Source: Escherichia coli O127:H6 str. E2348/69
Lineage (GTDB): Bacteria; Pseudomonadota; Gammaproteobacteria; Enterobacterales; Enterobacteriaceae
Length of the DNA: 64,000 bases
Assembly: GCF_000026545.1 (NCBI RefSeq)
Contig: NC_011601.1
Reading direction: 5' to 3' (one strand)
Shown: positions 1 to 64,000 of the stretch, piece after piece
How positions within the stretch are numbered: position 1 is the first letter of the stretch
Layout: each line of letters opens with the position of its first letter
The notes under the pieces: model-generated
Seen by the model: the letters and a program-made list of their open reading frames with translations, nothing else
Told to the model about the DNA's origin: nothing
Databases searched by the model: none
Translations under genes and position numbers: made by a program

Positions 1-1055
1 GCGCCAGTAAATGCGCCTTTAACATAACCGAACAGTTCGCTCTCCAGAAGCTGTTCCGGAATCGCGGCACAGTTGATAGCAATAAAAGGTTTATTCCGTC
101 TTCCGCTCAACTTATGGATTGCACGGGCGACGACTTCTTTACCCGTGCCGCTTTCACCAACCACCATAACGCTGGATGGGCTGGGTGCAATACGGCTAAT
201 GAGTCGTTTTAATTGCCGCATAACACGGCACTCGCCAACCAATTGTTCAATATGCGGTTCATCAGATGCATTTGCTACAGAAAAACTGGTATGCGATTGG
301 TGAAACGCCATTAAAAATAGTTGTCGGCCCTGGATGTTATGCAACTGACCAATGATTAATTCACTTTTATCATCCCACGAAACAATATGTTGCATATGAC
401 CATGGGTAAAATTACTCTCAAATGTTAATGGTCTGAAACGAACAGGTTTTCCAATAATATTATTTTGTACAACACCGAGTGTTTTTAAAGCTGTCTGATT
501 AACAAACTGAACCCGATTATCAGCATCAACCACTAACACGCCCTGATCCATATTATCGATCATGGTCGCGAATATTTTACTGATGTTATCTCCTGGTCCC
601 TGATCCTCCAGAAGTTTAGAAACAAAAATGGTGGATATATGGCGAACGTAATCGGAAAATTCGCGTAAATTATCACTGATATGTTCTTGTTGCTCGTGGG
701 TAACGGCAATCAAACTTATCACCCCAACACAACGTTCCTGTAAAATGACAGGCGTACCCAGAAATGCTTTTTCGCGGCAATTTTCTTTACTATCGCAACC
801 TTCACAAAGGGGATCGAAGCGAGACTGTGTCACAACTTTTTCAGTTTTCGTTTCCAGGACGTGGCGGAGCAGGCGTGAGTTGCCGCTCAACTGGCGGCCA
901 AGAAACTTCCCATACGCGCCCGTTCCGGCGACGCGACACAAGTTTTCATCAACGATCTCAACCTCAAGCTGCAAAACGCTGGCAAGCATTCTGGCAAAAC
1001 GCTGAATTGTCGGTTGAATTTGCATCAATACTGACTGCGTAGTCGCAAGCTCCAT
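1..1055 (-). CDS. ygeV: sigma-54-dependent transcriptional activator YgeV, N-terminal ~350 codons; 3' end lies beyond window start
   Basis: Minus-strand frame open to the window edge; translation from ATG near 1055 reads [17 protein letters not shown]+ Walker A segment [12 protein letters not shown] encoded near 140-175. Confidence 0.8.
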
Positions 1056-1424
1056 AGCTTTACCTTCCAGACTTACTTAAAAGTCGATCATTGAAGACGT
1101 TGATGGTTCACAGATCATGATGATATTAACTCAGGCGAAATTGGCTTTGATAAAAACATAAGATTTTTATCACTTTCTAATAAAATTATGGAAGAGATAT
1201 CACATTTCTATATCAATATGAGAATTACAGCGGCAAGTTTATCAAACTGAAGAGAGATAGCCTGCCTCTTTATCTTATTTCTGATACTTAGCAGCAAATA
1301 AATAACGTGATAAAAAAAGCCAAACGTTTTCGTATTTTAAAAACAACCGGAAACTGGCATCAATATGTGATCAACCCCACACATTATCCGTCAAATTAGC
1401 CTTTCGCAGCCGCGTGGATAATTC

Positions 1425-1441
1425 TGGCACACTTATTGTTA
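1425..1441 (+). promoter_or_regulatory. candidate sigma-54 (-24/-12) promoter for ygeW: TGGCAC-N5-TTGT, imperfect -12
   Basis: TGGCAC hexamer about 90 bp upstream of ygeW ATG, adjacent divergent bEBP gene ygeV; -12 GC not conserved. Confidence 0.25.
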
Positions 1442-1530
1442 GTCCCAGGTATAGCTGTGAAAACACCAATCACTTTGGCACGTCACAGTGAAATAAACCA
1501 CTTTGCCTGTCATTCCACTATCGAGACTTT

Positions 1531-2721
1531 ATGATGAAAACTGTTAATGAGCTGATTAAGGATATCAATTCGCTGACCTCTCACCTGCATGAAAAAGATT
1601 TTTTGTTAACGTGGGAACAGACGCCAGACGAACTGAAACAAGTACTGGACGTTGCCGCCGCGTTAAAAGCACTGCGTGCTGAAAACATCTCAACCAAAGT
1701 CTTTAATAGTGGATTAGGTATTTCCGTATTCCGCGACAATTCCACCCGTACCCGCTTCTCTTATGCTTCCGCGCTTAACCTGCTCGGCCTTGCACAACAA
1801 GATCTTGACGAAGGTAAATCACAAATCGCTCACGGCGAAACCGTGCGTGAAACCGCCAATATGATCTCCTTCTGCGCTGACGCTATCGGTATTCGCGACG
1901 ATATGTATCTGGGCGCAGGCAACGCCTATATGCGTGAAGTTGGCGCGGCACTTGATGACGGCTACAAACAAGGGGTTCTGCCACAGCGTCCGGCTTTAGT
2001 GAACCTGCAATGCGATATTGACCACCCGACTCAATCAATGGCTGATCTGGCATGGTTACGTGAACACTTTGGTTCACTGGAAAACCTGAAAGGTAAAAAA
2101 ATCGCCATGACCTGGGCCTACTCCCCAAGCTATGGCAAACCGCTCTCTGTACCACAAGGCATCATCGGTCTGATGACCCGCTTCGGTATGGATGTCACCC
2201 TGGCCCATCCGGAAGGCTACGACCTGATCCCGGATGTCGTTGAAGTTGCTAAAAACAATGCTAAAGCCTCCGGTGGTAGCTTCCGTCAGGTCACCAGCAT
2301 GGAAGAAGCCTTCAAAGACGCAGACATCGTTTATCCGAAGTCATGGGCACCTTACAAAGTGATGGAAGAGCGTACTGAATTGCTGCGTGCGAACGATCAC
2401 GAAGGCTTAAAAGCACTGGAAAAACAGTGTCTGGCACAGAACGCGCAACACAAAGACTGGCATTGTACTGAAGAGATGATGGAACTGACCCGTGATGGCG
2501 AAGCCCTGTACATGCACTGCCTGCCAGCTGATATCAGCGGCGTATCCTGCAAAGAAGGTGAAGTGACTGAAGGCGTATTCGAAAAATACCGTATCGCTAC
2601 CTACAAAGAAGCCAGCTGGAAGCCTTATATCATCGCCGCGATGATCCTGTCCCGTAAATACGCCAAACCAGGTGCACTGCTCGAGCAACTGCTGAAAGAA
2701 GCGCAAGAACGCGTGAAATAA
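1531..2721 (+). CDS. ygeW: carbamoyltransferase YgeW (transcarbamylase-like)
   Basis: 396-aa ORF MMKTVNELIKDINS; ATG start; recognised family. Confidence 0.9.
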   Translation: MMKTVNELIKDINSLTSHLHEKDFLLTWEQTPDELKQVLDVAAALKALRAENISTKVFNSGLGISVFRDNSTRTRFSYASALNLLGLAQQDLDEGKSQIAHGETVRETANMISFCADAIGIRDDMYLGAGNAYMREVGAALDDGYKQGVLPQRPALVNLQCDIDHPTQSMADLAWLREHFGSLENLKGKKIAMTWAYSPSYGKPLSVPQGIIGLMTRFGMDVTLAHPEGYDLIPDVVEVAKNNAKASGGSFRQVTSMEEAFKDADIVYPKSWAPYKVMEERTELLRANDHEGLKALEKQCLAQNAQHKDWHCTEEMMELTRDGEALYMHCLPADISGVSCKEGEVTEGVFEKYRIATYKEASWKPYIIAAMILSRKYAKPGALLEQLLKEAQERVK

Positions 2722-2727
2722 CCCCTC

Positions 2728-2757
2728 GGGCCGATCAGCTGGTCGGCCCTCTATTTC
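2728..2757 (+). terminator. hairpin gggccga/tcggccc after ygeW, weak T tract
   Basis: Inverted repeat directly after ygeW stop. Confidence 0.35.
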
Positions 2758-2778
2758 CAGAGGCCAAAAGGATAGGAT

Positions 2779-3975
2779 ATGTCCGTTTTCTCATTGAAGA
2801 TTGATATCGCCGATAACAAATTTTTCAACGGCGAAACATCACCGCTTTTTTCGCAAAGCCAGGCAAAACTGGCACGCCAGTTCCACCAGAAAATTGCTGG
2901 TTATCACCCAACACCGCTTTGTGCGCTGGACGATCTCGCAAACCTGTTTGGTGTAAAGAAAATTCTCGTCAAAGACGAATCAAAACGATTCGGTCTGAAC
3001 GCCTTCAAAATGCTCGGCGGTGCGTACGCCATCGCTCAATTATTGTGTGAAAAATATCATCTTGATATCGAAACGCTGTCATTTGAGCACCTGAAAAATG
3101 CCATCGGCGAAAAAATGACTTTCGCGACTACCACCGACGGCAACCACGGGCGCGGTGTGGCATGGGCAGCACAGCAACTCGGACAGAATGCGGTGATTTA
3201 CATGCCGAAAGGTTCTGCTCAGGAACGCGTTGACGCCATTCTAAACCTCGGTGCCGAGTGCATCGTCACGGATATGAACTATGACGATACCGTTCGCCTG
3301 ACCATGCAACACGCGCAGCAGCACGGCTGGGAAGTGGTACAGGACACGGCATGGGAAGGCTACACCAAAATCCCAACCTGGATCATGCAAGGCTACGCAA
3401 CACTGGCGGATGAAGCCGTCGAGCAAATGCGTGAAATGGGCGTAACCCCGACACACGTTCTGCTGCAAGCCGGTGTCGGTGCAATGGCCGGTGGTGTGCT
3501 GGGTTATCTGGTCGACGTCTATAGCCCGCAAAATCTGCACAGCATTATTGTTGAACCTGACAAAGCTGACTGTATTTATCGCTCCGGCGTCAAAGGCGAC
3601 ATCGTCAACGTTGGCGGTGATATGGCCACCATCATGGCGGGCCTGGCCTGTGGCGAACCTAACCCGCTGGGCTGGGAAATCCTACGTAACTGCGCCACCC
3701 AATTCATCTCTTGCCAGGACAGCGTTGCCGCATTAGGTATGCGCGTGCTGGGTAATCCGTACGGTAACGACCCGCGCATCATCTCCGGTGAATCCGGCGC
3801 TGTCGGTTTGGGCGTTCTCGCAGCGGTTCATTATCACCCGCAACGTCAAAGCCTGATGGAAAAACTGGCGCTGAACAAAGATGCCGTGGTGCTGGTTATC
3901 AGCACTGAAGGCGACACCGACGTGAAGCACTACCGCGAAGTTGTCTGGGAAGGCAAACACGCTGTAGCACCTTAA
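2779..3975 (+). CDS. ygeX: PLP-dependent 2,3-diaminopropionate ammonia-lyase
   Basis: 398-aa ORF; fold type II PLP enzyme family; position after ygeW. Confidence 0.9.
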   Translation: MSVFSLKIDIADNKFFNGETSPLFSQSQAKLARQFHQKIAGYHPTPLCALDDLANLFGVKKILVKDESKRFGLNAFKMLGGAYAIAQLLCEKYHLDIETLSFEHLKNAIGEKMTFATTTDGNHGRGVAWAAQQLGQNAVIYMPKGSAQERVDAILNLGAECIVTDMNYDDTVRLTMQHAQQHGWEVVQDTAWEGYTKIPTWIMQGYATLADEAVEQMREMGVTPTHVLLQAGVGAMAGGVLGYLVDVYSPQNLHSIIVEPDKADCIYRSGVKGDIVNVGGDMATIMAGLACGEPNPLGWEILRNCATQFISCQDSVAALGMRVLGNPYGNDPRIISGESGAVGLGVLAAVHYHPQRQSLMEKLALNKDAVVLVISTEGDTDVKHYREVVWEGKHAVAP

Positions 3976-4032
3976 TCACCCTATTGGAACTGCTCCCTGC
4001 AAAACGGGGAGTAAAAAATCTGGAGAAAAATA

Positions 4033-5244
4033 ATGGCTAAGAATATTCCATTCAAACTGATTCTTGAAAAAGCAAAAGATTACCAGGCAGACATGACTCG
4101 CTTCCTGCGCGATATGGTTGCTATTCCCAGTGAAAGCTGCGACGAGAAACGCGTAGTACATCGTATTAAAGAAGAGATGGAAAAAGTCGGCTTCGATAAA
4201 GTTGAAATCGACCCAATGGGCAACGTTCTCGGTTATATCGGCCACGGCCCGCGTCTGGTGGCAATGGACGCTCATATCGATACAGTCGGCATTGGCAACA
4301 TCAAAAACTGGGACTTCGATCCGTATGAAGGCATGGAAACCGACGAGCTGATCGGTGGTCGTGGTACTTCCGACCAGGAAGGCGGCATGGCGTCTATGGT
4401 ATATGCCGGAAAAATCATTAAAGATCTCGGTCTGGAAGATGAATATACCCTGCTGGTCACCGGTACTGTGCAGGAAGAAGACTGCGACGGTCTGTGCTGG
4501 CAATACATTATTGAACAATCCGGCATTCGCCCGGAATTTGTGGTCAGTACCGAACCAACCGACTGCCAGGTATACCGTGGTCAACGCGGTCGTATGGAAA
4601 TTCGCATTGATGTTCAGGGTGTTAGCTGCCACGGTTCGGCACCAGAACGTGGTGATAACGCCATTTTCAAAATGGGTCCAATTCTTGGCGAATTACAGGA
4701 ACTGTCTCAACGTCTGGGCTATGACGAATTCCTCGGCAAAGGTACGCTGACTGTTTCTGAAATCTTCTTCACCTCCCCAAGTCGTTGCGCTGTAGCAGAC
4801 AGCTGCGCAGTTTCAATCGACCGTCGTCTGACCTGGGGCGAAACCTGGGAAGGCGCGCTGGACGAGATCCGCGCTCTACCTGCAGTACAGAAAGCTAACG
4901 CGGTTGTTTCTATGTACAACTACGACCGCCCGTCCTGGACTGGCCTGGTTTACCCAACCGAATGCTACTTCCCGACCTGGAAAGTGGAAGAAGATCACTT
5001 CACCGTTAAAGCACTGGTGAATGCTTATGAAGGGCTGTTTGGTAAAGCGCCTGTCGTTGATAAGTGGACCTTCTCGACTAATGGCGTATCCATCATGGGT
5101 CGCCACGGCATTCCGGTCATCGGTTTTGGCCCTGGTAAAGAACCGGAAGCGCACGCGCCAAACGAAAAAACCTGGAAATCTCACCTGGTAACCTGTGCCG
5201 CTATGTACGCTGCAATCCCATTAAGCTGGCTGGCAACCGAATAA
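4033..5244 (+). CDS. ygeY: M20-family peptidase / amidohydrolase YgeY
   Basis: 403-aa [41 protein letters not shown] tggag upstream. Confidence 0.9.
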
Positions 5245-5261
5245 TTACTCTTCACTTATTC

Positions 5262-5286
5262 CCCTCCGGTTCGCCGGAGGGTTTTT
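5262..5286 (+). terminator. rho-independent terminator-like hairpin (ccctccgg-ttcg-ccggaggg + TTTTT) immediately upstream of hyuA
   Basis: Perfect 8-bp stem, tetraloop, T5 run; overlaps hyuA RBS region. Confidence 0.55.
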
Positions 5287-5296
5287 GGAGTTTGCT

Positions 5297-6682
5297 ATGC
5301 GCGTATTGATAAAAAACGGCATTGTTGTTAATGCAGATGGACAGGCGAAGCAGGATTTGCTGATTGAAAGCGGGATTGTTCGCCAGTTGGGTACCGATAT
5401 TTCGCCGCAACTCCCTTGCGAAGAAATTGATGCCTCTGGCTGTTACGTTTTCCCTGGCGGCGTGGATGTCCATACGCATTTCAATATTGATGTCGGCATC
5501 GCGCGCAGTTGTGATGATTTTTTTACCGGTACCCGCGCTGCTGCGTGTGGCGGTACAACAACCATTATTGACCATATGGGATTTGGCCCAAATGGCTGCC
5601 GGTTACGCCATCAACTGGAAGTTTATCGCGGTTATGCCGCCCACAAAGCAGTCATCGACTACAGCTTTCACGGTGTCATTCAACATATTAATCACGCTAT
5701 CCTCGACGAAATTCCGATGATGGTTGAGGAAGGACTGAGCAGTTTTAAACTCTATTTAACCTATCAATATAAACTCAACGATGATGAAGTGTTGCAGGCA
5801 TTACGCCGCTTGCATGAGTCCGGCGCGCTGACCACCGTACACCCGGAAAATGACGCAGCTATCGCCAGCAAGCGGGCGGAGTTTATCGCCGCAGGGTTAA
5901 CCGCGCCGCGTTATCATGCCTTGAGTCGACCTCTGGAATGCGAAGCGGAAGCCATCGCCCGCATGATTAACCTGGCACAAATTGCCGGTAACGCCCCGCT
6001 CTATATCGTGCACCTGTCTAACGGCTTAGGTCTGGATTATCTGCGTCTTGCCCGTGCGAATCACCAGCCAGTCTGGGTTGAAACCTGCCCACAATATCTC
6101 CTGTTGGACGAACGCAGTTACGATACAGAAGATGGCATGAAGTTCATTCTTAGCCCACCGCTGCGTAACGTACGCGAGCAGGACAAACTGTGGTGTGGCA
6201 TCAGCGATGGTGCGATTGACGTGGTGGCAACCGATCACTGCACCTTCTCGATGGCTCAACGCCTTCAAATTTCTAAAGGCGATTTCAGCCGCTGCCCAAA
6301 TGGCTTACCCGGTGTGGAGAACCGCATGCAACTGCTGTTCTCCAGTGGCGTGATGACGGGACGTATCTCACCGGAGCGTTTTGTTGAGTTAACCAGTGCA
6401 ATGCCCGCCAGGCTGTTTGGCCTGTGGCCACAAAAAGGATTATTAGCGCCCGGTTCCGATGGCGACGTGGTGATTATAGACCCACGTCAGAGCCAACAAA
6501 TTCAGCATCGCCATCTCCACGACAACGCTGACTACTCGCCATGGGAGGGTTTTACCTGTCAGGGCGCGATTGTCAGAACCTTATCCCGTGGTGAAATGAT
6601 TTTCTGCGACGGCACCTTTACAGGCAAAGCCGGGCGAGGTCGTTTCCTGCGACGCAAACCGTTTGTCCCTCCCGTGCTCTAA
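5297..6682 (+). CDS. hyuA: D-phenylhydantoinase / dihydropyrimidinase-like amidohydrolase
   Basis: ORF-track start at 5285 is a TTG; first ATG at 5297 preceded by ggag gives 461 aa MRVLIKNGIVVNADG; metal-binding DVHTH motif. Confidence 0.88.
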   Translation: MRVLIKNGIVVNADGQAKQDLLIESGIVRQLGTDISPQLPCEEIDASGCYVFPGGVDVHTHFNIDVGIARSCDDFFTGTRAAACGGTTTIIDHMGFGPNGCRLRHQLEVYRGYAAHKAVIDYSFHGVIQHINHAILDEIPMMVEEGLSSFKLYLTYQYKLNDDEVLQALRRLHESGALTTVHPENDAAIASKRAEFIAAGLTAPRYHALSRPLECEAEAIARMINLAQIAGNAPLYIVHLSNGLGLDYLRLARANHQPVWVETCPQYLLLDERSYDTEDGMKFILSPPLRNVREQDKLWCGISDGAIDVVATDHCTFSMAQRLQISKGDFSRCPNGLPGVENRMQLLFSSGVMTGRISPERFVELTSAMPARLFGLWPQKGLLAPGSDGDVVIIDPRQSQQIQHRHLHDNADYSPWEGFTCQGAIVRTLSRGEMIFCDGTFTGKAGRGRFLRRKPFVPPVL

Positions 6683-6729
6683 CCACTGCCAGGGATCTAT
6701 ACACAATCAAGAATGATGAGTGAGGAAAA

Positions 6730-7662
6730 ATGAGTAAGAAAATTGTTCTCGCCCTGGGCGGGAATGCGCTGGGCGATGACCTGGCTGGGCAAATGAAAGC
6801 GGTAAAAATTACTTCTCAGGCACTTGTTGATTTAATTGCCCAGGGACATGAGGTCATCGTCACTCATGGCAACGGGCCACAGGTGGGCATGATTAACCAG
6901 GCCTTTGAAGCTGCCGCAAAAACTGAAGCGCATTCGCCAATGCTGCCGATGTCTGTTTGTGTTGCCTTAAGCCAGGGTTATATTGGTTACGATCTACAAA
7001 ACGCCTTAAGAGAAGAACTGCTTTCTCGTGGCATTAATAAACCTGTAGCAACGCTGGTTACCCAGGTCGAAGTCGATGCTAACGATCCGGCATTCCTCAA
7101 CCCGACCAAGCCGATCGGTTCGTTCTTTACCGAGCAAGAAGCAGAGCTACTGACAAAACAGGGTTACACTCTGAAAGAAGATGCGGGTCGCGGCTATCGT
7201 CGTGTCGTTGCTTCGCCAAAACCAGTTGATATCATTGAAAAAGAAACGGTTAAAGCTCTGGTAGATGCCGGACAGGTGGTGATCACCGTTGGCGGTGGTG
7301 GTATCCCTGTTATTCGTGAAGGTAACCATCTGCGTGGTGCCAGCGCGGTTATCGATAAAGACTGGGCCAGTGCCCGTTTAGCAGAAATGATCGATGCCGA
7401 TATGCTGATCATTCTGACTGCGGTAGAAAAAGTGGCCATTAACTTCGGAAAAGAGAATGAACAGTGGCTCGATCGCCTGTCATTAAGTGATGCTGAACGC
7501 TTTATCGAAGAAGGTCATTTTGCGAAAGGTTCTATGCTGCCTAAAGTGGAAGCTGCCGCCTCGTTTGCTCGCTCTCGCGCAGGTCGTGAAGCACTGATTA
7601 CCGTATTGAGCAAAGCGAAAGAAGGGATTGAAGGCAAAACCGGAACGGTGATTTGTCAGTAA
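6730..7662 (+). CDS. yqeA: carbamate kinase-like protein YqeA
   Basis: 310-aa ORF MSKKIVLALGGNALG; amino-acid kinase fold. Confidence 0.9.
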   Translation: MSKKIVLALGGNALGDDLAGQMKAVKITSQALVDLIAQGHEVIVTHGNGPQVGMINQAFEAAAKTEAHSPMLPMSVCVALSQGYIGYDLQNALREELLSRGINKPVATLVTQVEVDANDPAFLNPTKPIGSFFTEQEAELLTKQGYTLKEDAGRGYRRVVASPKPVDIIEKETVKALVDAGQVVITVGGGGIPVIREGNHLRGASAVIDKDWASARLAEMIDADMLIILTAVEKVAINFGKENEQWLDRLSLSDAERFIEEGHFAKGSMLPKVEAAASFARSRAGREALITVLSKAKEGIEGKTGTVICQ

Positions 7663-7668
7663 TTTAAA

Positions 7669-7700
7669 GGCCGGATGGGTAATACCATCCGGCCATTTTC
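7669..7700. terminator. bidirectional terminator hairpin between convergent yqeA and yqeB
   Basis: ggccggatgg-gtaata-ccatccggcc inverted repeat flanked by A/T runs. Confidence 0.55.
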
Positions 7701-7702
7701 AT

Positions 7703-9328
7703 TTAAGCCACTTCCAGCACTTCTTTTGTCGCTTTAACGCCCTGATGCATCAACATCATTAACGCCTCAAGTACGCCGCCGCCAATCGCCCGGGCTTTAT
7801 CAGAAACGCTGGTGAAATCAGCCGTTTCACCACGAGGATCGATATCACCAATTTTAAAACCACCGACCACGGCCAGTCCGTCGTTCAACAAGCCACGCAC
7901 CATCCCCGTCAACGGTGCTTTAATTTCATGCTCACCAATCCAGGCAATGACATCGCCCTCTTTCACCAGATCGCCTAATTTCACGTTGGATCGCATAATG
8001 CCTGCAGCAGGAGCGCGGATCACTCGTCGGGTGGTATGCCCCATAATATTGCCGGGAACACCGGTATTCTCCTGCGCACAACCTGAGTAAATCACCTGAC
8101 CGAGCCAGTGCCCGCGATTTGTTTCAATTACCGCATGACAATCCTTCCCTGCAGTAAAGCCCGGCCCAAGCGCGATTGTTACTGGTGCCATATCTGCCCG
8201 CGTTCCCAAATTCTGTTTCGCCAGAATAGCGTCCACCACGCAAAGCGGTTTCAGTTCATCAAGCAATGAACAGGTGGGATCTACCATCACAGGGATAAAT
8301 CCGCGTTCGGTAAGTTTCATCGCTTCCGCAGAGCTGGTTGCCAGGCGGGCGGTGACGCCTTCGACCGTCATTTCGCCATCGAACACGGCCTGGGCAAACG
8401 CCACGGTACAACGAATCACTGTCGGTTTTTCCACTTCCAACATGATCACTTTAAAACCCGCATGATACAGACGTAGCGCTACACCACTGGCGATATCCCC
8501 CGCACCGCGAATCACCACCAGCTGGTGTCCGGAAGGATGAGAAGGCTTCATCATCAGCCCACCCGGCGCGTTATTTTTCACCTGTAATATTTCTGCCAGC
8601 ACGCTGATGGCGATCTCCTGCGGCGTTTCCGCACCTATGTTGTAACCAACGGGCGCATGTAAACGGGCAATATGTTCTTCAGCCACGCCTTTCTCACGCA
8701 ATTGGTGCAGGAAAAGCTGAACCTTGCGGCGACTTGCCAGCAACCCCAGCCATGCAATGGGTTGTTCAATGAGTTTGTCGAGGGCTTCACGATCCTGATT
8801 ATTCGTGGCAATCAGGACAAAATTATCAGGGCGAATATCCAGTGCTTCCACTGCCGCACCAAACGACTCAGCATGGAGAAGCGTGGTTGATGGTGGGAAT
8901 AGTTCAGGATTGAGGCTTTCGCGATAAATATCGGCAACGGCGATATCAAATCCTAATAGCGCCGCACTCTGGGCTATCGCCCGGTTGACATGCCCCGCAC
9001 CAATCAACACCAGACGTGGACGCATACCATGGACGCTGATAAATACTGACATTGCACCTCCACAATCTGACCCGACAGCATCCGCACCGTTACGAGCCAT
9101 ACGTCCATGGAATAATCGCGGCTTACGTTCCTGCAATGCCTGAAGCGACTCTTCAATCACCTTCCGCTCAACCATTCCGCCACCAATTGTACCGACGATA
9201 GAACCATCGGCGCGCACTAACATTTGTGCAGAATGGCGGGGGGTTGAGCCTCGGCTATCAACAATTTGCGCCATCGCAAACGGACAATTTTGCTCTTCGA
9301 GTTTTGCAGCCTCTGTGAAAATATTCAT
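7703..9328 (-). CDS. yqeB: XdhC/CoxI-family accessory protein YqeB (selenium-dependent molybdenum hydroxylase maturation marker)
   Basis: 541-aa ORF; Rossmann-like GAGHV motif; conserved neighbourhood with yqeC/ygfJ/ygfK. Confidence 0.88.
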   Translation of the reverse strand: MNIFTEAAKLEEQNCPFAMAQIVDSRGSTPRHSAQMLVRADGSIVGTIGGGMVERKVIEESLQALQERKPRLFHGRMARNGADAVGSDCGGAMSVFISVHGMRPRLVLIGAGHVNRAIAQSAALLGFDIAVADIYRESLNPELFPPSTTLLHAESFGAAVEALDIRPDNFVLIATNNQDREALDKLIEQPIAWLGLLASRRKVQLFLHQLREKGVAEEHIARLHAPVGYNIGAETPQEIAISVLAEILQVKNNAPGGLMMKPSHPSGHQLVVIRGAGDIASGVALRLYHAGFKVIMLEVEKPTVIRCTVAFAQAVFDGEMTVEGVTARLATSSAEAMKLTERGFIPVMVDPTCSLLDELKPLCVVDAILAKQNLGTRADMAPVTIALGPGFTAGKDCHAVIETNRGHWLGQVIYSGCAQENTGVPGNIMGHTTRRVIRAPAAGIMRSNVKLGDLVKEGDVIAWIGEHEIKAPLTGMVRGLLNDGLAVVGGFKIGDIDPRGETADFTSVSDKARAIGGGVLEALMMLMHQGVKATKEVLEVA

Positions 9329-9375
9329 ACCAACCTCAATGGATATCCTTTCAGTAACCCGGAATACCCGGGCCG

Positions 9376-10146
9376 CTAATTCACAAATCTGCGCGCGATT
9401 GCAGGATGTTCTTGTATATCGCCCAGCCAGATTGCCTCTACGTTGTGTTGTTGCAGCGGTTGAAGGAGCTCGCTTTGCGCAATCGCATTCTCACATTGAG
9501 AAAAACGGTTAATGAACCAGACTCGCCGACAACCTTGCGGTACGTTTTTAAACGCCCCCTGAGGGTGGCGAACCAGCGCAACGAGATCGCTCAGTTGCAA
9601 GGGTGCATCAGGTGTTAACCCAGTAATATCAGCAAACTGCGACCAGCGATGGACATTTTCTGTGCTCACTTTCGCACCCAAAATATGTCCTCCCATCACA
9701 GCAATCACGCAGCAACTGCTTTTAGGTATGCAAGGTTCGTGCTCATCAGGCGCTTTTAACGGCATTCCACGCGAGCCATCTGCCTCAATGAGAATTACGT
9801 CACACTCTGGTCGTTGTACCAGTGCATCAATCGCTTCTGGCGTAAATCCCTGCACTTTTCCCTGGTTCGCTTTCCAGCAGTGAAAACAAAATGAAATGGG
9901 GGATATAAAAGACGCATGAGGAAGCATGGCGGGATCACGACAGAAAACCACGGGCCAGTGAGATGTTGGCATAAACATATGTGTCGTCGTAGTGATTAAT
10001 ACACGCCTGCCACTCGCCTGGAACAGTTCTGCCAGCCAAAAAAGCAAGCTGGTTTTCCCCCCAGCACCAACAATAGAAATCACAGTGGGACGTTTCTGCG
10101 CGCCTAAATCAATGAATAATGCCGATGGGTCAATTATACTTTTCAC
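9376..10146 (-). CDS. yqeC: putative selenium cofactor biosynthesis protein YqeC
   Basis: 256-aa ORF with P-loop GAGGKTS. Confidence 0.85.
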   Translation of the reverse strand: MKSIIDPSALFIDLGAQKRPTVISIVGAGGKTSLLFWLAELFQASGRRVLITTTTHMFMPTSHWPVVFCRDPAMLPHASFISPISFCFHCWKANQGKVQGFTPEAIDALVQRPECDVILIEADGSRGMPLKAPDEHEPCIPKSSCCVIAVMGGHILGAKVSTENVHRWSQFADITGLTPDAPLQLSDLVALVRHPQGAFKNVPQGCRRVWFINRFSQCENAIAQSELLQPLQQHNVEAIWLGDIQEHPAIARRFVN

Positions 10147-10249
10147 GCGTCTTTATGGACCTCTCTGGGATAAATTACCCTCAACGTAATCCATCAGGAA
10201 GTAACGCAATTATCAGGCGTTATTAGCTCCTGTAAATAATGGAATCACT

Positions 10250-10828
10250 ATGTCAGCCATCGACTGTATAATTACCGCCGCAGGATTATCATCAAGAATG
10301 GGGCAATGGAAAATGATGTTACCCTGGCAACAGGGAACAATTCTTGATACAAGTATCAAAAATGCGTTGCAGTTTTGTAGCCGAATTATTTTAGTCACCG
10401 GCTATCGTGGTAATGAACTGCACGAACGTTATGCGAACCAGAGCAATATCACTATTATCCACAACCCAGATTATGCGCAGGGTTTACTGACATCAGTAAA
10501 GGCCGCAGTACCCGCGGTGCAAACAGAACATTGTTTTCTCACCCACGGAGATATGCCAACCCTCACCATCGATATTTTTAGAAAAATCTGGTCGTTACGA
10601 AATGATGGCGCAATACTGCCACTCCATAATGGCATCCCCGGCCATCCGATTTTAGTGTCAAAACCATGCCTGATGCAGGCAATCCAGCGACCCAATGTCA
10701 CCAATATGCGTCAGGCACTCCTTATGGGAGAACATTATTCCGTCGAAATAGAAAATGCAGAAATAATTTTAGATATTGATACTCCTGACGACTTTATTAC
10801 AGCGAAGAAAAGGTATACTGAAATTTAG
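10250..10828 (+). CDS. mocA: molybdenum cofactor cytidylyltransferase
   Basis: 192-aa ORF MSAIDCIITAAGLSSRMG; MobA-like nucleotidyltransferase. Confidence 0.88.
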   Translation: MSAIDCIITAAGLSSRMGQWKMMLPWQQGTILDTSIKNALQFCSRIILVTGYRGNELHERYANQSNITIIHNPDYAQGLLTSVKAAVPAVQTEHCFLTHGDMPTLTIDIFRKIWSLRNDGAILPLHNGIPGHPILVSKPCLMQAIQRPNVTNMRQALLMGEHYSVEIENAEIILDIDTPDDFITAKKRYTEI

Positions 10829-31830: not shown

Positions 31831-32929
31831 TCATAACCCTGCTTTCAAACTTGCTTCGATAAATTGATCCAGGCTGCCGTCCAGCACGGCCTGCGTGTTG
31901 CGGGTTTCTACCCCGGTACGCAGATCTTTAATGCGGGAGTCATCAAGGACATAAGAACGAATCTGGCTGCCCCAGCCGATGTCGGATTTGTTATCTTCCA
32001 TCGCCTGTTTCTCGGCATTTTTCTTCTGCATCTCCAGTTCATAAAGCTTCGCTTTCATCTGCTTCATGGCCTGGTCTTTGTTCTTGTGCTGGGAACGGTC
32101 GTTCTGGCACTGAGTCACGATCCCGGTCGGGATGTGAGTAATACGCACCGCAGATTCGGTACGGTTAACGTGCTGACCGCCCGCGCCGGATGCGCGATAA
32201 ACGTCGATGCGCAGATCCGCCGGATTGATTTCGATATCGATATCATCATCAACTTCCGGGTAAACAAACGCGGAGCTGAACGACGTGTGGCGACGACCGC
32301 CGGAGTCAAACGGGCTCTTACGCACCAGGCGGTGAACGCCGGTTTCTGTACGCAGCCAGCCATAAGCGTAATCGCCGGAGATTTTGATCGTCACGGATTT
32401 AATACCCGCCACTTCACCTTCCGACTCTTCGATGATTTCAGTTTTGAAACCACGCGATTCAGCCCAGCGCAGATACATACGCTCAAGCATGCTCGCCCAG
32501 TCCTGTGCTTCCGTACCGCCAGACCCCGCCTGAATATCGAGGTAGCAGTCGGCGCTGTCATATTCGCCAGAGAACATACGGCGGAACTCAAGCTGCGCCA
32601 GTTTTTCTTCCAGGGCGTCGAGTTCAGCAACGGCTTCGTTAAAGGTTTCTTCGTCGTCAGCTTCTACAGCCAGTTCCAGCAGACCAGAAACATCTTCCAG
32701 CCCCTGTTTCATTTGGTCGAGGGTGTCGACAACGGCTTCGAGGGAGGAACGCTCTTTACCCAGCGCCTGTGCACGTTCGGGTTCGTTCCAGACATCCGGC
32801 TGTTCCAGCTCGGCGTTTACTTCTTCCAGACGCTCTTTCTTGGCGTCATAGTCAAAGATACCCCCTAAGAACGTCGGAGCGTTCCGTGAGGTCCTGAATG
32901 CGATTATTTACCGGATTAATTTCAAACAT
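31831..32929 (-). CDS. prfB: peptide chain release factor 2, with programmed +1 ribosomal frameshift
   Basis: Minus strand reads ATG...CTT AGG GGG TAT CTT TGA C (classic RF2 shift site near 32852-32857); downstream frame is the 293-aa ORF with GGQ motif. Confidence 0.92.
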
Positions 32930-33019
32930 GGTCTGATTTCTTTTATTGAGCTAGTCAAAATGCGGTGATAAGAGCGGGATTGTACCCAATCCACGCTCTT
33001 TTTTATAGAGAAGATGACG

Positions 33020-34753
33020 CTAAATTGGCCAGATATTGTCGATGATAATTTGCAGGCTGCGGTTGCCGCGAAACTCGTTGATATCGAGCTTGTAAGCCAG
33101 TTGCACTTCGCGCACACCGTTATCCGGCCAGAGGGCGGTATCGACATTAAAAGCAATCCCGTCCAGCAGCGGACCGCCGCCGACCGGTTCGACCATCACC
33201 TTCAAATGACGCTCGCCCACCAGCCGCTGTTGCAACAGACGGAAATGACCGTCAAACAACGGTTCCGGGAACATTTGTCCCCACGGGCCAGCATCACGCA
33301 ACAGCTGCGCCACTTCCATGGTCATCTCTGCCGCACTTAATGGGCCGTCTGATACCACTTCCCCTTGCAATAAAGAAGGATCTAACCACTCGGTAACCAG
33401 TTCGCCAAAGCGTTGCTGAAAGAGTTCGAATTTATCCTCTTCCAGCGACAATCCTGCCGCCATCGCATGGCCGCCAAACTTGAGCATCATGCCGGGGTAA
33501 AGCGTGTCTAGCCGCTCCAGCGCATCGCGCATATGCAGCCCCTGAATGGAGCGACCGGAACCTTTCAGCGTACCGTCGCCCGCAGGCGCAAAGGCGATAA
33601 CCGGACGGTGAAAACGCTCTTTGATACGCGATGCCAGAATGCCAACAACGCCCTGATGCCATTCAGGGTGATACATTGCCAGCCCACCTGGCAGCGTGTC
33701 GCGGCTACGTTCCAGCTTCTCGCACAGAGTGAGCGCTTCAACCTGCATTCCCTGTTCGATCTCTTTACGTGTTTGGTTTAGTGCATCGAGTTCATTCGCC
33801 AGCACACGCGCTTCGCCAATGTTGTCACACAACAACAGCGCCACGCCAACGGACATATCGTCCAGTCGCCCGGCAGCATTGAGACGTGGCCCCAGCGCAA
33901 AACCTAAATCGCTGGCGGCGAGTTTTTGTGGATCGCGATTGGCCACTTCCAGCAGCGCTTTAATCCCCGGACGGCACTTTCCGGCACGGATGCGACTCAT
34001 CCCCTGCCAGGTCAGAATGCGATTATTAGCGTCCAGCGGCACGACGTCCGCCACTGTCCCCAACGCGACCAGATCCAGCAGTTCTGCCAGATTAGGAATT
34101 GCGATGCCGCGCTCATCAAACCAGCCCTGATCGCGCAAAAAGGTGCGCAGCGCCAGCATCAGATAAAACGCCACACCCACGCCTGCCAGTGATTTCGACG
34201 GGAAATTACAGTCGCGCAAGTTAGGGTTAATGATCGCTTCCGCTGCGGGTAATGTGTCGCCTGGCAAATGGTGATCGGTAACAATAACCGGAATGCCCAA
34301 CGAACGAGCGTGTTCAACCCCCGCATGGGAGGAAATACCGTTATCCACCGTGACAATTAACTGCGCGCCACGGGCATGAGCCTGATCGACTACTTCCGGG
34401 CTTAAGCCGTAACCGTCTTCGAAACGGTTTGGAACCAGGTAGTCGATATTGCTGCAACCAAGCGAGCGCATCGCCAGCACGCTTAGAGCCGTGCTGGTGG
34501 CACCGTCGGCGTCGAAATCACCGACCACAATAATCCGCGTTCCTTCGCGAAAAGCGTTGTAAAGGATCTCAACGGCCTTTTCGACGCCGCTCAGTTGCTG
34601 CCAGGGCAGCATGCCTTTAACACTGCGTTCCAGTTCCTGCGCGCTACGCACACCCCGGCTGGCATATAAACGGCGCAGCAAGGGAGGCAATTCAGCGGGC
34701 AAGTCGGCCGTTTCATCGACTTCACGGCGACGAAGTTGTATCTGTTGTTTCAC
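33020..34753 (-). CDS. recJ: single-stranded-DNA-specific exonuclease RecJ
   Basis: 577-aa ORF; DHH phosphoesterase motifs. Confidence 0.93.
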   Translation of the reverse strand: MKQQIQLRRREVDETADLPAELPPLLRRLYASRGVRSAQELERSVKGMLPWQQLSGVEKAVEILYNAFREGTRIIVVGDFDADGATSTALSVLAMRSLGCSNIDYLVPNRFEDGYGLSPEVVDQAHARGAQLIVTVDNGISSHAGVEHARSLGIPVIVTDHHLPGDTLPAAEAIINPNLRDCNFPSKSLAGVGVAFYLMLALRTFLRDQGWFDERGIAIPNLAELLDLVALGTVADVVPLDANNRILTWQGMSRIRAGKCRPGIKALLEVANRDPQKLAASDLGFALGPRLNAAGRLDDMSVGVALLLCDNIGEARVLANELDALNQTRKEIEQGMQVEALTLCEKLERSRDTLPGGLAMYHPEWHQGVVGILASRIKERFHRPVIAFAPAGDGTLKGSGRSIQGLHMRDALERLDTLYPGMMLKFGGHAMAAGLSLEEDKFELFQQRFGELVTEWLDPSLLQGEVVSDGPLSAAEMTMEVAQLLRDAGPWGQMFPEPLFDGHFRLLQQRLVGERHLKVMVEPVGGGPLLDGIAFNVDTALWPDNGVREVQLAYKLDINEFRGNRSLQIIIDNIWPI

Positions 34754-34758
34754 GCGAA

Positions 34759-35469
34759 TTATTTACCGCTGGTCATTTTTTGGTGTTCGTCGAGGAATTC
34801 TTTCATGTCTTTCGGCGGCTGGTAACCTGGAACAAGTGTGCCATTGCTCAGCACAACTGCCGGAGTACCGCTAACGCCAAGCTGGACGCCAAGTGCGTAA
34901 TGGTCGGCAATATCCACGTCGCAGCTGGCTGGTGCGACGCTTTTACCTGCCATCACATCATCAAAGGCTTTGTTTTTATCTTTCGCGCACCAGATAGCTT
35001 TCATTTCTTTCTCTGCATCGCTGTCCAGCCCCTGGCGCGGGAAAGCAAGATAACGCACGGTGATCCCCAGCGCGTTATAGTCTGCCATTTGCTCATGCAG
35101 TTTGTGGCAGTAACCACAGGTAATATCAGTAAACACGGTGATGACGTGTTTTTCCTGCGGCGCTTTATAAACGATCATCTCTTTTTCAAGCGCATTCAAC
35201 TGCTTTAACAGCATCTTATTGGTGACATTGACCGGAGCCGTGCCACTAACGTCATACATTGGCCCCTGAATGATATGTTTACCATCATCGGTGATGTACA
35301 ACACACCGCTGTTAGTCAGAACTGTCTTCATGCCAGCTACGGGCGCGGGCTGAATATCGCTGCTTTTGATGCCCATTTTGGCTAACGTTTGTTGAATTGC
35401 CGCGTCATCAGCCTGAGCAAAGCCTGAAAACGCCGCTAACAAAGTAAACAACATAAAACCTTTCTTCAT
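34759..35469 (-). CDS. dsbC: thiol:disulfide interchange protein DsbC
   Basis: 236-aa ORF with signal peptide and CGYC active site. Confidence 0.93.
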   Translation of the reverse strand: MKKGFMLFTLLAAFSGFAQADDAAIQQTLAKMGIKSSDIQPAPVAGMKTVLTNSGVLYITDDGKHIIQGPMYDVSGTAPVNVTNKMLLKQLNALEKEMIVYKAPQEKHVITVFTDITCGYCHKLHEQMADYNALGITVRYLAFPRQGLDSDAEKEMKAIWCAKDKNKAFDDVMAGKSVAPASCDVDIADHYALGVQLGVSGTPAVVLSNGTLVPGYQPPKDMKEFLDEHQKMTSGK

Positions 35470-35493
35470 AAATCTTCCCGTTCTTTTCAGACA

Positions 35494-36390
35494 TCACGCC
35501 CGCGGGTGATGCTGTTGATGAAGTTGCCGCAGACGCTCGGTAGCGACATGCGTATAAATTTGCGTGGTGGAGAGATCACTGTGGCCCAGTAGCATCTGCA
35601 CCACGCGTAAATCCGCACCATGATTTAATAAGTGAGTGGCAAAAGCGTGACGCAACACATGCGGTGACAGCTTTTCGCTGTCGATACCCGCCAGCACGGC
35701 ATAATGTTTAATGCGGTGCCAGAAGGTCTGTCGCGTCATCTGCTGCGCACGCTGGCTGGGAAACAACACGTCAATTGACACACCATTCAACAGCCACGGA
35801 CGCCCATGTTCCAGATAGGTTTCCAGCCAGTAAACCGCCTCTTCACCTAACGGCACCAGGCGCTCTTTGTTGCCTTTACCAATGACCCGCACTACGCCCT
35901 GACGCAGGCTGATATCACTCATTGTCAGCCCGACCAGTTCAGAGACACGCAGTCCGGTAGCATACAACACTTCAAGCATGGCTTTATCGCGTAGCTCCAG
36001 TGGCTGATCAATTAATGGTGCCTGTAATAAACGTTCGACCTGCGCTTCGCTTAAATCTTTTGGCAAACGCTGGGGCAATTTCGGTGAAGCGAGATGCGCA
36101 CTGGGATCATCTTCACGAAACTTTTCGCGATAAAGATACTGGAACAATCGGCGCACTGCACTCAGCAAACGCGCTGAGCTGGTGGCTTTATACCCGCCCT
36201 CCAGCCGTTCTGCCAGTAATGCCTGCAAATCGTCACTTTGCGCCGTCGCCAGCGTCAACCCGCGGTGATGCAACCACTCCACCATCATTGACAGATCGCG
36301 ACGGTAAGCGTTCAACGTATTTTCAGCCAGATTTTTTTCCAGCCACAGAGCATCAAGAAACTGCTCGATGCGTGCCAGATCCTGTTTCAC
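35494..36390 (-). CDS. xerD: site-specific tyrosine recombinase XerD
   Basis: 298-aa ORF; C-terminal R..HxxR..Y catalytic residues. Confidence 0.93.
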   Translation of the reverse strand: MKQDLARIEQFLDALWLEKNLAENTLNAYRRDLSMMVEWLHHRGLTLATAQSDDLQALLAERLEGGYKATSSARLLSAVRRLFQYLYREKFREDDPSAHLASPKLPQRLPKDLSEAQVERLLQAPLIDQPLELRDKAMLEVLYATGLRVSELVGLTMSDISLRQGVVRVIGKGNKERLVPLGEEAVYWLETYLEHGRPWLLNGVSIDVLFPSQRAQQMTRQTFWHRIKHYAVLAGIDSEKLSPHVLRHAFATHLLNHGADLRVVQMLLGHSDLSTTQIYTHVATERLRQLHQQHHPRA

Positions 36391-36501
36391 TTGCGCCCCT
36401 TATGGTCACTCATTTGATCCATTATGCCTTATTGTGCCGTGACTAAAGCGATTCTGATACACTAGCCGCAAAAGCCACAGCAGAATCGAGAAGCTTACGT
36501 T

Positions 36502-37023
36502 ATGAATATGGGTCTTTTTTACGGTTCCAGCACCTGTTACACCGAAATGGCGGCAGAAAAAATCCGCGATATTATCGGCCCAGAACTGGTAACCTTACAT
36601 AACCTCAAGGACGACTCCCCGAAATTAATGGAGCAGTACGATGTGCTCATTCTGGGTATCCCGACCTGGGATTTTGGCGAAATCCAGGAAGACTGGGAAG
36701 CCGTCTGGGATCAGCTCGACGACCTGAACCTCGAAGGTAAAATTGTTGCGCTGTATGGGCTTGGCGATCAACTGGGATACGGCGAGTGGTTCCTCGATGC
36801 GCTCGGTATGCTGCATGACAAACTCTCGACCAAAGGCGTGAAGTTCGTCGGCTACTGGCCAACGGAAGGATATGAATTTACCAGCCCGAAACCGGTGATT
36901 GCTGACGGGCAACTGTTCGTGGGTCTGGCGCTGGATGAAACTAACCAGTATGACCTTAGCGACGAGCGTATTCAGAGCTGGTGCGAGCAAATCCTCAACG
37001 AAATGGCAGAGCATTACGCCTGA
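36502..37023 (+). CDS. fldB: flavodoxin 2
   Basis: 173-aa [24 protein letters not shown]. Confidence 0.92.
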
Positions 37024-37062
37024 TGTCACTGACGGCTTAGCACATATGCTTTGCCGTCATCT

Positions 37063-37729
<667 letters not shown>

Positions 37730-37959
37730 TCACGAAAATCCAGTACCCGGCTATTGTAACGTGTTTTTCGACTTCTTTTACGGGAATATCAGTAAACACA
37801 ATCGCGATCGCGAAATTAATTCACAACAATTCAAGGGCTTCATTTTTTTGGAAGTCGCCTCGCAGAAGGCACAGATCGCGTAGTGAAAGCACTTGCATTG
37901 CCTCATAGCTCTTTTACCATTAGTTATTAATACGCCGTTAAGCAACTCAGGACTCTATT

Positions 37960-38940
37960 ATGGCTTTTACACCTTTTCCTCCCCGTCAGCCTACGGCTTC
38001 TGCCCGTTTGCCACTGACGCTGATGACGCTTGATGACTGGGCGCTTGCCACTATTACTGGCGCGGACAGCGAAAAATATATGCAAGGCCAGGTGACAGCA
38101 GATGTCAGCCAGATGACTGAAGATCAGCACCTGCTCGCCGCCCATTGCGACGCCAAAGGTAAAATGTGGAGCAATTTACGTCTGTTCCGCGACGGCGATG
38201 GCTTTGCATGGATTGAACGGCGCAGCGTGCGTGAACCGCAGCTGACTGAACTGAAAAAATATGCGGTGTTCTCTAAAGTGACCATCGCGCCAGACGACGA
38301 GCGTGTGCTGCTTGGTGTTGCCGGTTTTCAGGCGCGCGCCGCGTTGGCAAATCTCTTTAGTGAACTACCTTCGAGAGAAAAACAGGTAGTCAAAGAAGGC
38401 GCGACCACGTTGCTATGGTTTGAACACCCGGCAGAACGTTTCCTGATCGTAATCGATGAAGCTACTGCCAATATGCTGACCGATAAACTGCGCGGTGAAG
38501 CGGAACTGAACAATAGCCAACAGTGGCTGGCATTAAACATTGAAGCGGGTTTTCCGGTGATTGATGCCGCCAACAGCGGGCAGTTTATCCCCCAGGCGAC
38601 CAACCTCCAGGCGCTGGGCGGTATCAGCTTTAAGAAAGGCTGCTATACCGGACAAGAGATGGTGGCGCGAGCAAAATTCCGTGGTGCCAACAAACGCGCG
38701 CTCTGGTTGCTGAAGGGTAGCGCCAGCCGACTGCCGGAAGCTGGTGAAGACTTAGAGCTGAAAATGGGCGAGAACTGGCGTCGTACCGGTACGGTGCTGG
38801 CTGCGGTCAAACTGGAAGATGGTCAGGTTGTGGTGCAGGTTGTCATGAATAACGATATGGAACCGGACAGCATCTTCCGCGTGCGTGACGATGCGAATAC
38901 ATTGCGTATCGAGCCACTGCCATATTCGCTGGAAGAGTAA
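37960..38940 (+). CDS. ygfZ: tRNA-modifying folate-binding protein YgfZ
   Basis: 326-aa [30 protein letters not shown]. Confidence 0.9.
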
Positions 38941-38949
38941 ATCTCTGTA

Positions 38950-38982
38950 TCGCATCAGGCATTTATCGCCTGATGCGACACT
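38950..38982. repeat. REP-like palindrome (gcctgatgcgac type) between ygfZ and trhA
   Basis: Inverted repeat tcgcatcaggc...gcctgatgcga. Confidence 0.45.
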
Positions 38983-39016
38983 GGTGTGTCTTTTCGGGCC
39001 TACAAAGGCACGCCAA

Positions 39017-39679
<663 letters not shown>

Positions 39680-39839
39680 TTACTCCGGAAAAACGTACAC
39701 GCACATGTATACCTCTCCAGCGTAACTGAGAATAGTTCCAGTGAACACCTGTTAGCTAAAATAAATTCTGATTTGAGATTAATCTCCGAAAAATCATGAA
39801 ATTAAATGCGAAATTTCAACTAACAGGCGTGAGTTCAAT

Positions 39840-40151
39840 TTAAAGGCATTTAAATTCAATCACATAAAACTGTGTCTGGTCGGGATAGATGTCGGCAATG
39901 ACCTTTTTCAGTTCAGTCAGGGTCATATTTTCCTGCTTTGCATGTTTTTCCGTCAGCGTATCCAGTGTTACGGTTGAGGTTGCGGTGACTTCAATCGTGC
40001 AAAAATAACCGTCATCTTCAAACCGTCCGACACGAAGCACATCACCCGTTTTGAAGTGCGATTCAGACTCGTCGCGGATGGTGATGGTTTTACGCCCAGC
40101 CAGAATGTCATCCTGGAAACGTTGAAAAAAAGTGATGTCGTTTGGCTGCAT
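39840..40151 (-). CDS. yqfB: ASCH-domain protein YqfB
   Basis: 103-aa [30 protein letters not shown]. Confidence 0.88.
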
Positions 40152-40168
40152 GGTAATATTTCCTGTAA

Positions 40169-41629
<1,461 letters not shown>

Positions 41630-41749
41630 TTAGCCGATGTGCCTGATGTGCTCCGCTCATCAGGCCTGGCACTCTTTTAATATATTGAGCTCGCAATATT
41701 TTATATTACGCCTCAGCCGACACACACAAAGCGCACTTTATTAACAAGC

Positions 41750-41771
41750 GAAAAAGGCGCCGAAGCGCCTT
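41750..41771 (-). terminator. rho-independent terminator of gcvTHP operon
   Basis: ggcgc-ttcg-gcgcc hairpin followed by T5 on minus strand. Confidence 0.6.
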
Positions 41772-41794
41772 TATAAGATAGTCGAATCAGTAAA

Positions 41795-44668
41795 TTACTG
41801 GTATTCGCTAATCGGTACGCAGGAGCAGAACAGGTTACGGTCGCCGTAAACATCATCCAGACGTTTCACGGTCGGCCAGTATTTGTCTGCCACACCTGCC
41901 GGGAATACTGCAACTTCACGGCTGTACGGATGCGCCCACTCGGCGACCAGTTCGCTTTGAATGTGCGGCGCATTCACCAGCGGGTTATCTTCCAGCGGCC
42001 AGACACCGGCTTTCACCTGGTCAATTTCTGCGCGGATAGCCAGCATCGCATCGATAAAGCGATCCAGTTCCACTTTGCTTTCAGATTCAGTCGGTTCAAC
42101 CATCAGCGTACCCGCCACCGGGAACGACATGGTCGGCGCGTGGAAACCGTAGTCGATCAGGCGCTTGGCAATATCCAGCTCGCTGATGCCGGTTTCTTCT
42201 TTCAGCGGGCGAATATCGAGAATACATTCGTGCGCCACGCGACCGTCGCGACCGGTATACAGCACCGGGAAGGCATCCTGCAGACGGCTGGCAATATAGT
42301 TGGCGTTAAGAATTGCCACCTGGCTTGCTTTTTTCAGCCCTTCTGCGCCCATCATGCGGATGTACATCCAGCTGATTGGCAGGATAGAGGCACTACCGAA
42401 CGGTGCCGCAGAAACCGCGCCCTGACGGGTTAACATGCCTTCGATTTGCACCACGCTATGACCCGGTACAAACGGAGCCAGATGCGCTTTCACACCGATC
42501 GGTCCCATACCCGGACCACCACCGCCATGCGGAATGCAGAAAGTTTTATGCAGGTTAAGGTGGGAAACGTCCGCACCAATAAAGCCCGGCGAGGTGATGC
42601 CAACCTGAGCGTTCATGTTCGCGCCATCAAGGTAAACCTGACCGCCGAACTGATGCACGACTTCACACACTTCACGGATCGTTTCTTCATACACGCCGTG
42701 GGTAGAAGGATAGGTCACCATGATACAGGAGAGGTTATCGCCCGCCTGTTCCGCTTTCGCGCGCAGATCAGTCAGATCGATGTTGCCATTTTTATCACAC
42801 GCCACAACCACCACCTGCATTCCTGCCATATGCGCGGAAGCCGGGTTAGTGCCGTGCGCAGAAGCCGGGATCAGGCAGATATCGCGATGCCCTTCGTTGC
42901 GGCTTTCATGATAATGACGAATCGCCAGCAGGCCCGCGTATTCGCCCTGTGCGCCAGAGTTCGGCTGCATACAAACGGCGTCGTAACCGGTCAGTTTCAC
43001 CAGCCAGTCAGCCAGCTGCGCGATCATCTGCTGATAACCTTCAGCCTGTTCTGGCGGGCAGAACGGGTGCAGTTCGGCAAATTCCGGCCAGGTGATCGGG
43101 ATCATCTCGGCGGCGGCGTTCAGTTTCATGGTGCAGGAACCCAGCGGGATCATCGCCTGATTCAGCGCCAGATCTTTACGCTCCAGCGAGTGCATATAGC
43201 GCATCATTTCGGTTTCGCTGTGGTAGCGATTAAACACCGGATGGGTGAGGATTTCGTCGTCGCGCAGCATCGCAGCCTGAATAGAGCGACTGTCGTGAGC
43301 CACGTCTTTGTCCAGTGTGTCGATGTCCAGCCCGTGGTTATCGCCCAACAGCACGCTGAAAAGCTGCATCACGTTTTCGCGCGTGGTTGTTTCATCAAGG
43401 GTGATCCCAACCGCGTTCAGAATATCGCTACGCAGGTTGATTTCAGCCGCTTCGGCACGCGCCAGCACGCCCGCTTTGTCGGCCACTTCCACACACAAAG
43501 TATCGAAATAGTGCGCATGGCGCAGCTTCAGACCTTTTTGTTGCAGGCCCGCCGCCAGGATATCGGTCAGACGGTGGATGCGGTTAGCGATACGTTTCAG
43601 GCCAACCGGACCGTGATAAACGGCATACAGGCTGGCAATGTTTGCCAGCAGTACCTGGGAAGTACAAATGTTGGAGTTCGCTTTCTCACGACGAATATGT
43701 TGCTCGCGAGTCTGCATCGCCATGCGCAGAGCGGTGTTGCCAGCTGCATCTTTCGATACACCGATAATACGGCCCGGCATTGAGCGTTTGTATTCATCTT
43801 TCGCCGCAAAGAATGCCGCGTGTGGGCCACCATAGCCCATCGGCACGCCGAAGCGTTGCGCCGAACCAAAAACAATATCCGCGCCCTGTTTACCTGGCGC
43901 AGTTAACAGCACCAGCGCCATAATATCGGCGGCAACGCTGACCACAATTTTGCGTGATTTCAGTTCGCTAATAAGCGCAGTGTAGTCGTGAATTTCACCA
44001 GTAGTGCCGACCTGCTGTAACAGCACGCCGAAGACGTCCTGATGGTCGAGCACTTTTTGCGCGTCATCGACAATCACTTCAAAACCAAAGGTTTCGGCAC
44101 GAGTACGGACCACATCCAGCGTTTGCGGATGAACGTCAGAAGCAACAAAGAAGCGGTTGGCATTTTTCAGTTTGCTGACGCGTTTCGCCATCGCCATTGC
44201 TTCGGCGGCAGCGGTGGCTTCGTCAAGAAGAGAAGCAGAGGCCATATCCAGCCCGGTTAAATCCAGCGTTACCTGCTGGAAGTTGAGCAGTGCTTCAAGG
44301 CGGCCCTGGGAGACTTCAGGTTGATACGGAGTATACGCGGTATACCAGCCCGGATTTTCCAGCATGTTACGCAGGATAACCGGCGGTAGCTGCACGGCGG
44401 TGTAACCCATGCCGATGTAAGACGTGAAGCGTTTATTGCGACTGGCAATAGCCTTGAGTTCTGCCAGTGCGGCGTATTCGGTCGCCGGTGCGCCAACCTG
44501 CGGTGGTGTCGCAAGCTGAATATCTTTCGGCACAATCTGGCCGGTCAGCGCGTTTAACGATTGTGCACCAACGGCATTCAGCATTTCTTGCTGTTGCGCG
44601 GCGTCCGGTCCGATATGGCGTTCAATAAAAGCGCCGCTGTTTTCAAGCTGGCTTAACGTCTGTGTCAT
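41795..44668 (-). CDS. gcvP: glycine dehydrogenase (decarboxylating), P protein
   Basis: 957-aa [24 protein letters not shown]. Confidence 0.95.
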
Positions 44669-44786
44669 GAGCGATGGTTCCTGAAACGTGCAGTGAATTG
44701 TGAACCTCTCTCCTTACGAAGAGAGTGAGGGTGAGACGTAAATGTTCCTCACCCTGATCCTCTCCCGCAGAAGAGGAATAAAGCCG

Positions 44787-45176
44787 TTACTCGTCTTCTA
44801 ACAATGCTTCGTATGCGGTTGCATCCAGCAGTGATTCCAGTTCGCTTTCATCGCTGGCTTTGATTTTGAAAATCCAGCCGCCTGCATACGGTTCGCTGTT
44901 CACCAGTTCCGGGGAATCGCTCAGTGCATCGTTTACCGCCACGATTTCACCGCTTACTGGCGCATAAATGTCTGACGCCGCTTTTACCGATTCGGCAACC
45001 GCGCAGTCATCGCCCGCGCTAACCGTTGCGCCCACTTCCGGTAGGTCAACAAACACCATATCGCCTAACAGCTCCTGAGCGTGTTCGGTGATGCCAACGG
45101 TGTAAGTGCCGTAGGCTTCTTTACGCAGCCATTCGTGTTCTTTGCTGTATTTCAGTTCTGCTGGTACGTTGCTCAT
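44787..45176 (-). CDS. gcvH: glycine cleavage system H protein (lipoyl carrier)
   Basis: 129 aa from [16 protein letters not shown]. Confidence 0.95.
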
Positions 45177-45199
45177 CAATCAATCTCCAAAAAAGTAAA

Positions 45200-46294
45200 T
45201 CACGCGACGGCTTTGCCGTTACGCACAAAAACAGGTTTCGTCACTTTAACCGGCATTTCACGGTTGCGAATTTGCACAATCGCCGTTTCACCAATACCTT
45301 CCGGCACGCGCGCCAGCGCAATGCTATAACCCAGCGTTGGGGAGAAAGTACCGCTGGTGATAATGCCTTCATGCTGGTTGCCCTGCGCATCAGTAAAACG
45401 TACCGGCAGTTCATTACGCAGCACGCCTTTTTCGGTCATCACCAGACCAACCAGTTTTTCTGTGCCATGTTCACGCTGCGCTTCCAGAGCTTCACGACCG
45501 ATAAAGTCACGATCTGCCGGTTCCCAGGCGATAGTCCAGCCCATATTGGCGGCTAAAGGAGAAATAGTTTCGTCCATCTCCTGGCTATACAAATTCATGC
45601 CCGCTTCCAGACGCAGCGTGTCACGCGCGCCCAAGCCACATGGCTTAACGCCAGCTTCCACCAGCGCGCGCCAGAAATCGGCCGCTTTTTCATTGGGCAG
45701 CGCAATTTCGTAGCCCGCTTCACCGGTGTAACCGGTGGTTGCAATAAACAGATCGCCCGCCTGCACGCCAAAGAACGGTTTCATCCCTTCCACCGCCTGA
45801 CGCTGGGCGTCATTAAACAGTGTGGCAGCTTTTGCCTGCGCATTCGGCCCTTGTACGGCGATCATGGAAAGGTCATCACGAACAGTAATTTCGATGCCGA
45901 AAGGTTCAGCGTGTTGGGTAATCCAGGAGAGGTCTTTTTCGCGGGTGGCGGAGTTAACAACGAGGCGGAAGAAATCTTCAGTAAAGTAGTAGACGATGAG
46001 ATCATCTATCACACCGCCAGAGGCATTCAACATCCCCGAGTAAAGGGCTTTGCCGCTTTTGGTGAGCTTCGCCACATCGTTCGCCAGCAGATAACGTAGA
46101 AACTCCCGGGTGCGGCTGCCGCGAAGATCGACGATGGTCATATGTGACACATCAAACATTCCGGCATCGGTACGTACCGCATGATGTTCGTCGATTTGCG
46201 AACCGTAATGCAGCGGCATCATCCAGCCGTGGAAATCCACCATGCGAGCGCCGCAAAGCGTGTGTTGTTCGTACAAAGGAGTCTGTTGTGCCAT
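45200..46294 (-). CDS. gcvT: aminomethyltransferase, T protein
   Basis: 364 aa from [14 protein letters not shown]-track extension to 46417 uses a GTG. Confidence 0.93.
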
Positions 46295-46741
46295 CTTGTC
46301 CTCATTGAATAAGCGGGGCTGACAACTTTTCCATGGCGAAATTATCACCACGAAACCCAGCATCGGAGCCACTCCCGGTCCCCAACGCAATCGTTCTCTT
46401 TTGCCTGAACTTACCACCGAAACAGACTGTTAACCATAAGGTAAAATTGATCATCACATTAGCTTATGGTTAAAAAATGCAAAAATCGCAACAGAATAAA
46501 AAACCAAAAAACACTCCTTTTTCTATAAAAAGATGATGTAATGAGAAAGTTAATTTGAATAAGACAATATTAAGCGCTAAAAAAATGTCAAAAAACACTA
46601 AATCAAAAACCCATAACATTAGAAAATATAATGCGAAAACGGAGGTTAAATTAGTTTATTTCAAATGAGGAAAATCCCCCGGCGAAAAAACCGGGAGATG
46701 AAAGTGTGATGGGTATCAAATAAACAGCAGAAGAGAAATAT
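46295..46741 (-). promoter_or_regulatory. AT-rich gcvTHP promoter and upstream regulatory region
   Basis: 447-bp AT-rich intergenic region upstream of gcvT; known site of GcvA/Lrp/PurR control in E. coli, individual sites not resolved here. Confidence 0.4.
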
Positions 46742-47944
46742 TTAACGCAGCCATTCAGGCAAATCGTTTAATCCCATTGCCTGACGAATAAGTTGTGGCT
46801 TAACGCCAGGAAGCGTATCAGCCAGTTTCAGGCCAATATCACGCAGCAATTTTTTCGCCGGATTAGCCCCGGAAAACAGATCGCGGAATCCCTGCATACC
46901 AGCCAGCATCAGCGCCGCGCTGTGCTTGCGGCTACGCTCATAGCGACGCAGGTAAATGTACTGCCCGATGTCTTTACCCTGACGATGCAACCGTTTCAGT
47001 TCAGCAATCAGCTCTGCAGCATCCATAAAGCCGAGATTTACCCCCTGCCCCGCCAGCGGGTGAATGGTATGCGCGGCGTCGCCCACCAACACCAGACGGT
47101 GCGCGGCAAACTGGCGCGCATAACGCCCCGTCAGCGGGAACACCTGACGCTCACTCTCAACCTTGCATAAGCCCAGGCGATTATCAAAAGCGATATTTAA
47201 CGCGCGATTAAATTCGTCTTCCCCTGCCTGCTGCATCCGCTGCGCTTCCTCTGGCGACAGTGACCAGACAATCGAGCAAAGATGCGGATCGCTAAGCGGT
47301 AAAAAGGCCAGAATGCCTTCGCCATGGAAAACCTGCCGCGCCACCGCATCATGCGGTTCTTCCGTGCGAATGGTCGCCACCAGCGCGTGATGCTGATAAT
47401 CCCAGAAAGTCAGCGGAATATCGGCTTTGTTGCGCAACCAGGAATTAGCGCCGTCCGCGCCAATCACCAGACGCGCCGTTAACATGCTGCCATCTTTCAA
47501 CGTCAGGAAGGTTTCATTTTCTCCCCAGGCGACCTGCTGTAATTCTGCGGGGGCCAACAGAGTGATATCTGACGACTGCTGCGCTTTGTTCCACAGCGCG
47601 TAGTGAATCACTGAATTTTCAACGATATGCCCAAGATGGCTATAGCCCATGCTTTGATCGTCAAACGAGATGTGACCAAAACTGTCTTTATCCCACACTT
47701 CCATACCGTGATAGCAACAGGCCCTACGAGAGAGAATGTCCTGCCAGACGCCAAGACGGGTGAGTAATTTTTCGCTGGCGGCATTGATAGCCGAAACGCG
47801 CAGTTGTGGTGGTGCATCCGCCGCCAGAGGTTCCGGTACGCGCTGCTCCAGTACGGCAACGCGTAAGCCGCTACCCTGTAAGCCGCAGGCAACCGCCAGC
47901 CCGACCATGCCGCCGCCAACAATGGCTACATCAACACTTTGCAT
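46742..47944 (-). CDS. ubiI: 2-octaprenylphenol hydroxylase (FAD monooxygenase)
   Basis: 400-aa ORF MQSVDVAIVGGGMVGLAVACGL. Confidence 0.92.
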   Translation of the reverse strand: MQSVDVAIVGGGMVGLAVACGLQGSGLRVAVLEQRVPEPLAADAPPQLRVSAINAASEKLLTRLGVWQDILSRRACCYHGMEVWDKDSFGHISFDDQSMGYSHLGHIVENSVIHYALWNKAQQSSDITLLAPAELQQVAWGENETFLTLKDGSMLTARLVIGADGANSWLRNKADIPLTFWDYQHHALVATIRTEEPHDAVARQVFHGEGILAFLPLSDPHLCSIVWSLSPEEAQRMQQAGEDEFNRALNIAFDNRLGLCKVESERQVFPLTGRYARQFAAHRLVLVGDAAHTIHPLAGQGVNLGFMDAAELIAELKRLHRQGKDIGQYIYLRRYERSRKHSAALMLAGMQGFRDLFSGANPAKKLLRDIGLKLADTLPGVKPQLIRQAMGLNDLPEWLR

Positions 47945-47966
47945 TGTTTATTCCTTAAAACCGCCT

Positions 47967-49145
47967 TCAACGCGCCACCCAACCAAGAGTGCGCTGCGCC
48001 AGCACATCGCGTGCCGGGGTAAATAATTCCATCGTCATCAGCCCGATGTTGCGCCCGACAACCAGCGGCGTCCAACGGTTGGCAAAAAGATGAACAAGGC
48101 TGTCCGTGACGCCGATGGTTGCTTCGCGATCGCTCTGTCGACGCTGCTGATAACGGCACAATACGCCGTAATCACCCATGTCTTCTCCGCGTTCCTGCGC
48201 CTGAGTCAGGGTTTCCGCAAGGCTCATGACATCACGCATACCGAGGTTAAATCCTTGCCCGGCGATGGGGTGCAGAGTTTGCGCCGCATTGCCCACCAGC
48301 ACGGTACGATGGGTAATAGGTTTGGCGGCGCGGGTTAACGCCAGCGGATAAGCACTGCGTTTACCGGCGTGAGTAATTTTCCCAAGTCGCCAGCCAAAGG
48401 CCGACTGGAGTTCACGGCAAAACTTCTCGTCGCTCCACGACAGCACCTCTTCGCGCCGTTCCAGTGGATGACACCAGACCAGCGAACAGCGTCCGTCAGA
48501 CATCGGCAACATCGCCAGCGGGCCATGTTGCGTAAAGCGTTCAAAAGCGCGCCCTTCATGCGCAACGGAAGTCGCAACGTTGGCAATCACAGCCAGTTGT
48601 TCGTAAGGCTCCTGCTGCCAGTCAACGCCGCACACGGTGGCTAACGCTGAATGGGTGCCATCAGCGGCTACCAGCACGCAGCCCGTCAGCGTCTCGCCAC
48701 TCTCCAGCGTCACTTCAACGTGACTCTGAGTACGGGCAACGTTAGCCACGCGATCAGGACAATGCAGCGTTACGCCAGGTGCTTTGCGCAGCAATGCAAA
48801 CAGCCGTTGCCCGACATTATGCAATTCGACAACCTGCCCCAGCGCCGCCAGTTGGTAATCTTCTGCGGCGAGGGTGACGAATCCGGCATGACCACGATCG
48901 CTGACATGCACGGTAGTGATGGCGGTTGCGCAATCAGCCAGAGATTGCCAGACGCCGATGCGCGCCAGTTGCTGACAGGTACCCACCGCCAGCGCTATCG
49001 CTCGTCCATCAAAGCCCGGATGAGCATGTGACTCTGGCGCAGTCGCTTCAATCAAATGTACCGGCAGCGCCCCGTGACTTAACCGGGAAATAGCCAGCGC
49101 CAGCGTCGCGCCCGCCATGCCGCCACCGACGATGATTACGCTCAT
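47967..49145 (-). CDS. ubiH: 2-octaprenyl-6-methoxyphenol hydroxylase
   Basis: 392-aa ORF MSVIIVGGGMAGATLALAI. Confidence 0.92.
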   Translation of the reverse strand: MSVIIVGGGMAGATLALAISRLSHGALPVHLIEATAPESHAHPGFDGRAIALAVGTCQQLARIGVWQSLADCATAITTVHVSDRGHAGFVTLAAEDYQLAALGQVVELHNVGQRLFALLRKAPGVTLHCPDRVANVARTQSHVEVTLESGETLTGCVLVAADGTHSALATVCGVDWQQEPYEQLAVIANVATSVAHEGRAFERFTQHGPLAMLPMSDGRCSLVWCHPLERREEVLSWSDEKFCRELQSAFGWRLGKITHAGKRSAYPLALTRAAKPITHRTVLVGNAAQTLHPIAGQGFNLGMRDVMSLAETLTQAQERGEDMGDYGVLCRYQQRRQSDREATIGVTDSLVHLFANRWTPLVVGRNIGLMTMELFTPARDVLAQRTLGWVAR

Positions 49146-50467
49146 TGCTTTCTCGCAGCAGCCATCAACGCTTCGATTTCTTCCGGCTTTTTCACCACGC
49201 TGGCGGTGAGGTTTTCGTTGCCGGTTTCGGTAATCACAATGTCGTCTTCAATACGAATGCCGATACCGCGATATTGTTCTGGCACATCCGCATCCGGCGC
49301 GATATACAGACCAGGCTCTACGGTCAGTACCATCCCCGGTTCCAGAATGCGCGAGCGATCCTGACCATAAACGCCAACGTCATGGACATCCAGTCCTAAC
49401 CAGTGGCTAAGGCCATGCATAAAGAAAGGACGATGGGCGTTCTGAGCGATCAGTTCATCAACATCACCCTTCAGGATGCCGAGTTTTACCAGGCCGCTAA
49501 CCATGATACGCACCACTTCACCAGTGACTTCCTGCATGGAAGTTCCCGGACGATACAGGCGCAGGCTGGTTTCAAGAGACTCCAGCACAATGTCATAGAT
49601 TTCACGCTGAGCCTGAGTGAATTTGCCGTTGACCGGGAAGGTGCGGGTAATGTCGCCAGCGTAACCTTTGTATTCACAACCCGCGTCAATCAACACCAGA
49701 TCACCGTCACGCAGTTCACACTCGTTTTCGGTGTAGTGCAAAATGCAGCCGTTTTCACCGCTGCCAACAATGGTGTTATAGGAAGGGTAACGCGCACCGT
49801 GGCGGTTAAACTCGTGGTGAATTTCGCCTTCCAGATGGTACTCGAACATCCCCGGACGGCATTTTTCCATCGCCCGGGTATGCGCCAGTGCGGTGATTTC
49901 ACCCGCGCGGCGAAGTACGGCAATCTCTTCTGGTGATTTGAACAGGCGCATTTCATGAACAACAGGACGCCAGTCGATCATCGTAGCCGGGGCAGTGAGA
50001 TTCTGTCGCGAGCCTTTACGCAGCTTTTCCAGCGCGCTGTTCACGATTTCATCAGCATAGGTATATTCGCCCTGAGCGTGATAAACCACATCCAGACCAT
50101 TAAGCAGTTGATAAAGTTGCTGATTGATTTCGCTGAATGCCAGTGCGCGGTCAACGCCCAGTTTCTCTGGCGCGGCATCCTGGCCTAAGCGACGACCAAA
50201 CCAGATCTCTGCCGTCAGGTCGCGAACGCGGTTAAACAAAACGCTGTGGTTATGAGTGTCGTCGCTTTTAATCAGCACCAGCACCGCTTCCGGTTCGTTA
50301 AAGCCGGTGAAGTACCAGAAGTCACTGTTCTGACGATAGGGGTATTCGCTGTCGGCGCTACGTGTTACTTCTGGTGCAGCAAAAATCAGCGCGGCGCTGC
50401 CGGGTTGCATTTGCTCCACCAGGGCCTGACGGCGACGCTGAAACTCTTGCCGGGATATCTCACTCAT
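49142..50467 (-). CDS. pepP: Xaa-Pro aminopeptidase (M24B)
   Basis: 441 aa from MSEISRQEFQRRRQAL; 4-bp overlap with ubiH. Confidence 0.93.
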   Translation of the reverse strand: MSEISRQEFQRRRQALVEQMQPGSAALIFAAPEVTRSADSEYPYRQNSDFWYFTGFNEPEAVLVLIKSDDTHNHSVLFNRVRDLTAEIWFGRRLGQDAAPEKLGVDRALAFSEINQQLYQLLNGLDVVYHAQGEYTYADEIVNSALEKLRKGSRQNLTAPATMIDWRPVVHEMRLFKSPEEIAVLRRAGEITALAHTRAMEKCRPGMFEYHLEGEIHHEFNRHGARYPSYNTIVGSGENGCILHYTENECELRDGDLVLIDAGCEYKGYAGDITRTFPVNGKFTQAQREIYDIVLESLETSLRLYRPGTSMQEVTGEVVRIMVSGLVKLGILKGDVDELIAQNAHRPFFMHGLSHWLGLDVHDVGVYGQDRSRILEPGMVLTVEPGLYIAPDADVPEQYRGIGIRIEDDIVITETGNENLTASVVKKPEEIEALMAAARKQ

Positions 50468-50492
50468 AACACTCTCCTTACGTTTTTTGTTT

Positions 50493-51071
50493 TTAGTGTA
50501 GAGTCGGTTTTTGTACTTCTGGCGCGGTCGGTTGCGGATGAGTAAAGGTGTCGTGGCATAACAGCGCGGCAACACGAACGTATTCGATGATCTCTTCAAG
50601 CGACATTTCAAGCTCTTCCTGATCTTCGTCTTCGTCGTAGCCCAGCTGCGCGATGTTACGCAGATCGTCGATGGCTTCACCGGTTTCTCCGGTCACTTTG
50701 TCCAGCTTCGGTTGCGTAACGCCAAGACCAAGCAGGAAGTGATTGACCCAACCTGCCAGCGCATCAGCCCGATCGAAAACGCTGACATCATCGCCATCAG
50801 GCAGATAAAGCTGAAAAAGGAAGCCGTCATCCTGCAGGGCATCGCTGGTGGCAGAGTGCATTTTACGCAGTGCCTGTGCCAGCTCATGACCGAAAGCCAT
50901 GCCTTCGTTCGTCAGGTCGTGAAGTAGCGGCAGCCATGAGCTGTCATCGTTACCGCCACATATCATCCCGCTGATTAAACCATGCATCTCAGCAGGGGTC
51001 AGACCCGTCCCTTGTTGGTTCAGATACTGGTTCATTTCGTTGTAACCAGGCATTTCGTTCTGTATAGACAT
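50493..51071 (-). CDS. ygfB: UPF0149 family protein YgfB
   Basis: 192 aa from [17 protein letters not shown]. Confidence 0.88.
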
Positions 51072-51172
51072 AAGCATTCGTCGTCAAAGGGAGGAATATT
51101 CATGATATGCTACCACTTTGGGCCCTGGTGGACCAGAAAAGGGCTTGTCTCTTCTCATCAGGGTAGCTATAG

Positions 51173-51568
<396 letters not shown>

Positions 51569-51609
51569 CACTTTTCGGTTTACTGTGGTAGAGTAACCGT
51601 GAAGACAAA

Positions 51610-51793
51610 ATTTCTCTGAGATGTTCGCAAGCGGGCCAGTCCCCTGAGCCGATATTTCATACCACAAGAATGTGGCGCTCCGCGGTTGGTGAGCATGCTC
51701 GGTCCGTCCGAGAAGCCTTAAAACTGCGACGACACATTCACCTTGAACCAAGGGTTCAAGGGTTACAGCCTGCGGCGGCATCTCGGAGATTCC
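51610..51793 (+). ncRNA. ssrS: 6S RNA
   Basis: Sequence ATTTCTCTGAGATGTTCGCAAGCGGGCCAGTCCCCTGAGCCGATATTTCATACC...GGAGATTCCC matches 6S RNA; located between zapA and fau. Confidence 0.9.
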
Positions 51794-51867
51794 CTTCTTA
51801 TCTGGCACCAGCCATGACGCAACTACCAGAACTCTCACTGACATTATCCCGACAAGAAATCCGCAAA

Positions 51868-52416
51868 ATGATTCGGCAACGTCGTCGTGCGTTAACGCCG
51901 GAACAACAGCAGGAAATGGGTCAACAAGCCGCTACCCGGATGATGACTTATCCCCCGGTGGTGATGGCACATACGGTCGCTGTATTCCTCTCTTTTGATG
52001 GCGAACTCGACACCCTGCCACTCATAGAACAACTCTGGCGCGCCGGTAAGCGCGTATATCTTCCAGTTTTGCATCCCGTCAGTGCCGGTAATTTGCTGTT
52101 CCTGAATTACCATCCGCAAAGCGAACTGGTGATGAACAGGTTGAAGATCCATGAGCCAAAACTGGATGTGCGTGACGTGCTACCCCTTTCCCGATTAGAC
52201 GTGTTGATCACACCGCTGGTCGCCTTTGATGAGTACGGTCAGCGCCTGGGAATGGGCGGTGGTTTTTATGATCGGACCTTACAAAACTGGCAGCACTATA
52301 AAATGCAACCGGTGGGTTATGCGCATGATTGTCAGTTAGTGGAAAAACTCCCCGTTGAAGAGTGGGATATCCCTCTTCCTGCGGTGGTTACACCGTCGAA
52401 AGTCTGGGAGTGGTGA
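51868..52416 (+). CDS. fau: 5-formyltetrahydrofolate cyclo-ligase
   Basis: 182 aa from MIRQRRRALTPEQQQEMG; ORF-track 5' extension overlaps ssrS and is not coding. Confidence 0.85.
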   Translation: MIRQRRRALTPEQQQEMGQQAATRMMTYPPVVMAHTVAVFLSFDGELDTLPLIEQLWRAGKRVYLPVLHPVSAGNLLFLNYHPQSELVMNRLKIHEPKLDVRDVLPLSRLDVLITPLVAFDEYGQRLGMGGGFYDRTLQNWQHYKMQPVGYAHDCQLVEKLPVEEWDIPLPAVVTPSKVWEW

Positions 52417-52469
52417 GGGCGACACACCTGCATCGCCCTGATTGACATCGTTGATTCTTTAACCTAATT

Positions 52470-52610
52470 TAGTGAGTAAGGGTAAGGGAGGATGACTCCT
52501 CCCCTGAGACTGACTGTTAATAAGCTGGGAAACTTATGAGTAACAGTACAATCAGTATGATGACAAGTCGCATCATAACCCTTCTCCTTCAAGCCCTCGC
52601 TTCGGTGAGG
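52470..52610 (+). ncRNA. sibC: SibC antitoxin sRNA, antisense to ibsC (boundaries approximate)
   Basis: Plus-strand region fully complementary to ibsC, ending in gccctcgcttcggtgagggc terminator hairpin. Confidence 0.5.
52517..52576 (-). CDS. ibsC: type I toxin IbsC (19-aa hydrophobic peptide)
   Basis: Minus strand ATGATGCGACTTGTCATCATACTGATTGTACTGTTACTCATAAGTTTCCCAGCTTATTAA = MMRLVIILIVLLLISFPAY. Confidence 0.7.
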   Translation of the reverse strand: MMRLVIILIVLLLISFPAY

Positions 52611-52744
52611 GCTTTACCGTTACAGCCCCATGCTGCCCTGCCATCGTAAATCCCCATTAAATAAACACAACGCATTGATCTGACTTTGATTTATTTTCTG
52701 GAGCAGGCTCGCAAAGTAGAATGCGCAATGCGGCAACGGTGTGG

Positions 52745-52775
52745 AGAAGGGATAAAAAAACGGGCAAGTCAGTGA
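52745..52775 (-). terminator. rho-independent terminator of serA
   Basis: cgggca...tgcccg hairpin followed by T6 on minus strand, about 30 bp downstream of serA stop. Confidence 0.5.
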
Positions 52776-52804
52776 CCTGCCCGTTGATTTTCAGAGAAGG
52801 GGAT

Positions 52805-54037
52805 TTAGTACAGCAGACGGGCGCGAATGGTACCCGGAATAGCTTTCATTGCCTGCAGCGCTTTTTCGGCAACGTCTTCGTCGGCTTCAATATCAATAAC
52901 TACATAACCCATCTGGGCGGAAGTTTGCAGATATTGCGCGGCGATGTTGACGCCCTGCTCGGCAAAAATTTTGTTGAGCGCAGTCAGCACACCCGGACGG
53001 TTTTCGTGGATGTGCATCAGACGACGACCACCGTGCAGTGGCAGCGAGACTTCCGGGAAGTTCACCGCAGAGAGCGTTGAGCCATTGTCAGAATACTTGA
53101 TCAATTTACCCGCAACTTCCAGGCCGATATTCTCCTGCGCTTCCTGAGTCGAACCGCCAATGTGTGGCGTCAGAAGGACATTGTCGAATTCACACAGCGG
53201 AGAGGTAAATGGATCGCTGTTGGTCGCCGGTTCCGTCGGGAATACGTCGATTGCCGCCCCCGCCAGATGTTTGCTCGCCAGCGCGTCGCACAGCGCTGGA
53301 ATATCCACCACAGTACCGCGCGAAGCATTAATCAGCAGCGAGCCGGGTTTCATTAGCGAAATCTCTTTCGTGCCCATCATATTTTTGGTGGACGGATTCT
53401 CTGGTACATGCAGACTCACCACATCGCTCATATTCAGCAGGTCAGAAAGATGCTGTACCTGAGTGGCGTTGCCCAGCGGCAGTTTGTTTTCAATATCATA
53501 AAAGTAAACATACATTCCCAGCGATTCAGCCAGAATGCCCAATTGCGTACCAATATGACCATAGCCGATGATACCCAGCTTTTTGCCGCGCGCTTCAAAA
53601 GAACCCGCCGCCAGTTTGTTCCACACGCCACGGTGCGCTTTAGCATTGGCTTCCGGCACGCCGCGCAATAGCAGCAGCAGTTCGCCAATCACCAGCTCCG
53701 CAACAGAGCGCGTATTTGAGAACGGTGCGTTAAATACCGGGATCCCGCGCTTTGCCGCCGCATCCAGATCAACCTGGTTTGTTCCGATACAGAAACAGCC
53801 AATAGCGACCAGTTTTTCTGCGGCGTTGATCACGTCTTCAGTCAGATGGGTACGGGATCGCAGGCCGATGAAGTGGGCATCGCGGATGGATTCTTTTAAT
53901 TGTTCATCATCCAGCGCGCCTTTGTGAAATTCGATGTTGGTGTAACCAGCTGCACGAAGGCTTTCCAGCGCCTTTTGGTGCACGCCTTCTACCAGCAGAA
54001 ACTTAATCTTGTCTTTCTCCAGCGATACCTTTGCCAT
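52805..54037 (-). CDS. serA: D-3-phosphoglycerate dehydrogenase
   Basis: 410-aa ORF MAKVSLEKDKIKFLLVEGVHQ; C-terminal ACT domain. Confidence 0.95.
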   Translation of the reverse strand: MAKVSLEKDKIKFLLVEGVHQKALESLRAAGYTNIEFHKGALDDEQLKESIRDAHFIGLRSRTHLTEDVINAAEKLVAIGCFCIGTNQVDLDAAAKRGIPVFNAPFSNTRSVAELVIGELLLLLRGVPEANAKAHRGVWNKLAAGSFEARGKKLGIIGYGHIGTQLGILAESLGMYVYFYDIENKLPLGNATQVQHLSDLLNMSDVVSLHVPENPSTKNMMGTKEISLMKPGSLLINASRGTVVDIPALCDALASKHLAGAAIDVFPTEPATNSDPFTSPLCEFDNVLLTPHIGGSTQEAQENIGLEVAGKLIKYSDNGSTLSAVNFPEVSLPLHGGRRLMHIHENRPGVLTALNKIFAEQGVNIAAQYLQTSAQMGYVVIDIEADEDVAEKALQAMKAIPGTIRARLLY

Positions 54038-54292
54038 TTACCCAATCCTGTCTTTTGAAATGTTGTGTGCGGATTTGCATCCGCCTTTCAACATATCAAA
54101 AAATAATATTGCGGCAATATGAACGTTTGCGTCGCGATGTTGAGGAAATATCACGCAAAAGTATTTCTTGGATGAATATGCTGGTTTAGAAGATTTATTT
54201 AGAGCAATCGACAATTGCCAGGTAAAAACGTGACACATGTCACCAAATTTAATGAAGAGAATTTTTTTAACGGGGGAGGTTCCCCCGTCAGA

Positions 54293-54952
54293 TCATTTCA
54301 CAATAGTTTTGACACCGTCAGGTGTGCCAATCAGCGCAACGTCCGCGCCACGGTTAGCAAACAAACCAACAGTCACCACGCCAGGAATCGCATTTATGGC
54401 GTTTTCCATCGCTATCGGGTCAAGGATTTCCATGCCGTGGACGTCGAGGATCACGTTGCCGTTATCGGTCACTACGCCCTGACGGTATTCCGGACGACCG
54501 CCCAGTTTCACCAGCTGGCGCGCCACTGCACTACGTGCCATCGGGATAACTTCTACTGGCAGCGGGAATTTGCCCAGAATATCAACCTGCTTGGAAGCGT
54601 CTGCAATACAGATAAATTTTTCCGCAACCGAAGCAATGATTTTTTCACGGGTCAGCGCCGCGCCGCCGCCTTTGATCATTTGCATGTGGCCGTTGATTTC
54701 ATCTGCGCCATCAACGTAGATGCCAAGGCTGTCGACTTCGTTGAGATCAAAAACGTGAATGCCGAGGCTTTTCAGTTTTTCAGTGGAAGCATCTGAACTG
54801 GAAACGGCCCCTTCAATCTGGCCTTTCATTGTACCGAGTGCGTCAATAAAGTGTGCGGCGGTGGAACCTGTACCTACACCAACAATGGTGCCGGGCTGAA
54901 CATACTGAAGTGCCGCCCATCCTACTGCTTTTTTCAATTCATCCTGCGTCAT
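54293..54952 (-). CDS. rpiA: ribose-5-phosphate isomerase A
   Basis: 219 aa from [18 protein letters not shown]. Confidence 0.93.
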
Positions 54953-54990
54953 GATCGTTTCGCCTGTGGTATGAAATTTCACACGCATTA

Positions 54991-55264
54991 TACTCTAAAT
55001 AATTCGAGTTGCAGGAAGGCGACAAGAGAGTGACAAATTCGTCAGGAACGAATTTGCCCAGCCGCAGGCTGGCCTTCGGTGAGAGACATGGATGTCTCTC
55101 ATTAATCCCCAGGAGCTTACAGAAGTAAGTGACTGGGGTGAGCGACAAATCCGCATGGAGCGGATTTGAACGCTGCTTGCAGCGGCCCCGTAAGGGGTGA
55201 GGCCCATGGATGGGCCGAATAACCCGCAGACGCAGCACATGCAACTTGAAGTATGACGAGTATA
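54991..55264 (+). repeat. ERIC/IRU repeat, expanded variant (~270 bp) with internal insertions
   Basis: Termini match the 125-bp copy at 62578-62702 in opposite orientation; core aagtaagtgactggggtgagcg present. Confidence 0.7.
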
Positions 55265-55279
55265 TACAAAAAAAGCGAT

Positions 55280-55558
55280 TCAGACCCCGTTGGCAAGCCG
55301 GGTGGTTAACTCATCCATAAAATATCGCGCAATGGCGGGCATCCCCTTTCGCCCCGCAAATAAAGCATACAACGGTCTGGGGATGCTGCTCCACGGTGCG
55401 AACAGGCGCACCAGTTCCCCGTTAGCAAGCCCCTGTTTACAGGCAAACTGAGGCAATAACGCCACACCATTCAACACAACCAGGGCGCGAACTCGCTGAG
55501 CGAAATGCATTAGCGCAAATCCCTGATCTTTTAAGCTGCGCGTTAACCACTGATACAA
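55280..55558 (-). pseudogene. yqfE: LysR-family regulator C-terminal fragment (yqfE-like)
   Basis: 92-aa ORF resembling a LysR effector-domain C-terminus, with no HTH N-terminal domain. Confidence 0.5.
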
Positions 55559-55650
55559 ATGTTACCCGCCAACGACTTCGGTATATGCAACCCGACACAA
55601 AATTGTGTCATAGTGCAGGAAAAAGCATTTACCAGGAGCAGACAACAGCA

Positions 55651-56544
55651 ATGAAACGCCCGGACTACAGAACATTACAGGCACTGGATGCGGTGATACG
55701 TGAACGAGGATTTGAGCGCGCGGCACAAAAGCTGTGCATTACACAATCAGCCGTCTCACAGCGCATTAAGCAACTGGAAAATATGTTCGGGCAGCCGCTG
55801 TTAGTGCGTACCGTACCGCCGCGCCCGACGGAACAAGGGCAAAAACTGTTGGCGCTACTACGCCAGGTGGAGCTGCTGGAAGAAGAGTGGCTGGGCGATG
55901 AACAAACCGGTTCGACTCCGCTGCTGCTTTCACTGGCGGTCAACGCCGACAGTCTGGCGACGTGGTTGCTTCCGGCGCTGGCTCCTGTGTTGGCTGATTC
56001 GCCTATCCGCCTCAACTTGCAGGTAGAAGATGAAACCCGCACTCAGGAACGTCTGCGCCGCGGCGAAGTGGTCGGCGCGGTGAGTATTCAACATCAGGCG
56101 CTGCCGAGTTGTCTTGTCGATAAGCTCGGTGCGCTCGACTATCTGTTCGTCAGCTCAAAACCGTTTGCCGAAAAATATTTCCCTAACGGCGTAACGCGTT
56201 CGGCATTATTGAAAGCACCTGTGGTCGCCTTTGACCATCTTGACGATATGCACCAAGCCTTTTTGCAGCAAAACTTCGATCTGCCCCCAGGCAGCGTACC
56301 GTGCCATATCGTTAATTCTTCAGAAGCGTTCGTACAACTTGCTCGCCAGGGCACCACCTGCTGTATGATCCCGCACCTGCAAATCGAGAAAGAACTGGCC
56401 AGCGGTGAACTGATTGACTTAACGCCGGGGCTATTTCAACGCCGGATGCTCTACTGGCATCGCTTTGCTCCTGAAAGCCGCATGATGCGTAAAGTCACTG
56501 ATGCGTTGCTCGATTATGGCCACAAAGTCCTTCGTCAGGATTAA
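55651..56544 (+). CDS. argP: LysR-family transcriptional regulator ArgP (IciA)
   Basis: 297 aa from [43 protein letters not shown]. Confidence 0.93.
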
Positions 56545-56747
56545 TCCATCAAATAATGCCTGATAGCACATATCAGGCATTATCCTCACTTCTTTTTGTA
56601 TTCCTTGAATCACATCACAAAATAGACAAATCTCAGGCGGCAAAAAACGACGTCTGAATGCATTTTTTTTGCTGGCGACAAACCCACGTAAAAAGCTCAC
56701 CGTAAGCGCAAATACCCTCATTTTGATTGCGTTTTACGGAGCAAATA

Positions 56748-57830
56748 ATGTCTAACGTGCAGGAGTGGCAACAGCTTGCCAACAAGGAATTGAGCCGTCG
56801 GGAGAAAACTGTCGACTCGCTGGTTCAGCAAACCGCGGAAGGGATCGCCATCAAGCCGCTGTATACCGAAGCCGATCTCGATAATCTGGAGGTGACAGGT
56901 ACCCTTCCTGGTTTGCCCCCCTACGTTCGTGGCCCGCGTGCTACTATGTATACCGCCCAACCGTGGACCATCCGTCAGTATGCTGGTTTTTCCACAGCAA
57001 ATGAGTCCAACGCTTTTTATCGCCGTAACCTGGCCGCCGGGCAAAAAGGTCTTTCCGTTGCGTTTGGCCTTGCCACCCACCGTGGCTACGACTCCGATAA
57101 CCCACGCGTGGCGGGCGACGTCGGCAAAGCGGGCGTCGCTATCGACACCGTGGAAGATATGAAAGTTCTGTTCGACCAGATCCCGCTGGATAAAATGTCG
57201 GTTTCGATGACCATGAATGGCGCAGTACTACCAGTACTGGCGTTTTATATCGTCGCCGCAGAAGAGCAAGGTGTTACACCCGATAAACTGACCGGCACCA
57301 TTCAAAACGATATCCTCAAAGAGTATCTTTGCCGCAACACCTATATTTACCCGCCAAAACCGTCAATGCGTATTATCGCAGACATCATCGCCTGGTGTTC
57401 CGGCAACATGCCGCGATTTAATACCATCAGTATCAGCGGTTACCATATGGGTGAAGCGGGTGCCAACTGCGTGCAGCAGGTAGCATTTACGCTCGCCGAT
57501 GGGATTGAGTACATCAAAGCAGCAATCTCCGCCGGGCTGAAAATTGATGACTTCGCCCCTCGCCTGTCGTTTTTCTTTGGCATTGGCATGGATCTGTTTA
57601 TGAACGTCGCCATGTTGCGTGCGGCACGTTATTTATGGAGCGAAGCGGTCAGTGGATTGGGCGCACAGGATCCGTATAACAACGTTATCCGCACCACCAT
57701 TGATCATTGTGCACATCCCATGTATCGGGATTATCTGCATCGCTATCTGGAAAATGCGCCTGGCGGACATATTCACCACGATCTTCAGCAATATGCTGAA
57801 GCATCGTGGCGGTATAACGATGATTTCTGA
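56748..57830 (+). pseudogene. scpA: methylmalonyl-CoA mutase scpA (sbm) remnant: N-terminal ~325 native codons, then out-of-context tail
   Basis: Starts [21 protein letters not shown]; 360 codons versus ~714 expected; lacks conserved HCQTSGWSLT segment and B12-binding domain; 3' end overlaps convergent ygfI by ~145 bp. Confidence 0.8.
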
Positions 57831-58656
57831 TTGAATAAAGATATTCCTGCATATACATCGGCCTGTGCGGCGCATCAAAATATTTCAGCGTTGCCGGATT
57901 CACCAGTCGCCAGGCAAAATGCGGGATCACCGTCAGAAAATGTCCGCGCTCCACGGCGCTGATTTTGGCCATAAAACTGTAGGGACGATAAATAATGGTG
58001 GGATTGATCCCACAAGGTCGCATATTCGCATCAATCATTGCTTCGAAGTTGGCCCGGTTCTGAAAGCGCATTTGTAGCCAGGGTAGCTCCTGAAGCAACT
58101 CTTGCTCTTGTCGCTCTTCATAACGACGAGAAACGAGAAAGCCCAATCGCAGCGGCGGTAGTTCACTGATAGTCAGGTTTTCCAGTTCCTGAACTCGTGC
58201 AGATACATGCTGTGGGGAGATAATAAAATCTAACTGACGGTCAAAAAGATTATCGATAACGCCATTTGCGCTGAACTCAACTGGCTGGGCGGTCACGCCT
58301 TCGTACTTATCTCCGAGACTAATCAACTGATCAAAAATAATGGTCGGATAAGTATTATCTATGCCTATCACAATGTCTCGTGAACGACGTCCTGAGTTAT
58401 GGATTTCATTATCAATCGCAGAAAGTCGTTGATAAACCGGGAACAGTTTTTGATACAGTTCCTGTCCGGCTTTATTGAGGCTGATATTATTATCTTTGCG
58501 GGTAAATAGCGTATAGCCAATTTGTTCTTCCAGCGCGGCAATGCTTTTGCCAAATCGCGAAGCCGTCATATGGATTTTTTCTGCCGCCCGGGCAATATTA
58601 TTGGTTTGCGCTAATAAAATGAAATTGCGCATCTTTTTCGAAATAAAAATGTCCAT
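57685..58656 (-). CDS. ygfI: LysR-family transcriptional regulator YgfI (3' end possibly altered by adjacent deletion)
   Basis: 323-aa ORF; HTH begins near the internal Met ([25 protein letters not shown]), so true start may be 58632. Confidence 0.75.
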
Positions 58657-58813
58657 CCCCCCTCTCCCGCATCCTTGTCCGCTTAACCGTTTCAGTCAGC
58701 CTATCCTTGATGAAACCGCGAGCAAAGATAGGTGATTACGTCATGGTTTTACAGAAAAAGGAGACAATATCGGGTAAAGACATTAGCCCGACGAATACGT
58801 CGGGCTACAAGTA

Positions 58814-59554
58814 TTAATGTGCAGCAGGTGTTTTAGCGGGGGGTTGATCCACAGGTTCTAACTGGAAGACTACATCGACCTGATCATCAAACTGAATAGC
58901 GGCCTGCTCGTAAGTTTCCTGTGCGGACACCGGTGCAGCATCAGCTTTCATCATCCGCACCATTGGGCTGGGCTGATAGTTGGAAACATGATAACGCACG
59001 CTATATACCGGCCCCAGTTTGCGATTAAAGCCATTCGCCAGTTCCTGCGCCTGATGAATCGCGTTATCAATCGCTGCCTTACGCGCTTTGTCTTTATAGG
59101 CATCCGGCTGCGCCACGCCCAGCGACACAGAACGAATTTCGTTAAGACCCGCCTTTAGCGCGCCGTCCAGCAAGGAATTCAGTTTATCTAACTGACGGAG
59201 CGTGACTTCCACCGTTCTCACTGCGCGGTAGCCTTTCAGGATACTTTTACCATCCTGATAATCATAATCTGGCTGAGTGCGTAAGTTCGCTGAGCTGATA
59301 TCTTTTTTCGCGATCTGATTGAGCTCAAGGAAGGAAATGTATTGTGCGACGCGCTCATCTGCCTGTTTCTTGGCAGTAGCGGCATCCTTCGCGGCCACGT
59401 TAACTTCAATCGCAAGAGTGGCAATGTCTGGCACCGCATCCACGCTTGCCGTACCGGAGGTGACAATATGCGGTCCATCCGGCAATTCGTTAGCCTGCGC
59501 TGCCATCCCGCTAATACCCATTAATGCCGCCAGGGCGATAACTTTGAACTTCAC
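58814..59554 (-). CDS. yggE: periplasmic DUF541/SIMPL-family protein YggE
   Basis: 246-aa ORF with signal peptide MKFKVIALAALMGISGMAAQA. Confidence 0.88.
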   Translation of the reverse strand: MKFKVIALAALMGISGMAAQANELPDGPHIVTSGTASVDAVPDIATLAIEVNVAAKDAATAKKQADERVAQYISFLELNQIAKKDISSANLRTQPDYDYQDGKSILKGYRAVRTVEVTLRQLDKLNSLLDGALKAGLNEIRSVSLGVAQPDAYKDKARKAAIDNAIHQAQELANGFNRKLGPVYSVRYHVSNYQPSPMVRMMKADAAPVSAQETYEQAAIQFDDQVDVVFQLEPVDQPPAKTPAAH

Positions 59555-59646
59555 GTTAGTCTCTCCGTGTTAATTGACTTGCCCAAAATTCAGGACCTCT
59601 GGAGGCAAGCTTAGCGCCTCTGTTTTATTTTTCCATCAGATAGCGC

Positions 59647-60282
59647 CTAACTGAACAAGGCTTGTGCATGAGCAATACCGTCTCTCGCCAGCTGCAAGGC
59701 AATAAACCACATAACACATCCCACTACCAGATTGATAATGCGCTGTGATTTTGCCGTGCGCAGGCGCGGTGCCAGCCAGGCTGCGAGAATAGCCAGACCA
59801 AAGAACCACAGGAAAGAGGCGCTAATTGTTCCGAGCGCAAACCAACGTTTTGGTTCCACATCAAGTTGCCCGCCAAGGCTGCCCAGCACAACAAAAGTAT
59901 CCAGGTAAACATGCGGATTCAGCCAGGTCACTGCCAACATGGTGGCGATAATTTTCCATCTGCCTTGTTTCAGAACTTCGGCACTGGCTAACTCAATGTT
60001 ACTGCTCATTGCTGTTTTAAAAGCGCCAAAACCATACCACAGCAAGAAGGCTACGCCGCCCCAGGTGACCAGCGCCAGCAACCACGGCGACTGCATCAAT
60101 AACGCGCTGCCACCAAAAATCCCCGCACAAATCAGGACCAAATCGCTGATAGCACAAAGTAAGGCAATCATAATGTGGTACTGACGACGAATGCCCTGAT
60201 TCATCACAAAAGCATTTTGTGGACCGAGCGGTAGGATCATAGCTGCGCCAAGTGCAAGACCTTGAAAGTAATAAGAAAACAC
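59647..60282 (-). CDS. argO: arginine exporter (LysE family)
   Basis: 211-aa multi-[35 protein letters not shown]. Confidence 0.9.
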
Positions 60283-60420
60283 GTTGGATATTCCGAATTA
60301 AGTATCTGATGCAGAGACTATATCGCGGGATTGTTATTAGCGGAAATTGATAATATTAATTGGCAATCAGAAAAACTAATAAGAGAGAGGCCAGAGAGTA
60401 TTATCTGGCCTCAGCGTTGA

Positions 60421-61281
<861 letters not shown>

Positions 61282-61423
61282 TCAATATTCCTTTTCAACT
61301 GACTCAAAATGGAGAAATACACTCCGCCGCCTTATGACGGGCAGTCTGACAAGGGTAAACAATAAAGCATAATTTTGCCAAATAGATCACAGATTTCTCA
61401 TCTGTATCACCTTGCTTTTGGCG

Positions 61424-61448
61424 AAAAAAAGACCCGCAGAGCGGGCCT
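61424..61448 (-). terminator. rho-independent terminator of fbaA
   Basis: gcccgc-tct-gcgggt hairpin followed by T7 on minus strand. Confidence 0.65.
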
Positions 61449-61471
61449 TGAGATAAGCAGAAAGGAATATC

Positions 61472-62551
61472 TTACAGAACGTCGATCGCGTTCAGTTCCT
61501 GGAATGCTTTTTCCAGACGAGCGATCATCGAAGTCTGACCGGCACGCAGCCATACGCGCGGATCGTAGTATTTCTTGTTCGGCTGATCTTCGCCTTTCGG
61601 GTTGCCCAGCTGGCCTTGCAGGTAAGCTTCGTTTTCTTTGTAGTAGTTCAGAACACCTTCCCAGGTTGCCCATTGGGTATCGGTATCGATGTTCATTTTC
61701 ACTACGCCGTAGCTTACGGAGTCTTTGATTTCCTGAGCAGTAGAACCGGAACCACCGTGGAATACGAAGTTCAGGCTGTTGTGCGGCAGGTTGTGTTTCT
61801 TAGAAACATATTCCTGAGAGTCGCGCAGGATGGTCGGAGTCAGAACCACGTTACCCGGCTTGTAAACACCGTGTACGTTACCGAAGGAGGCAGCGATGGT
61901 GAAACGCGGGCTGATTTTGCTCAGCTCGGTATACGCATAATCAACGTCTTCCGGCTGGGTGTACAGTGCAGAAGCGTCCATGTGGCTGTTGTCCACGCCG
62001 TCTTCTTCACCACCGGTGCAACCCAGTTCGATTTCCAGAGTCATGCCGATTTTGGACATGCGCTCCAGGTATTTAGAGCAGATTTCAATGTTCTCTTGCA
62101 GAGATTCTTCAGACAGGTCAATCATGTGAGAAGAGAACAGCGGCTTACCGGTAGCAGCGAAGTGTTTTTCACCCGCGTCCAGCAGACCGTCGATCCACGG
62201 CAGCAGTTTTTTCGCGCAGTGGTCAGTATGCAGGATCACCGGAACACCGTAGTGTTCAGCCATCTGGTGAACGTGATGCGCACCAGAGATCGCACCCAGG
62301 ATAGCAGCGCCCTGCGGAACGTCAGATTTCACGCCTTTACCAGCGATAAAAGAAGCACCACCGTTGGAGAACTGAACGATAACCGGCGCTTTAACTTTAG
62401 CAGCGGTTTCCAGCACGGCGTTGATGGAGTCAGTACCGACGCAGTTTACTGCTGGCAGTGCGAAGTTGTTTTCTTTTGCTACCTGGAAAACTTTCTGTAC
62501 GTCATCACCAGTGATTACGCCAGGTTTTACGAAATCAAAAATCTTAGACAT
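61472..62551 (-). CDS. fbaA: fructose-bisphosphate aldolase class II
   Basis: 359 aa from MSKIFDFVKPGVITGDDVQKVF; ORF-track 5' extension runs into the ERIC repeat. Confidence 0.95.
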   Translation of the reverse strand: MSKIFDFVKPGVITGDDVQKVFQVAKENNFALPAVNCVGTDSINAVLETAAKVKAPVIVQFSNGGASFIAGKGVKSDVPQGAAILGAISGAHHVHQMAEHYGVPVILHTDHCAKKLLPWIDGLLDAGEKHFAATGKPLFSSHMIDLSEESLQENIEICSKYLERMSKIGMTLEIELGCTGGEEDGVDNSHMDASALYTQPEDVDYAYTELSKISPRFTIAASFGNVHGVYKPGNVVLTPTILRDSQEYVSKKHNLPHNSLNFVFHGGSGSTAQEIKDSVSYGVVKMNIDTDTQWATWEGVLNYYKENEAYLQGQLGNPKGEDQPNKKYYDPRVWLRAGQTSMIARLEKAFQELNAIDVL

Positions 62552-62577
62552 GTCTCTTGTCCTGTATCGTCGGGCCT

Positions 62578-62702
62578 TATACTCGTCATACTTCAAGTTG
62601 CATGTGCTGCGTCTGCGTTCGCTCACCCCAGTCACTTACTTATGTAAGCTCATGGGATTCACTCTCTTGTCGCCTTCCTGCAACTCGAATTATTTAGAGT
62701 AT
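62578..62702 (-). repeat. ERIC/IRU repeat (~125 bp) between pgk and fbaA
   Basis: Imperfect palindrome with core cgctcaccccagtcacttactt; inverted copy of termini of the 54991-55264 element. Confidence 0.7.
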
Positions 62703-62764
62703 GAAAAAGTGCGTGCTTTAAAAGCGCGCTGCAACAAGGGCAGGTTTCCCTGCCCTGTGATTTT

Positions 62765-63928
62765 TTACTTCTTAGCGCGCTCTTCGAGCATCGCTACTGC
62801 AGGCAGTACTTTACCTTCCACGAATTCGAGGAATGCACCGCCGCCAGTGGAGATGTAGGAGATTTTGTCAGCAATGCCGAACAGGTCGATTGCTGCCAGA
62901 GTGTCGCCGCCGCCAGCGATGGAGAACGCTTCGCTGTCTGCGATAGCGTTAGCCACGATTTCAGTACCTTTGCGGAAGTTCGGGAATTCGAACACGCCAA
63001 CCGGACCGTTCCACAAAATGGTTTTCGCATTCTTCAGGATTTCAGCCAGTTCCTGAGCGGAAGCATCACCGATATCCAGGATCTGCTCGTCAGCTTTCAC
63101 ATCGTTAACAGATTTCAGGGTAGCCGGTGCAGTTTCAGAGAACTCAGTTGCTACACGAACATCAGACGGAACCGGGATGTTGCAGGTGGTCAGCAGACGT
63201 TTTGCTTCGTCAACCAGATCAGCTTCGTACAGGGATTTACCCACATCGTGGCCTTGTGCCGCGATAAAGGTGTTAGCGATACCACCACCAACAATCAGCT
63301 GGTCAGCGATTTTAGACAGGGAGTCCAGAACGGTCAGTTTGGTAGATACTTTAGAACCACCAACGATAGCCACCATCGGGCGAGCAGGTTCTTTCAGTGC
63401 TTTACCCAGCGCGTCCAGTTCAGCTGCCAGCAGCGGGCCTGCGCACGCAACGTCAGCGAATTTACCGATACCGTGAGTAGAAGCCTGCGCGCGGTGAGCA
63501 GTACCGAATGCGTCCATTACGAACACGTCACACAGTGCAGCGTATTTTTTGGACAGGGTTTCGTCGTCTTTCTTCTCGCCTTTGTTGAAGCGAACGTTTT
63601 CCAGAACAACCAGTTCACCTTCAGCAACGTCAACGCCGTCGAGGTAATCTTTAACCAGACGAACCGGGTTAGACAGTTTGTCTTTCAGGTAGTTAACAAC
63701 CGGCAGCAGAGAGAATTCTTCGTTGTACTCGCCTTCGGTAGGACGACCCAGGTGGGAAGTTACCATCACTTTTGCGCCTTGTTTCAGGGCAAGTTCGATG
63801 GTCGGCAGAGAAGCACGGATACGCGCGTCGCTGGTTACTTTCCCGTCTTTTACTGGTACGTTCAGATCCGCACGGATAAATACACGTTTCCCAGCAAGAT
63901 CCAGATCGGTCATCTTAATTACAGACAT
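62765..63928 (-). CDS. pgk: phosphoglycerate kinase
   Basis: 387 aa from [25 protein letters not shown]. Confidence 0.95.
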
Positions 63929-63978
63929 GGTGAATCCTCTCGTTGATTCTAAAAGTTTTGCAGACGCTGCTTGCGTCT

Positions 63979-64000
63979 TACCTGAAAGCAACAGTAGCCA
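63979..64000 (-). CDS. epd: erythrose-4-phosphate dehydrogenase, extreme 3' end (rest beyond window)
   Basis: Synteny (epd-pgk-fbaA); minus frame ending ...ATVAFR-stop; only 7 codons visible. Confidence 0.4.

Follow-up and report, generated by a model that had tools for sequence, protein, structure and literature searches.

Two copies of a short sequence shared by the ygeV–ygeW and ygfT–uacT spacers of Escherichia coli are, as sequence comparison and published sigma-54 binding sites lead us to believe, very probably the strongest sites of two enhancers for the regulator YgeV (IsrR). The window analysed throughout is a 64-kb segment of the E. coli E2348/69 chromosome (identity 100%). Within the E. 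coli cluster to which both spacers belong, ygeV is the sole annotated regulator gene, and it was reportedly a J Bacteriol 2019 study on formate-dependent urate degradation that first tied it to urate use. The cluster, from ygeV to uacT, is an anaerobic route of uric-acid and purine degradation whose genes have been published as co-regulated, and both human urate balance and engineered probiotic strains have been connected with it in recent papers. The description of YgeV, renamed IsrR, is so far that of a putative sigma-54 activator, its regulon being deduced from transcriptomes; the paper that renamed it reports no DNA-binding experiment and leaves its direct targets open, and a second-hand citation has ygfT expression reduced in a ygeV mutant. 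The literature searched defines no YgeV binding site, an earlier mention in the J Bacteriol 2019 study or in a curated database being possible.

The annotated record places the genes that border the two spacers as follows:
ygeV, minus strand, start codon at 1055
ygeW, plus strand, start at 1534
ygfT, minus strand, start at 27580
uacT, plus strand, start at 28016

With gene starts and strands as annotated, the spacers run from 1056 to 1533 and from 27581 to 28015, and both copies therefore sit between divergent genes: the first in the ygeV–ygeW spacer, where the initial annotation had put it, and the second upstream of uacT, again as claimed, in a spacer that also borders the divergent ygfT. 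The sequence bears out the exact 15-mer ATATCAATATGAGAA from which that annotation argued, at 1210-1224 and 27808-27822. No longer exact match than these 15 bp joins the two spacers, a length of at least 15 being reached in 3 of 3,000 dinucleotide-preserving shuffles, and with up to two mismatches the 15-mer matches three times in the window against 0.09 expected; by itself, the shared 15-mer is suggestive, not decisive. The third of these matches (22887, two mismatches) lies within the guaD coding sequence and was for that reason dismissed as probably due to chance. A TTACAG had been read as the adjoining part of the motif, and it is indeed present at 1225-1230 (0 nt from the 15-mer) and at 27825-27830 (after AA), but it is kept in no orthologue in the ygeV–ygeW and ygfT–uacT alignments and was therefore rejected as part of the element.

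A 13-bp dyad, T[A/C]TCA-N3-TGA[G/T]A with an A/T-rich N3, is the functional unit, rather than the 15-mer with TTACAG; it occupies 1211-1223 and 27809-27821 within the two copies. The palindrome TATCA-N3-TGATA was first derived from the ygeW, uacT and xdhA regions, and the other cluster spacers were scanned afterwards; the dyad marks all four sigma-54 promoter regions of the cluster (ygeW, ygfK, xdhA and ygfT/uacT). The first reading is thereby refined in three respects: the unit is a 13-bp palindrome, the predicted enhancers are multi-site, and copy 2 lies between two divergent sigma-54 promoters. Known site types were also compared with the two copies. A site for IHF (WATCAANNNNTTR) was rejected, the copies reading TATCAA-TATG and then AGA where TTR is needed, with CTCAA in orthologues; an FNR site (TTGAT-N4-ATCAA) was rejected as well, the sequences that begin nine bases before the ATCAA copies being CATTT and TAATG rather than TTGAT; and CRP as the reader of the dyad was rejected on a mismatch to its consensus.

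The ygeV–ygeW spacer holds these features:
1113-1125, no strand, ygeV-proximal dyad GATCATGATGATA, one mismatch, 58 bp upstream of the ygeV start codon
1198-1210, no strand, flanking site 1, TATCACATTTCTA, two mismatches to the dyad
1211-1223, no strand, central dyad TATCAATATGAGA, exact sequence, core of copy 1
1240-1252, no strand, flanking site 3, TATCAAACTGAAG, two mismatches, 29 bp from the central dyad
1366-1381, no strand, CRP-like box TGTGATCAACCCCACA from a pattern scan, between the enhancer and the ygeW promoter
1424-1440, plus strand, ygeW sigma-54 promoter CTGGCACACTTATTGTT, identical to a published ChIP-seq site

The predicted ygeW enhancer thus has three TATCA elements, at 1198, 1211 and 1240, with spacings of 13 and 29 bp. 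Only the left half-site TATCACA of flanking site 1 is conserved (GTATCACAyTT is invariant in the ygeV–ygeW alignment), and flanking site 3 keeps TTATCA-N3-TG, with TTATCA and the downstream TG invariant in the same alignment. The ygeV-proximal dyad, a possible autoregulatory site, has similar, shifted counterparts in Enterobacter sp. Bisph1 and Intestinirhabdus, at a level of conservation below that of the central dyad. The CRP-like box is conserved as GTGAyC-N5-TCrCAT, and the −24/−12 elements of the ygeW promoter, the sigma-54-like element that the initial annotation had seen beyond copy 1, are invariant. The spacer also contains, at 1318-1333, the sequence AGCCAAACGTTTTCGT, which we take to resemble a PurR box; it is only partly conserved, other genera reading GGCAAATGAATTTC. 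The core ATCAATATG is found for a third time in this spacer at 1359-1367, where it overlaps TGGCAT and the CRP-like box; as a further dyad copy it was rejected, being a misfit to the dyad and unconserved as such. A 2025 preprint describes a native Crp-binding site in the ygeV–ygeW spacer and repression of the pathway by glucose, and an RpoN genomic SELEX peak has been published for the same spacer.

The features of the ygfT–uacT spacer are:
27627-27643, minus strand, ygfT sigma-54 promoter TATGCCCATTTATTGCA, one base from the K-12 ChIP-seq site TATGCCCGTTTATTGCA
27789-27801, no strand, site A, TGCCAGAATGATT, weaker, 20 bp from site B
27809-27821, no strand, site B, TATCAATATGAGA, exact sequence, core of copy 2
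27882-27897, no strand, CRP-like box TGTGATTGCCTCCGCA from a pattern scan, between the enhancer and the uacT promoter
27932-27948, plus strand, putative uacT sigma-54 promoter TGGCACTCCACGAGCAT, TGGCAC-N5-nnGCAT kept in six genera

In six genera, site B is a perfect dyad with the uacT TGGCAC 121-132 bp downstream of it, and site A keeps CCA/TCA-N3-TGA in all six, 20-22 bp from site B. A yGTGAT-N6-TCACA-like sequence is conserved at the CRP-like box, as is ATTGCA at the ygfT promoter. The sigma-54-like element noted earlier beyond copy 2 was found at 27932-27948, with TGGCAC-N5-nnGCA kept in six genera; it is absent from the published sigma-54 ChIP-seq list, so that conservation is its support, and of the divergent ygfT and uacT promoters that flank copy 2 only ygfT has published ChIP support.

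Further copies lie elsewhere in the cluster:
9489-9501, no strand, dyad TCTCACATTGAGA, a perfect match in yqeC, towards the 3' end of the gene and ~160 bp before the start codon of yqeB
10880-10892, no strand, TATCATAATGATA, a perfect dyad upstream of ygfK, detected with the palindrome as already defined on the other regions
10983-10998, no strand, ygfK CRP-like box TGTGAGTTCATTCACA from a pattern scan, a perfect TGTGA-N6-TCACA
11061-11077, plus strand, ygfK sigma-54 promoter GTGGTGCGATTGTTGCT, identical to a published ChIP-seq site

Just outside the window, the E. coli xdhA upstream region contains TATCAATATGA in reverse complement and another site resembling it; these are two one-mismatch dyads, 21 bp apart and upstream of the sigma-54 promoter. 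One of them overlaps TTGATacgtATCAC (L002, ~1575-1600, minus strand), a 9/10 match to the FNR consensus TTGAT-N4-ATCAA, and this overlap hints at anaerobic control of xdhABC. At ygeW, ygfK and uacT, the stretch from enhancer to sigma-54 promoter contains a CRP-like box, with cross-genus conservation at ygeW and uacT. The dyad inside yqeC has a match in all six of the other enterobacterial loci that include the gene (three genera); a pattern scan saw no sigma-54 promoter between it and yqeB, and whether a real site or a coding constraint lies behind its conservation is uncertain. A perfect palindrome, TATCATCTTGATA, also occurs at 3055-3067 within the coding sequence of dpaL/ygeX; the other genera lack it at the corresponding position, and it is therefore probably a chance or lineage-specific occurrence. 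As for the genes themselves, an ISEc13 transposase insertion splits ygfK in E2348/69 (window 11846-13219) and xdhD (17965-20835) is annotated as a pseudogene with an internal stop, so the pathway may be defective in this strain, its regulatory sites being intact.

Relative to estimated, and thus approximate, start points, the dyad centres fall at −234 for ygeW, −202 for ygfK, −131 and −152 for xdhA, −198 for ygfT and −143 for uacT, in keeping with the placement of a UAS some 80-300 bp upstream of a −24/−12 element (GG-N10-GC). Published ChIP-seq shows sigma-54 bound at the downstream promoter of xdhA, ygeW, ygfK and ygfT, but not at that of uacT. The sites are symmetric and multiple (three TATCA elements at ygeW, two sites each at ygfT/uacT and xdhA), and a cognate activator gene is at hand in the adjacent ygeV, whose product has the precomputed Pfam domains PAS, Sigma54_activat, AAA_lid_14 and HTH_8.

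The dyad was also compared with its background frequency. With up to one mismatch, the palindrome has seven matches in the window against 1.7 expected, four of the seven falling in three spacers with a combined share of 2% of the window. The degenerate dyad is matched perfectly five times, always inside the purine cluster and never in the other 36 kb; its rate of perfect matches is 0.78 per 100 kb in 1.16 Mb of unrelated enhancer-binding-protein loci, and eight enterobacterial cluster loci carry one to four per 19-22 kb (at least three in seven of the eight). From the background rate, ~40 chance matches are expected per E. coli genome. Single dyads are therefore not rare, and specificity must come from clustering and context.

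Phylogenetic footprinting, which the initial annotation had proposed as a check, came out clearly in favour of the dyad. Orthologous loci were gathered by walking along contigs from YgfT orthologues and by a YgeV search of the genome collection, and came from Enterobacter sp. Bisph1, Trabulsiella guamensis and strains of Salmonella enterica subsp. diarizonae type, Klebsiella aerogenes type and Intestinirhabdus alba type. The YgeV search returned mostly generic sigma-54 activators and one true orthologue (Enterobacter sp. Bisph1); a YgeV protein search gave near-identical E. coli entries only. Of the 20 orthologous spacers, drawn from six enterobacterial genera, 19 contain a perfect T[A/C]TCA-N3-TGA[G/T]A, fixed in position between diverged flanks: at the same place in all five ygeV–ygeW spacers (one per genus, 156-158 bp from the ygeV start codon) and in all six ygfT–uacT spacers, in the ygfK spacers of five of five genera (with the downstream promoter at a distance of 162-182 bp in the three for which a scan located it), and upstream of the xdh genes in the three other genera examined, where the Enterobacter Bisph1 and Klebsiella-type loci have an extra one-mismatch partner 20-22 bp away. 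In the ygeV–ygeW and ygfT–uacT alignments, the dyad and the sigma-54 elements are invariant against a mean column identity of 66% and 53%, respectively.

The association of the dyad with YgeV-type regulators extends across phyla, into Clostridia-class Firmicutes. The closest non-enterobacterial homologues of YgeV are encoded by a Clostridium genome bin and by Sedimentibacter hydroxybenzoicus; they align along their full length with 36-39% identity and adjoin xdhABC, ygeX-ygeW-ygeY, ssnA-like and permease genes. These same loci hold perfect or near-perfect dyad pairs 18-19 bp apart and 110-190 bp upstream of canonical sigma-54 promoters (for example, TGGCACAAGTTTTGCT), and in Sedimentibacter a perfect dyad precedes the regulator gene. 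The YgeV C-terminal Fis-type helix-turn-helix carries the sequence GIGIATLYRK, and this recognition-helix sequence, exact or nearly so, occurs in all motif-associated regulators; homologues at a greater distance read S[K/R/E][T/A/S]TLYRK, without enrichment of the motif. The N-terminal sensor domain aligns across phyla. Within it, at YgeV residues ~83-93 (L001, 32946-34724), is a Cys-x2-Cys-x5-6-Cys motif that is conserved from E. coli to Clostridia and may bind a metal or a cluster.

Two further loci bear on the same family. The Clostridium bin has tandem xanthine/uracil permease genes, each with a duplicated leader and a dyad pair (L004, 6137-6168 and 7802-7833), the first pair lying downstream of the nearest sigma-54 promoter (6001); an Rfam search with the Clostridium permease leader matched no family, and the leader site pairs are therefore not a known riboswitch. 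Citrobacter werkmanii has a YgeV paralogue (38% identity, helix GISIATLYRK) divergent from a dpaL and ygeY-like operon, with the near-dyads TATCATCGTGTTA and TTTCATTTTGATA 21 bp apart in the spacer (L005, 9805-9838), an arrangement suggestive of another enterobacterial regulon of this type.

The association was also examined in reverse, by scanning metagenome contigs for a perfect tandem pair, TATCA-N3-TGATA-N5-9-TATCA-N3-TGATA. Among the 120 stretches recovered, 10 encode a YgeV-like protein with the exact GIGIATLYRK and 8 carry homologues of cluster genes, and all nine of the pairs checked (eight loci) have a canonical sigma-54 promoter ~60-250 bp away. Most of the other tandem matches are probably due to chance in A/T-rich DNA, so the motif alone is not diagnostic, the enrichment being still large.

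A closely similar site has been described for the DioR activator group of Clostridiales, whose function was given as "unknown" (Nie, Dong and Yang 2019, BMC Genomics 20:565, PMC6615313). In C. botulinum, C. tetani and C. sporogenes the published DioR sites read ATTTATCA-N3-TGATAA, those of C. difficile and C. ljungdahlii being AATTCTCA-N3-TGAGAATT; the targets are dpaL, ygeW-ygfK-ssnA-ygeY, xdhABC, pbuX, yqeB and yqeC, and most UAS in that study lie 100-250 bp upstream of sigma-54 promoters (PMC6615313). The DioR motif, TTATCA-N3-TGATAA or TTCTCA-N3-TGAGAA, is the dyad that Enterobacteriaceae show in the same two variants. In both groups several sites precede a sigma-54 promoter, by as much as a few hundred bp, and the E. 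coli targets correspond: ygeW-ygeX(dpaL)-ygeY-hyuA, ygfK-ssnA, xdhABC, uacT and ygfT. The DioR work differs in being computational and confined to Clostridiales, whereas the E. coli sites adjoin YgeV, have sigma-54 ChIP support, are spaced 20-22 bp rather than 18-19 bp apart, and are accompanied by a CRP-like box. YgeV is likened to DioR here through sites and target genes rather than through the named DioR proteins (CBO2889, CD2092 and CTC00072 among others), which a protein search with the clostridial YgeV homologue did not return; the published DioR site strings were found in none of the collected loci.

A position weight matrix was built from the 19 published DioR sites only, independently of the dyad definition made here, and its five best matches in the window were, in order of rank:
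27806-27824, 20.7 bits, copy 2 (site B)
1208-1226, 17.8 bits, copy 1 (central dyad)
10877-10895, 17.1 bits, upstream of ygfK
9486-9504, 15.4 bits, inside yqeC
53485-53503, 11.3 bits, outside the cluster

A fourth-best score of at least 15.3 was reached in 0 of 1,000 block shuffles. The shared enhancer-type site for YgeV or another regulator that had been suggested for the two copies is supported by the footprinting, the copies at ygfK and xdhA, the co-occurrence in Firmicutes and the match to the DioR motif. Most likely, as judged from sequence, the E. coli sites are the enterobacterial counterpart of the motif already predicted for clostridial DioR, and they would therefore extend a known case rather than represent a new kind of element.

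We infer that YgeV dimers would bind the dyads via the C-terminal Fis-type helix-turn-helix with its GIGIATLYRK, at two or three sites per enhancer (with spacings of 13 and 29 bp for ygeW, 20 bp for ygfT/uacT and 21 bp for xdhA). A signal, probably a purine or a urate-pathway compound, would be sensed by the N-terminal domain and turn YgeV into an active AAA+ oligomer; the DNA would loop over ~130-250 bp, and YgeV would use ATP to open sigma-54 closed complexes at ygeW, ygfK, xdhA, ygfT and probably uacT. The ygfT/uacT enhancer, between divergent promoters, could serve both, and the CRP-like box between enhancer and promoter at ygeW, ygfK and uacT may add catabolite control or bend the DNA.

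Such an arrangement has well-known parallels. The NtrC enhancer of glnAp2 and the NorR enhancer of norVW have several dyad-symmetric sites ~100-250 bp upstream of a −24/−12 promoter, reportedly three of them in a study of the NorR enhancer. The dyads here lie at a similar distance, and ygeV is divergent beside its target as norR is beside norVW, but the motif is another one, the half-site spacing is shorter, and the sensor domain of YgeV has its Cys-x2-Cys-x5-6-Cys. The closer half-sites, relative to the best-known enhancers such as that of NtrC, were counted against the enhancer reading, as was the finding that some pairs in one Clostridium contig follow the nearest sigma-54 promoter on its downstream side. 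Activator sites between two sigma-54 promoters, the layout proposed for ygfT/uacT, are known from the FhlA enhancer, which lies between hyc and hyp, two divergent operons. The hyc and hyp promoters both appear as published sigma-54 ChIP sites, whereas at ygfT/uacT the uacT promoter has no ChIP support and bidirectional use would follow from the layout only.

Other readings of the dyad differ in who binds it and to what end. It might be the operator of a different factor, responsive to purines, anaerobiosis or carbon, with YgeV binding elsewhere, which we consider improbable. YgeV binding at the dyads is, after all, something that we infer, and the spacers hold other boxes, namely the conserved CRP-like ones, the PurR-like one at 1318-1333 and the FNR-like one at xdhA; yet the dyad tracks YgeV-type regulators across phyla in which the global regulators differ, it covaries with a specific helix-turn-helix sequence, no regulator gene other than ygeV is annotated in the E. 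coli cluster, and the two copies misfit the IHF, FNR and CRP consensus sequences. YgeV might, on the other hand, be the binding protein and the sites mainly negative or autoregulatory operators, through which it represses ygeV or holds promoters off. A dyad 58 bp upstream of the ygeV start codon, the main ygeW enhancer ~150 bp from ygeV, the perfect dyad before the Sedimentibacter regulator gene and the pairs that stand between a sigma-54 promoter and a permease start codon in the Clostridium contig would all suit repression. Distances of 130-250 bp upstream of sigma-54 start points, however, are usual for activation and too far for occlusion, and ygfT expression reportedly falls in a ygeV mutant, as cited second-hand, so that a mainly repressive role seems very unlikely, repression alongside activation being compatible with the data.

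To the remaining reading, a chance likeness in A/T-rich intergenic DNA with no function, we give almost no credence. The shared 15-mer is only moderately improbable (3 of 3,000 shuffles), many spacer pairs could have been compared when it was first noticed, and its TTACAG extension is unconserved; chance is contradicted, however, by conservation at fixed positions in five to six genera, by the result with the a priori DioR matrix and by the cross-phylum co-occurrence.

Together, these results suggest that the two copies belong to YgeV/IsrR enhancers, and the predicted sites offer base-level targets for work on YgeV, connect the E. coli protein to the DioR regulon of Clostridia, given no known function in 2019, and would explain why five transcription units are co-expressed. 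The advance is incremental, in that sites of this sort are to be expected where an activator gene adjoins sigma-54 promoters and the motif had already been published for Clostridia; the result is useful, directly testable and unsurprising. It is also conceivable, with a likelihood that we would place slightly short of even, that a single enhancer code, in which a GIGIATLYRK helix recognises T[A/C]TCA-N3-TGA[G/T]A, passed between Firmicutes and Enterobacteriaceae together with the selenium-linked island for anaerobic purine and urate catabolism and was wired in Enterobacteriaceae into a switch of YgeV enhancer, CRP box and sigma-54 promoter, with one enhancer driving both ygfT and uacT. If true, the shared code and the three-part switch would amount to the complete cis-regulatory logic of urate disposal by gut bacteria.

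What the first reader, a model, noticed from the sequence alone, without database searches (positions are those of the whole stretch)
5245..5300. Strong intrinsic-terminator hairpin immediately upstream of the hyuA start, overlapping its ribosome-binding region
ccctccgg-ttcg-ccggaggg followed by TTTTT lies between the ygeY stop and the hyuA ATG (5297). The hyuA Shine-Dalgarno (ggag) sits at the end of the T tract. This could partially terminate transcription between ygeY and hyuA, or the hairpin could mask translation initiation.
Basis: seen in the sequence. Interest (0 to 1): 0.3.

Follow-up and report, generated by a model that had tools for sequence, protein, structure and literature searches.

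The report
Leaky terminator hairpin inside urate operon
Between two genes of the E. coli uric-acid breakdown operon lies an evolutionarily conserved RNA hairpin that in E. coli also has the U-run of a standard transcription terminator, so it most likely lowers the amount of the downstream genes' message; this is a real but ordinary kind of element.

Summary
CCCTCCGG-TTCG-CCGGAGGG (5262-5281) followed by T5 (5282-5286) lies between the ygeY stop (5242-5244) and the hyuA SD GGAG (5287-5290) and ATG (5297). It is not chance: a strict hairpin+T-run scan finds 2 sites in the window against 0.025 in shuffles. The 52-nt spacer is nearly invariant in about 5,160 E. coli genomes, although the flanking codons differ.

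In 24 Enterobacteriaceae genera the hairpin is kept through compensatory and G·U changes, so it is selected as sense-strand RNA. A stable hairpin separates ygeY and hyuA in most of 73 loci from gamma- and beta-proteobacteria.

The U-tract is not conserved. E. coli scores like a mapped terminator (tail score -4.71), whereas most relatives have only UCU before the SD (median -2.76).

The SD lies outside the stem, and a test for conserved SD masking was negative. No promoter-like site precedes hyuA, and hyuA is listed in the same co-regulated gene set as ygeWXY.

Best reading: a leaky intra-operon intrinsic terminator that also gives ygeWXY mRNA a protective 3' stem-loop. No 3'-end data exist because the operon is silent in standard cultures. 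It is an ordinary element, a new member of a known kind.

The parts
4033..5244 (+). ygeY coding sequence (upstream gene); stop TAA at 5242-5244
   Evidence: ORF list; RefSeq annotation of the identical strain
5245..5261 (+). 17-nt C/U-rich single-stranded linker between the stop codon and the hairpin. It is long enough that a ribosome at the ygeY stop should not unwind the stem.
   Evidence: Sequence. The stop-to-stem distance is 8-17 nt in 25 Enterobacteriaceae-type spacers. The ribosome reach is from general knowledge, not tested here.
5262..5281 (+). RNA hairpin: 8-bp stem (7 G-C, 1 U-A) with a UUCG loop
   Evidence: Covariation across 24 genera. Rare E. coli variants preserve the structure.
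5282..5286 (+). U5 tract directly after the stem; predicted site of transcript release
   Evidence: TransTermHP-type tail score -4.71. One E. coli variant lengthens the run to T6.
5287..5290 (+). hyuA Shine-Dalgarno GGAG, abutting the U tract and outside the stem
   Evidence: GGAG or GAGG aligns in all 24 genera.
5297..6682 (+). hyuA coding sequence (downstream gene), ATG at 5297
   Evidence: The tblastn alignments of orthologues start at residue 1.
2728..2749 (+). Sister hairpin in the ygeW-ygeX spacer (9 bp, -18.3 kcal/mol) with a weak T-rich tail
   Evidence: Conserved in relatives. Tail score -3.24.
3991..4013 (+). Sister hairpin in the ygeX-ygeY spacer (9 bp, -14.0 kcal/mol), followed by an A-run and no U tract
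   Evidence: Present in only some relatives. Tail score -1.59.
7669..7694 (.). Operon-end hairpin between the convergent genes yqeA and yqeB (10 bp, -21.7 kcal/mol), terminator-like on both strands
   Evidence: Tail score on the + strand -3.32.
1425..1440 (+). Sigma-54-like -24/-12 element (TGGCACACTTATTGTT) upstream of ygeW; the likely source of the transcripts that reach the hairpin
   Evidence: 1 mismatch. The literature places a sigma-54 promoter between ygeV and ygeW.

Best explanation
The element is a sense-strand RNA hairpin kept by selection in the ygeY-hyuA spacer of the uric-acid catabolic operon ygeW-ygeX-ygeY-hyuA-yqeA. In E. coli it is followed directly by five U, which gives it the full anatomy of a Rho-independent terminator.

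Proposed mechanism: transcripts start at the YgeV/sigma-54 promoter upstream of ygeW. When RNA polymerase transcribes 5282-5290, the 8-bp G+C-rich stem forms. The ygeY stop lies 17 nt upstream of the stem, so the terminating ribosome should not prevent folding. A fraction of polymerases then release the RNA in the U tract. The released ygeWXY mRNA ends in a stem-loop that should protect it from 3' exonucleases. The remaining polymerases read through and make hyuA-yqeA mRNA, whose SD starts immediately after the U tract. The result would be less hyuA-yqeA message than ygeWXY message from one promoter.

Shown here: the anatomy, non-randomness, conservation, RNA-level and strand-specific selection, the absence of a promoter-like site for hyuA, and an SD outside the stem. 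Inferred: that termination occurs, that it is partial, and that it tunes enzyme ratios.
For: - Anatomy.
- Hairpin energy (-15.6 to -16.6 kcal/mol), loop 4 and tail score -4.71 lie within the values reported for Term-seq-mapped terminators: MFE medians -16.8 to -13.3, loop median 4, tail medians -5.5 to -4.7, E. coli third quartile -3.8 (PMC12207403).
- A strict scan finds 2 sites in the window against 0.025 expected.
- The spacer is single-copy and nearly invariant in 5,163 E. coli genomes. There are 0 differences in 52 spacer columns against 7 in 79 flanking coding columns between the two haplotypes.
- The rare variants are loop changes, a C-to-U change giving a G·U pair, or a terminal G-to-T change that lengthens the T run.
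- Covariation in 24 genera: 85.6% of cells paired, 6 of 9 pairs changed on both sides, 0/500 shuffles as high, slid controls 37-69%. Twelve G·U cells fit only the + strand RNA.
- ygeY-hyuA spacers are the most structured junction of the operon (median z -2.58; 77% at p<=0.05).
- No sigma-70-like or sigma-54-like site lies between ygeX and hyuA on the + strand.
- hyuA is listed with ygeW, ygeX and ygeY in the YgeV iModulon.
- In vitro reconstitution used ten times less HyuA than YgeW or YgeY. This is circumstantial support for a lower HyuA requirement.
Against: - No RNA 3' end at this site appears in the Term-seq or SMRT-Cappable-seq supplements that could be searched. The operon is silent in those cultures, so this is absence of data rather than a negative result.
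- In 22 of 25 Enterobacteriaceae-type spacers the equally conserved hairpin has no U tract (tail median -2.76; UCU then SD). The function that conserved the hairpin may therefore not be termination.
- The U tract is only five residues and is followed by GGAG, so efficiency cannot be predicted.
- yqeA is not in the YgeV iModulon list, which is odd if it depends on the same read-through.
Confidence: 0.55

Rival explanations
1. The hairpin is mainly an mRNA stability or processing element, and termination is negligible. It would block 3'-to-5' exonucleases at the end of a ygeWXY segment. Alternatively, after an endonuclease cut in the A/U- and C/U-rich linker, it would cap the 5' end of hyuA-yqeA mRNA.
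For: The hairpin, not the U tract, is what is conserved: 22 of 25 Enterobacteriaceae-type spacers have tail scores weaker than -3.8, and the same tool does not flag Kluyvera or K. oxytoca as terminator-like. Sister hairpins without U tracts sit in the ygeW-ygeX and ygeX-ygeY spacers. The hairpin sits at a constant 12-16 nt from the hyuA ATG in 25 spacers.
Against: In E. coli the U5 run is present, fixed across the species and, where it varies, lengthened. A G+C-rich hairpin followed by U5 is expected to terminate at least partly (general knowledge). More distant families (Morganella, Hafnia) have T5-T6 runs at the same place. The constant position may simply reflect common descent of short spacers.
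Confidence: 0.22
2. The element controls hyuA translation. The hairpin, or pairing of the SD with the linker just after the ygeY stop, hides the ribosome-binding site until a ribosome finishing ygeY opens it (translational coupling). Alternatively, the hairpin insulates hyuA initiation from ygeY.
For: In the window, the predicted probability that the SD is unpaired is 0.06. It rises to 0.90 if the first 14 nt after the stop are held single-stranded. The MFE of 5245-5300 includes a 5-bp lower stem that pairs GGAGU. The hairpin lies at -35 to -16 relative to the start codon, inside the region contacted by a 30S subunit (general knowledge).
Against: The SD and AUG are outside the conserved stem. 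Shuffling the linker leaves the SD just as paired (0.12), so the effect comes from composition and adds only 1-2 kcal/mol. Across 48 species the native linker masks the SD more than shuffles in only 1. The wider region 5200-5340 folds no better than shuffles (z -0.55).
Confidence: 0.08
3. The element is a complete terminator that ends a ygeWXY operon, and hyuA (with or without yqeA) is transcribed from its own promoter.
For: One paper refers to 'the ygeWXY operons' when citing sigma-54 promoter predictions (PMC10602906). The internal hairpin has a better U tract (-4.71) than the hairpin at the end of yqeA (-3.32).
Against: The spacer is only 52 nt. No sigma-70-like or sigma-54-like site was found on the + strand between 2885 and 7554. 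hyuA is listed in the same iModulon as ygeW, ygeX and ygeY. Others treat ygeW-arcC as one operon (bioRxiv 10.1101/2022.12.12.520169). The ygeY-hyuA adjacency is kept in 76 of 80 loci.
Confidence: 0.08
4. The element is a chance inverted repeat, or a DNA-level palindrome such as a protein-binding site, with no RNA function.
For: The lenient terminator scan is not enriched in this region. The stem is a perfect DNA palindrome that folds equally well on either strand.
Against: The strict scan gives 2 sites against 0.025 expected. The stem sequence differs between families while the pairing is kept. G·U pairs (12 cells) would be A/C mismatches on the other strand or in a DNA half-site model. The spacer is invariant within E. 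coli.
Confidence: 0.02

Closest known systems
Canonical Rho-independent (intrinsic) terminators of E. coli, as mapped by Term-seq and modelled by TransTermHP
   Same: It has a G+C-rich 8-bp stem with G-C pairs at the base, a 4-nt loop, U5 immediately 3' of the stem, and a position 17 nt after a stop codon on the sense strand. Energy and tail score are within the published distributions.
   Different: It lies inside a co-regulated gene cluster, 10 nt upstream of the next start codon, with the next gene's SD directly after the U tract. There is no experimental 3' end, and most orthologous hairpins lack the U tract.
Intra-operon attenuating terminators that set unequal expression of upstream and downstream genes (for example the rplL-rpoB attenuator, or the internal terminator of rpsU-dnaG-rpoD; own knowledge)
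   Same: A terminator-like hairpin sits between co-transcribed genes, the downstream gene has no visible promoter, and read-through is needed for downstream expression.
   Different: Those examples have measured read-through and, in some cases, known modulators. Here partial read-through is inferred only from co-regulation lists.
Intercistronic stabilising stem-loops (the REP/BIME elements of malE-malF; the puf operon hairpins of Rhodobacter; own knowledge)
   Same: A stable hairpin in a short spacer within an operon, conserved as structure, and able to protect the upstream segment's 3' end. Two further junctions of the same operon also carry hairpins.
   Different: It is not a repeated element: there is one copy per genome and one in the window. 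It is much shorter than BIME clusters, and differential decay has not been tested.
SD-sequestering translational operators and coupling hairpins (for example MS2 coat-replicase and RNA thermometers; own knowledge)
   Same: It lies within the upstream part of the ribosome-binding region. Its 3' arm contains an SD-like GGAGG paired to an anti-SD-like CCUCC.
   Different: The real SD and the start codon are not in the stem, and the conserved-masking test was negative.

Membership tests
Rho-independent (intrinsic) terminator | G+C-rich stem-loop (stem of at least 4-5 bp, loop 3-13 nt) on the transcribed strand | tested here: met
   8 bp, 7 G-C, loop 4; -15.6 kcal/mol; z -3.83
Rho-independent (intrinsic) terminator | U-rich tract immediately 3' of the stem | tested here: met
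   U5 at 5282-5286. Tail score -4.71, against -3.8 for the third quartile and -4.7 to -5.5 for the medians of mapped terminators. Not met in 22 of 25 Enterobacteriaceae-type orthologues.
Rho-independent (intrinsic) terminator | Hairpin free to fold behind the polymerase (not covered by the terminating ribosome) | tested here: met
   17 nt between the stop codon and the stem, and 8-17 nt in relatives. The ribosome reach of about 12-15 nt is from general knowledge.
Rho-independent (intrinsic) terminator | RNA 3' ends in the U tract in vivo, or termination in vitro | not testable with these tools
   Searched the supplements of PMC7815308, PMC12207403 and PMC6131387 for the genes and for K-12 coordinates 30100xx: nothing found. 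The operon is not expressed in those cultures.
Intra-operon attenuator (partial terminator) | Downstream gene depends on read-through (no promoter of its own) | tested here: inconclusive
   No sigma-70-like or sigma-54-like site before hyuA. Consensus scans cannot exclude a weak or atypical promoter.
Intra-operon attenuator (partial terminator) | Flanking genes co-regulated but at different levels | tested here: inconclusive
   hyuA is listed with ygeW, ygeX and ygeY in the YgeV iModulon. Relative levels are not available: the CBT2.0 RNA-seq figure is held only as an image.
REP/BIME-type intercistronic stabiliser | Member of a dispersed family of repeated extragenic palindromes | tested here: not met
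   One place per genome in 5,163 genomes; a single match in the window at up to 3 mismatches
SD-sequestering translational operator | SD and/or start codon base-paired within the conserved structure | tested here: not met
   The SD (5287-5290) and AUG (5297) lie 3' of the stem. Masking by the linker is no better than shuffles in 47 of 48 species.
Described structured RNA families (riboswitches, leaders, sRNAs) in Rfam 15 | Match to a covariance model | tested here: not met
   No match at E<=1 in window 1-12000, and none at gathering score in 20 orthologous loci
Bacterial SECIS element (considered because YgeY is 'selenium metabolism-linked') | Hairpin immediately 3' of an in-frame UGA inside a reading frame | tested here: not met
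   The codon before the hairpin is the ygeY terminator UAA (UAG or UGA in some relatives). The spacer length varies and is not in frame with hyuA.

The most novel reading that the evidence does not exclude
The ygeY-hyuA hairpin may not be primarily a terminator. It could be an ancient, selectively maintained intercistronic RNA module that controls hyuA-yqeA output conditionally, for example through factor- or metabolite-dependent antitermination or processing. On this reading the E. coli U5 version and the 60-nt two-helix Vibrionaceae version, which has conserved loop nucleotides and no Rfam family, would be variants of one regulatory device in the anaerobic purine pathway.
Probability: 0.1. 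Interest if true: 0.5.

Novelty: new member of a known kind. Interest (0 to 1): 0.25.

Why it matters
The ygeW-ygeX-ygeY-hyuA-yqeA genes were recently shown to carry out the late steps of anaerobic uric-acid degradation by gut bacteria, and strains are being engineered to over-express them against hyperuricaemia (PMC12507026; bioRxiv 10.1101/2025.04.24.650524). A leaky terminator in front of hyuA would cap HyuA and YqeA expression whatever promoter is placed upstream of ygeW. It is therefore a concrete, mutable target for pathway engineering. It would also settle whether the transcription unit is ygeWXY or ygeW-yqeA. As biology it is a routine example of expression tuning inside an operon.

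Tried and rejected
- Rfam scans of the window and of 20 orthologous loci found nothing.
- The covariance model R1, built from 24 spacers, retrieved only its own training set plus reverse-strand fragments. Its alignment A4 was therefore not used for pair counts.
- Experimental 3' ends: the supplements of Adams 2021, TERMITe 2025 and SMRT-Cappable-seq 2018 contain neither the genes nor the coordinates. No supplements are held for Dar & Sorek 2018, the 3'-UTR valves paper, the nanopore paper or PRECISE-1K.
- A full-text search for the hairpin sequence found no paper.
- The RNA-seq of the promoter-insertion strain CBT2.0 is available only as a figure image.
- SD masking or translational coupling through a lower stem was rejected as a conserved feature.
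- Repeated element (REP/BIME): rejected.
- SECIS, programmed read-through or frameshift: rejected. The stop is UAA, spacer lengths are not multiples of three, and hyuA is in another frame.
- RNase III site: rejected on general knowledge, because an 8-12 bp stem is too short.
- Alternative in-frame TTG start at 5285 behind the GGAGG of the 3' arm: rejected. It is hidden in the stem and not conserved, and orthologue alignments start at the ATG.

Full report
**Observation.**
- TAA of ygeY: 5242-5244.
- 17-nt C/U-rich linker: 5245-5261.
- CCCTCCGG / TTCG / CCGGAGGG: 5262-5281.
- TTTTT: 5282-5286.
- GGAG: 5287-5290.
- ATG of hyuA: 5297.

The scanning tool lists the hairpin as 8 pairs, 7 G-C, loop 4. 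The bare hairpin folds at -15.6 kcal/mol (z -3.83, no shuffle as good), and at -16.6 kcal/mol with flanks. The lenient terminator scan is not enriched in this region (17 found against 14.3 +/- 4.0), so I ran a strict one: perfect 8-bp stem, at least 6 G/C, loop 3-8, at least 5 T in 6. It finds two distinct sites on both strands of the 64-kb window, against 0.025 per dinucleotide shuffle. The element is real and not a chance match.

**Context.** The window is E. coli, 100% identical to strain MCJCHV-1. The gene order is xdhC, ygeV (-), ygeW, ygeX/dpaL, ygeY, hyuA, yqeA/arcC, yqeB (-). In K-12 the hairpin is at 3,009,993-3,010,012, and the spacer is identical. These genes encode late steps of anaerobic uric-acid degradation. 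A sigma-54-like element lies at 1425-1440 upstream of ygeW, in agreement with the literature.

**Conservation within E. coli.**
- The 70 bases around the spacer occur once per genome in 5,163 of 5,426 complete genomes.
- The surrounding 801 bases fall into two haplotypes about 6.5% apart.
- Between these haplotypes the 52 spacer columns show no difference, while 79 flanking coding columns show 7.
- The rare spacer variants found were loop changes (TTCG to TTCA or TTTA), a C-to-T change that turns a C-G pair into U·G, and a terminal G-to-T change that shortens the stem by one pair and lengthens the T run to six.
- All of these preserve the structure and the terminator features.

**Conservation across genera.** A scan of one genome per species returned 80 loci with YgeY at 81-100% identity, from Enterobacterales, Aeromonas, Vibrionaceae, Shewanella and some Betaproteobacteria. 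hyuA follows ygeY in 76 of them.

In 24 Enterobacteriaceae-type spacers of 44-56 nt, an 8-12 bp hairpin (-11 to -24 kcal/mol) sits 8-17 nt after the stop and 12-16 nt before the ATG. On the unedited MAFFT alignment:
- 85.6% of cells pair;
- 6 of 9 pairs show changes on both sides;
- no shuffle out of 500 reaches the observed values;
- sliding the partner by 1-3 columns drops pairing to 37-69%.

Twelve cells are G·U pairs, which would be A/C mismatches on the other strand. Selection therefore acts on the sense-strand RNA, not on a DNA palindrome.

Over all loci the ygeY-hyuA spacer is the most structured junction of the operon:

| Junction | Median z against shuffles | Share at p<=0.05 |
|---|---|---|
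| ygeY-hyuA | -2.58 | 77% |
| ygeW-ygeX | -1.90 | 57% |
| ygeX-ygeY | -0.93 | 26% |
| hyuA-yqeA | -0.11 | 12% |

Exceptions exist. Ferrimonas has a spacer of about 26 nt without a hairpin. In two beta-proteobacterial MAGs ygeY is followed directly by the carbamate kinase gene, with a 4-18 nt spacer.

**The U tract is not conserved.** I used the TransTermHP tail score as given in PMC12207403. In that paper, mapped terminators outside Streptomyces have medians of -5.5 to -4.7, and the E. coli third quartile is -3.8.
- E. coli scores -4.71. Its hairpin energy and loop length are also typical of mapped terminators.
- The 25 Enterobacteriaceae-type spacers have a median of -2.76. Only the two E. 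coli sequences and Serratia silvae pass -3.8.
- Most relatives read stem-UCU-GGAG. The same scanning tool that flags E. coli does not flag Kluyvera or K. oxytoca, but it does flag Morganella psychrotolerans, which has T6.
- T4-T6 runs occur in Morganella, Hafnia and, set back 1-3 nt from the stem, in Enterobacillus and Serratia sp. Ag1. By tail score (<= -3.8) only Morganella, Hafnia and Buttiauxella sp. A111 qualify among the other loci, so 8 of 63 spacers of 140 nt or less have a canonical tail.

The hairpin is therefore the ancient, selected part, and E. coli carries a version that meets every sequence criterion of an intrinsic terminator. Its U tract is even better than that of the hairpin at the end of the operon (-3.32).

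**Translation.** The SD and AUG lie outside the stem. The MFE of 5245-5300 adds a 5-bp lower stem between the linker and GGAGU. In the window the SD is predicted to be unpaired with probability 0.06, rising to 0.90 if the first 14 nt after the stop are held open. However, shuffled linkers give 0.12, so the effect comes from composition. Across 48 species the native linker masks the SD more than shuffles in only one. Masking of initiation is therefore not a conserved property and is at most a weak local effect.

**Transcription unit.** No sigma-70-like site on the + strand lies near hyuA. No sigma-54-like site lies between 2885 and 7554. hyuA is listed with ygeW, ygeX and ygeY in the YgeV iModulon. 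One paper speaks of a ygeWXY operon and another of a ygeW-arcC operon. In vitro reconstitution used 0.2 mg/ml YgeW and YgeY but 0.02 mg/ml HyuA. That is compatible with, but does not prove, a lower need for HyuA.

**Mechanism.** The most likely mechanism (0.55) is a leaky intra-operon intrinsic terminator that also leaves ygeWXY mRNA with a protective 3' stem-loop, while read-through supplies hyuA-yqeA. The rivals are:
- a stability or processing hairpin with negligible termination (0.22), favoured by the U-less orthologues and by the sister hairpins at 2728-2749 and 3991-4013;
- translational control (0.08);
- a full stop with a separate hyuA promoter (0.08);
- chance or a DNA site (0.02).

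**Comparison and novelty.** The element passes the sequence-level membership tests for intrinsic terminators. It fails those for REP elements, SD-sequestering operators, Rfam families and SECIS. The functional test (3' ends) could not be made, because the operon is silent in all datasets I could search. I found no paper describing this hairpin. It is a new member of a known kind and of modest interest. Its practical value is for engineering the urate pathway and for fixing the operon boundary.

Noticed in passing
L077 4255-4315; L080 4255-4315; L087 4253-4310; L090 4285-4342; L079 4296-4358 (also L073, L078, L081, L082, L086, L088): In Vibrionaceae the ygeY-hyuA spacer is 200-315 nt and holds a conserved 58-63 nt element. 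It has two stacked helices (13 bp and 7 bp), and 7 of 20 pairs show changes on both sides in 10 sequences. The apical loop (UCUGCCUU) and a 3' internal loop (CUCAUAUCC) are conserved, and in most copies (8 of 11) a T-rich stretch such as AUUUUC or CUUUAU follows. No Rfam family matches. It may be an unnamed structured RNA or an elaborate terminator.
   Followed up: partly
window 2728-2749 and 3991-4013: The ygeW-ygeX and ygeX-ygeY spacers also carry stable hairpins (-18.3 and -14.0 kcal/mol; z -3.7 and -4.9). The first is conserved with compensatory changes in relatives. The second is lost in several genera that have 26-33 nt spacers. The arms of the second and of the focal hairpin resemble anti-SD and SD sequences (CUCCC / GGGAG).
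   Followed up: partly
window 6683-6729: The hyuA-yqeA spacer is 47 nt and unstructured in E. coli, but only 12 nt in most Enterobacteriaceae (tight coupling). yqeA is missing from the YgeV iModulon list that contains hyuA.
   Followed up: no
window 25143-25166 (+): This is the only other site in the window that passes the strict hairpin-plus-T-run scan (TCTCCGCGCC...GCGCGGAGA then TTTCTTTC). It lies antisense inside ygfT.
   Followed up: no
window 4900-5700: E. coli genomes split into two haplotypes for this stretch: at least 99% identity in 1,035 genomes and 90-95% in 4,104. Yet YgeY is the identical protein (WP_001107125.1) in representatives of both. The divergence is therefore almost wholly synonymous, or the region was exchanged by recombination.
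   Followed up: no
window 7663-7702, compared with K-12 3,012,394-3,012,613: yqeA and the convergent yqeB are 40 nt apart here, with one hairpin that is terminator-like on both strands (7669-7694). In K-12 the gap is 220 nt, so K-12 carries an insertion or this strain a deletion.
   Followed up: no
L046 4219-4353; L050 4219-4581: In two Serratia genomes the ygeY-hyuA spacer has been expanded to 135 and 363 nt by several copies of a palindromic CCCTCTCCC...GGGAGAGGG repeat. These look like REP-like mobile palindromes that landed in the spacer.
   Followed up: no
L083 4219-4236; L085 4216-4219; L064 1482-1764: In beta-proteobacterial MAGs that lack hyuA at this position, ygeY is followed by the carbamate kinase gene. 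In two cases the spacer is 4-18 nt with no hairpin. In one case a terminator-like hairpin (CACTCCGG...CCGGAGTG, then GTTTT) is followed by a 283-nt gap.
   Followed up: partly

Follow-up and report, generated by a model that had tools for sequence, protein, structure and literature searches.

The prfB gene of Escherichia coli E2348/69 carries the canonical programmed +1 frameshift cassette

The programmed frameshift in prfB, the gene for the class I release factor RF2, is a textbook case that is decades old, and it was annotated beforehand in the RefSeq record of E. coli E2348/69. That frameshifting responds to the concentration of RF2 is established for the E. coli gene (PMC12421855). A survey of 12,753 bacterial genomes describes the motif AGGGGG-NNN-CTTTGAC, in which AGGGGG, CTTT, and the TGA with its following C are all hyper-conserved, the CTTT is nearly universal among frameshift-containing prfB genes, and the C after the UGA acts as a weak stop context (PMC12421855). 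The motif, spacing, and mechanism described in that survey are the same as those of prfB in E2348/69, which matches the motif without difference and is a typical member of the group. The in-frame prfB alleles, found in motif-free lineages such as the Actinomycetota and in engineered frameshift-free versions of the gene, encode the same RF2 family. However, these alleles are without the UGA, the slippery site, and the Shine-Dalgarno-like run (PMC12421855), whereas the E2348/69 gene has all three.

We analysed a window of 64,000 nucleotides, which is the exact reverse complement, with zero mismatches, of positions 885057..949056 of the E. coli E2348/69 chromosome, NZ_CP059840.2. Unless otherwise indicated, coordinates are those of the window. 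RefSeq places the prfB CDS at chromosomal positions 916128..917226 (32929..31831 of the window) as a two-piece join that encodes WP_001701073.1 and bears the note 'programmed frameshift'. An earlier reading of this DNA, made from the sequence only and referred to here as the sequence-only reading, had interpreted the site as the autoregulatory RF2 frameshift. This interpretation is supported by the elements of the cassette, the RF2 homology in two frames, and the RefSeq note. Indeed, prfB of E2348/69 almost certainly has the canonical autoregulatory programmed +1 ribosomal frameshift, and we found no sequence evidence against the canonical reading. The sequence elements and their spacing, the two-frame homology, the annotation, and the conservation are direct observations.

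The cassette, CTTAGGGGGTATCTTTGAC, was read directly on the minus strand at 32869..32851, exactly as the sequence-only reading had spelled it. It is the single match in the window when up to two mismatches are allowed, with 0 expected based on 100 shuffles, and a shorter core, AGGGGGNNNCTTTGA, is likewise unique within the window. The interval originally proposed for the site, 32845-32865, is shifted 4-6 bases toward the 3′ end of the gene: it covers the UGA, the CUU, the UAU, and five of the six bases of AGGGGG, but stops short of the A of AGGGGG and the CTT before it.

Translation of the minus strand from the ATG at 32929 yields 25 sense codons in frame 0 followed by a TGA as codon 26 (32854..32852), which bears out the earlier placement of the in-frame UGA. 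Specifically, the ATG is followed by TTT GAA ATT AAT CCG GTA AAT AAT CGC ATT CAG GAC CTC ACG GAA CGC TCC GAC as codons 2-19 and by GTT CTT AGG GGG TAT CTT TGA as codons 20-26, then by C. By direct reading, the internal Shine-Dalgarno-like AGGGGG (32861..32866, minus strand) overlaps codons 22-23 (AGG GGG) and lies 3 nt 5′ of the CUU, a position that agrees with the consensus motif (PMC12421855). The measured 3-nt spacer, UAU, is the Tyr24 codon at 32858..32860 (minus strand). This codon is in the E site of a ribosome about to shift. The slippery sequence CUU U (32854..32857, minus strand) consists of the Leu25 codon and the first base of the stop, and the RF2-specific UGA occupies 32852..32854 on the same strand. 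The C directly 3′ of the UGA (32851, minus strand) creates the weak stop context UGA-C and is also the third base of the +1-frame GAC. All elements of the canonical prfB recoding cassette were found at canonical spacing: the AGGGGG 3 nt upstream, the UAU, the CUU U, the early in-frame UGA at codon 26, and the following C. The RF2 homology runs unbroken from frame 0 into frame +1.

The first segment of the gene, comprising codons 1-25 in frame 0 (32855..32929, minus strand), aligns with residues 1-25 of RF2 in the PDB and forms the 5′ part of the RefSeq join. The +1 frame starts at the GAC at 32853..32851 and runs for 340 codons without interruption to a TGA at 31833..31831. This second segment (31831..32853, minus strand) provides codons 26-365 and the stop, aligns with residues 26-365 of RF2, and is the second piece of the join. 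Together, the 25 codons of frame 0 and the 340 codons of the +1 frame make a 365-aa protein. The alignment to RF2 that had been proposed, with frame 0 translated from 32929 to 32855 and joined to the +1 frame, thus extends over residues 1-365. The +1 translation had been suggested to start from 32851, but this start is out of frame and gives many stops; the correct position is 32853.

On this strand, the list of open reading frames contains only two entries at prfB, a 25-aa ORF at 32852..32929 and a 293-aa ORF at 31831..32712. The remark that only the 293-aa downstream frame appears in the ORF track holds, with the 25-aa ORF as an addition. On the 5′ side of the site, the +1 frame is open for just 18 codons, back to a TAA at 32910..32908, and no ATG, GTG, or TTG start occurs in this frame between that TAA and the ATG at 32712. 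The N-terminal part of RF2 must therefore come from frame 0. Frame 0 itself meets a second TGA two codons past the first (TGA CTA TGA), and readthrough is therefore unable to rescue the frame or to make RF2. A +1 and a -2 shift lead to the same frame and are indistinguishable in DNA alone; the deposited RF2 proteins (LRGYL-DYD) agree with the +1 product.

The joined 365-aa product was compared with RF2 structures from E. coli in the PDB. All 365 of its 365 residues aligned, for example with chain 1gqe_A (E = 8e-241), and the alignment was smooth at the 25/26 junction (...LRGYL|DYDAK...), with no gap. A single residue separates the product from 1gqe, and residue 246 is its sole difference from 1ml5_Z, the RF2 chain of K-12. 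The NCBIfam model TIGR00020 (prfB) matched residues 12-362 with 525.9 bits, as compared with a cut-off of 370 bits, while scores against the RF1 models were under their cut-offs. The translation contains SPF at 205-207, GGQ at 250-252, and Ala246. SPF, the stop-codon recognition tripeptide, and GGQ, the catalytic motif, define RF2 function. With a score above the family threshold and both motifs present, the product belongs to the class I release factor RF2, and the PDB, NCBIfam, and RefSeq matches of the predicted protein unambiguously identify the gene as prfB.

Every base of the cassette (CUU AGG GGG UAU CUU UGA C) is shared with prfB of K-12, where UGA is likewise codon 26, the spacer again measures 3 nt, and a C follows the stop; the genomic context recJ-prfB-lysS is common to both strains. 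Over the initial 108 nt of prfB, the sole difference is synonymous: Tyr27 is encoded by TAC in K-12 and by TAT in E2348/69. The proteins differ at residue 246 (32192-32194, minus strand), which is the canonical Ala in E2348/69 and the K-12-specific Thr in K-12. Thr246 is peculiar to K-12 strains and weakens the activity of RF2 (PMC5373646). Neither the Tyr27 codon nor the difference at residue 246 affects the cassette.

The ribosomal events at the site and the autoregulation are supported by the published E. coli experiments summarised in PMC12421855, on which the following scheme is based. A ribosome starting at the ATG at 32929 would reach codon 25 with its P site occupied by CUU (Leu) and its A site by UGA-C. 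When RF2 is abundant, the UGA would be recognised and a 25-residue peptide released. When RF2 is scarce, the ribosome would pause at the UGA. The AGGGGG located 3 nt upstream of the CUU would then pair with the anti-Shine-Dalgarno tail of the 16S rRNA, destabilising the E-site tRNA, and the peptidyl-tRNA-Leu could slip forward by one base and re-pair with UUU instead of CUU. The GAC at 32853..32851 would be decoded as Asp26, and translation would continue in the +1 frame to yield the full-length 365-aa RF2. RF2 would thereby govern the rate of its own synthesis in a negative feedback loop.

Because the Ala246 RF2 is fully active here and most measurements of frameshifting were made with the weaker Thr246 factor of K-12, the set-point of the loop, that is, the choice between shifting and terminating at codon 26, might differ measurably from that of K-12. 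We consider there to be a slim chance that this is so or that the 25-aa peptide has a role of its own, and the sequence held no pointer to either an altered set-point or such a role.

We next turn to the conservation of the site. Among complete E. coli genomes, 5,425 of 5,426 contain one copy of the first 108 nt of prfB, with at least 99% identity in 5,399. Beyond the species, a plain-pattern scan using one genome per species found the exact 16-mer AGGGGGTATCTTTGAC in at least 120 species genomes. Among the matches listed, 115 loci lie in prfB, with the +1 frame after the motif encoding an RF2 homologue; three are cut by contig ends and have RF2-like N-termini; and two are chance matches. The confirmed RF2 proteins among the matches listed are 42-100% identical to that of E2348/69 (median 70%). 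The sequences flanking the 16-mer in these listed matches vary, both in the Leu codon before AGG (CTT, CTC, CTG, TTG, and others) and in the codon after GAC (TAC, TAT, TTC, and others), and the ungapped median identity of the 30-nt flanks is 53% upstream and 67% downstream. The record titles of the listed matches include Gamma- and Betaproteobacteria, Bacteroidota, Nitrospirae, Deltaproteobacteria, and Rickettsiales. As the loci were picked by the cassette itself, the scan describes the spread of the exact cassette and is not an unbiased estimate of conservation; the unbiased figure is that 64% of 12,753 bacterial genomes need the prfB frameshift (PMC12421855).

Two of the 5,425 complete E. 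coli genomes, the unrelated assemblies of O145 RM8995-C1 and the dog isolate 51008369SK1, have a deletion of one G (AGGGG, not AGGGGG). The affected loci (L002:301-407, corresponding to NZ_CP031355.1 3648759..3648865, and L126:1201-1307 in NZ_CP029973.1) are homologous to 32861-32866 of the window. The deletion fuses the two frames into a plain prfB CDS of 1,098 nt, encoding WP_105166511.1 with the predicted sequence ...LRGIFDYD.... In this respect, the two assemblies resemble the in-frame prfB alleles, whereas the E2348/69 window does not. Either the assemblies are wrong at this homopolymer, or autoregulation of RF2 has been lost naturally in the two strains.

A split frame can also arise from a disabling mutation or a sequencing error, in which case prfB would be a pseudogene. 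The output of a naive ORF caller, a 25-aa and a 293-aa ORF, fits such an origin, and homopolymer errors at the G-run of prfB seem to occur in some assemblies. However, the same two-frame layout is shared by virtually all of the 5,425 complete E. coli genomes and by the prfB of at least 115 other species, the break sits exactly within the canonical cassette, and RefSeq labels it as a programmed frameshift rather than as a pseudogene. Moreover, no factor other than RF2 is known to read UGA, which also weighs against a defective gene. We regard a pseudogene as very improbable, and conservation effectively refutes it.

The 293-aa ORF, which starts with an ATG in the +1 frame, could instead indicate that the locus makes two separate products with no frameshift: the 25-aa peptide and an N-terminally truncated RF2 from an internal start such as the ATG at 32712. 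Against this, the 25 codons of frame 0 and the 47 codons of 32853-32712 correspond to domain 1 of RF2 and align residue for residue with the full-length structures. Residues 1-72 are split across both frames, and the stretch of the +1 frame from the TAA at 32910..32908 to 32712 offers no ATG, GTG, or TTG at which they could start, which makes two independent products highly unlikely. The UGA could in principle be recoded in frame, by readthrough or by insertion of Trp or selenocysteine, and UGA-C is indeed a leaky stop context (PMC12421855). Nevertheless, a second TGA follows two codons on in frame 0 (TGA CTA TGA), and frame 0 past the stop is without RF2 homology, all of which lies in the +1 frame. 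In-frame recoding is refuted by the second stop and the absent frame-0 homology, and we assign it a practically negligible likelihood. The canonical +1 frameshift accounts for the site, and the worth of the present analysis is that of a quality check: the essential RF2 gene is intact in the window. The right annotation is a join of 32929..32855 and 32853..31831, neither a truncated gene nor a pseudogene.

RNA folding of 151 nt around the site revealed no structure beyond chance (z = -0.79). The absence of a hairpin or pseudoknot signal fits a mechanism that requires linear elements only. Similarly, Rfam at gathering thresholds returned no family at the frameshift site; its only matches were 6S and SIB RNAs at other positions in the window.

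Upstream, the neighbours of prfB are xerD, dsbC, and recJ; on the downstream side, lysS follows after 9 nt. The lysS gene, encoding lysine--tRNA ligase, lies on the same strand at 30304..31821 (minus strand; NF009101, 1106 bits; RefSeq) and begins 9 nt past the prfB stop. In this region (31821-31833, minus strand), the stop of prfB is itself an RF2-specific UGA (TGA-G), and the 9-nt gap holds a GAGGA Shine-Dalgarno sequence before the ATG of lysS. Together with established knowledge, the short gap suggests that prfB and lysS may be translated from one transcript. A consensus scan of 30200..33400 found no promoter-like site 5′ of prfB, and its promoter and terminator hits were no more numerous than in shuffled sequence. 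These hits include a candidate terminator-like hairpin with a T-run just 3′ of lysS (30264..30285, minus strand), which is no more than a pattern match. Between recJ and prfB, a 6-bp hairpin, GGATTG/CAATCC (32977-32992), is terminator-like on the plus strand only, the number of such hits again not exceeding that in shuffled sequence.

Several other features of the window were noted. The xdhD gene (17965-20835, plus strand), for a molybdopterin-dependent oxidoreductase subunit, has an in-frame TAG at codon 422 (19228-19230), and in RefSeq it is a pseudogene annotated 'internal stop'. The ygfK gene, for a putative selenate reductase subunit, is present as two pseudogene fragments on either side of a transposase gene of the IS4-like element ISEc13 (approximately 11846-13219). 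At approximately 56748-58656, a truncated srsR adjoins part of a gene of the methylmalonyl-CoA mutase family; compared with other E. coli, these remnants resemble the scar of a deletion. Finally, the Rfam matches correspond to 6S RNA (ssrS; 51610-51793, plus strand, 139.8 bits) and to a SIB antitoxin RNA (52442-52592, plus strand, 136.5 bits) that overlaps the annotated type I toxin gene ibsC.

Follow-up and report, generated by a model that had tools for sequence, protein, structure and literature searches.

A locus in the fau-serA spacer of Escherichia coli E2348/69 assigned to the type I toxin-antitoxin pair ibsC/sibC

A short locus located between fau and serA, in the 64,000-nt stretch of DNA analyzed here (referred to as the window), is almost certainly ibsC/sibC, a type I toxin-antitoxin pair of the Escherichia coli chromosome, in the form of the E2348/69 allele. 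The ibsC/sibC module is already known, and the genome from which the window comes already has an annotation for the toxin CDS. The initial annotation had proposed such a module at this place and had suggested a search with Sib RNA models as a check. This search, run with covariance models, returned a match to SIB_RNA (Rfam RF00113) at positions 52442-52592 of the plus strand, with a score of 136.5 bits for a gathering threshold of 56 and an E-value of 5e-28. The match was untruncated, i.e., it covered positions 1-147 of the 147 positions of the model, which provides the Sib-family hit that had been called for. Across the whole 64-kb window, SIB_RNA and the 6S RNA were the only Rfam matches.

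On the minus strand, the ibsC CDS occupies positions 52517-52576 and is composed of 19 codons and a TAA stop codon. As initially described, translation from 52576 to 52517 leads to a hydrophobic peptide of 19 residues, MMRLVIILIVLLLISFPAY, followed by the stop. For the Pfam and NCBIfam scans, the in-frame upstream Val was added to the peptide in order to reach the minimum of 20 residues. Under these conditions, IbsC matched the Pfam family PF13956 (Ibs_toxin) over positions 1-19 of the 19 positions of the profile, with a score of 47.3 bits for a cut-off of 27 and an E-value of 1.8e-12, and no match was returned by the NCBIfam scan of the padded peptide. Among the 304 ORFs of 15-30 residues starting with ATG in the window, IbsC is the most hydrophobic, with a GRAVY value of 2.40 and a runner-up at 1.75. 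Alignment with IbsA-E and with the O157 copies showed that the peptide follows the family pattern, in which 18-19 residues start with MM(K/R), end with SF-x-(A/T)-Y and form an unbroken aliphatic core in between. The ORF was also rightly said to be missing from the ORF track, because the mechanical ORF list has a minimum of 20 residues.

A lone 19-codon ORF is weak as evidence, and several further short ORFs of the mechanical list overlap this region, so that one could imagine a chance ORF and a chance hairpin lying in an ordinary intergenic spacer. However, two independent curated models, of which one describes the RNA and the other the peptide, match in full length and far above their thresholds, and both the hydrophobicity of the peptide and the folding energy of the RNA (see below) are outliers. 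Besides, the unit is kept in 5,421 of the 5,426 genomes considered and is annotated in reference genomes. The coincidence of a chance ORF with a chance hairpin is thus refuted by the Rfam match, the Pfam match and the genome-wide conservation, and was discarded.

The assignment to ibsC/sibC is then documented by the genome context. Comparison of the window with the genome of E. coli E2348/69 (NZ_CP059840.2) revealed 0 mismatches over 3,451 nt, and a 451-nt query over the locus was 100% identical to this strain; the same query matched 5,425 of the 5,426 complete E. coli genomes. In E2348/69, RefSeq labels the product “type I toxin-antitoxin system toxin IbsC” (WP_071525914.1) and gives the gene order zapA-ssrS-fau-ibsC-serA-rpiA, which corresponds, in this fully identical genome, to the position between fau and serA proposed at first. 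In K-12 MG1655, sibC (b4446, 141 nt) and ibsC (b4665) are found in the same spacer between fau (ygfA) and serA, and the two loci are colinear. Hence, the identity of the module is borne out by the Sib covariance model and the Pfam Ibs_toxin profile, both above threshold, as well as by synteny, the RefSeq label and the colinearity with K-12. Orthology was examined on two points, namely the location in the fau-serA spacer and the nearest relative, which is K-12 sibC, with 136 of 141 RNA bases identical compared with a mean column identity of about 80% across Sib units. The K-12 and window loci share spacer and lengths, and their -35 hexamer, TRD2, terminator, Shine-Dalgarno sequence and ibsC promoter region are identical; the peptides are identical at 18 of 19 residues and differ at residue 17, which is Ser in K-12 and Pro in the window.

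The E2348/69 RefSeq record (PGAP) lists the ibsC CDS and has no sibC ncRNA feature, which is present in the curated K-12 record. Upstream of the locus, the 6S RNA gene (ssrS) was found at 51610-51793 on the plus strand (Rfam RF00013, 139.8 bits, full length), where it directly precedes fau, as it does in K-12. The longest mechanical fau ORF (51670-52416, 248 residues) extends back into the 6S RNA gene, and the fau start retained by RefSeq lies further downstream, which leads to a gene of 603 nt in E2348/69 and of 549 nt in K-12.

The antitoxin RNA, SibC, is assigned to positions 52478-52618 of the plus strand (141 nt), its ends being mapped from K-12 b4446 (Rfam RF00113). This mapping involves no indel and 5 base differences, and the K-12 sibC annotation stops at the base equivalent to 52618. 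The sibC transcription start site reported in K-12, where SibC was detected by northern blot, is an adenosine (PMC12956327), which agrees with the A found at position +1 of the mapped RNA. A putative promoter spans positions 52442-52470, with a -35 hexamer TTGACA (52442-52447), a 17-nt spacer, a -10 hexamer TAATTT (52465-52470) and a distance of 7 nt to the A of position +1 (52478). The -35 hexamer is the same in K-12 and is invariant in the 8 Sib units aligned. The Rfam model starts at this promoter hexamer and not at the transcript start. At the other end, the P7 intrinsic terminator (52593-52618) is composed of a GC-rich hairpin of 20 nt, gccctcgcttcggtgagggc, present as a single occurrence at 52593-52612, and of a TTTACC tail. 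The plus-strand sRNA-like unit with a strong terminator hairpin that had been described from the sequence is therefore recovered, both by the full-length RF00113 match and by this hairpin. The span given to the locus at that time, 52465-52612, was right as regards the place and needs correction as regards the ends: 52465 falls on the probable -10 hexamer, and the mapped transcript runs from 52478 to 52618, i.e., six bases past 52612.

A scan of the region 52300-52900 for consensus promoters and terminators listed no sigma-70 promoter and, as terminator, the one of serA alone. The sibC promoter was missed because its -10 hexamer matches the consensus at 3 of 6 positions in spite of a perfect -35, and P7 was missed because its T tract is short. 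This negative result is a product of the scan rules and not an absence of promoter or of P7. Both elements depart from consensus, yet they show little or no difference from the elements defined experimentally in K-12.

Folding of the 141-nt SibC gave an energy of -55.3 kcal/mol, compared with -35.5 ± 4.0 kcal/mol for shuffled sequences (z = -4.9), and 0 of 200 shuffles were as good. The predicted minimum free energy structure contains a closing P1 stem, the P2, P5 and P6 hairpins, a single-stranded J1/7 segment and the P7 terminator, which is the layout published by Han et al. (2010; PMC2943612).

The ibsC CDS (52517-52576) lies wholly inside SibC (52478-52618), on the opposite strand. Its mRNA would be about 159 nt long and cover positions 52478-52636 of the minus strand, with an approximate 3′ end. 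In K-12, the ibsC mRNA extends past the 3′ end of SibC by an 18-nt 5′ overhang, and the model mRNA used is 159 nt long (PMC2943612); the 5′ end was hence placed at 52636. From position 52529 to 52706 the window is the same as K-12 without any difference, so that the ibsC promoter region mapped experimentally is unaltered. From the sequence, a Shine-Dalgarno motif AGGAG is recognized at 52584-52588 on the minus strand, 7 nt upstream of the ATG and within the TRD2 target. A terminator-like hairpin (52759-52785, minus strand), whose 12 pairs precede a T run, is located just downstream of the serA stop; the order on the minus strand is consequently serA, terminator, putative ibsC promoter and ibsC.

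Two recognition elements of SibC, whose coordinates were mapped from K-12 (PMC2943612), were placed on the plus strand of the window. TRD1 (SibC +46 to +68) corresponds to 52523-52545, in the P5 loop region, and TRD2 (SibC +99 to +115) to 52576-52592, in J1/7. TRD2 is antisense to the ribosome-binding region of ibsC, is identical to that of K-12 and is single-stranded in the predicted fold; its target is the translation initiation region according to Han et al. (PMC2943612). The published pairs between ibsC G50, G51 and G53 and SibC C110, C109 and C107 (PMC2943612) agree with the coordinates of the window. Both TRD1 and TRD2 are exposed in the predicted fold, their complementarity to the ibsC mRNA being automatic for a cis-antisense pair. 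TRD1 includes a variable triplet, UGG at +49 to +51 (52526-52528), located in the predicted P5 loop and antisense to codon 17 of ibsC; in the predicted fold of the ibsC mRNA, codon 17 lies in a hairpin loop facing this P5 loop. Such a predicted placement of the triplet and of codon 17 fits a first contact between the two loops.

From these elements, a mechanism can be proposed for the window locus. The minus strand would produce an mRNA of about 160 nt encoding IbsC, a hydrophobic peptide of 19 residues expected in the inner membrane, and the plus strand would produce the 141-nt SibC, fully complementary to this mRNA. Contact would be initiated at two sites, TRD1 in the P5 loop pairing with the hairpin loop of the ORF around codon 17, and TRD2 in the single-stranded J1/7 pairing with the ribosome-binding region. 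Pairing would then spread, leading to the repression and degradation of the ibsC mRNA, and normally no toxin would be made. This scheme is taken from K-12, in which SibC binds the ibsC mRNA by TRD1 or TRD2, after which pairing extends, with repression and degradation of the transcript (PMC2943612). In the same strain, IbsC, which bears Ser17, is a helical membrane peptide whose overexpression depolarizes the membrane and stops growth (reviewed in PMC8309996). Transcription, repression and toxicity at the window locus are thus inferred from the K-12 experiments, because the promoters, TRD2, the Shine-Dalgarno sequence and 18 of the 19 residues are identical. Regarding the molecular target of the toxin, the inhibition of the Fo sector of ATP synthase by Salmonella IbsA (2025 preprint, 10.1101/2025.05.26.656083) may bear on that of IbsC.

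Other type I systems of E. coli whose toxins are small and hydrophobic, namely shoB/ohsC, ldr/rdl, hok/sok and tisB/istR, follow the same principle, in which an antisense RNA silences the mRNA of a peptide acting on the membrane (PMC8309996). These systems are unrelated in sequence, and several of their antitoxins are trans-encoded or partly overlapping, whereas Sib covers the whole ibs ORF.

Within SibC, the 5 bases differing from K-12 are confined to two places. At +17/+18, in the P2 loop, the window has GA and K-12 has UG; at +49 to +51, in TRD1, UGG replaces the GCU of K-12, and codon 17 of ibsC accordingly changes from AGC (Ser) to CCA (Pro). Base 52461, in the promoter spacer, also differs from K-12. 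Since the triplet is the antisense of codon 17, the Ser17Pro replacement is a paired change of toxin and antitoxin arising in one event. More generally, the overlap of ibsC and sibC means that the toxin residue and the recognition loop of the antitoxin change together and that perfect complementarity is kept. The same triplet, G49CU51, was replaced by Han et al. (2010) so that SibC recognizes ibsD through TRD1 (PMC2943612).

The presence of Pro at position 17 had been noticed initially, together with the question of whether it is a strain variant and a proposal to compare the peptide with IbsA-E. In order to count alleles, we used probes of 41 nt centered on the triplet, such that every 28-nt megablast seed spans it; the resulting counts are lower bounds and tally genomes, shared ancestry included, and not independent events. 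On this basis, the UGG/Pro17 allele is carried by at least 2,790 of the 5,426 complete E. coli genomes (51%), the GCU/Ser allele of K-12 by at least 2,165 and a UCC/Gly allele by at least 1,843. The comparison with IbsA-E showed that residue 17 is the most variable position of the family (IbsA, Q; IbsB and IbsE, P; IbsD, A; K-12 IbsC, S; O157 copy proximal to serA, G). Pro17 is therefore a common natural allele and not a lesion specific to the strain, and IbsB and IbsE have the same residue at this position. K-12 IbsB/SibB and IbsE/SibE belong to the same family and have the same architecture as the window pair. The K-12 paralogues, located between yegL and mdtA and between yqiK and hldE, have TRD1 and TRD2 sequences of their own, and the average identity of the units across the family is about 80%.

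These data also bear on the idea that the window carries a decayed copy, in which Pro17 would inactivate the toxin and leave a harmless relic accompanied by a Sib RNA without target. Proline can disrupt helices. Moreover, residues 6-19, i.e., the central and C-terminal part of IbsC, are needed for toxicity according to a review of mutagenesis data (PMC8309996), and the loss of the entire module in O157:H7 TR01 has had no obvious effect on this strain. Given the role of these residues, Pro17 may affect toxicity. However, the ORF, the Shine-Dalgarno sequence, the start and the stop are all intact, Pro occupies natively the most variable residue (Q, P, A, S or G) in IbsB and IbsE, and K-12 annotates the Pro-bearing IbsE as “toxic peptide IbsE”. 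An allele carried by 51% of complete genomes, encoding a peptide that scores 47.3 bits against the family model, also speaks against decay, and we consider a relic very improbable compared with an intact ibsC/sibC pair. In the literature, reached through a review as regards toxicity, no report was found that tested the toxicity of Pro17 or repression by a UGG-type SibC. The primary description of Sib/Ibs is that of Fozo et al. in 2008, and a paper entitled “Decoding toxicity” is reportedly the primary mutagenesis study of IbsC.

The number of Ibs/Sib units per fau-serA spacer ranges from 0 to 2 among strains, the window and K-12 both having a single one. In O157:H7 TR01 there is none, the equivalent of window positions 52449-52629 being deleted, and in O157:H7 Z1768 and STEC306 the unit is present as a tandem pair, with an identity of about 90% between the two copies. 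The spacers of other E. coli strains that display this copy-number polymorphism correspond to L003 838-1044, L004 910-1362 and L007 910-1361. With the 451-nt query, 7,298 places were detected in 5,425 genomes, with at most 2 per genome, so that about 1,870 genomes seem to have two copies. One of the 7,298 matches, of the K-12-type allele, is on a record classed as a plasmid.

We considered that the single copy of the window could be a recombinant remaining after deletion between two tandem copies. The fau-proximal copy of the tandem arrays (WP_001387035.1 in STEC306 and WP_100635201.1 in O157:H7 Z1768) shares with the window the UGG triplet of TRD1, the P2-loop bases and the promoter-spacer base, which may reflect recombination, and its peptides differ from the window IbsC by V5A or F16L. 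Over the whole unit, however, the window has 11 mismatches in 385 nt with the serA-proximal copy and 22 in 298 nt with the fau-proximal copy, a comparison that favors simple orthology with the serA-proximal copy.

A second locus was found in E2348/69, in the spacer between hldE and yqiK (L009 13624-13773, Rfam 147.1 bits). It consists of a single Sib/Ibs unit, whereas K-12 has sibD and sibE at this place. The unit looks chimeric, combining a SibD-type TRD1 and the IbsD peptide with a SibE-type TRD2, a combination that a deletion between two tandem copies could produce. The window SibC and this hldE-yqiK copy share an identical run of 14 nt ending at +50, with one mismatch in the triplet, compared with a run of 12 nt and three mismatches between K-12 SibC and SibD. 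One may speculate from these alignments that discrimination is weaker in E2348/69 and that its two loci might cross-repress each other more strongly than those of K-12.

The three alleles of the triplet differ from one another by multiple bases and are each found in a third to a half of the genomes, the remaining unit being nearly invariant. This distribution suggests diversifying selection or gene conversion acting on the kissing-loop triplet. That SibC +49 to +51 and IbsC codon 17 would form a specificity switch at the population level is a tentative proposal, which we regard as rather unlikely. If it were true, selection or conversion on the triplet would insulate co-resident Sib/Ibs copies from each other. 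The polymorphism in allele and copy number is a modest extension of the picture drawn by Han et al. for the K-12 paralogues and is probably unsurprising. For the quality control of annotations, the locus illustrates that raw sequence can suffice to recognize a toxin gene of 19 codons and the RNA antisense to it, both of which escape ORF tracks. Finally, the polymorphism of the triplet, together with that of copy number, would constitute a natural allele series for the study of cross-talk avoidance among cis-antisense paralogues.

Follow-up and report, generated by a model that had tools for sequence, protein, structure and literature searches.

The window, meaning the whole 64,000-nucleotide stretch of DNA analysed here, comes from Escherichia coli E2348/69 (O127:H6), the prototype enteropathogenic strain (EPEC), and 901 bases around the longer of its two repeat elements are 100% identical to NZ_CP059840.2, from whose RefSeq annotation the gene context was taken. 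The long element falls in the spacer downstream of yqfE and upstream of rpiA, and the short element lies inside the epd-pgk-fbaA operon (Table 1). RefSeq annotates no feature at either position, and an Rfam scan of the whole window gave no match at either element, 6S RNA (ssrS; 51610-51793, plus strand) and a Sib antitoxin RNA (52442-52592, plus strand, opposite the ibsC toxin gene) being the only matches. Where K-12 and E2348/69 have the yqfE pseudogene, 248 of 5426 E. coli genomes, for example SMS-3-5 and VCSW7 (locus L014, 881-1373), have an intact 897-bp gene for a LysR-family regulator. Escherichia albertii has no such LysR-family gene; there argP is the immediate upstream neighbour of rpiA, and homology to E. 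coli stops at TATAAT. Further along the window, at about 56748-58656 (locus L002, 11049-12957), RefSeq places a truncated methylmalonyl-CoA mutase family gene against a truncated srsR, so E2348/69 has apparently undergone a deletion between argP and yggE.

Table 1. Positions in the window of the two ERIC elements, their parts and the neighbouring genes.
Feature	Position	Strand	Description
rpiA CDS	54293-54952	-	RefSeq annotation and ORF list; start codon 36 nt from the TA flanking the ERIC end
TATAAT, likely rpiA -10 box	54987-54992	-	TATA overlaps the insertion point; rebuilt by ERIC end plus flanking TA
Long ERIC (MITEEc1-type)	54991-55262	+ (ERIC2-primer sense)	272 bp; 123-bp backbone plus two modules
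Left arm with terminal inverted repeat	54991-55033	+	43 nt; 44/44 against the short copy; inverted-repeat pair I1 with 55240-55264
ins1, site-B module	55034-55104	+	71 nt; hairpins 55034-55056, 55058-55072, 55080-55101; inverted repeats I5, I4
Central core	55105-55145	+	41 nt; hairpin 55107-55120 / 55125-55138 (I3); ERIC2 primer site 55123-55144
ins2, site-C module	55146-55223	+	78 nt; hairpins 55146-55168, 55171-55184, 55186-55197, 55201-55216
Right arm with terminal inverted repeat	55224-55262	+	39 nt; 40/40 against the short copy; I1
TATA flank, yqfE side	55263-55266	.	With TA at 54989-54990 forms (TA)3, uninterrupted in all empty alleles
yqfE-like remnant of LysR-family gene	55280-55510	-	RefSeq; upstream neighbour of the long ERIC
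fbaA	61472-62551	-	RefSeq annotation
Short ERIC, pgk-fbaA spacer	62578-62702 (element proper 62580-62701)	-	122 bp; 1 nt below the K-12 orthologue
G+C-rich hairpin between pgk stop codon and ERIC	62737-62756	+	Terminator-like score; spacer context, outside the ERIC
pgk	62765-63928	-	RefSeq annotation

The initial annotation had described two ERIC repeats with common termini and a common core, the longer expanded by palindromic inserts, and both elements were found where it had placed them. Alignment with MAFFT of window:54985-55270(+) and window:62572-62708(-), i.e., with the short copy reverse-complemented, resolved three colinear blocks, the left arm (44/44 identical), the centre (38/41) and the right arm (40/40), separated by two segments that only the long copy possesses. 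The 22-mer core AAGTAAGTGACTGGGGTGAGCG was found at exactly two places in the window, one per strand, where 0 occurrences are expected (100 shuffles). The geometry described at the outset, a gap of 7.3 kb between copies in inverted orientation, is also correct.

By sequence, both elements are ERIC/IRU repeats (MITEEc1 in ISfinder), as first proposed: the ERIC2 primer matches the core at 22/22 positions in each copy, terminal inverted repeats and TA flanks are present, both copies are intergenic, and the family has many copies per genome, with a median of 5-6 places per E. coli genome (megablast) and relatives in about 11 genera. The ERIC1R primer matches the long copy at 19/22 positions, two of the three mismatches being due to ins1, and the K-12 orthologue of the short copy at 22/22. 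ERICs are imperfect palindromes of about 123-127 bp; the short copy measures 122 bp, and the backbone of the long copy 123 bp once its modules are subtracted. [quoted passage not shown] MITEPlu5 and MITEYpe1 (the Yersinia ERIC), which duplicate their TA target, resemble our elements in their 123-bp length, the choice of TA as target, their extreme predicted hairpin and their presence or absence according to strain, but their descriptions cover the short form.

The additional length of the long copy is concentrated in two inserts of 71 and 78 nt at specific sites, each containing perfect 9-10-nt inverted repeats (I4-I6), which bears out their earlier description as palindromic. The terminal inverted repeats of this copy are 25 nt long and 80% complementary (I1), and the whole element remains well folded, with a minimum free energy of -125 and -129 kcal/mol and z-scores of -10.2 and -9.7 for its two strands. 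ERICs that remain well folded despite interruptions have been known from the literature since 1997 (Sharp, 1997; Cromie et al., 1997), and such variants reportedly carry insertions of about 70 bp at specific internal sites. The long rpiA-yqfE copy is therefore a new copy of an already described form, and both it and its allelic series appear undescribed, if ordinary in kind. Optional units and length variants are also known from other non-coding repeats, such as the pneumococcal BOX element (boxA-boxB-boxC) and the Correia elements of Neisseria (104-157 bp), but these have no sequence relationship to ERIC, and the variable unit of BOX is a tandem repeat while the ERIC modules are distinct paralogues at distinct fixed sites. 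Small open reading frames within the long ERIC were considered as genes and rejected as chance frames.

The short copy is essentially an old, fixed resident of the pgk-fbaA spacer, being carried by 5414 of 5426 complete E. coli genomes with a nearly identical orthologue in K-12, and its RNA in the operon sense folds at -44.2 kcal/mol (z -6.0). Within it, at 62640-62660, E2348/69 differs from K-12 (locus L085) by a substitution and a 1-nt deletion in the ERIC1R site (GCTCATGGGATTCAC vs. GCTCCTGGGGATTCAC), so that this copy would prime poorly in ERIC-PCR. Long copies too must be partly invisible to ERIC-PCR typing, since ins1 destroys the 3' end of the ERIC1R site.

Our comparison of ins1 and ins2 shows that they are direct repeats in patches (76-82% identity; D1, D2) in the same orientation, with a shared layout of CAAAxxCGx-loop-xCGxxTTTG, further hairpins and an end of the form ...ATGGAT...TAA. 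A third paralogous module occupies a third site (after TTGCAGGA) in 342-bp ERICs of other E. coli strains, in the ybhM region and downstream of mnmH. All three insertion sites (A, B and C) follow ...GA/A, and the modules have one orientation despite the palindromic nature of the host element. Such triple-module ERICs of ~342 bp were located in the ybhM-DUF3969 spacer (L005, 1412-1753; L008) and downstream of mnmH (L006, about 1420-1738), where the ERIC has lost most of its central hairpin and adjoins a fragment of another ERIC end.

When the core and the first bases of ins2 were used as the query in a scan of 100,044 species genomes, the ins2 site with its module was recovered at 67 loci in about 11 Enterobacterales genera, among them Escherichia (E. 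albertii, E. whittamii and others), Citrobacter, Klebsiella, Kosakonia, Salmonella, Serratia, Dickeya, Pectobacterium, Leminorella and Intestinirhabdus, and in a soil metagenome-assembled genome (MAG). Site C is identical across the 67 loci and sites A and B recur across genera, the left arms of these loci carrying no module, B, A, or A+B; the ins1-type module at site B is also found in Kosakonia, Klebsiella, Leminorella and others. Across an alignment of 62 copies of ins2, pairing holds in 95.4% of the cells of its four helices, compared with 27-42% when the partners are slid by 1-3 columns, and 75 cells show changes on both sides of a pair, against 21±4.6 in shuffles (0/500 shuffles reaching the observed value), with compensatory change at 7 pairs. 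The 84.5% pairing of helix 2 is an underestimate, because MAFFT misaligns this helix where loops are longer. As a test of RNA-level selection on one strand, G·U and A·C mismatches in the module helices were counted at 15:6 (24:12 with helix 2), a suggestive but non-significant ratio from sequences that are not independent. Paralogous modules of one orientation with compensatory changes across genera therefore place the copy in a modular "long ERIC" subfamily of old standing rather than marking it as a product of local damage. The MAG "Proteobacteria bacterium CTSoil_132" (L020-L028) and Kosakonia genomes (L061-L075) each carry many near-identical long ERICs of the ins1+ins2 type, some of them truncated, which suggests that the long form has recently been amplified as a unit there.

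At the rpiA-yqfE site itself, an ERIC is present in 66 of 5426 complete genomes and the site is empty in about 99%. Since this copy is missing from K-12 and from nearly all other complete E. coli genomes, it was probably not present in the genomes surveyed for the family in 2006. The occupied alleles comprise about 59 short ones, one with ins1 (strain 06-00048) and six records with both ins1 and ins2 from four strains, namely E2348/69 (three assemblies), AST215, VCSW5 and VCSW7, and the length gained at the site is accordingly 123, 194 or 272 bp. All have identical junctions and share two backbone variants (CAAGAGAGTG, loop CAGAAG) that set them apart from copies elsewhere, and the same junctions and backbone SNPs point to a single insertion whose descendants later came to differ by whole modules. 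The site-C junction reads GAGCGAACGCAG in the short allele and GAGCGA[78 nt]CCGCAG in the long one, so that the two differ beyond the insert and cannot be interconverted by a single deletion. The flanks of AST215 (long) and HYM1 (short) are identical, yet the two differ at one core SNP, at which AST215 agrees with VCSW7. Genomes with an intact LysR gene carry an ERIC at the rpiA site in at least 9 of 248 cases, against about 57 of 5178 others, a difference too weak for dating the insertion. Module states vary at other loci as well: the gyrA-adjacent ERIC has both modules (B+C) in SMS-3-5 and ins2 only in 2014C-3075, and the panC-rpnC spacer holds an ERIC with ins1 in O157:H7 and is empty in K-12. 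The panC-rpnC ERIC of EDL933 (L015, 1150-1180) also bears a 7-bp tandem duplication in its left arm (AAGTTGC AAGTTGC) that is missing there in L73 and 2013C-3492.

Across the E. coli genomes, ins1 was found in 615/5426 and ins2 in 645-648/5426, each at about one place per genome, and in E2348/69 the only ins2 is that of the rpiA copy. Between loci the modules are identical, ins1 at 71/71 positions in the panC-rpnC and gyrA-adjacent loci and ins2 at 80/80, while the backbones differ at 2-5 of 123 positions; modules could also have spread recently on their own. Carried further, this would make the inserts independent nested mobile elements which target GA/A in resident ERICs, and the long copy the product of two insertions in place, an account that would also explain the common sequence context of the three sites, the single module orientation within a palindromic host and the excess of short over long alleles at the rpiA site (about 59 to 6). 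We nevertheless consider it unlikely. The modules lack their own terminal repeats and duplications, every ins1 or ins2 place inspected fell inside an ERIC, and E2348/69 contains no second ins2 that might have served as donor. Moreover, modules at the same site are orthologous across genera and those at different sites are only paralogous, which fits old residence better than hopping, and the site-C junction differs between allele types by more than the insert.

The same lack of a donor in E2348/69 would be expected if modules had been lost rather than gained, that is, if the long form were the ancestral, complete ERIC, the 123-127-bp form a reduced one, and the rpiA site had lost first ins2 and then ins1. 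Consistent with this, long forms occur in about 11 genera, the B+C layout of E2348/69 is the common multi-copy form in Kosakonia, and long alleles at the rpiA site are found on three flank haplotypes, one with an intact LysR gene; the title of one earlier study, "Reductive divergence of ERIC sequences" (Zo, 2011), points in the same direction. This polarity is possible, if somewhat doubtful, given that no single deletion can produce the short junction at site C from the long one, that the modules are direct and not mirrored between the arms as an ancestral palindrome would predict, and that the 123-bp form greatly outnumbers the others in both Photorhabdus and E. coli.

Taken together, our data are best explained by two ERIC copies of which the long one is a backbone with optional modules, derived from one insertion at rpiA and subsequent templated exchange of modules, with no inversion between the copies in nature, and we put the probability of this explanation at roughly 85%. 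ERIC is a non-autonomous, TA-targeting miniature inverted-repeat element of Enterobacterales, the transcript of which is predicted to fold into a long hairpin, and which may be mobilised in trans by a transposase of the IS630 type with its TA target, as the IS630-like ends described for the related MITEPlu5 would suggest. At the rpiA site, modules would later have been gained or lost as whole units, probably through templated exchange in which another ERIC copy, or an allele of another strain, served as template, and not by simple deletion.

The position of the insertion relative to rpiA deserves attention. About 34 nt upstream of its ATG, rpiA has TATAAT followed by GCG, and two outgroups, E. 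albertii and a more distant enterobacterium, keep TATAATGCG at this spacing with divergent sequence upstream of TATAAT; this hexamer is likely to be the rpiA -10 box. In the rpiA sense, the filled allele reads G-TA-TA-[ERIC]-TA-ATGCG and every empty one G-TA-TA-TA-ATGCG. The ERIC end and the flanking TA thus restore TATAAT, so that rpiA keeps its -10 box while the native DNA upstream of it is replaced by ERIC. The element would accordingly have entered the second TA of the box, rebuilding the hexamer and replacing everything upstream, and rpiA transcription has probably been altered only quantitatively. A strict two-hexamer scan for sigma-70 promoters called none in the filled or the empty rpiA allele, within the long ERIC or in the pgk-fbaA spacer; none is called for rpiA because no allele has a match to the -35 hexamer. 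A literature search for a mapped rpiA promoter returned nothing relevant. An in-frame ATG abuts the ERIC junction (TATA/ATGCGTG; 54953-54988, minus strand) and lengthens the rpiA frame by 12 codons. A 271-aa database "RpiA" suspected of reading through the ERIC proved to be an over-extended start call across an empty site, and the same holds for database entries with longer RpiA starts in general.

Insertion of ERIC with a clean TA duplication can be seen in the panC-rpnC spacer when the empty K-12 site is compared with the filled one of EDL933, where the element begins and ends with TA. TA flanks both copies in the window as well. At rpiA the net gain equals the length of the element with no extra TA, and as the target lies within a (TA)3 run, no TA duplication is resolvable there. 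Such a gain is not what a simple insertion with TA duplication would produce from the present empty allele. It has one tentative explanation, which we think possible but rather doubtful: that the empty rpiA-yqfE allele is the deletion footprint of an older ERIC and that the 66 occupied genomes are relics. ERIC would have entered the second TA of an ancestral G-TATAAT-GCG, duplicating TA, and would have been lost again, possibly many times, by hairpin-promoted slippage between 4-bp TATA repeats made up of the duplicated TA and the terminal TA of the element, a deletion which would leave exactly (TA)3. The predicted pre-insertion site G-TATAAT-GCG, which is the form seen in the outgroups, was found in no E. 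coli genome, the best full-length matches carrying a 2-nt gap. Insertion followed by the loss of one TA would account for the alleles in an equal number of steps. If the footprint explanation were true, four states (short, +ins1, +ins1+ins2 and deleted) would record both module turnover and the loss of a whole element on the -10 box of a housekeeping gene.

The proximity of the long copy to rpiA, 36 nt from the start codon and on a conserved -10 box, together with its extreme predicted RNA stability on both strands and a terminator-like hairpin facing rpiA within it (55058-55032), raises the question of whether the E2348/69 lineage has recruited it to control rpiA, either as a regulatory leader or as a small RNA. 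This seems very unlikely, since the long form is confined to 4 strains and about 99% of genomes have an empty site, the element has neither an Rfam match nor a predicted internal promoter, and terminator-like sites were no more frequent in the filled allele, its empty counterpart or the pgk-fbaA spacer than in shuffled sequence.

The initial annotation had further proposed that the inverted pair could mediate inversion. For RecA-dependent recombination, 40-44 bp slightly exceeds the shortest length that is processed efficiently, and the copies share three identical or nearly identical blocks of about this size in inverted orientation, through which the 7.3-kb argP...fbaA segment might be flipped. 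Nevertheless, the junction that such an event would create was present in 0 of 5426 complete genomes: a query of 600 nt, built from the rpiA-side flank and the reverse-complemented fbaA-side flank, was matched in every genome as two separate halves and never by one place covering both. Only 66 genomes carry both copies in the first place. Inversion would also detach rpiA from its upstream region, and it would cut fbaA off from the epd and pgk promoters of the operon, because no transcription start has been detected in the pgk-fbaA spacer, where the operon mRNA is polycistronic (PMC2759082). A working recombination substrate is thus extremely improbable here, and the ERIC pair would not serve as one in nature. 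An effect on mRNA stability, also suggested at first, is plausible for the co-transcribed pgk-fbaA copy by analogy with Yersinia, whose ERICs have an orientation-dependent, RNase E-linked effect on the stability of co-transcribed mRNA according to the reviews that summarize that work (De Gregorio et al., 2005). The two copies described here are oppositely oriented relative to their neighbouring genes on the minus strand.

Both ERIC repeats and the long variants belong to the textbook picture of enterobacterial genomes, and the finding as a whole is ordinary. The present analysis yields four results, some of which may already figure in the earlier papers on long variants: the scheme of three sites (A, B and C), modules that are paralogous and share one orientation, the counts of covariation across genera and a series of four states at one locus. 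This natural series at rpiA-yqfE, in which the element is absent, short or equipped with one or two modules between the same junctions, makes the turnover of ERIC modules, and possibly the loss of the element, traceable on a phylogeny. In the prototype EPEC strain, the position of a long ERIC on the conserved, likely -10 box upstream of rpiA also provides a test case for the end of a MITE replacing the DNA upstream of a promoter.
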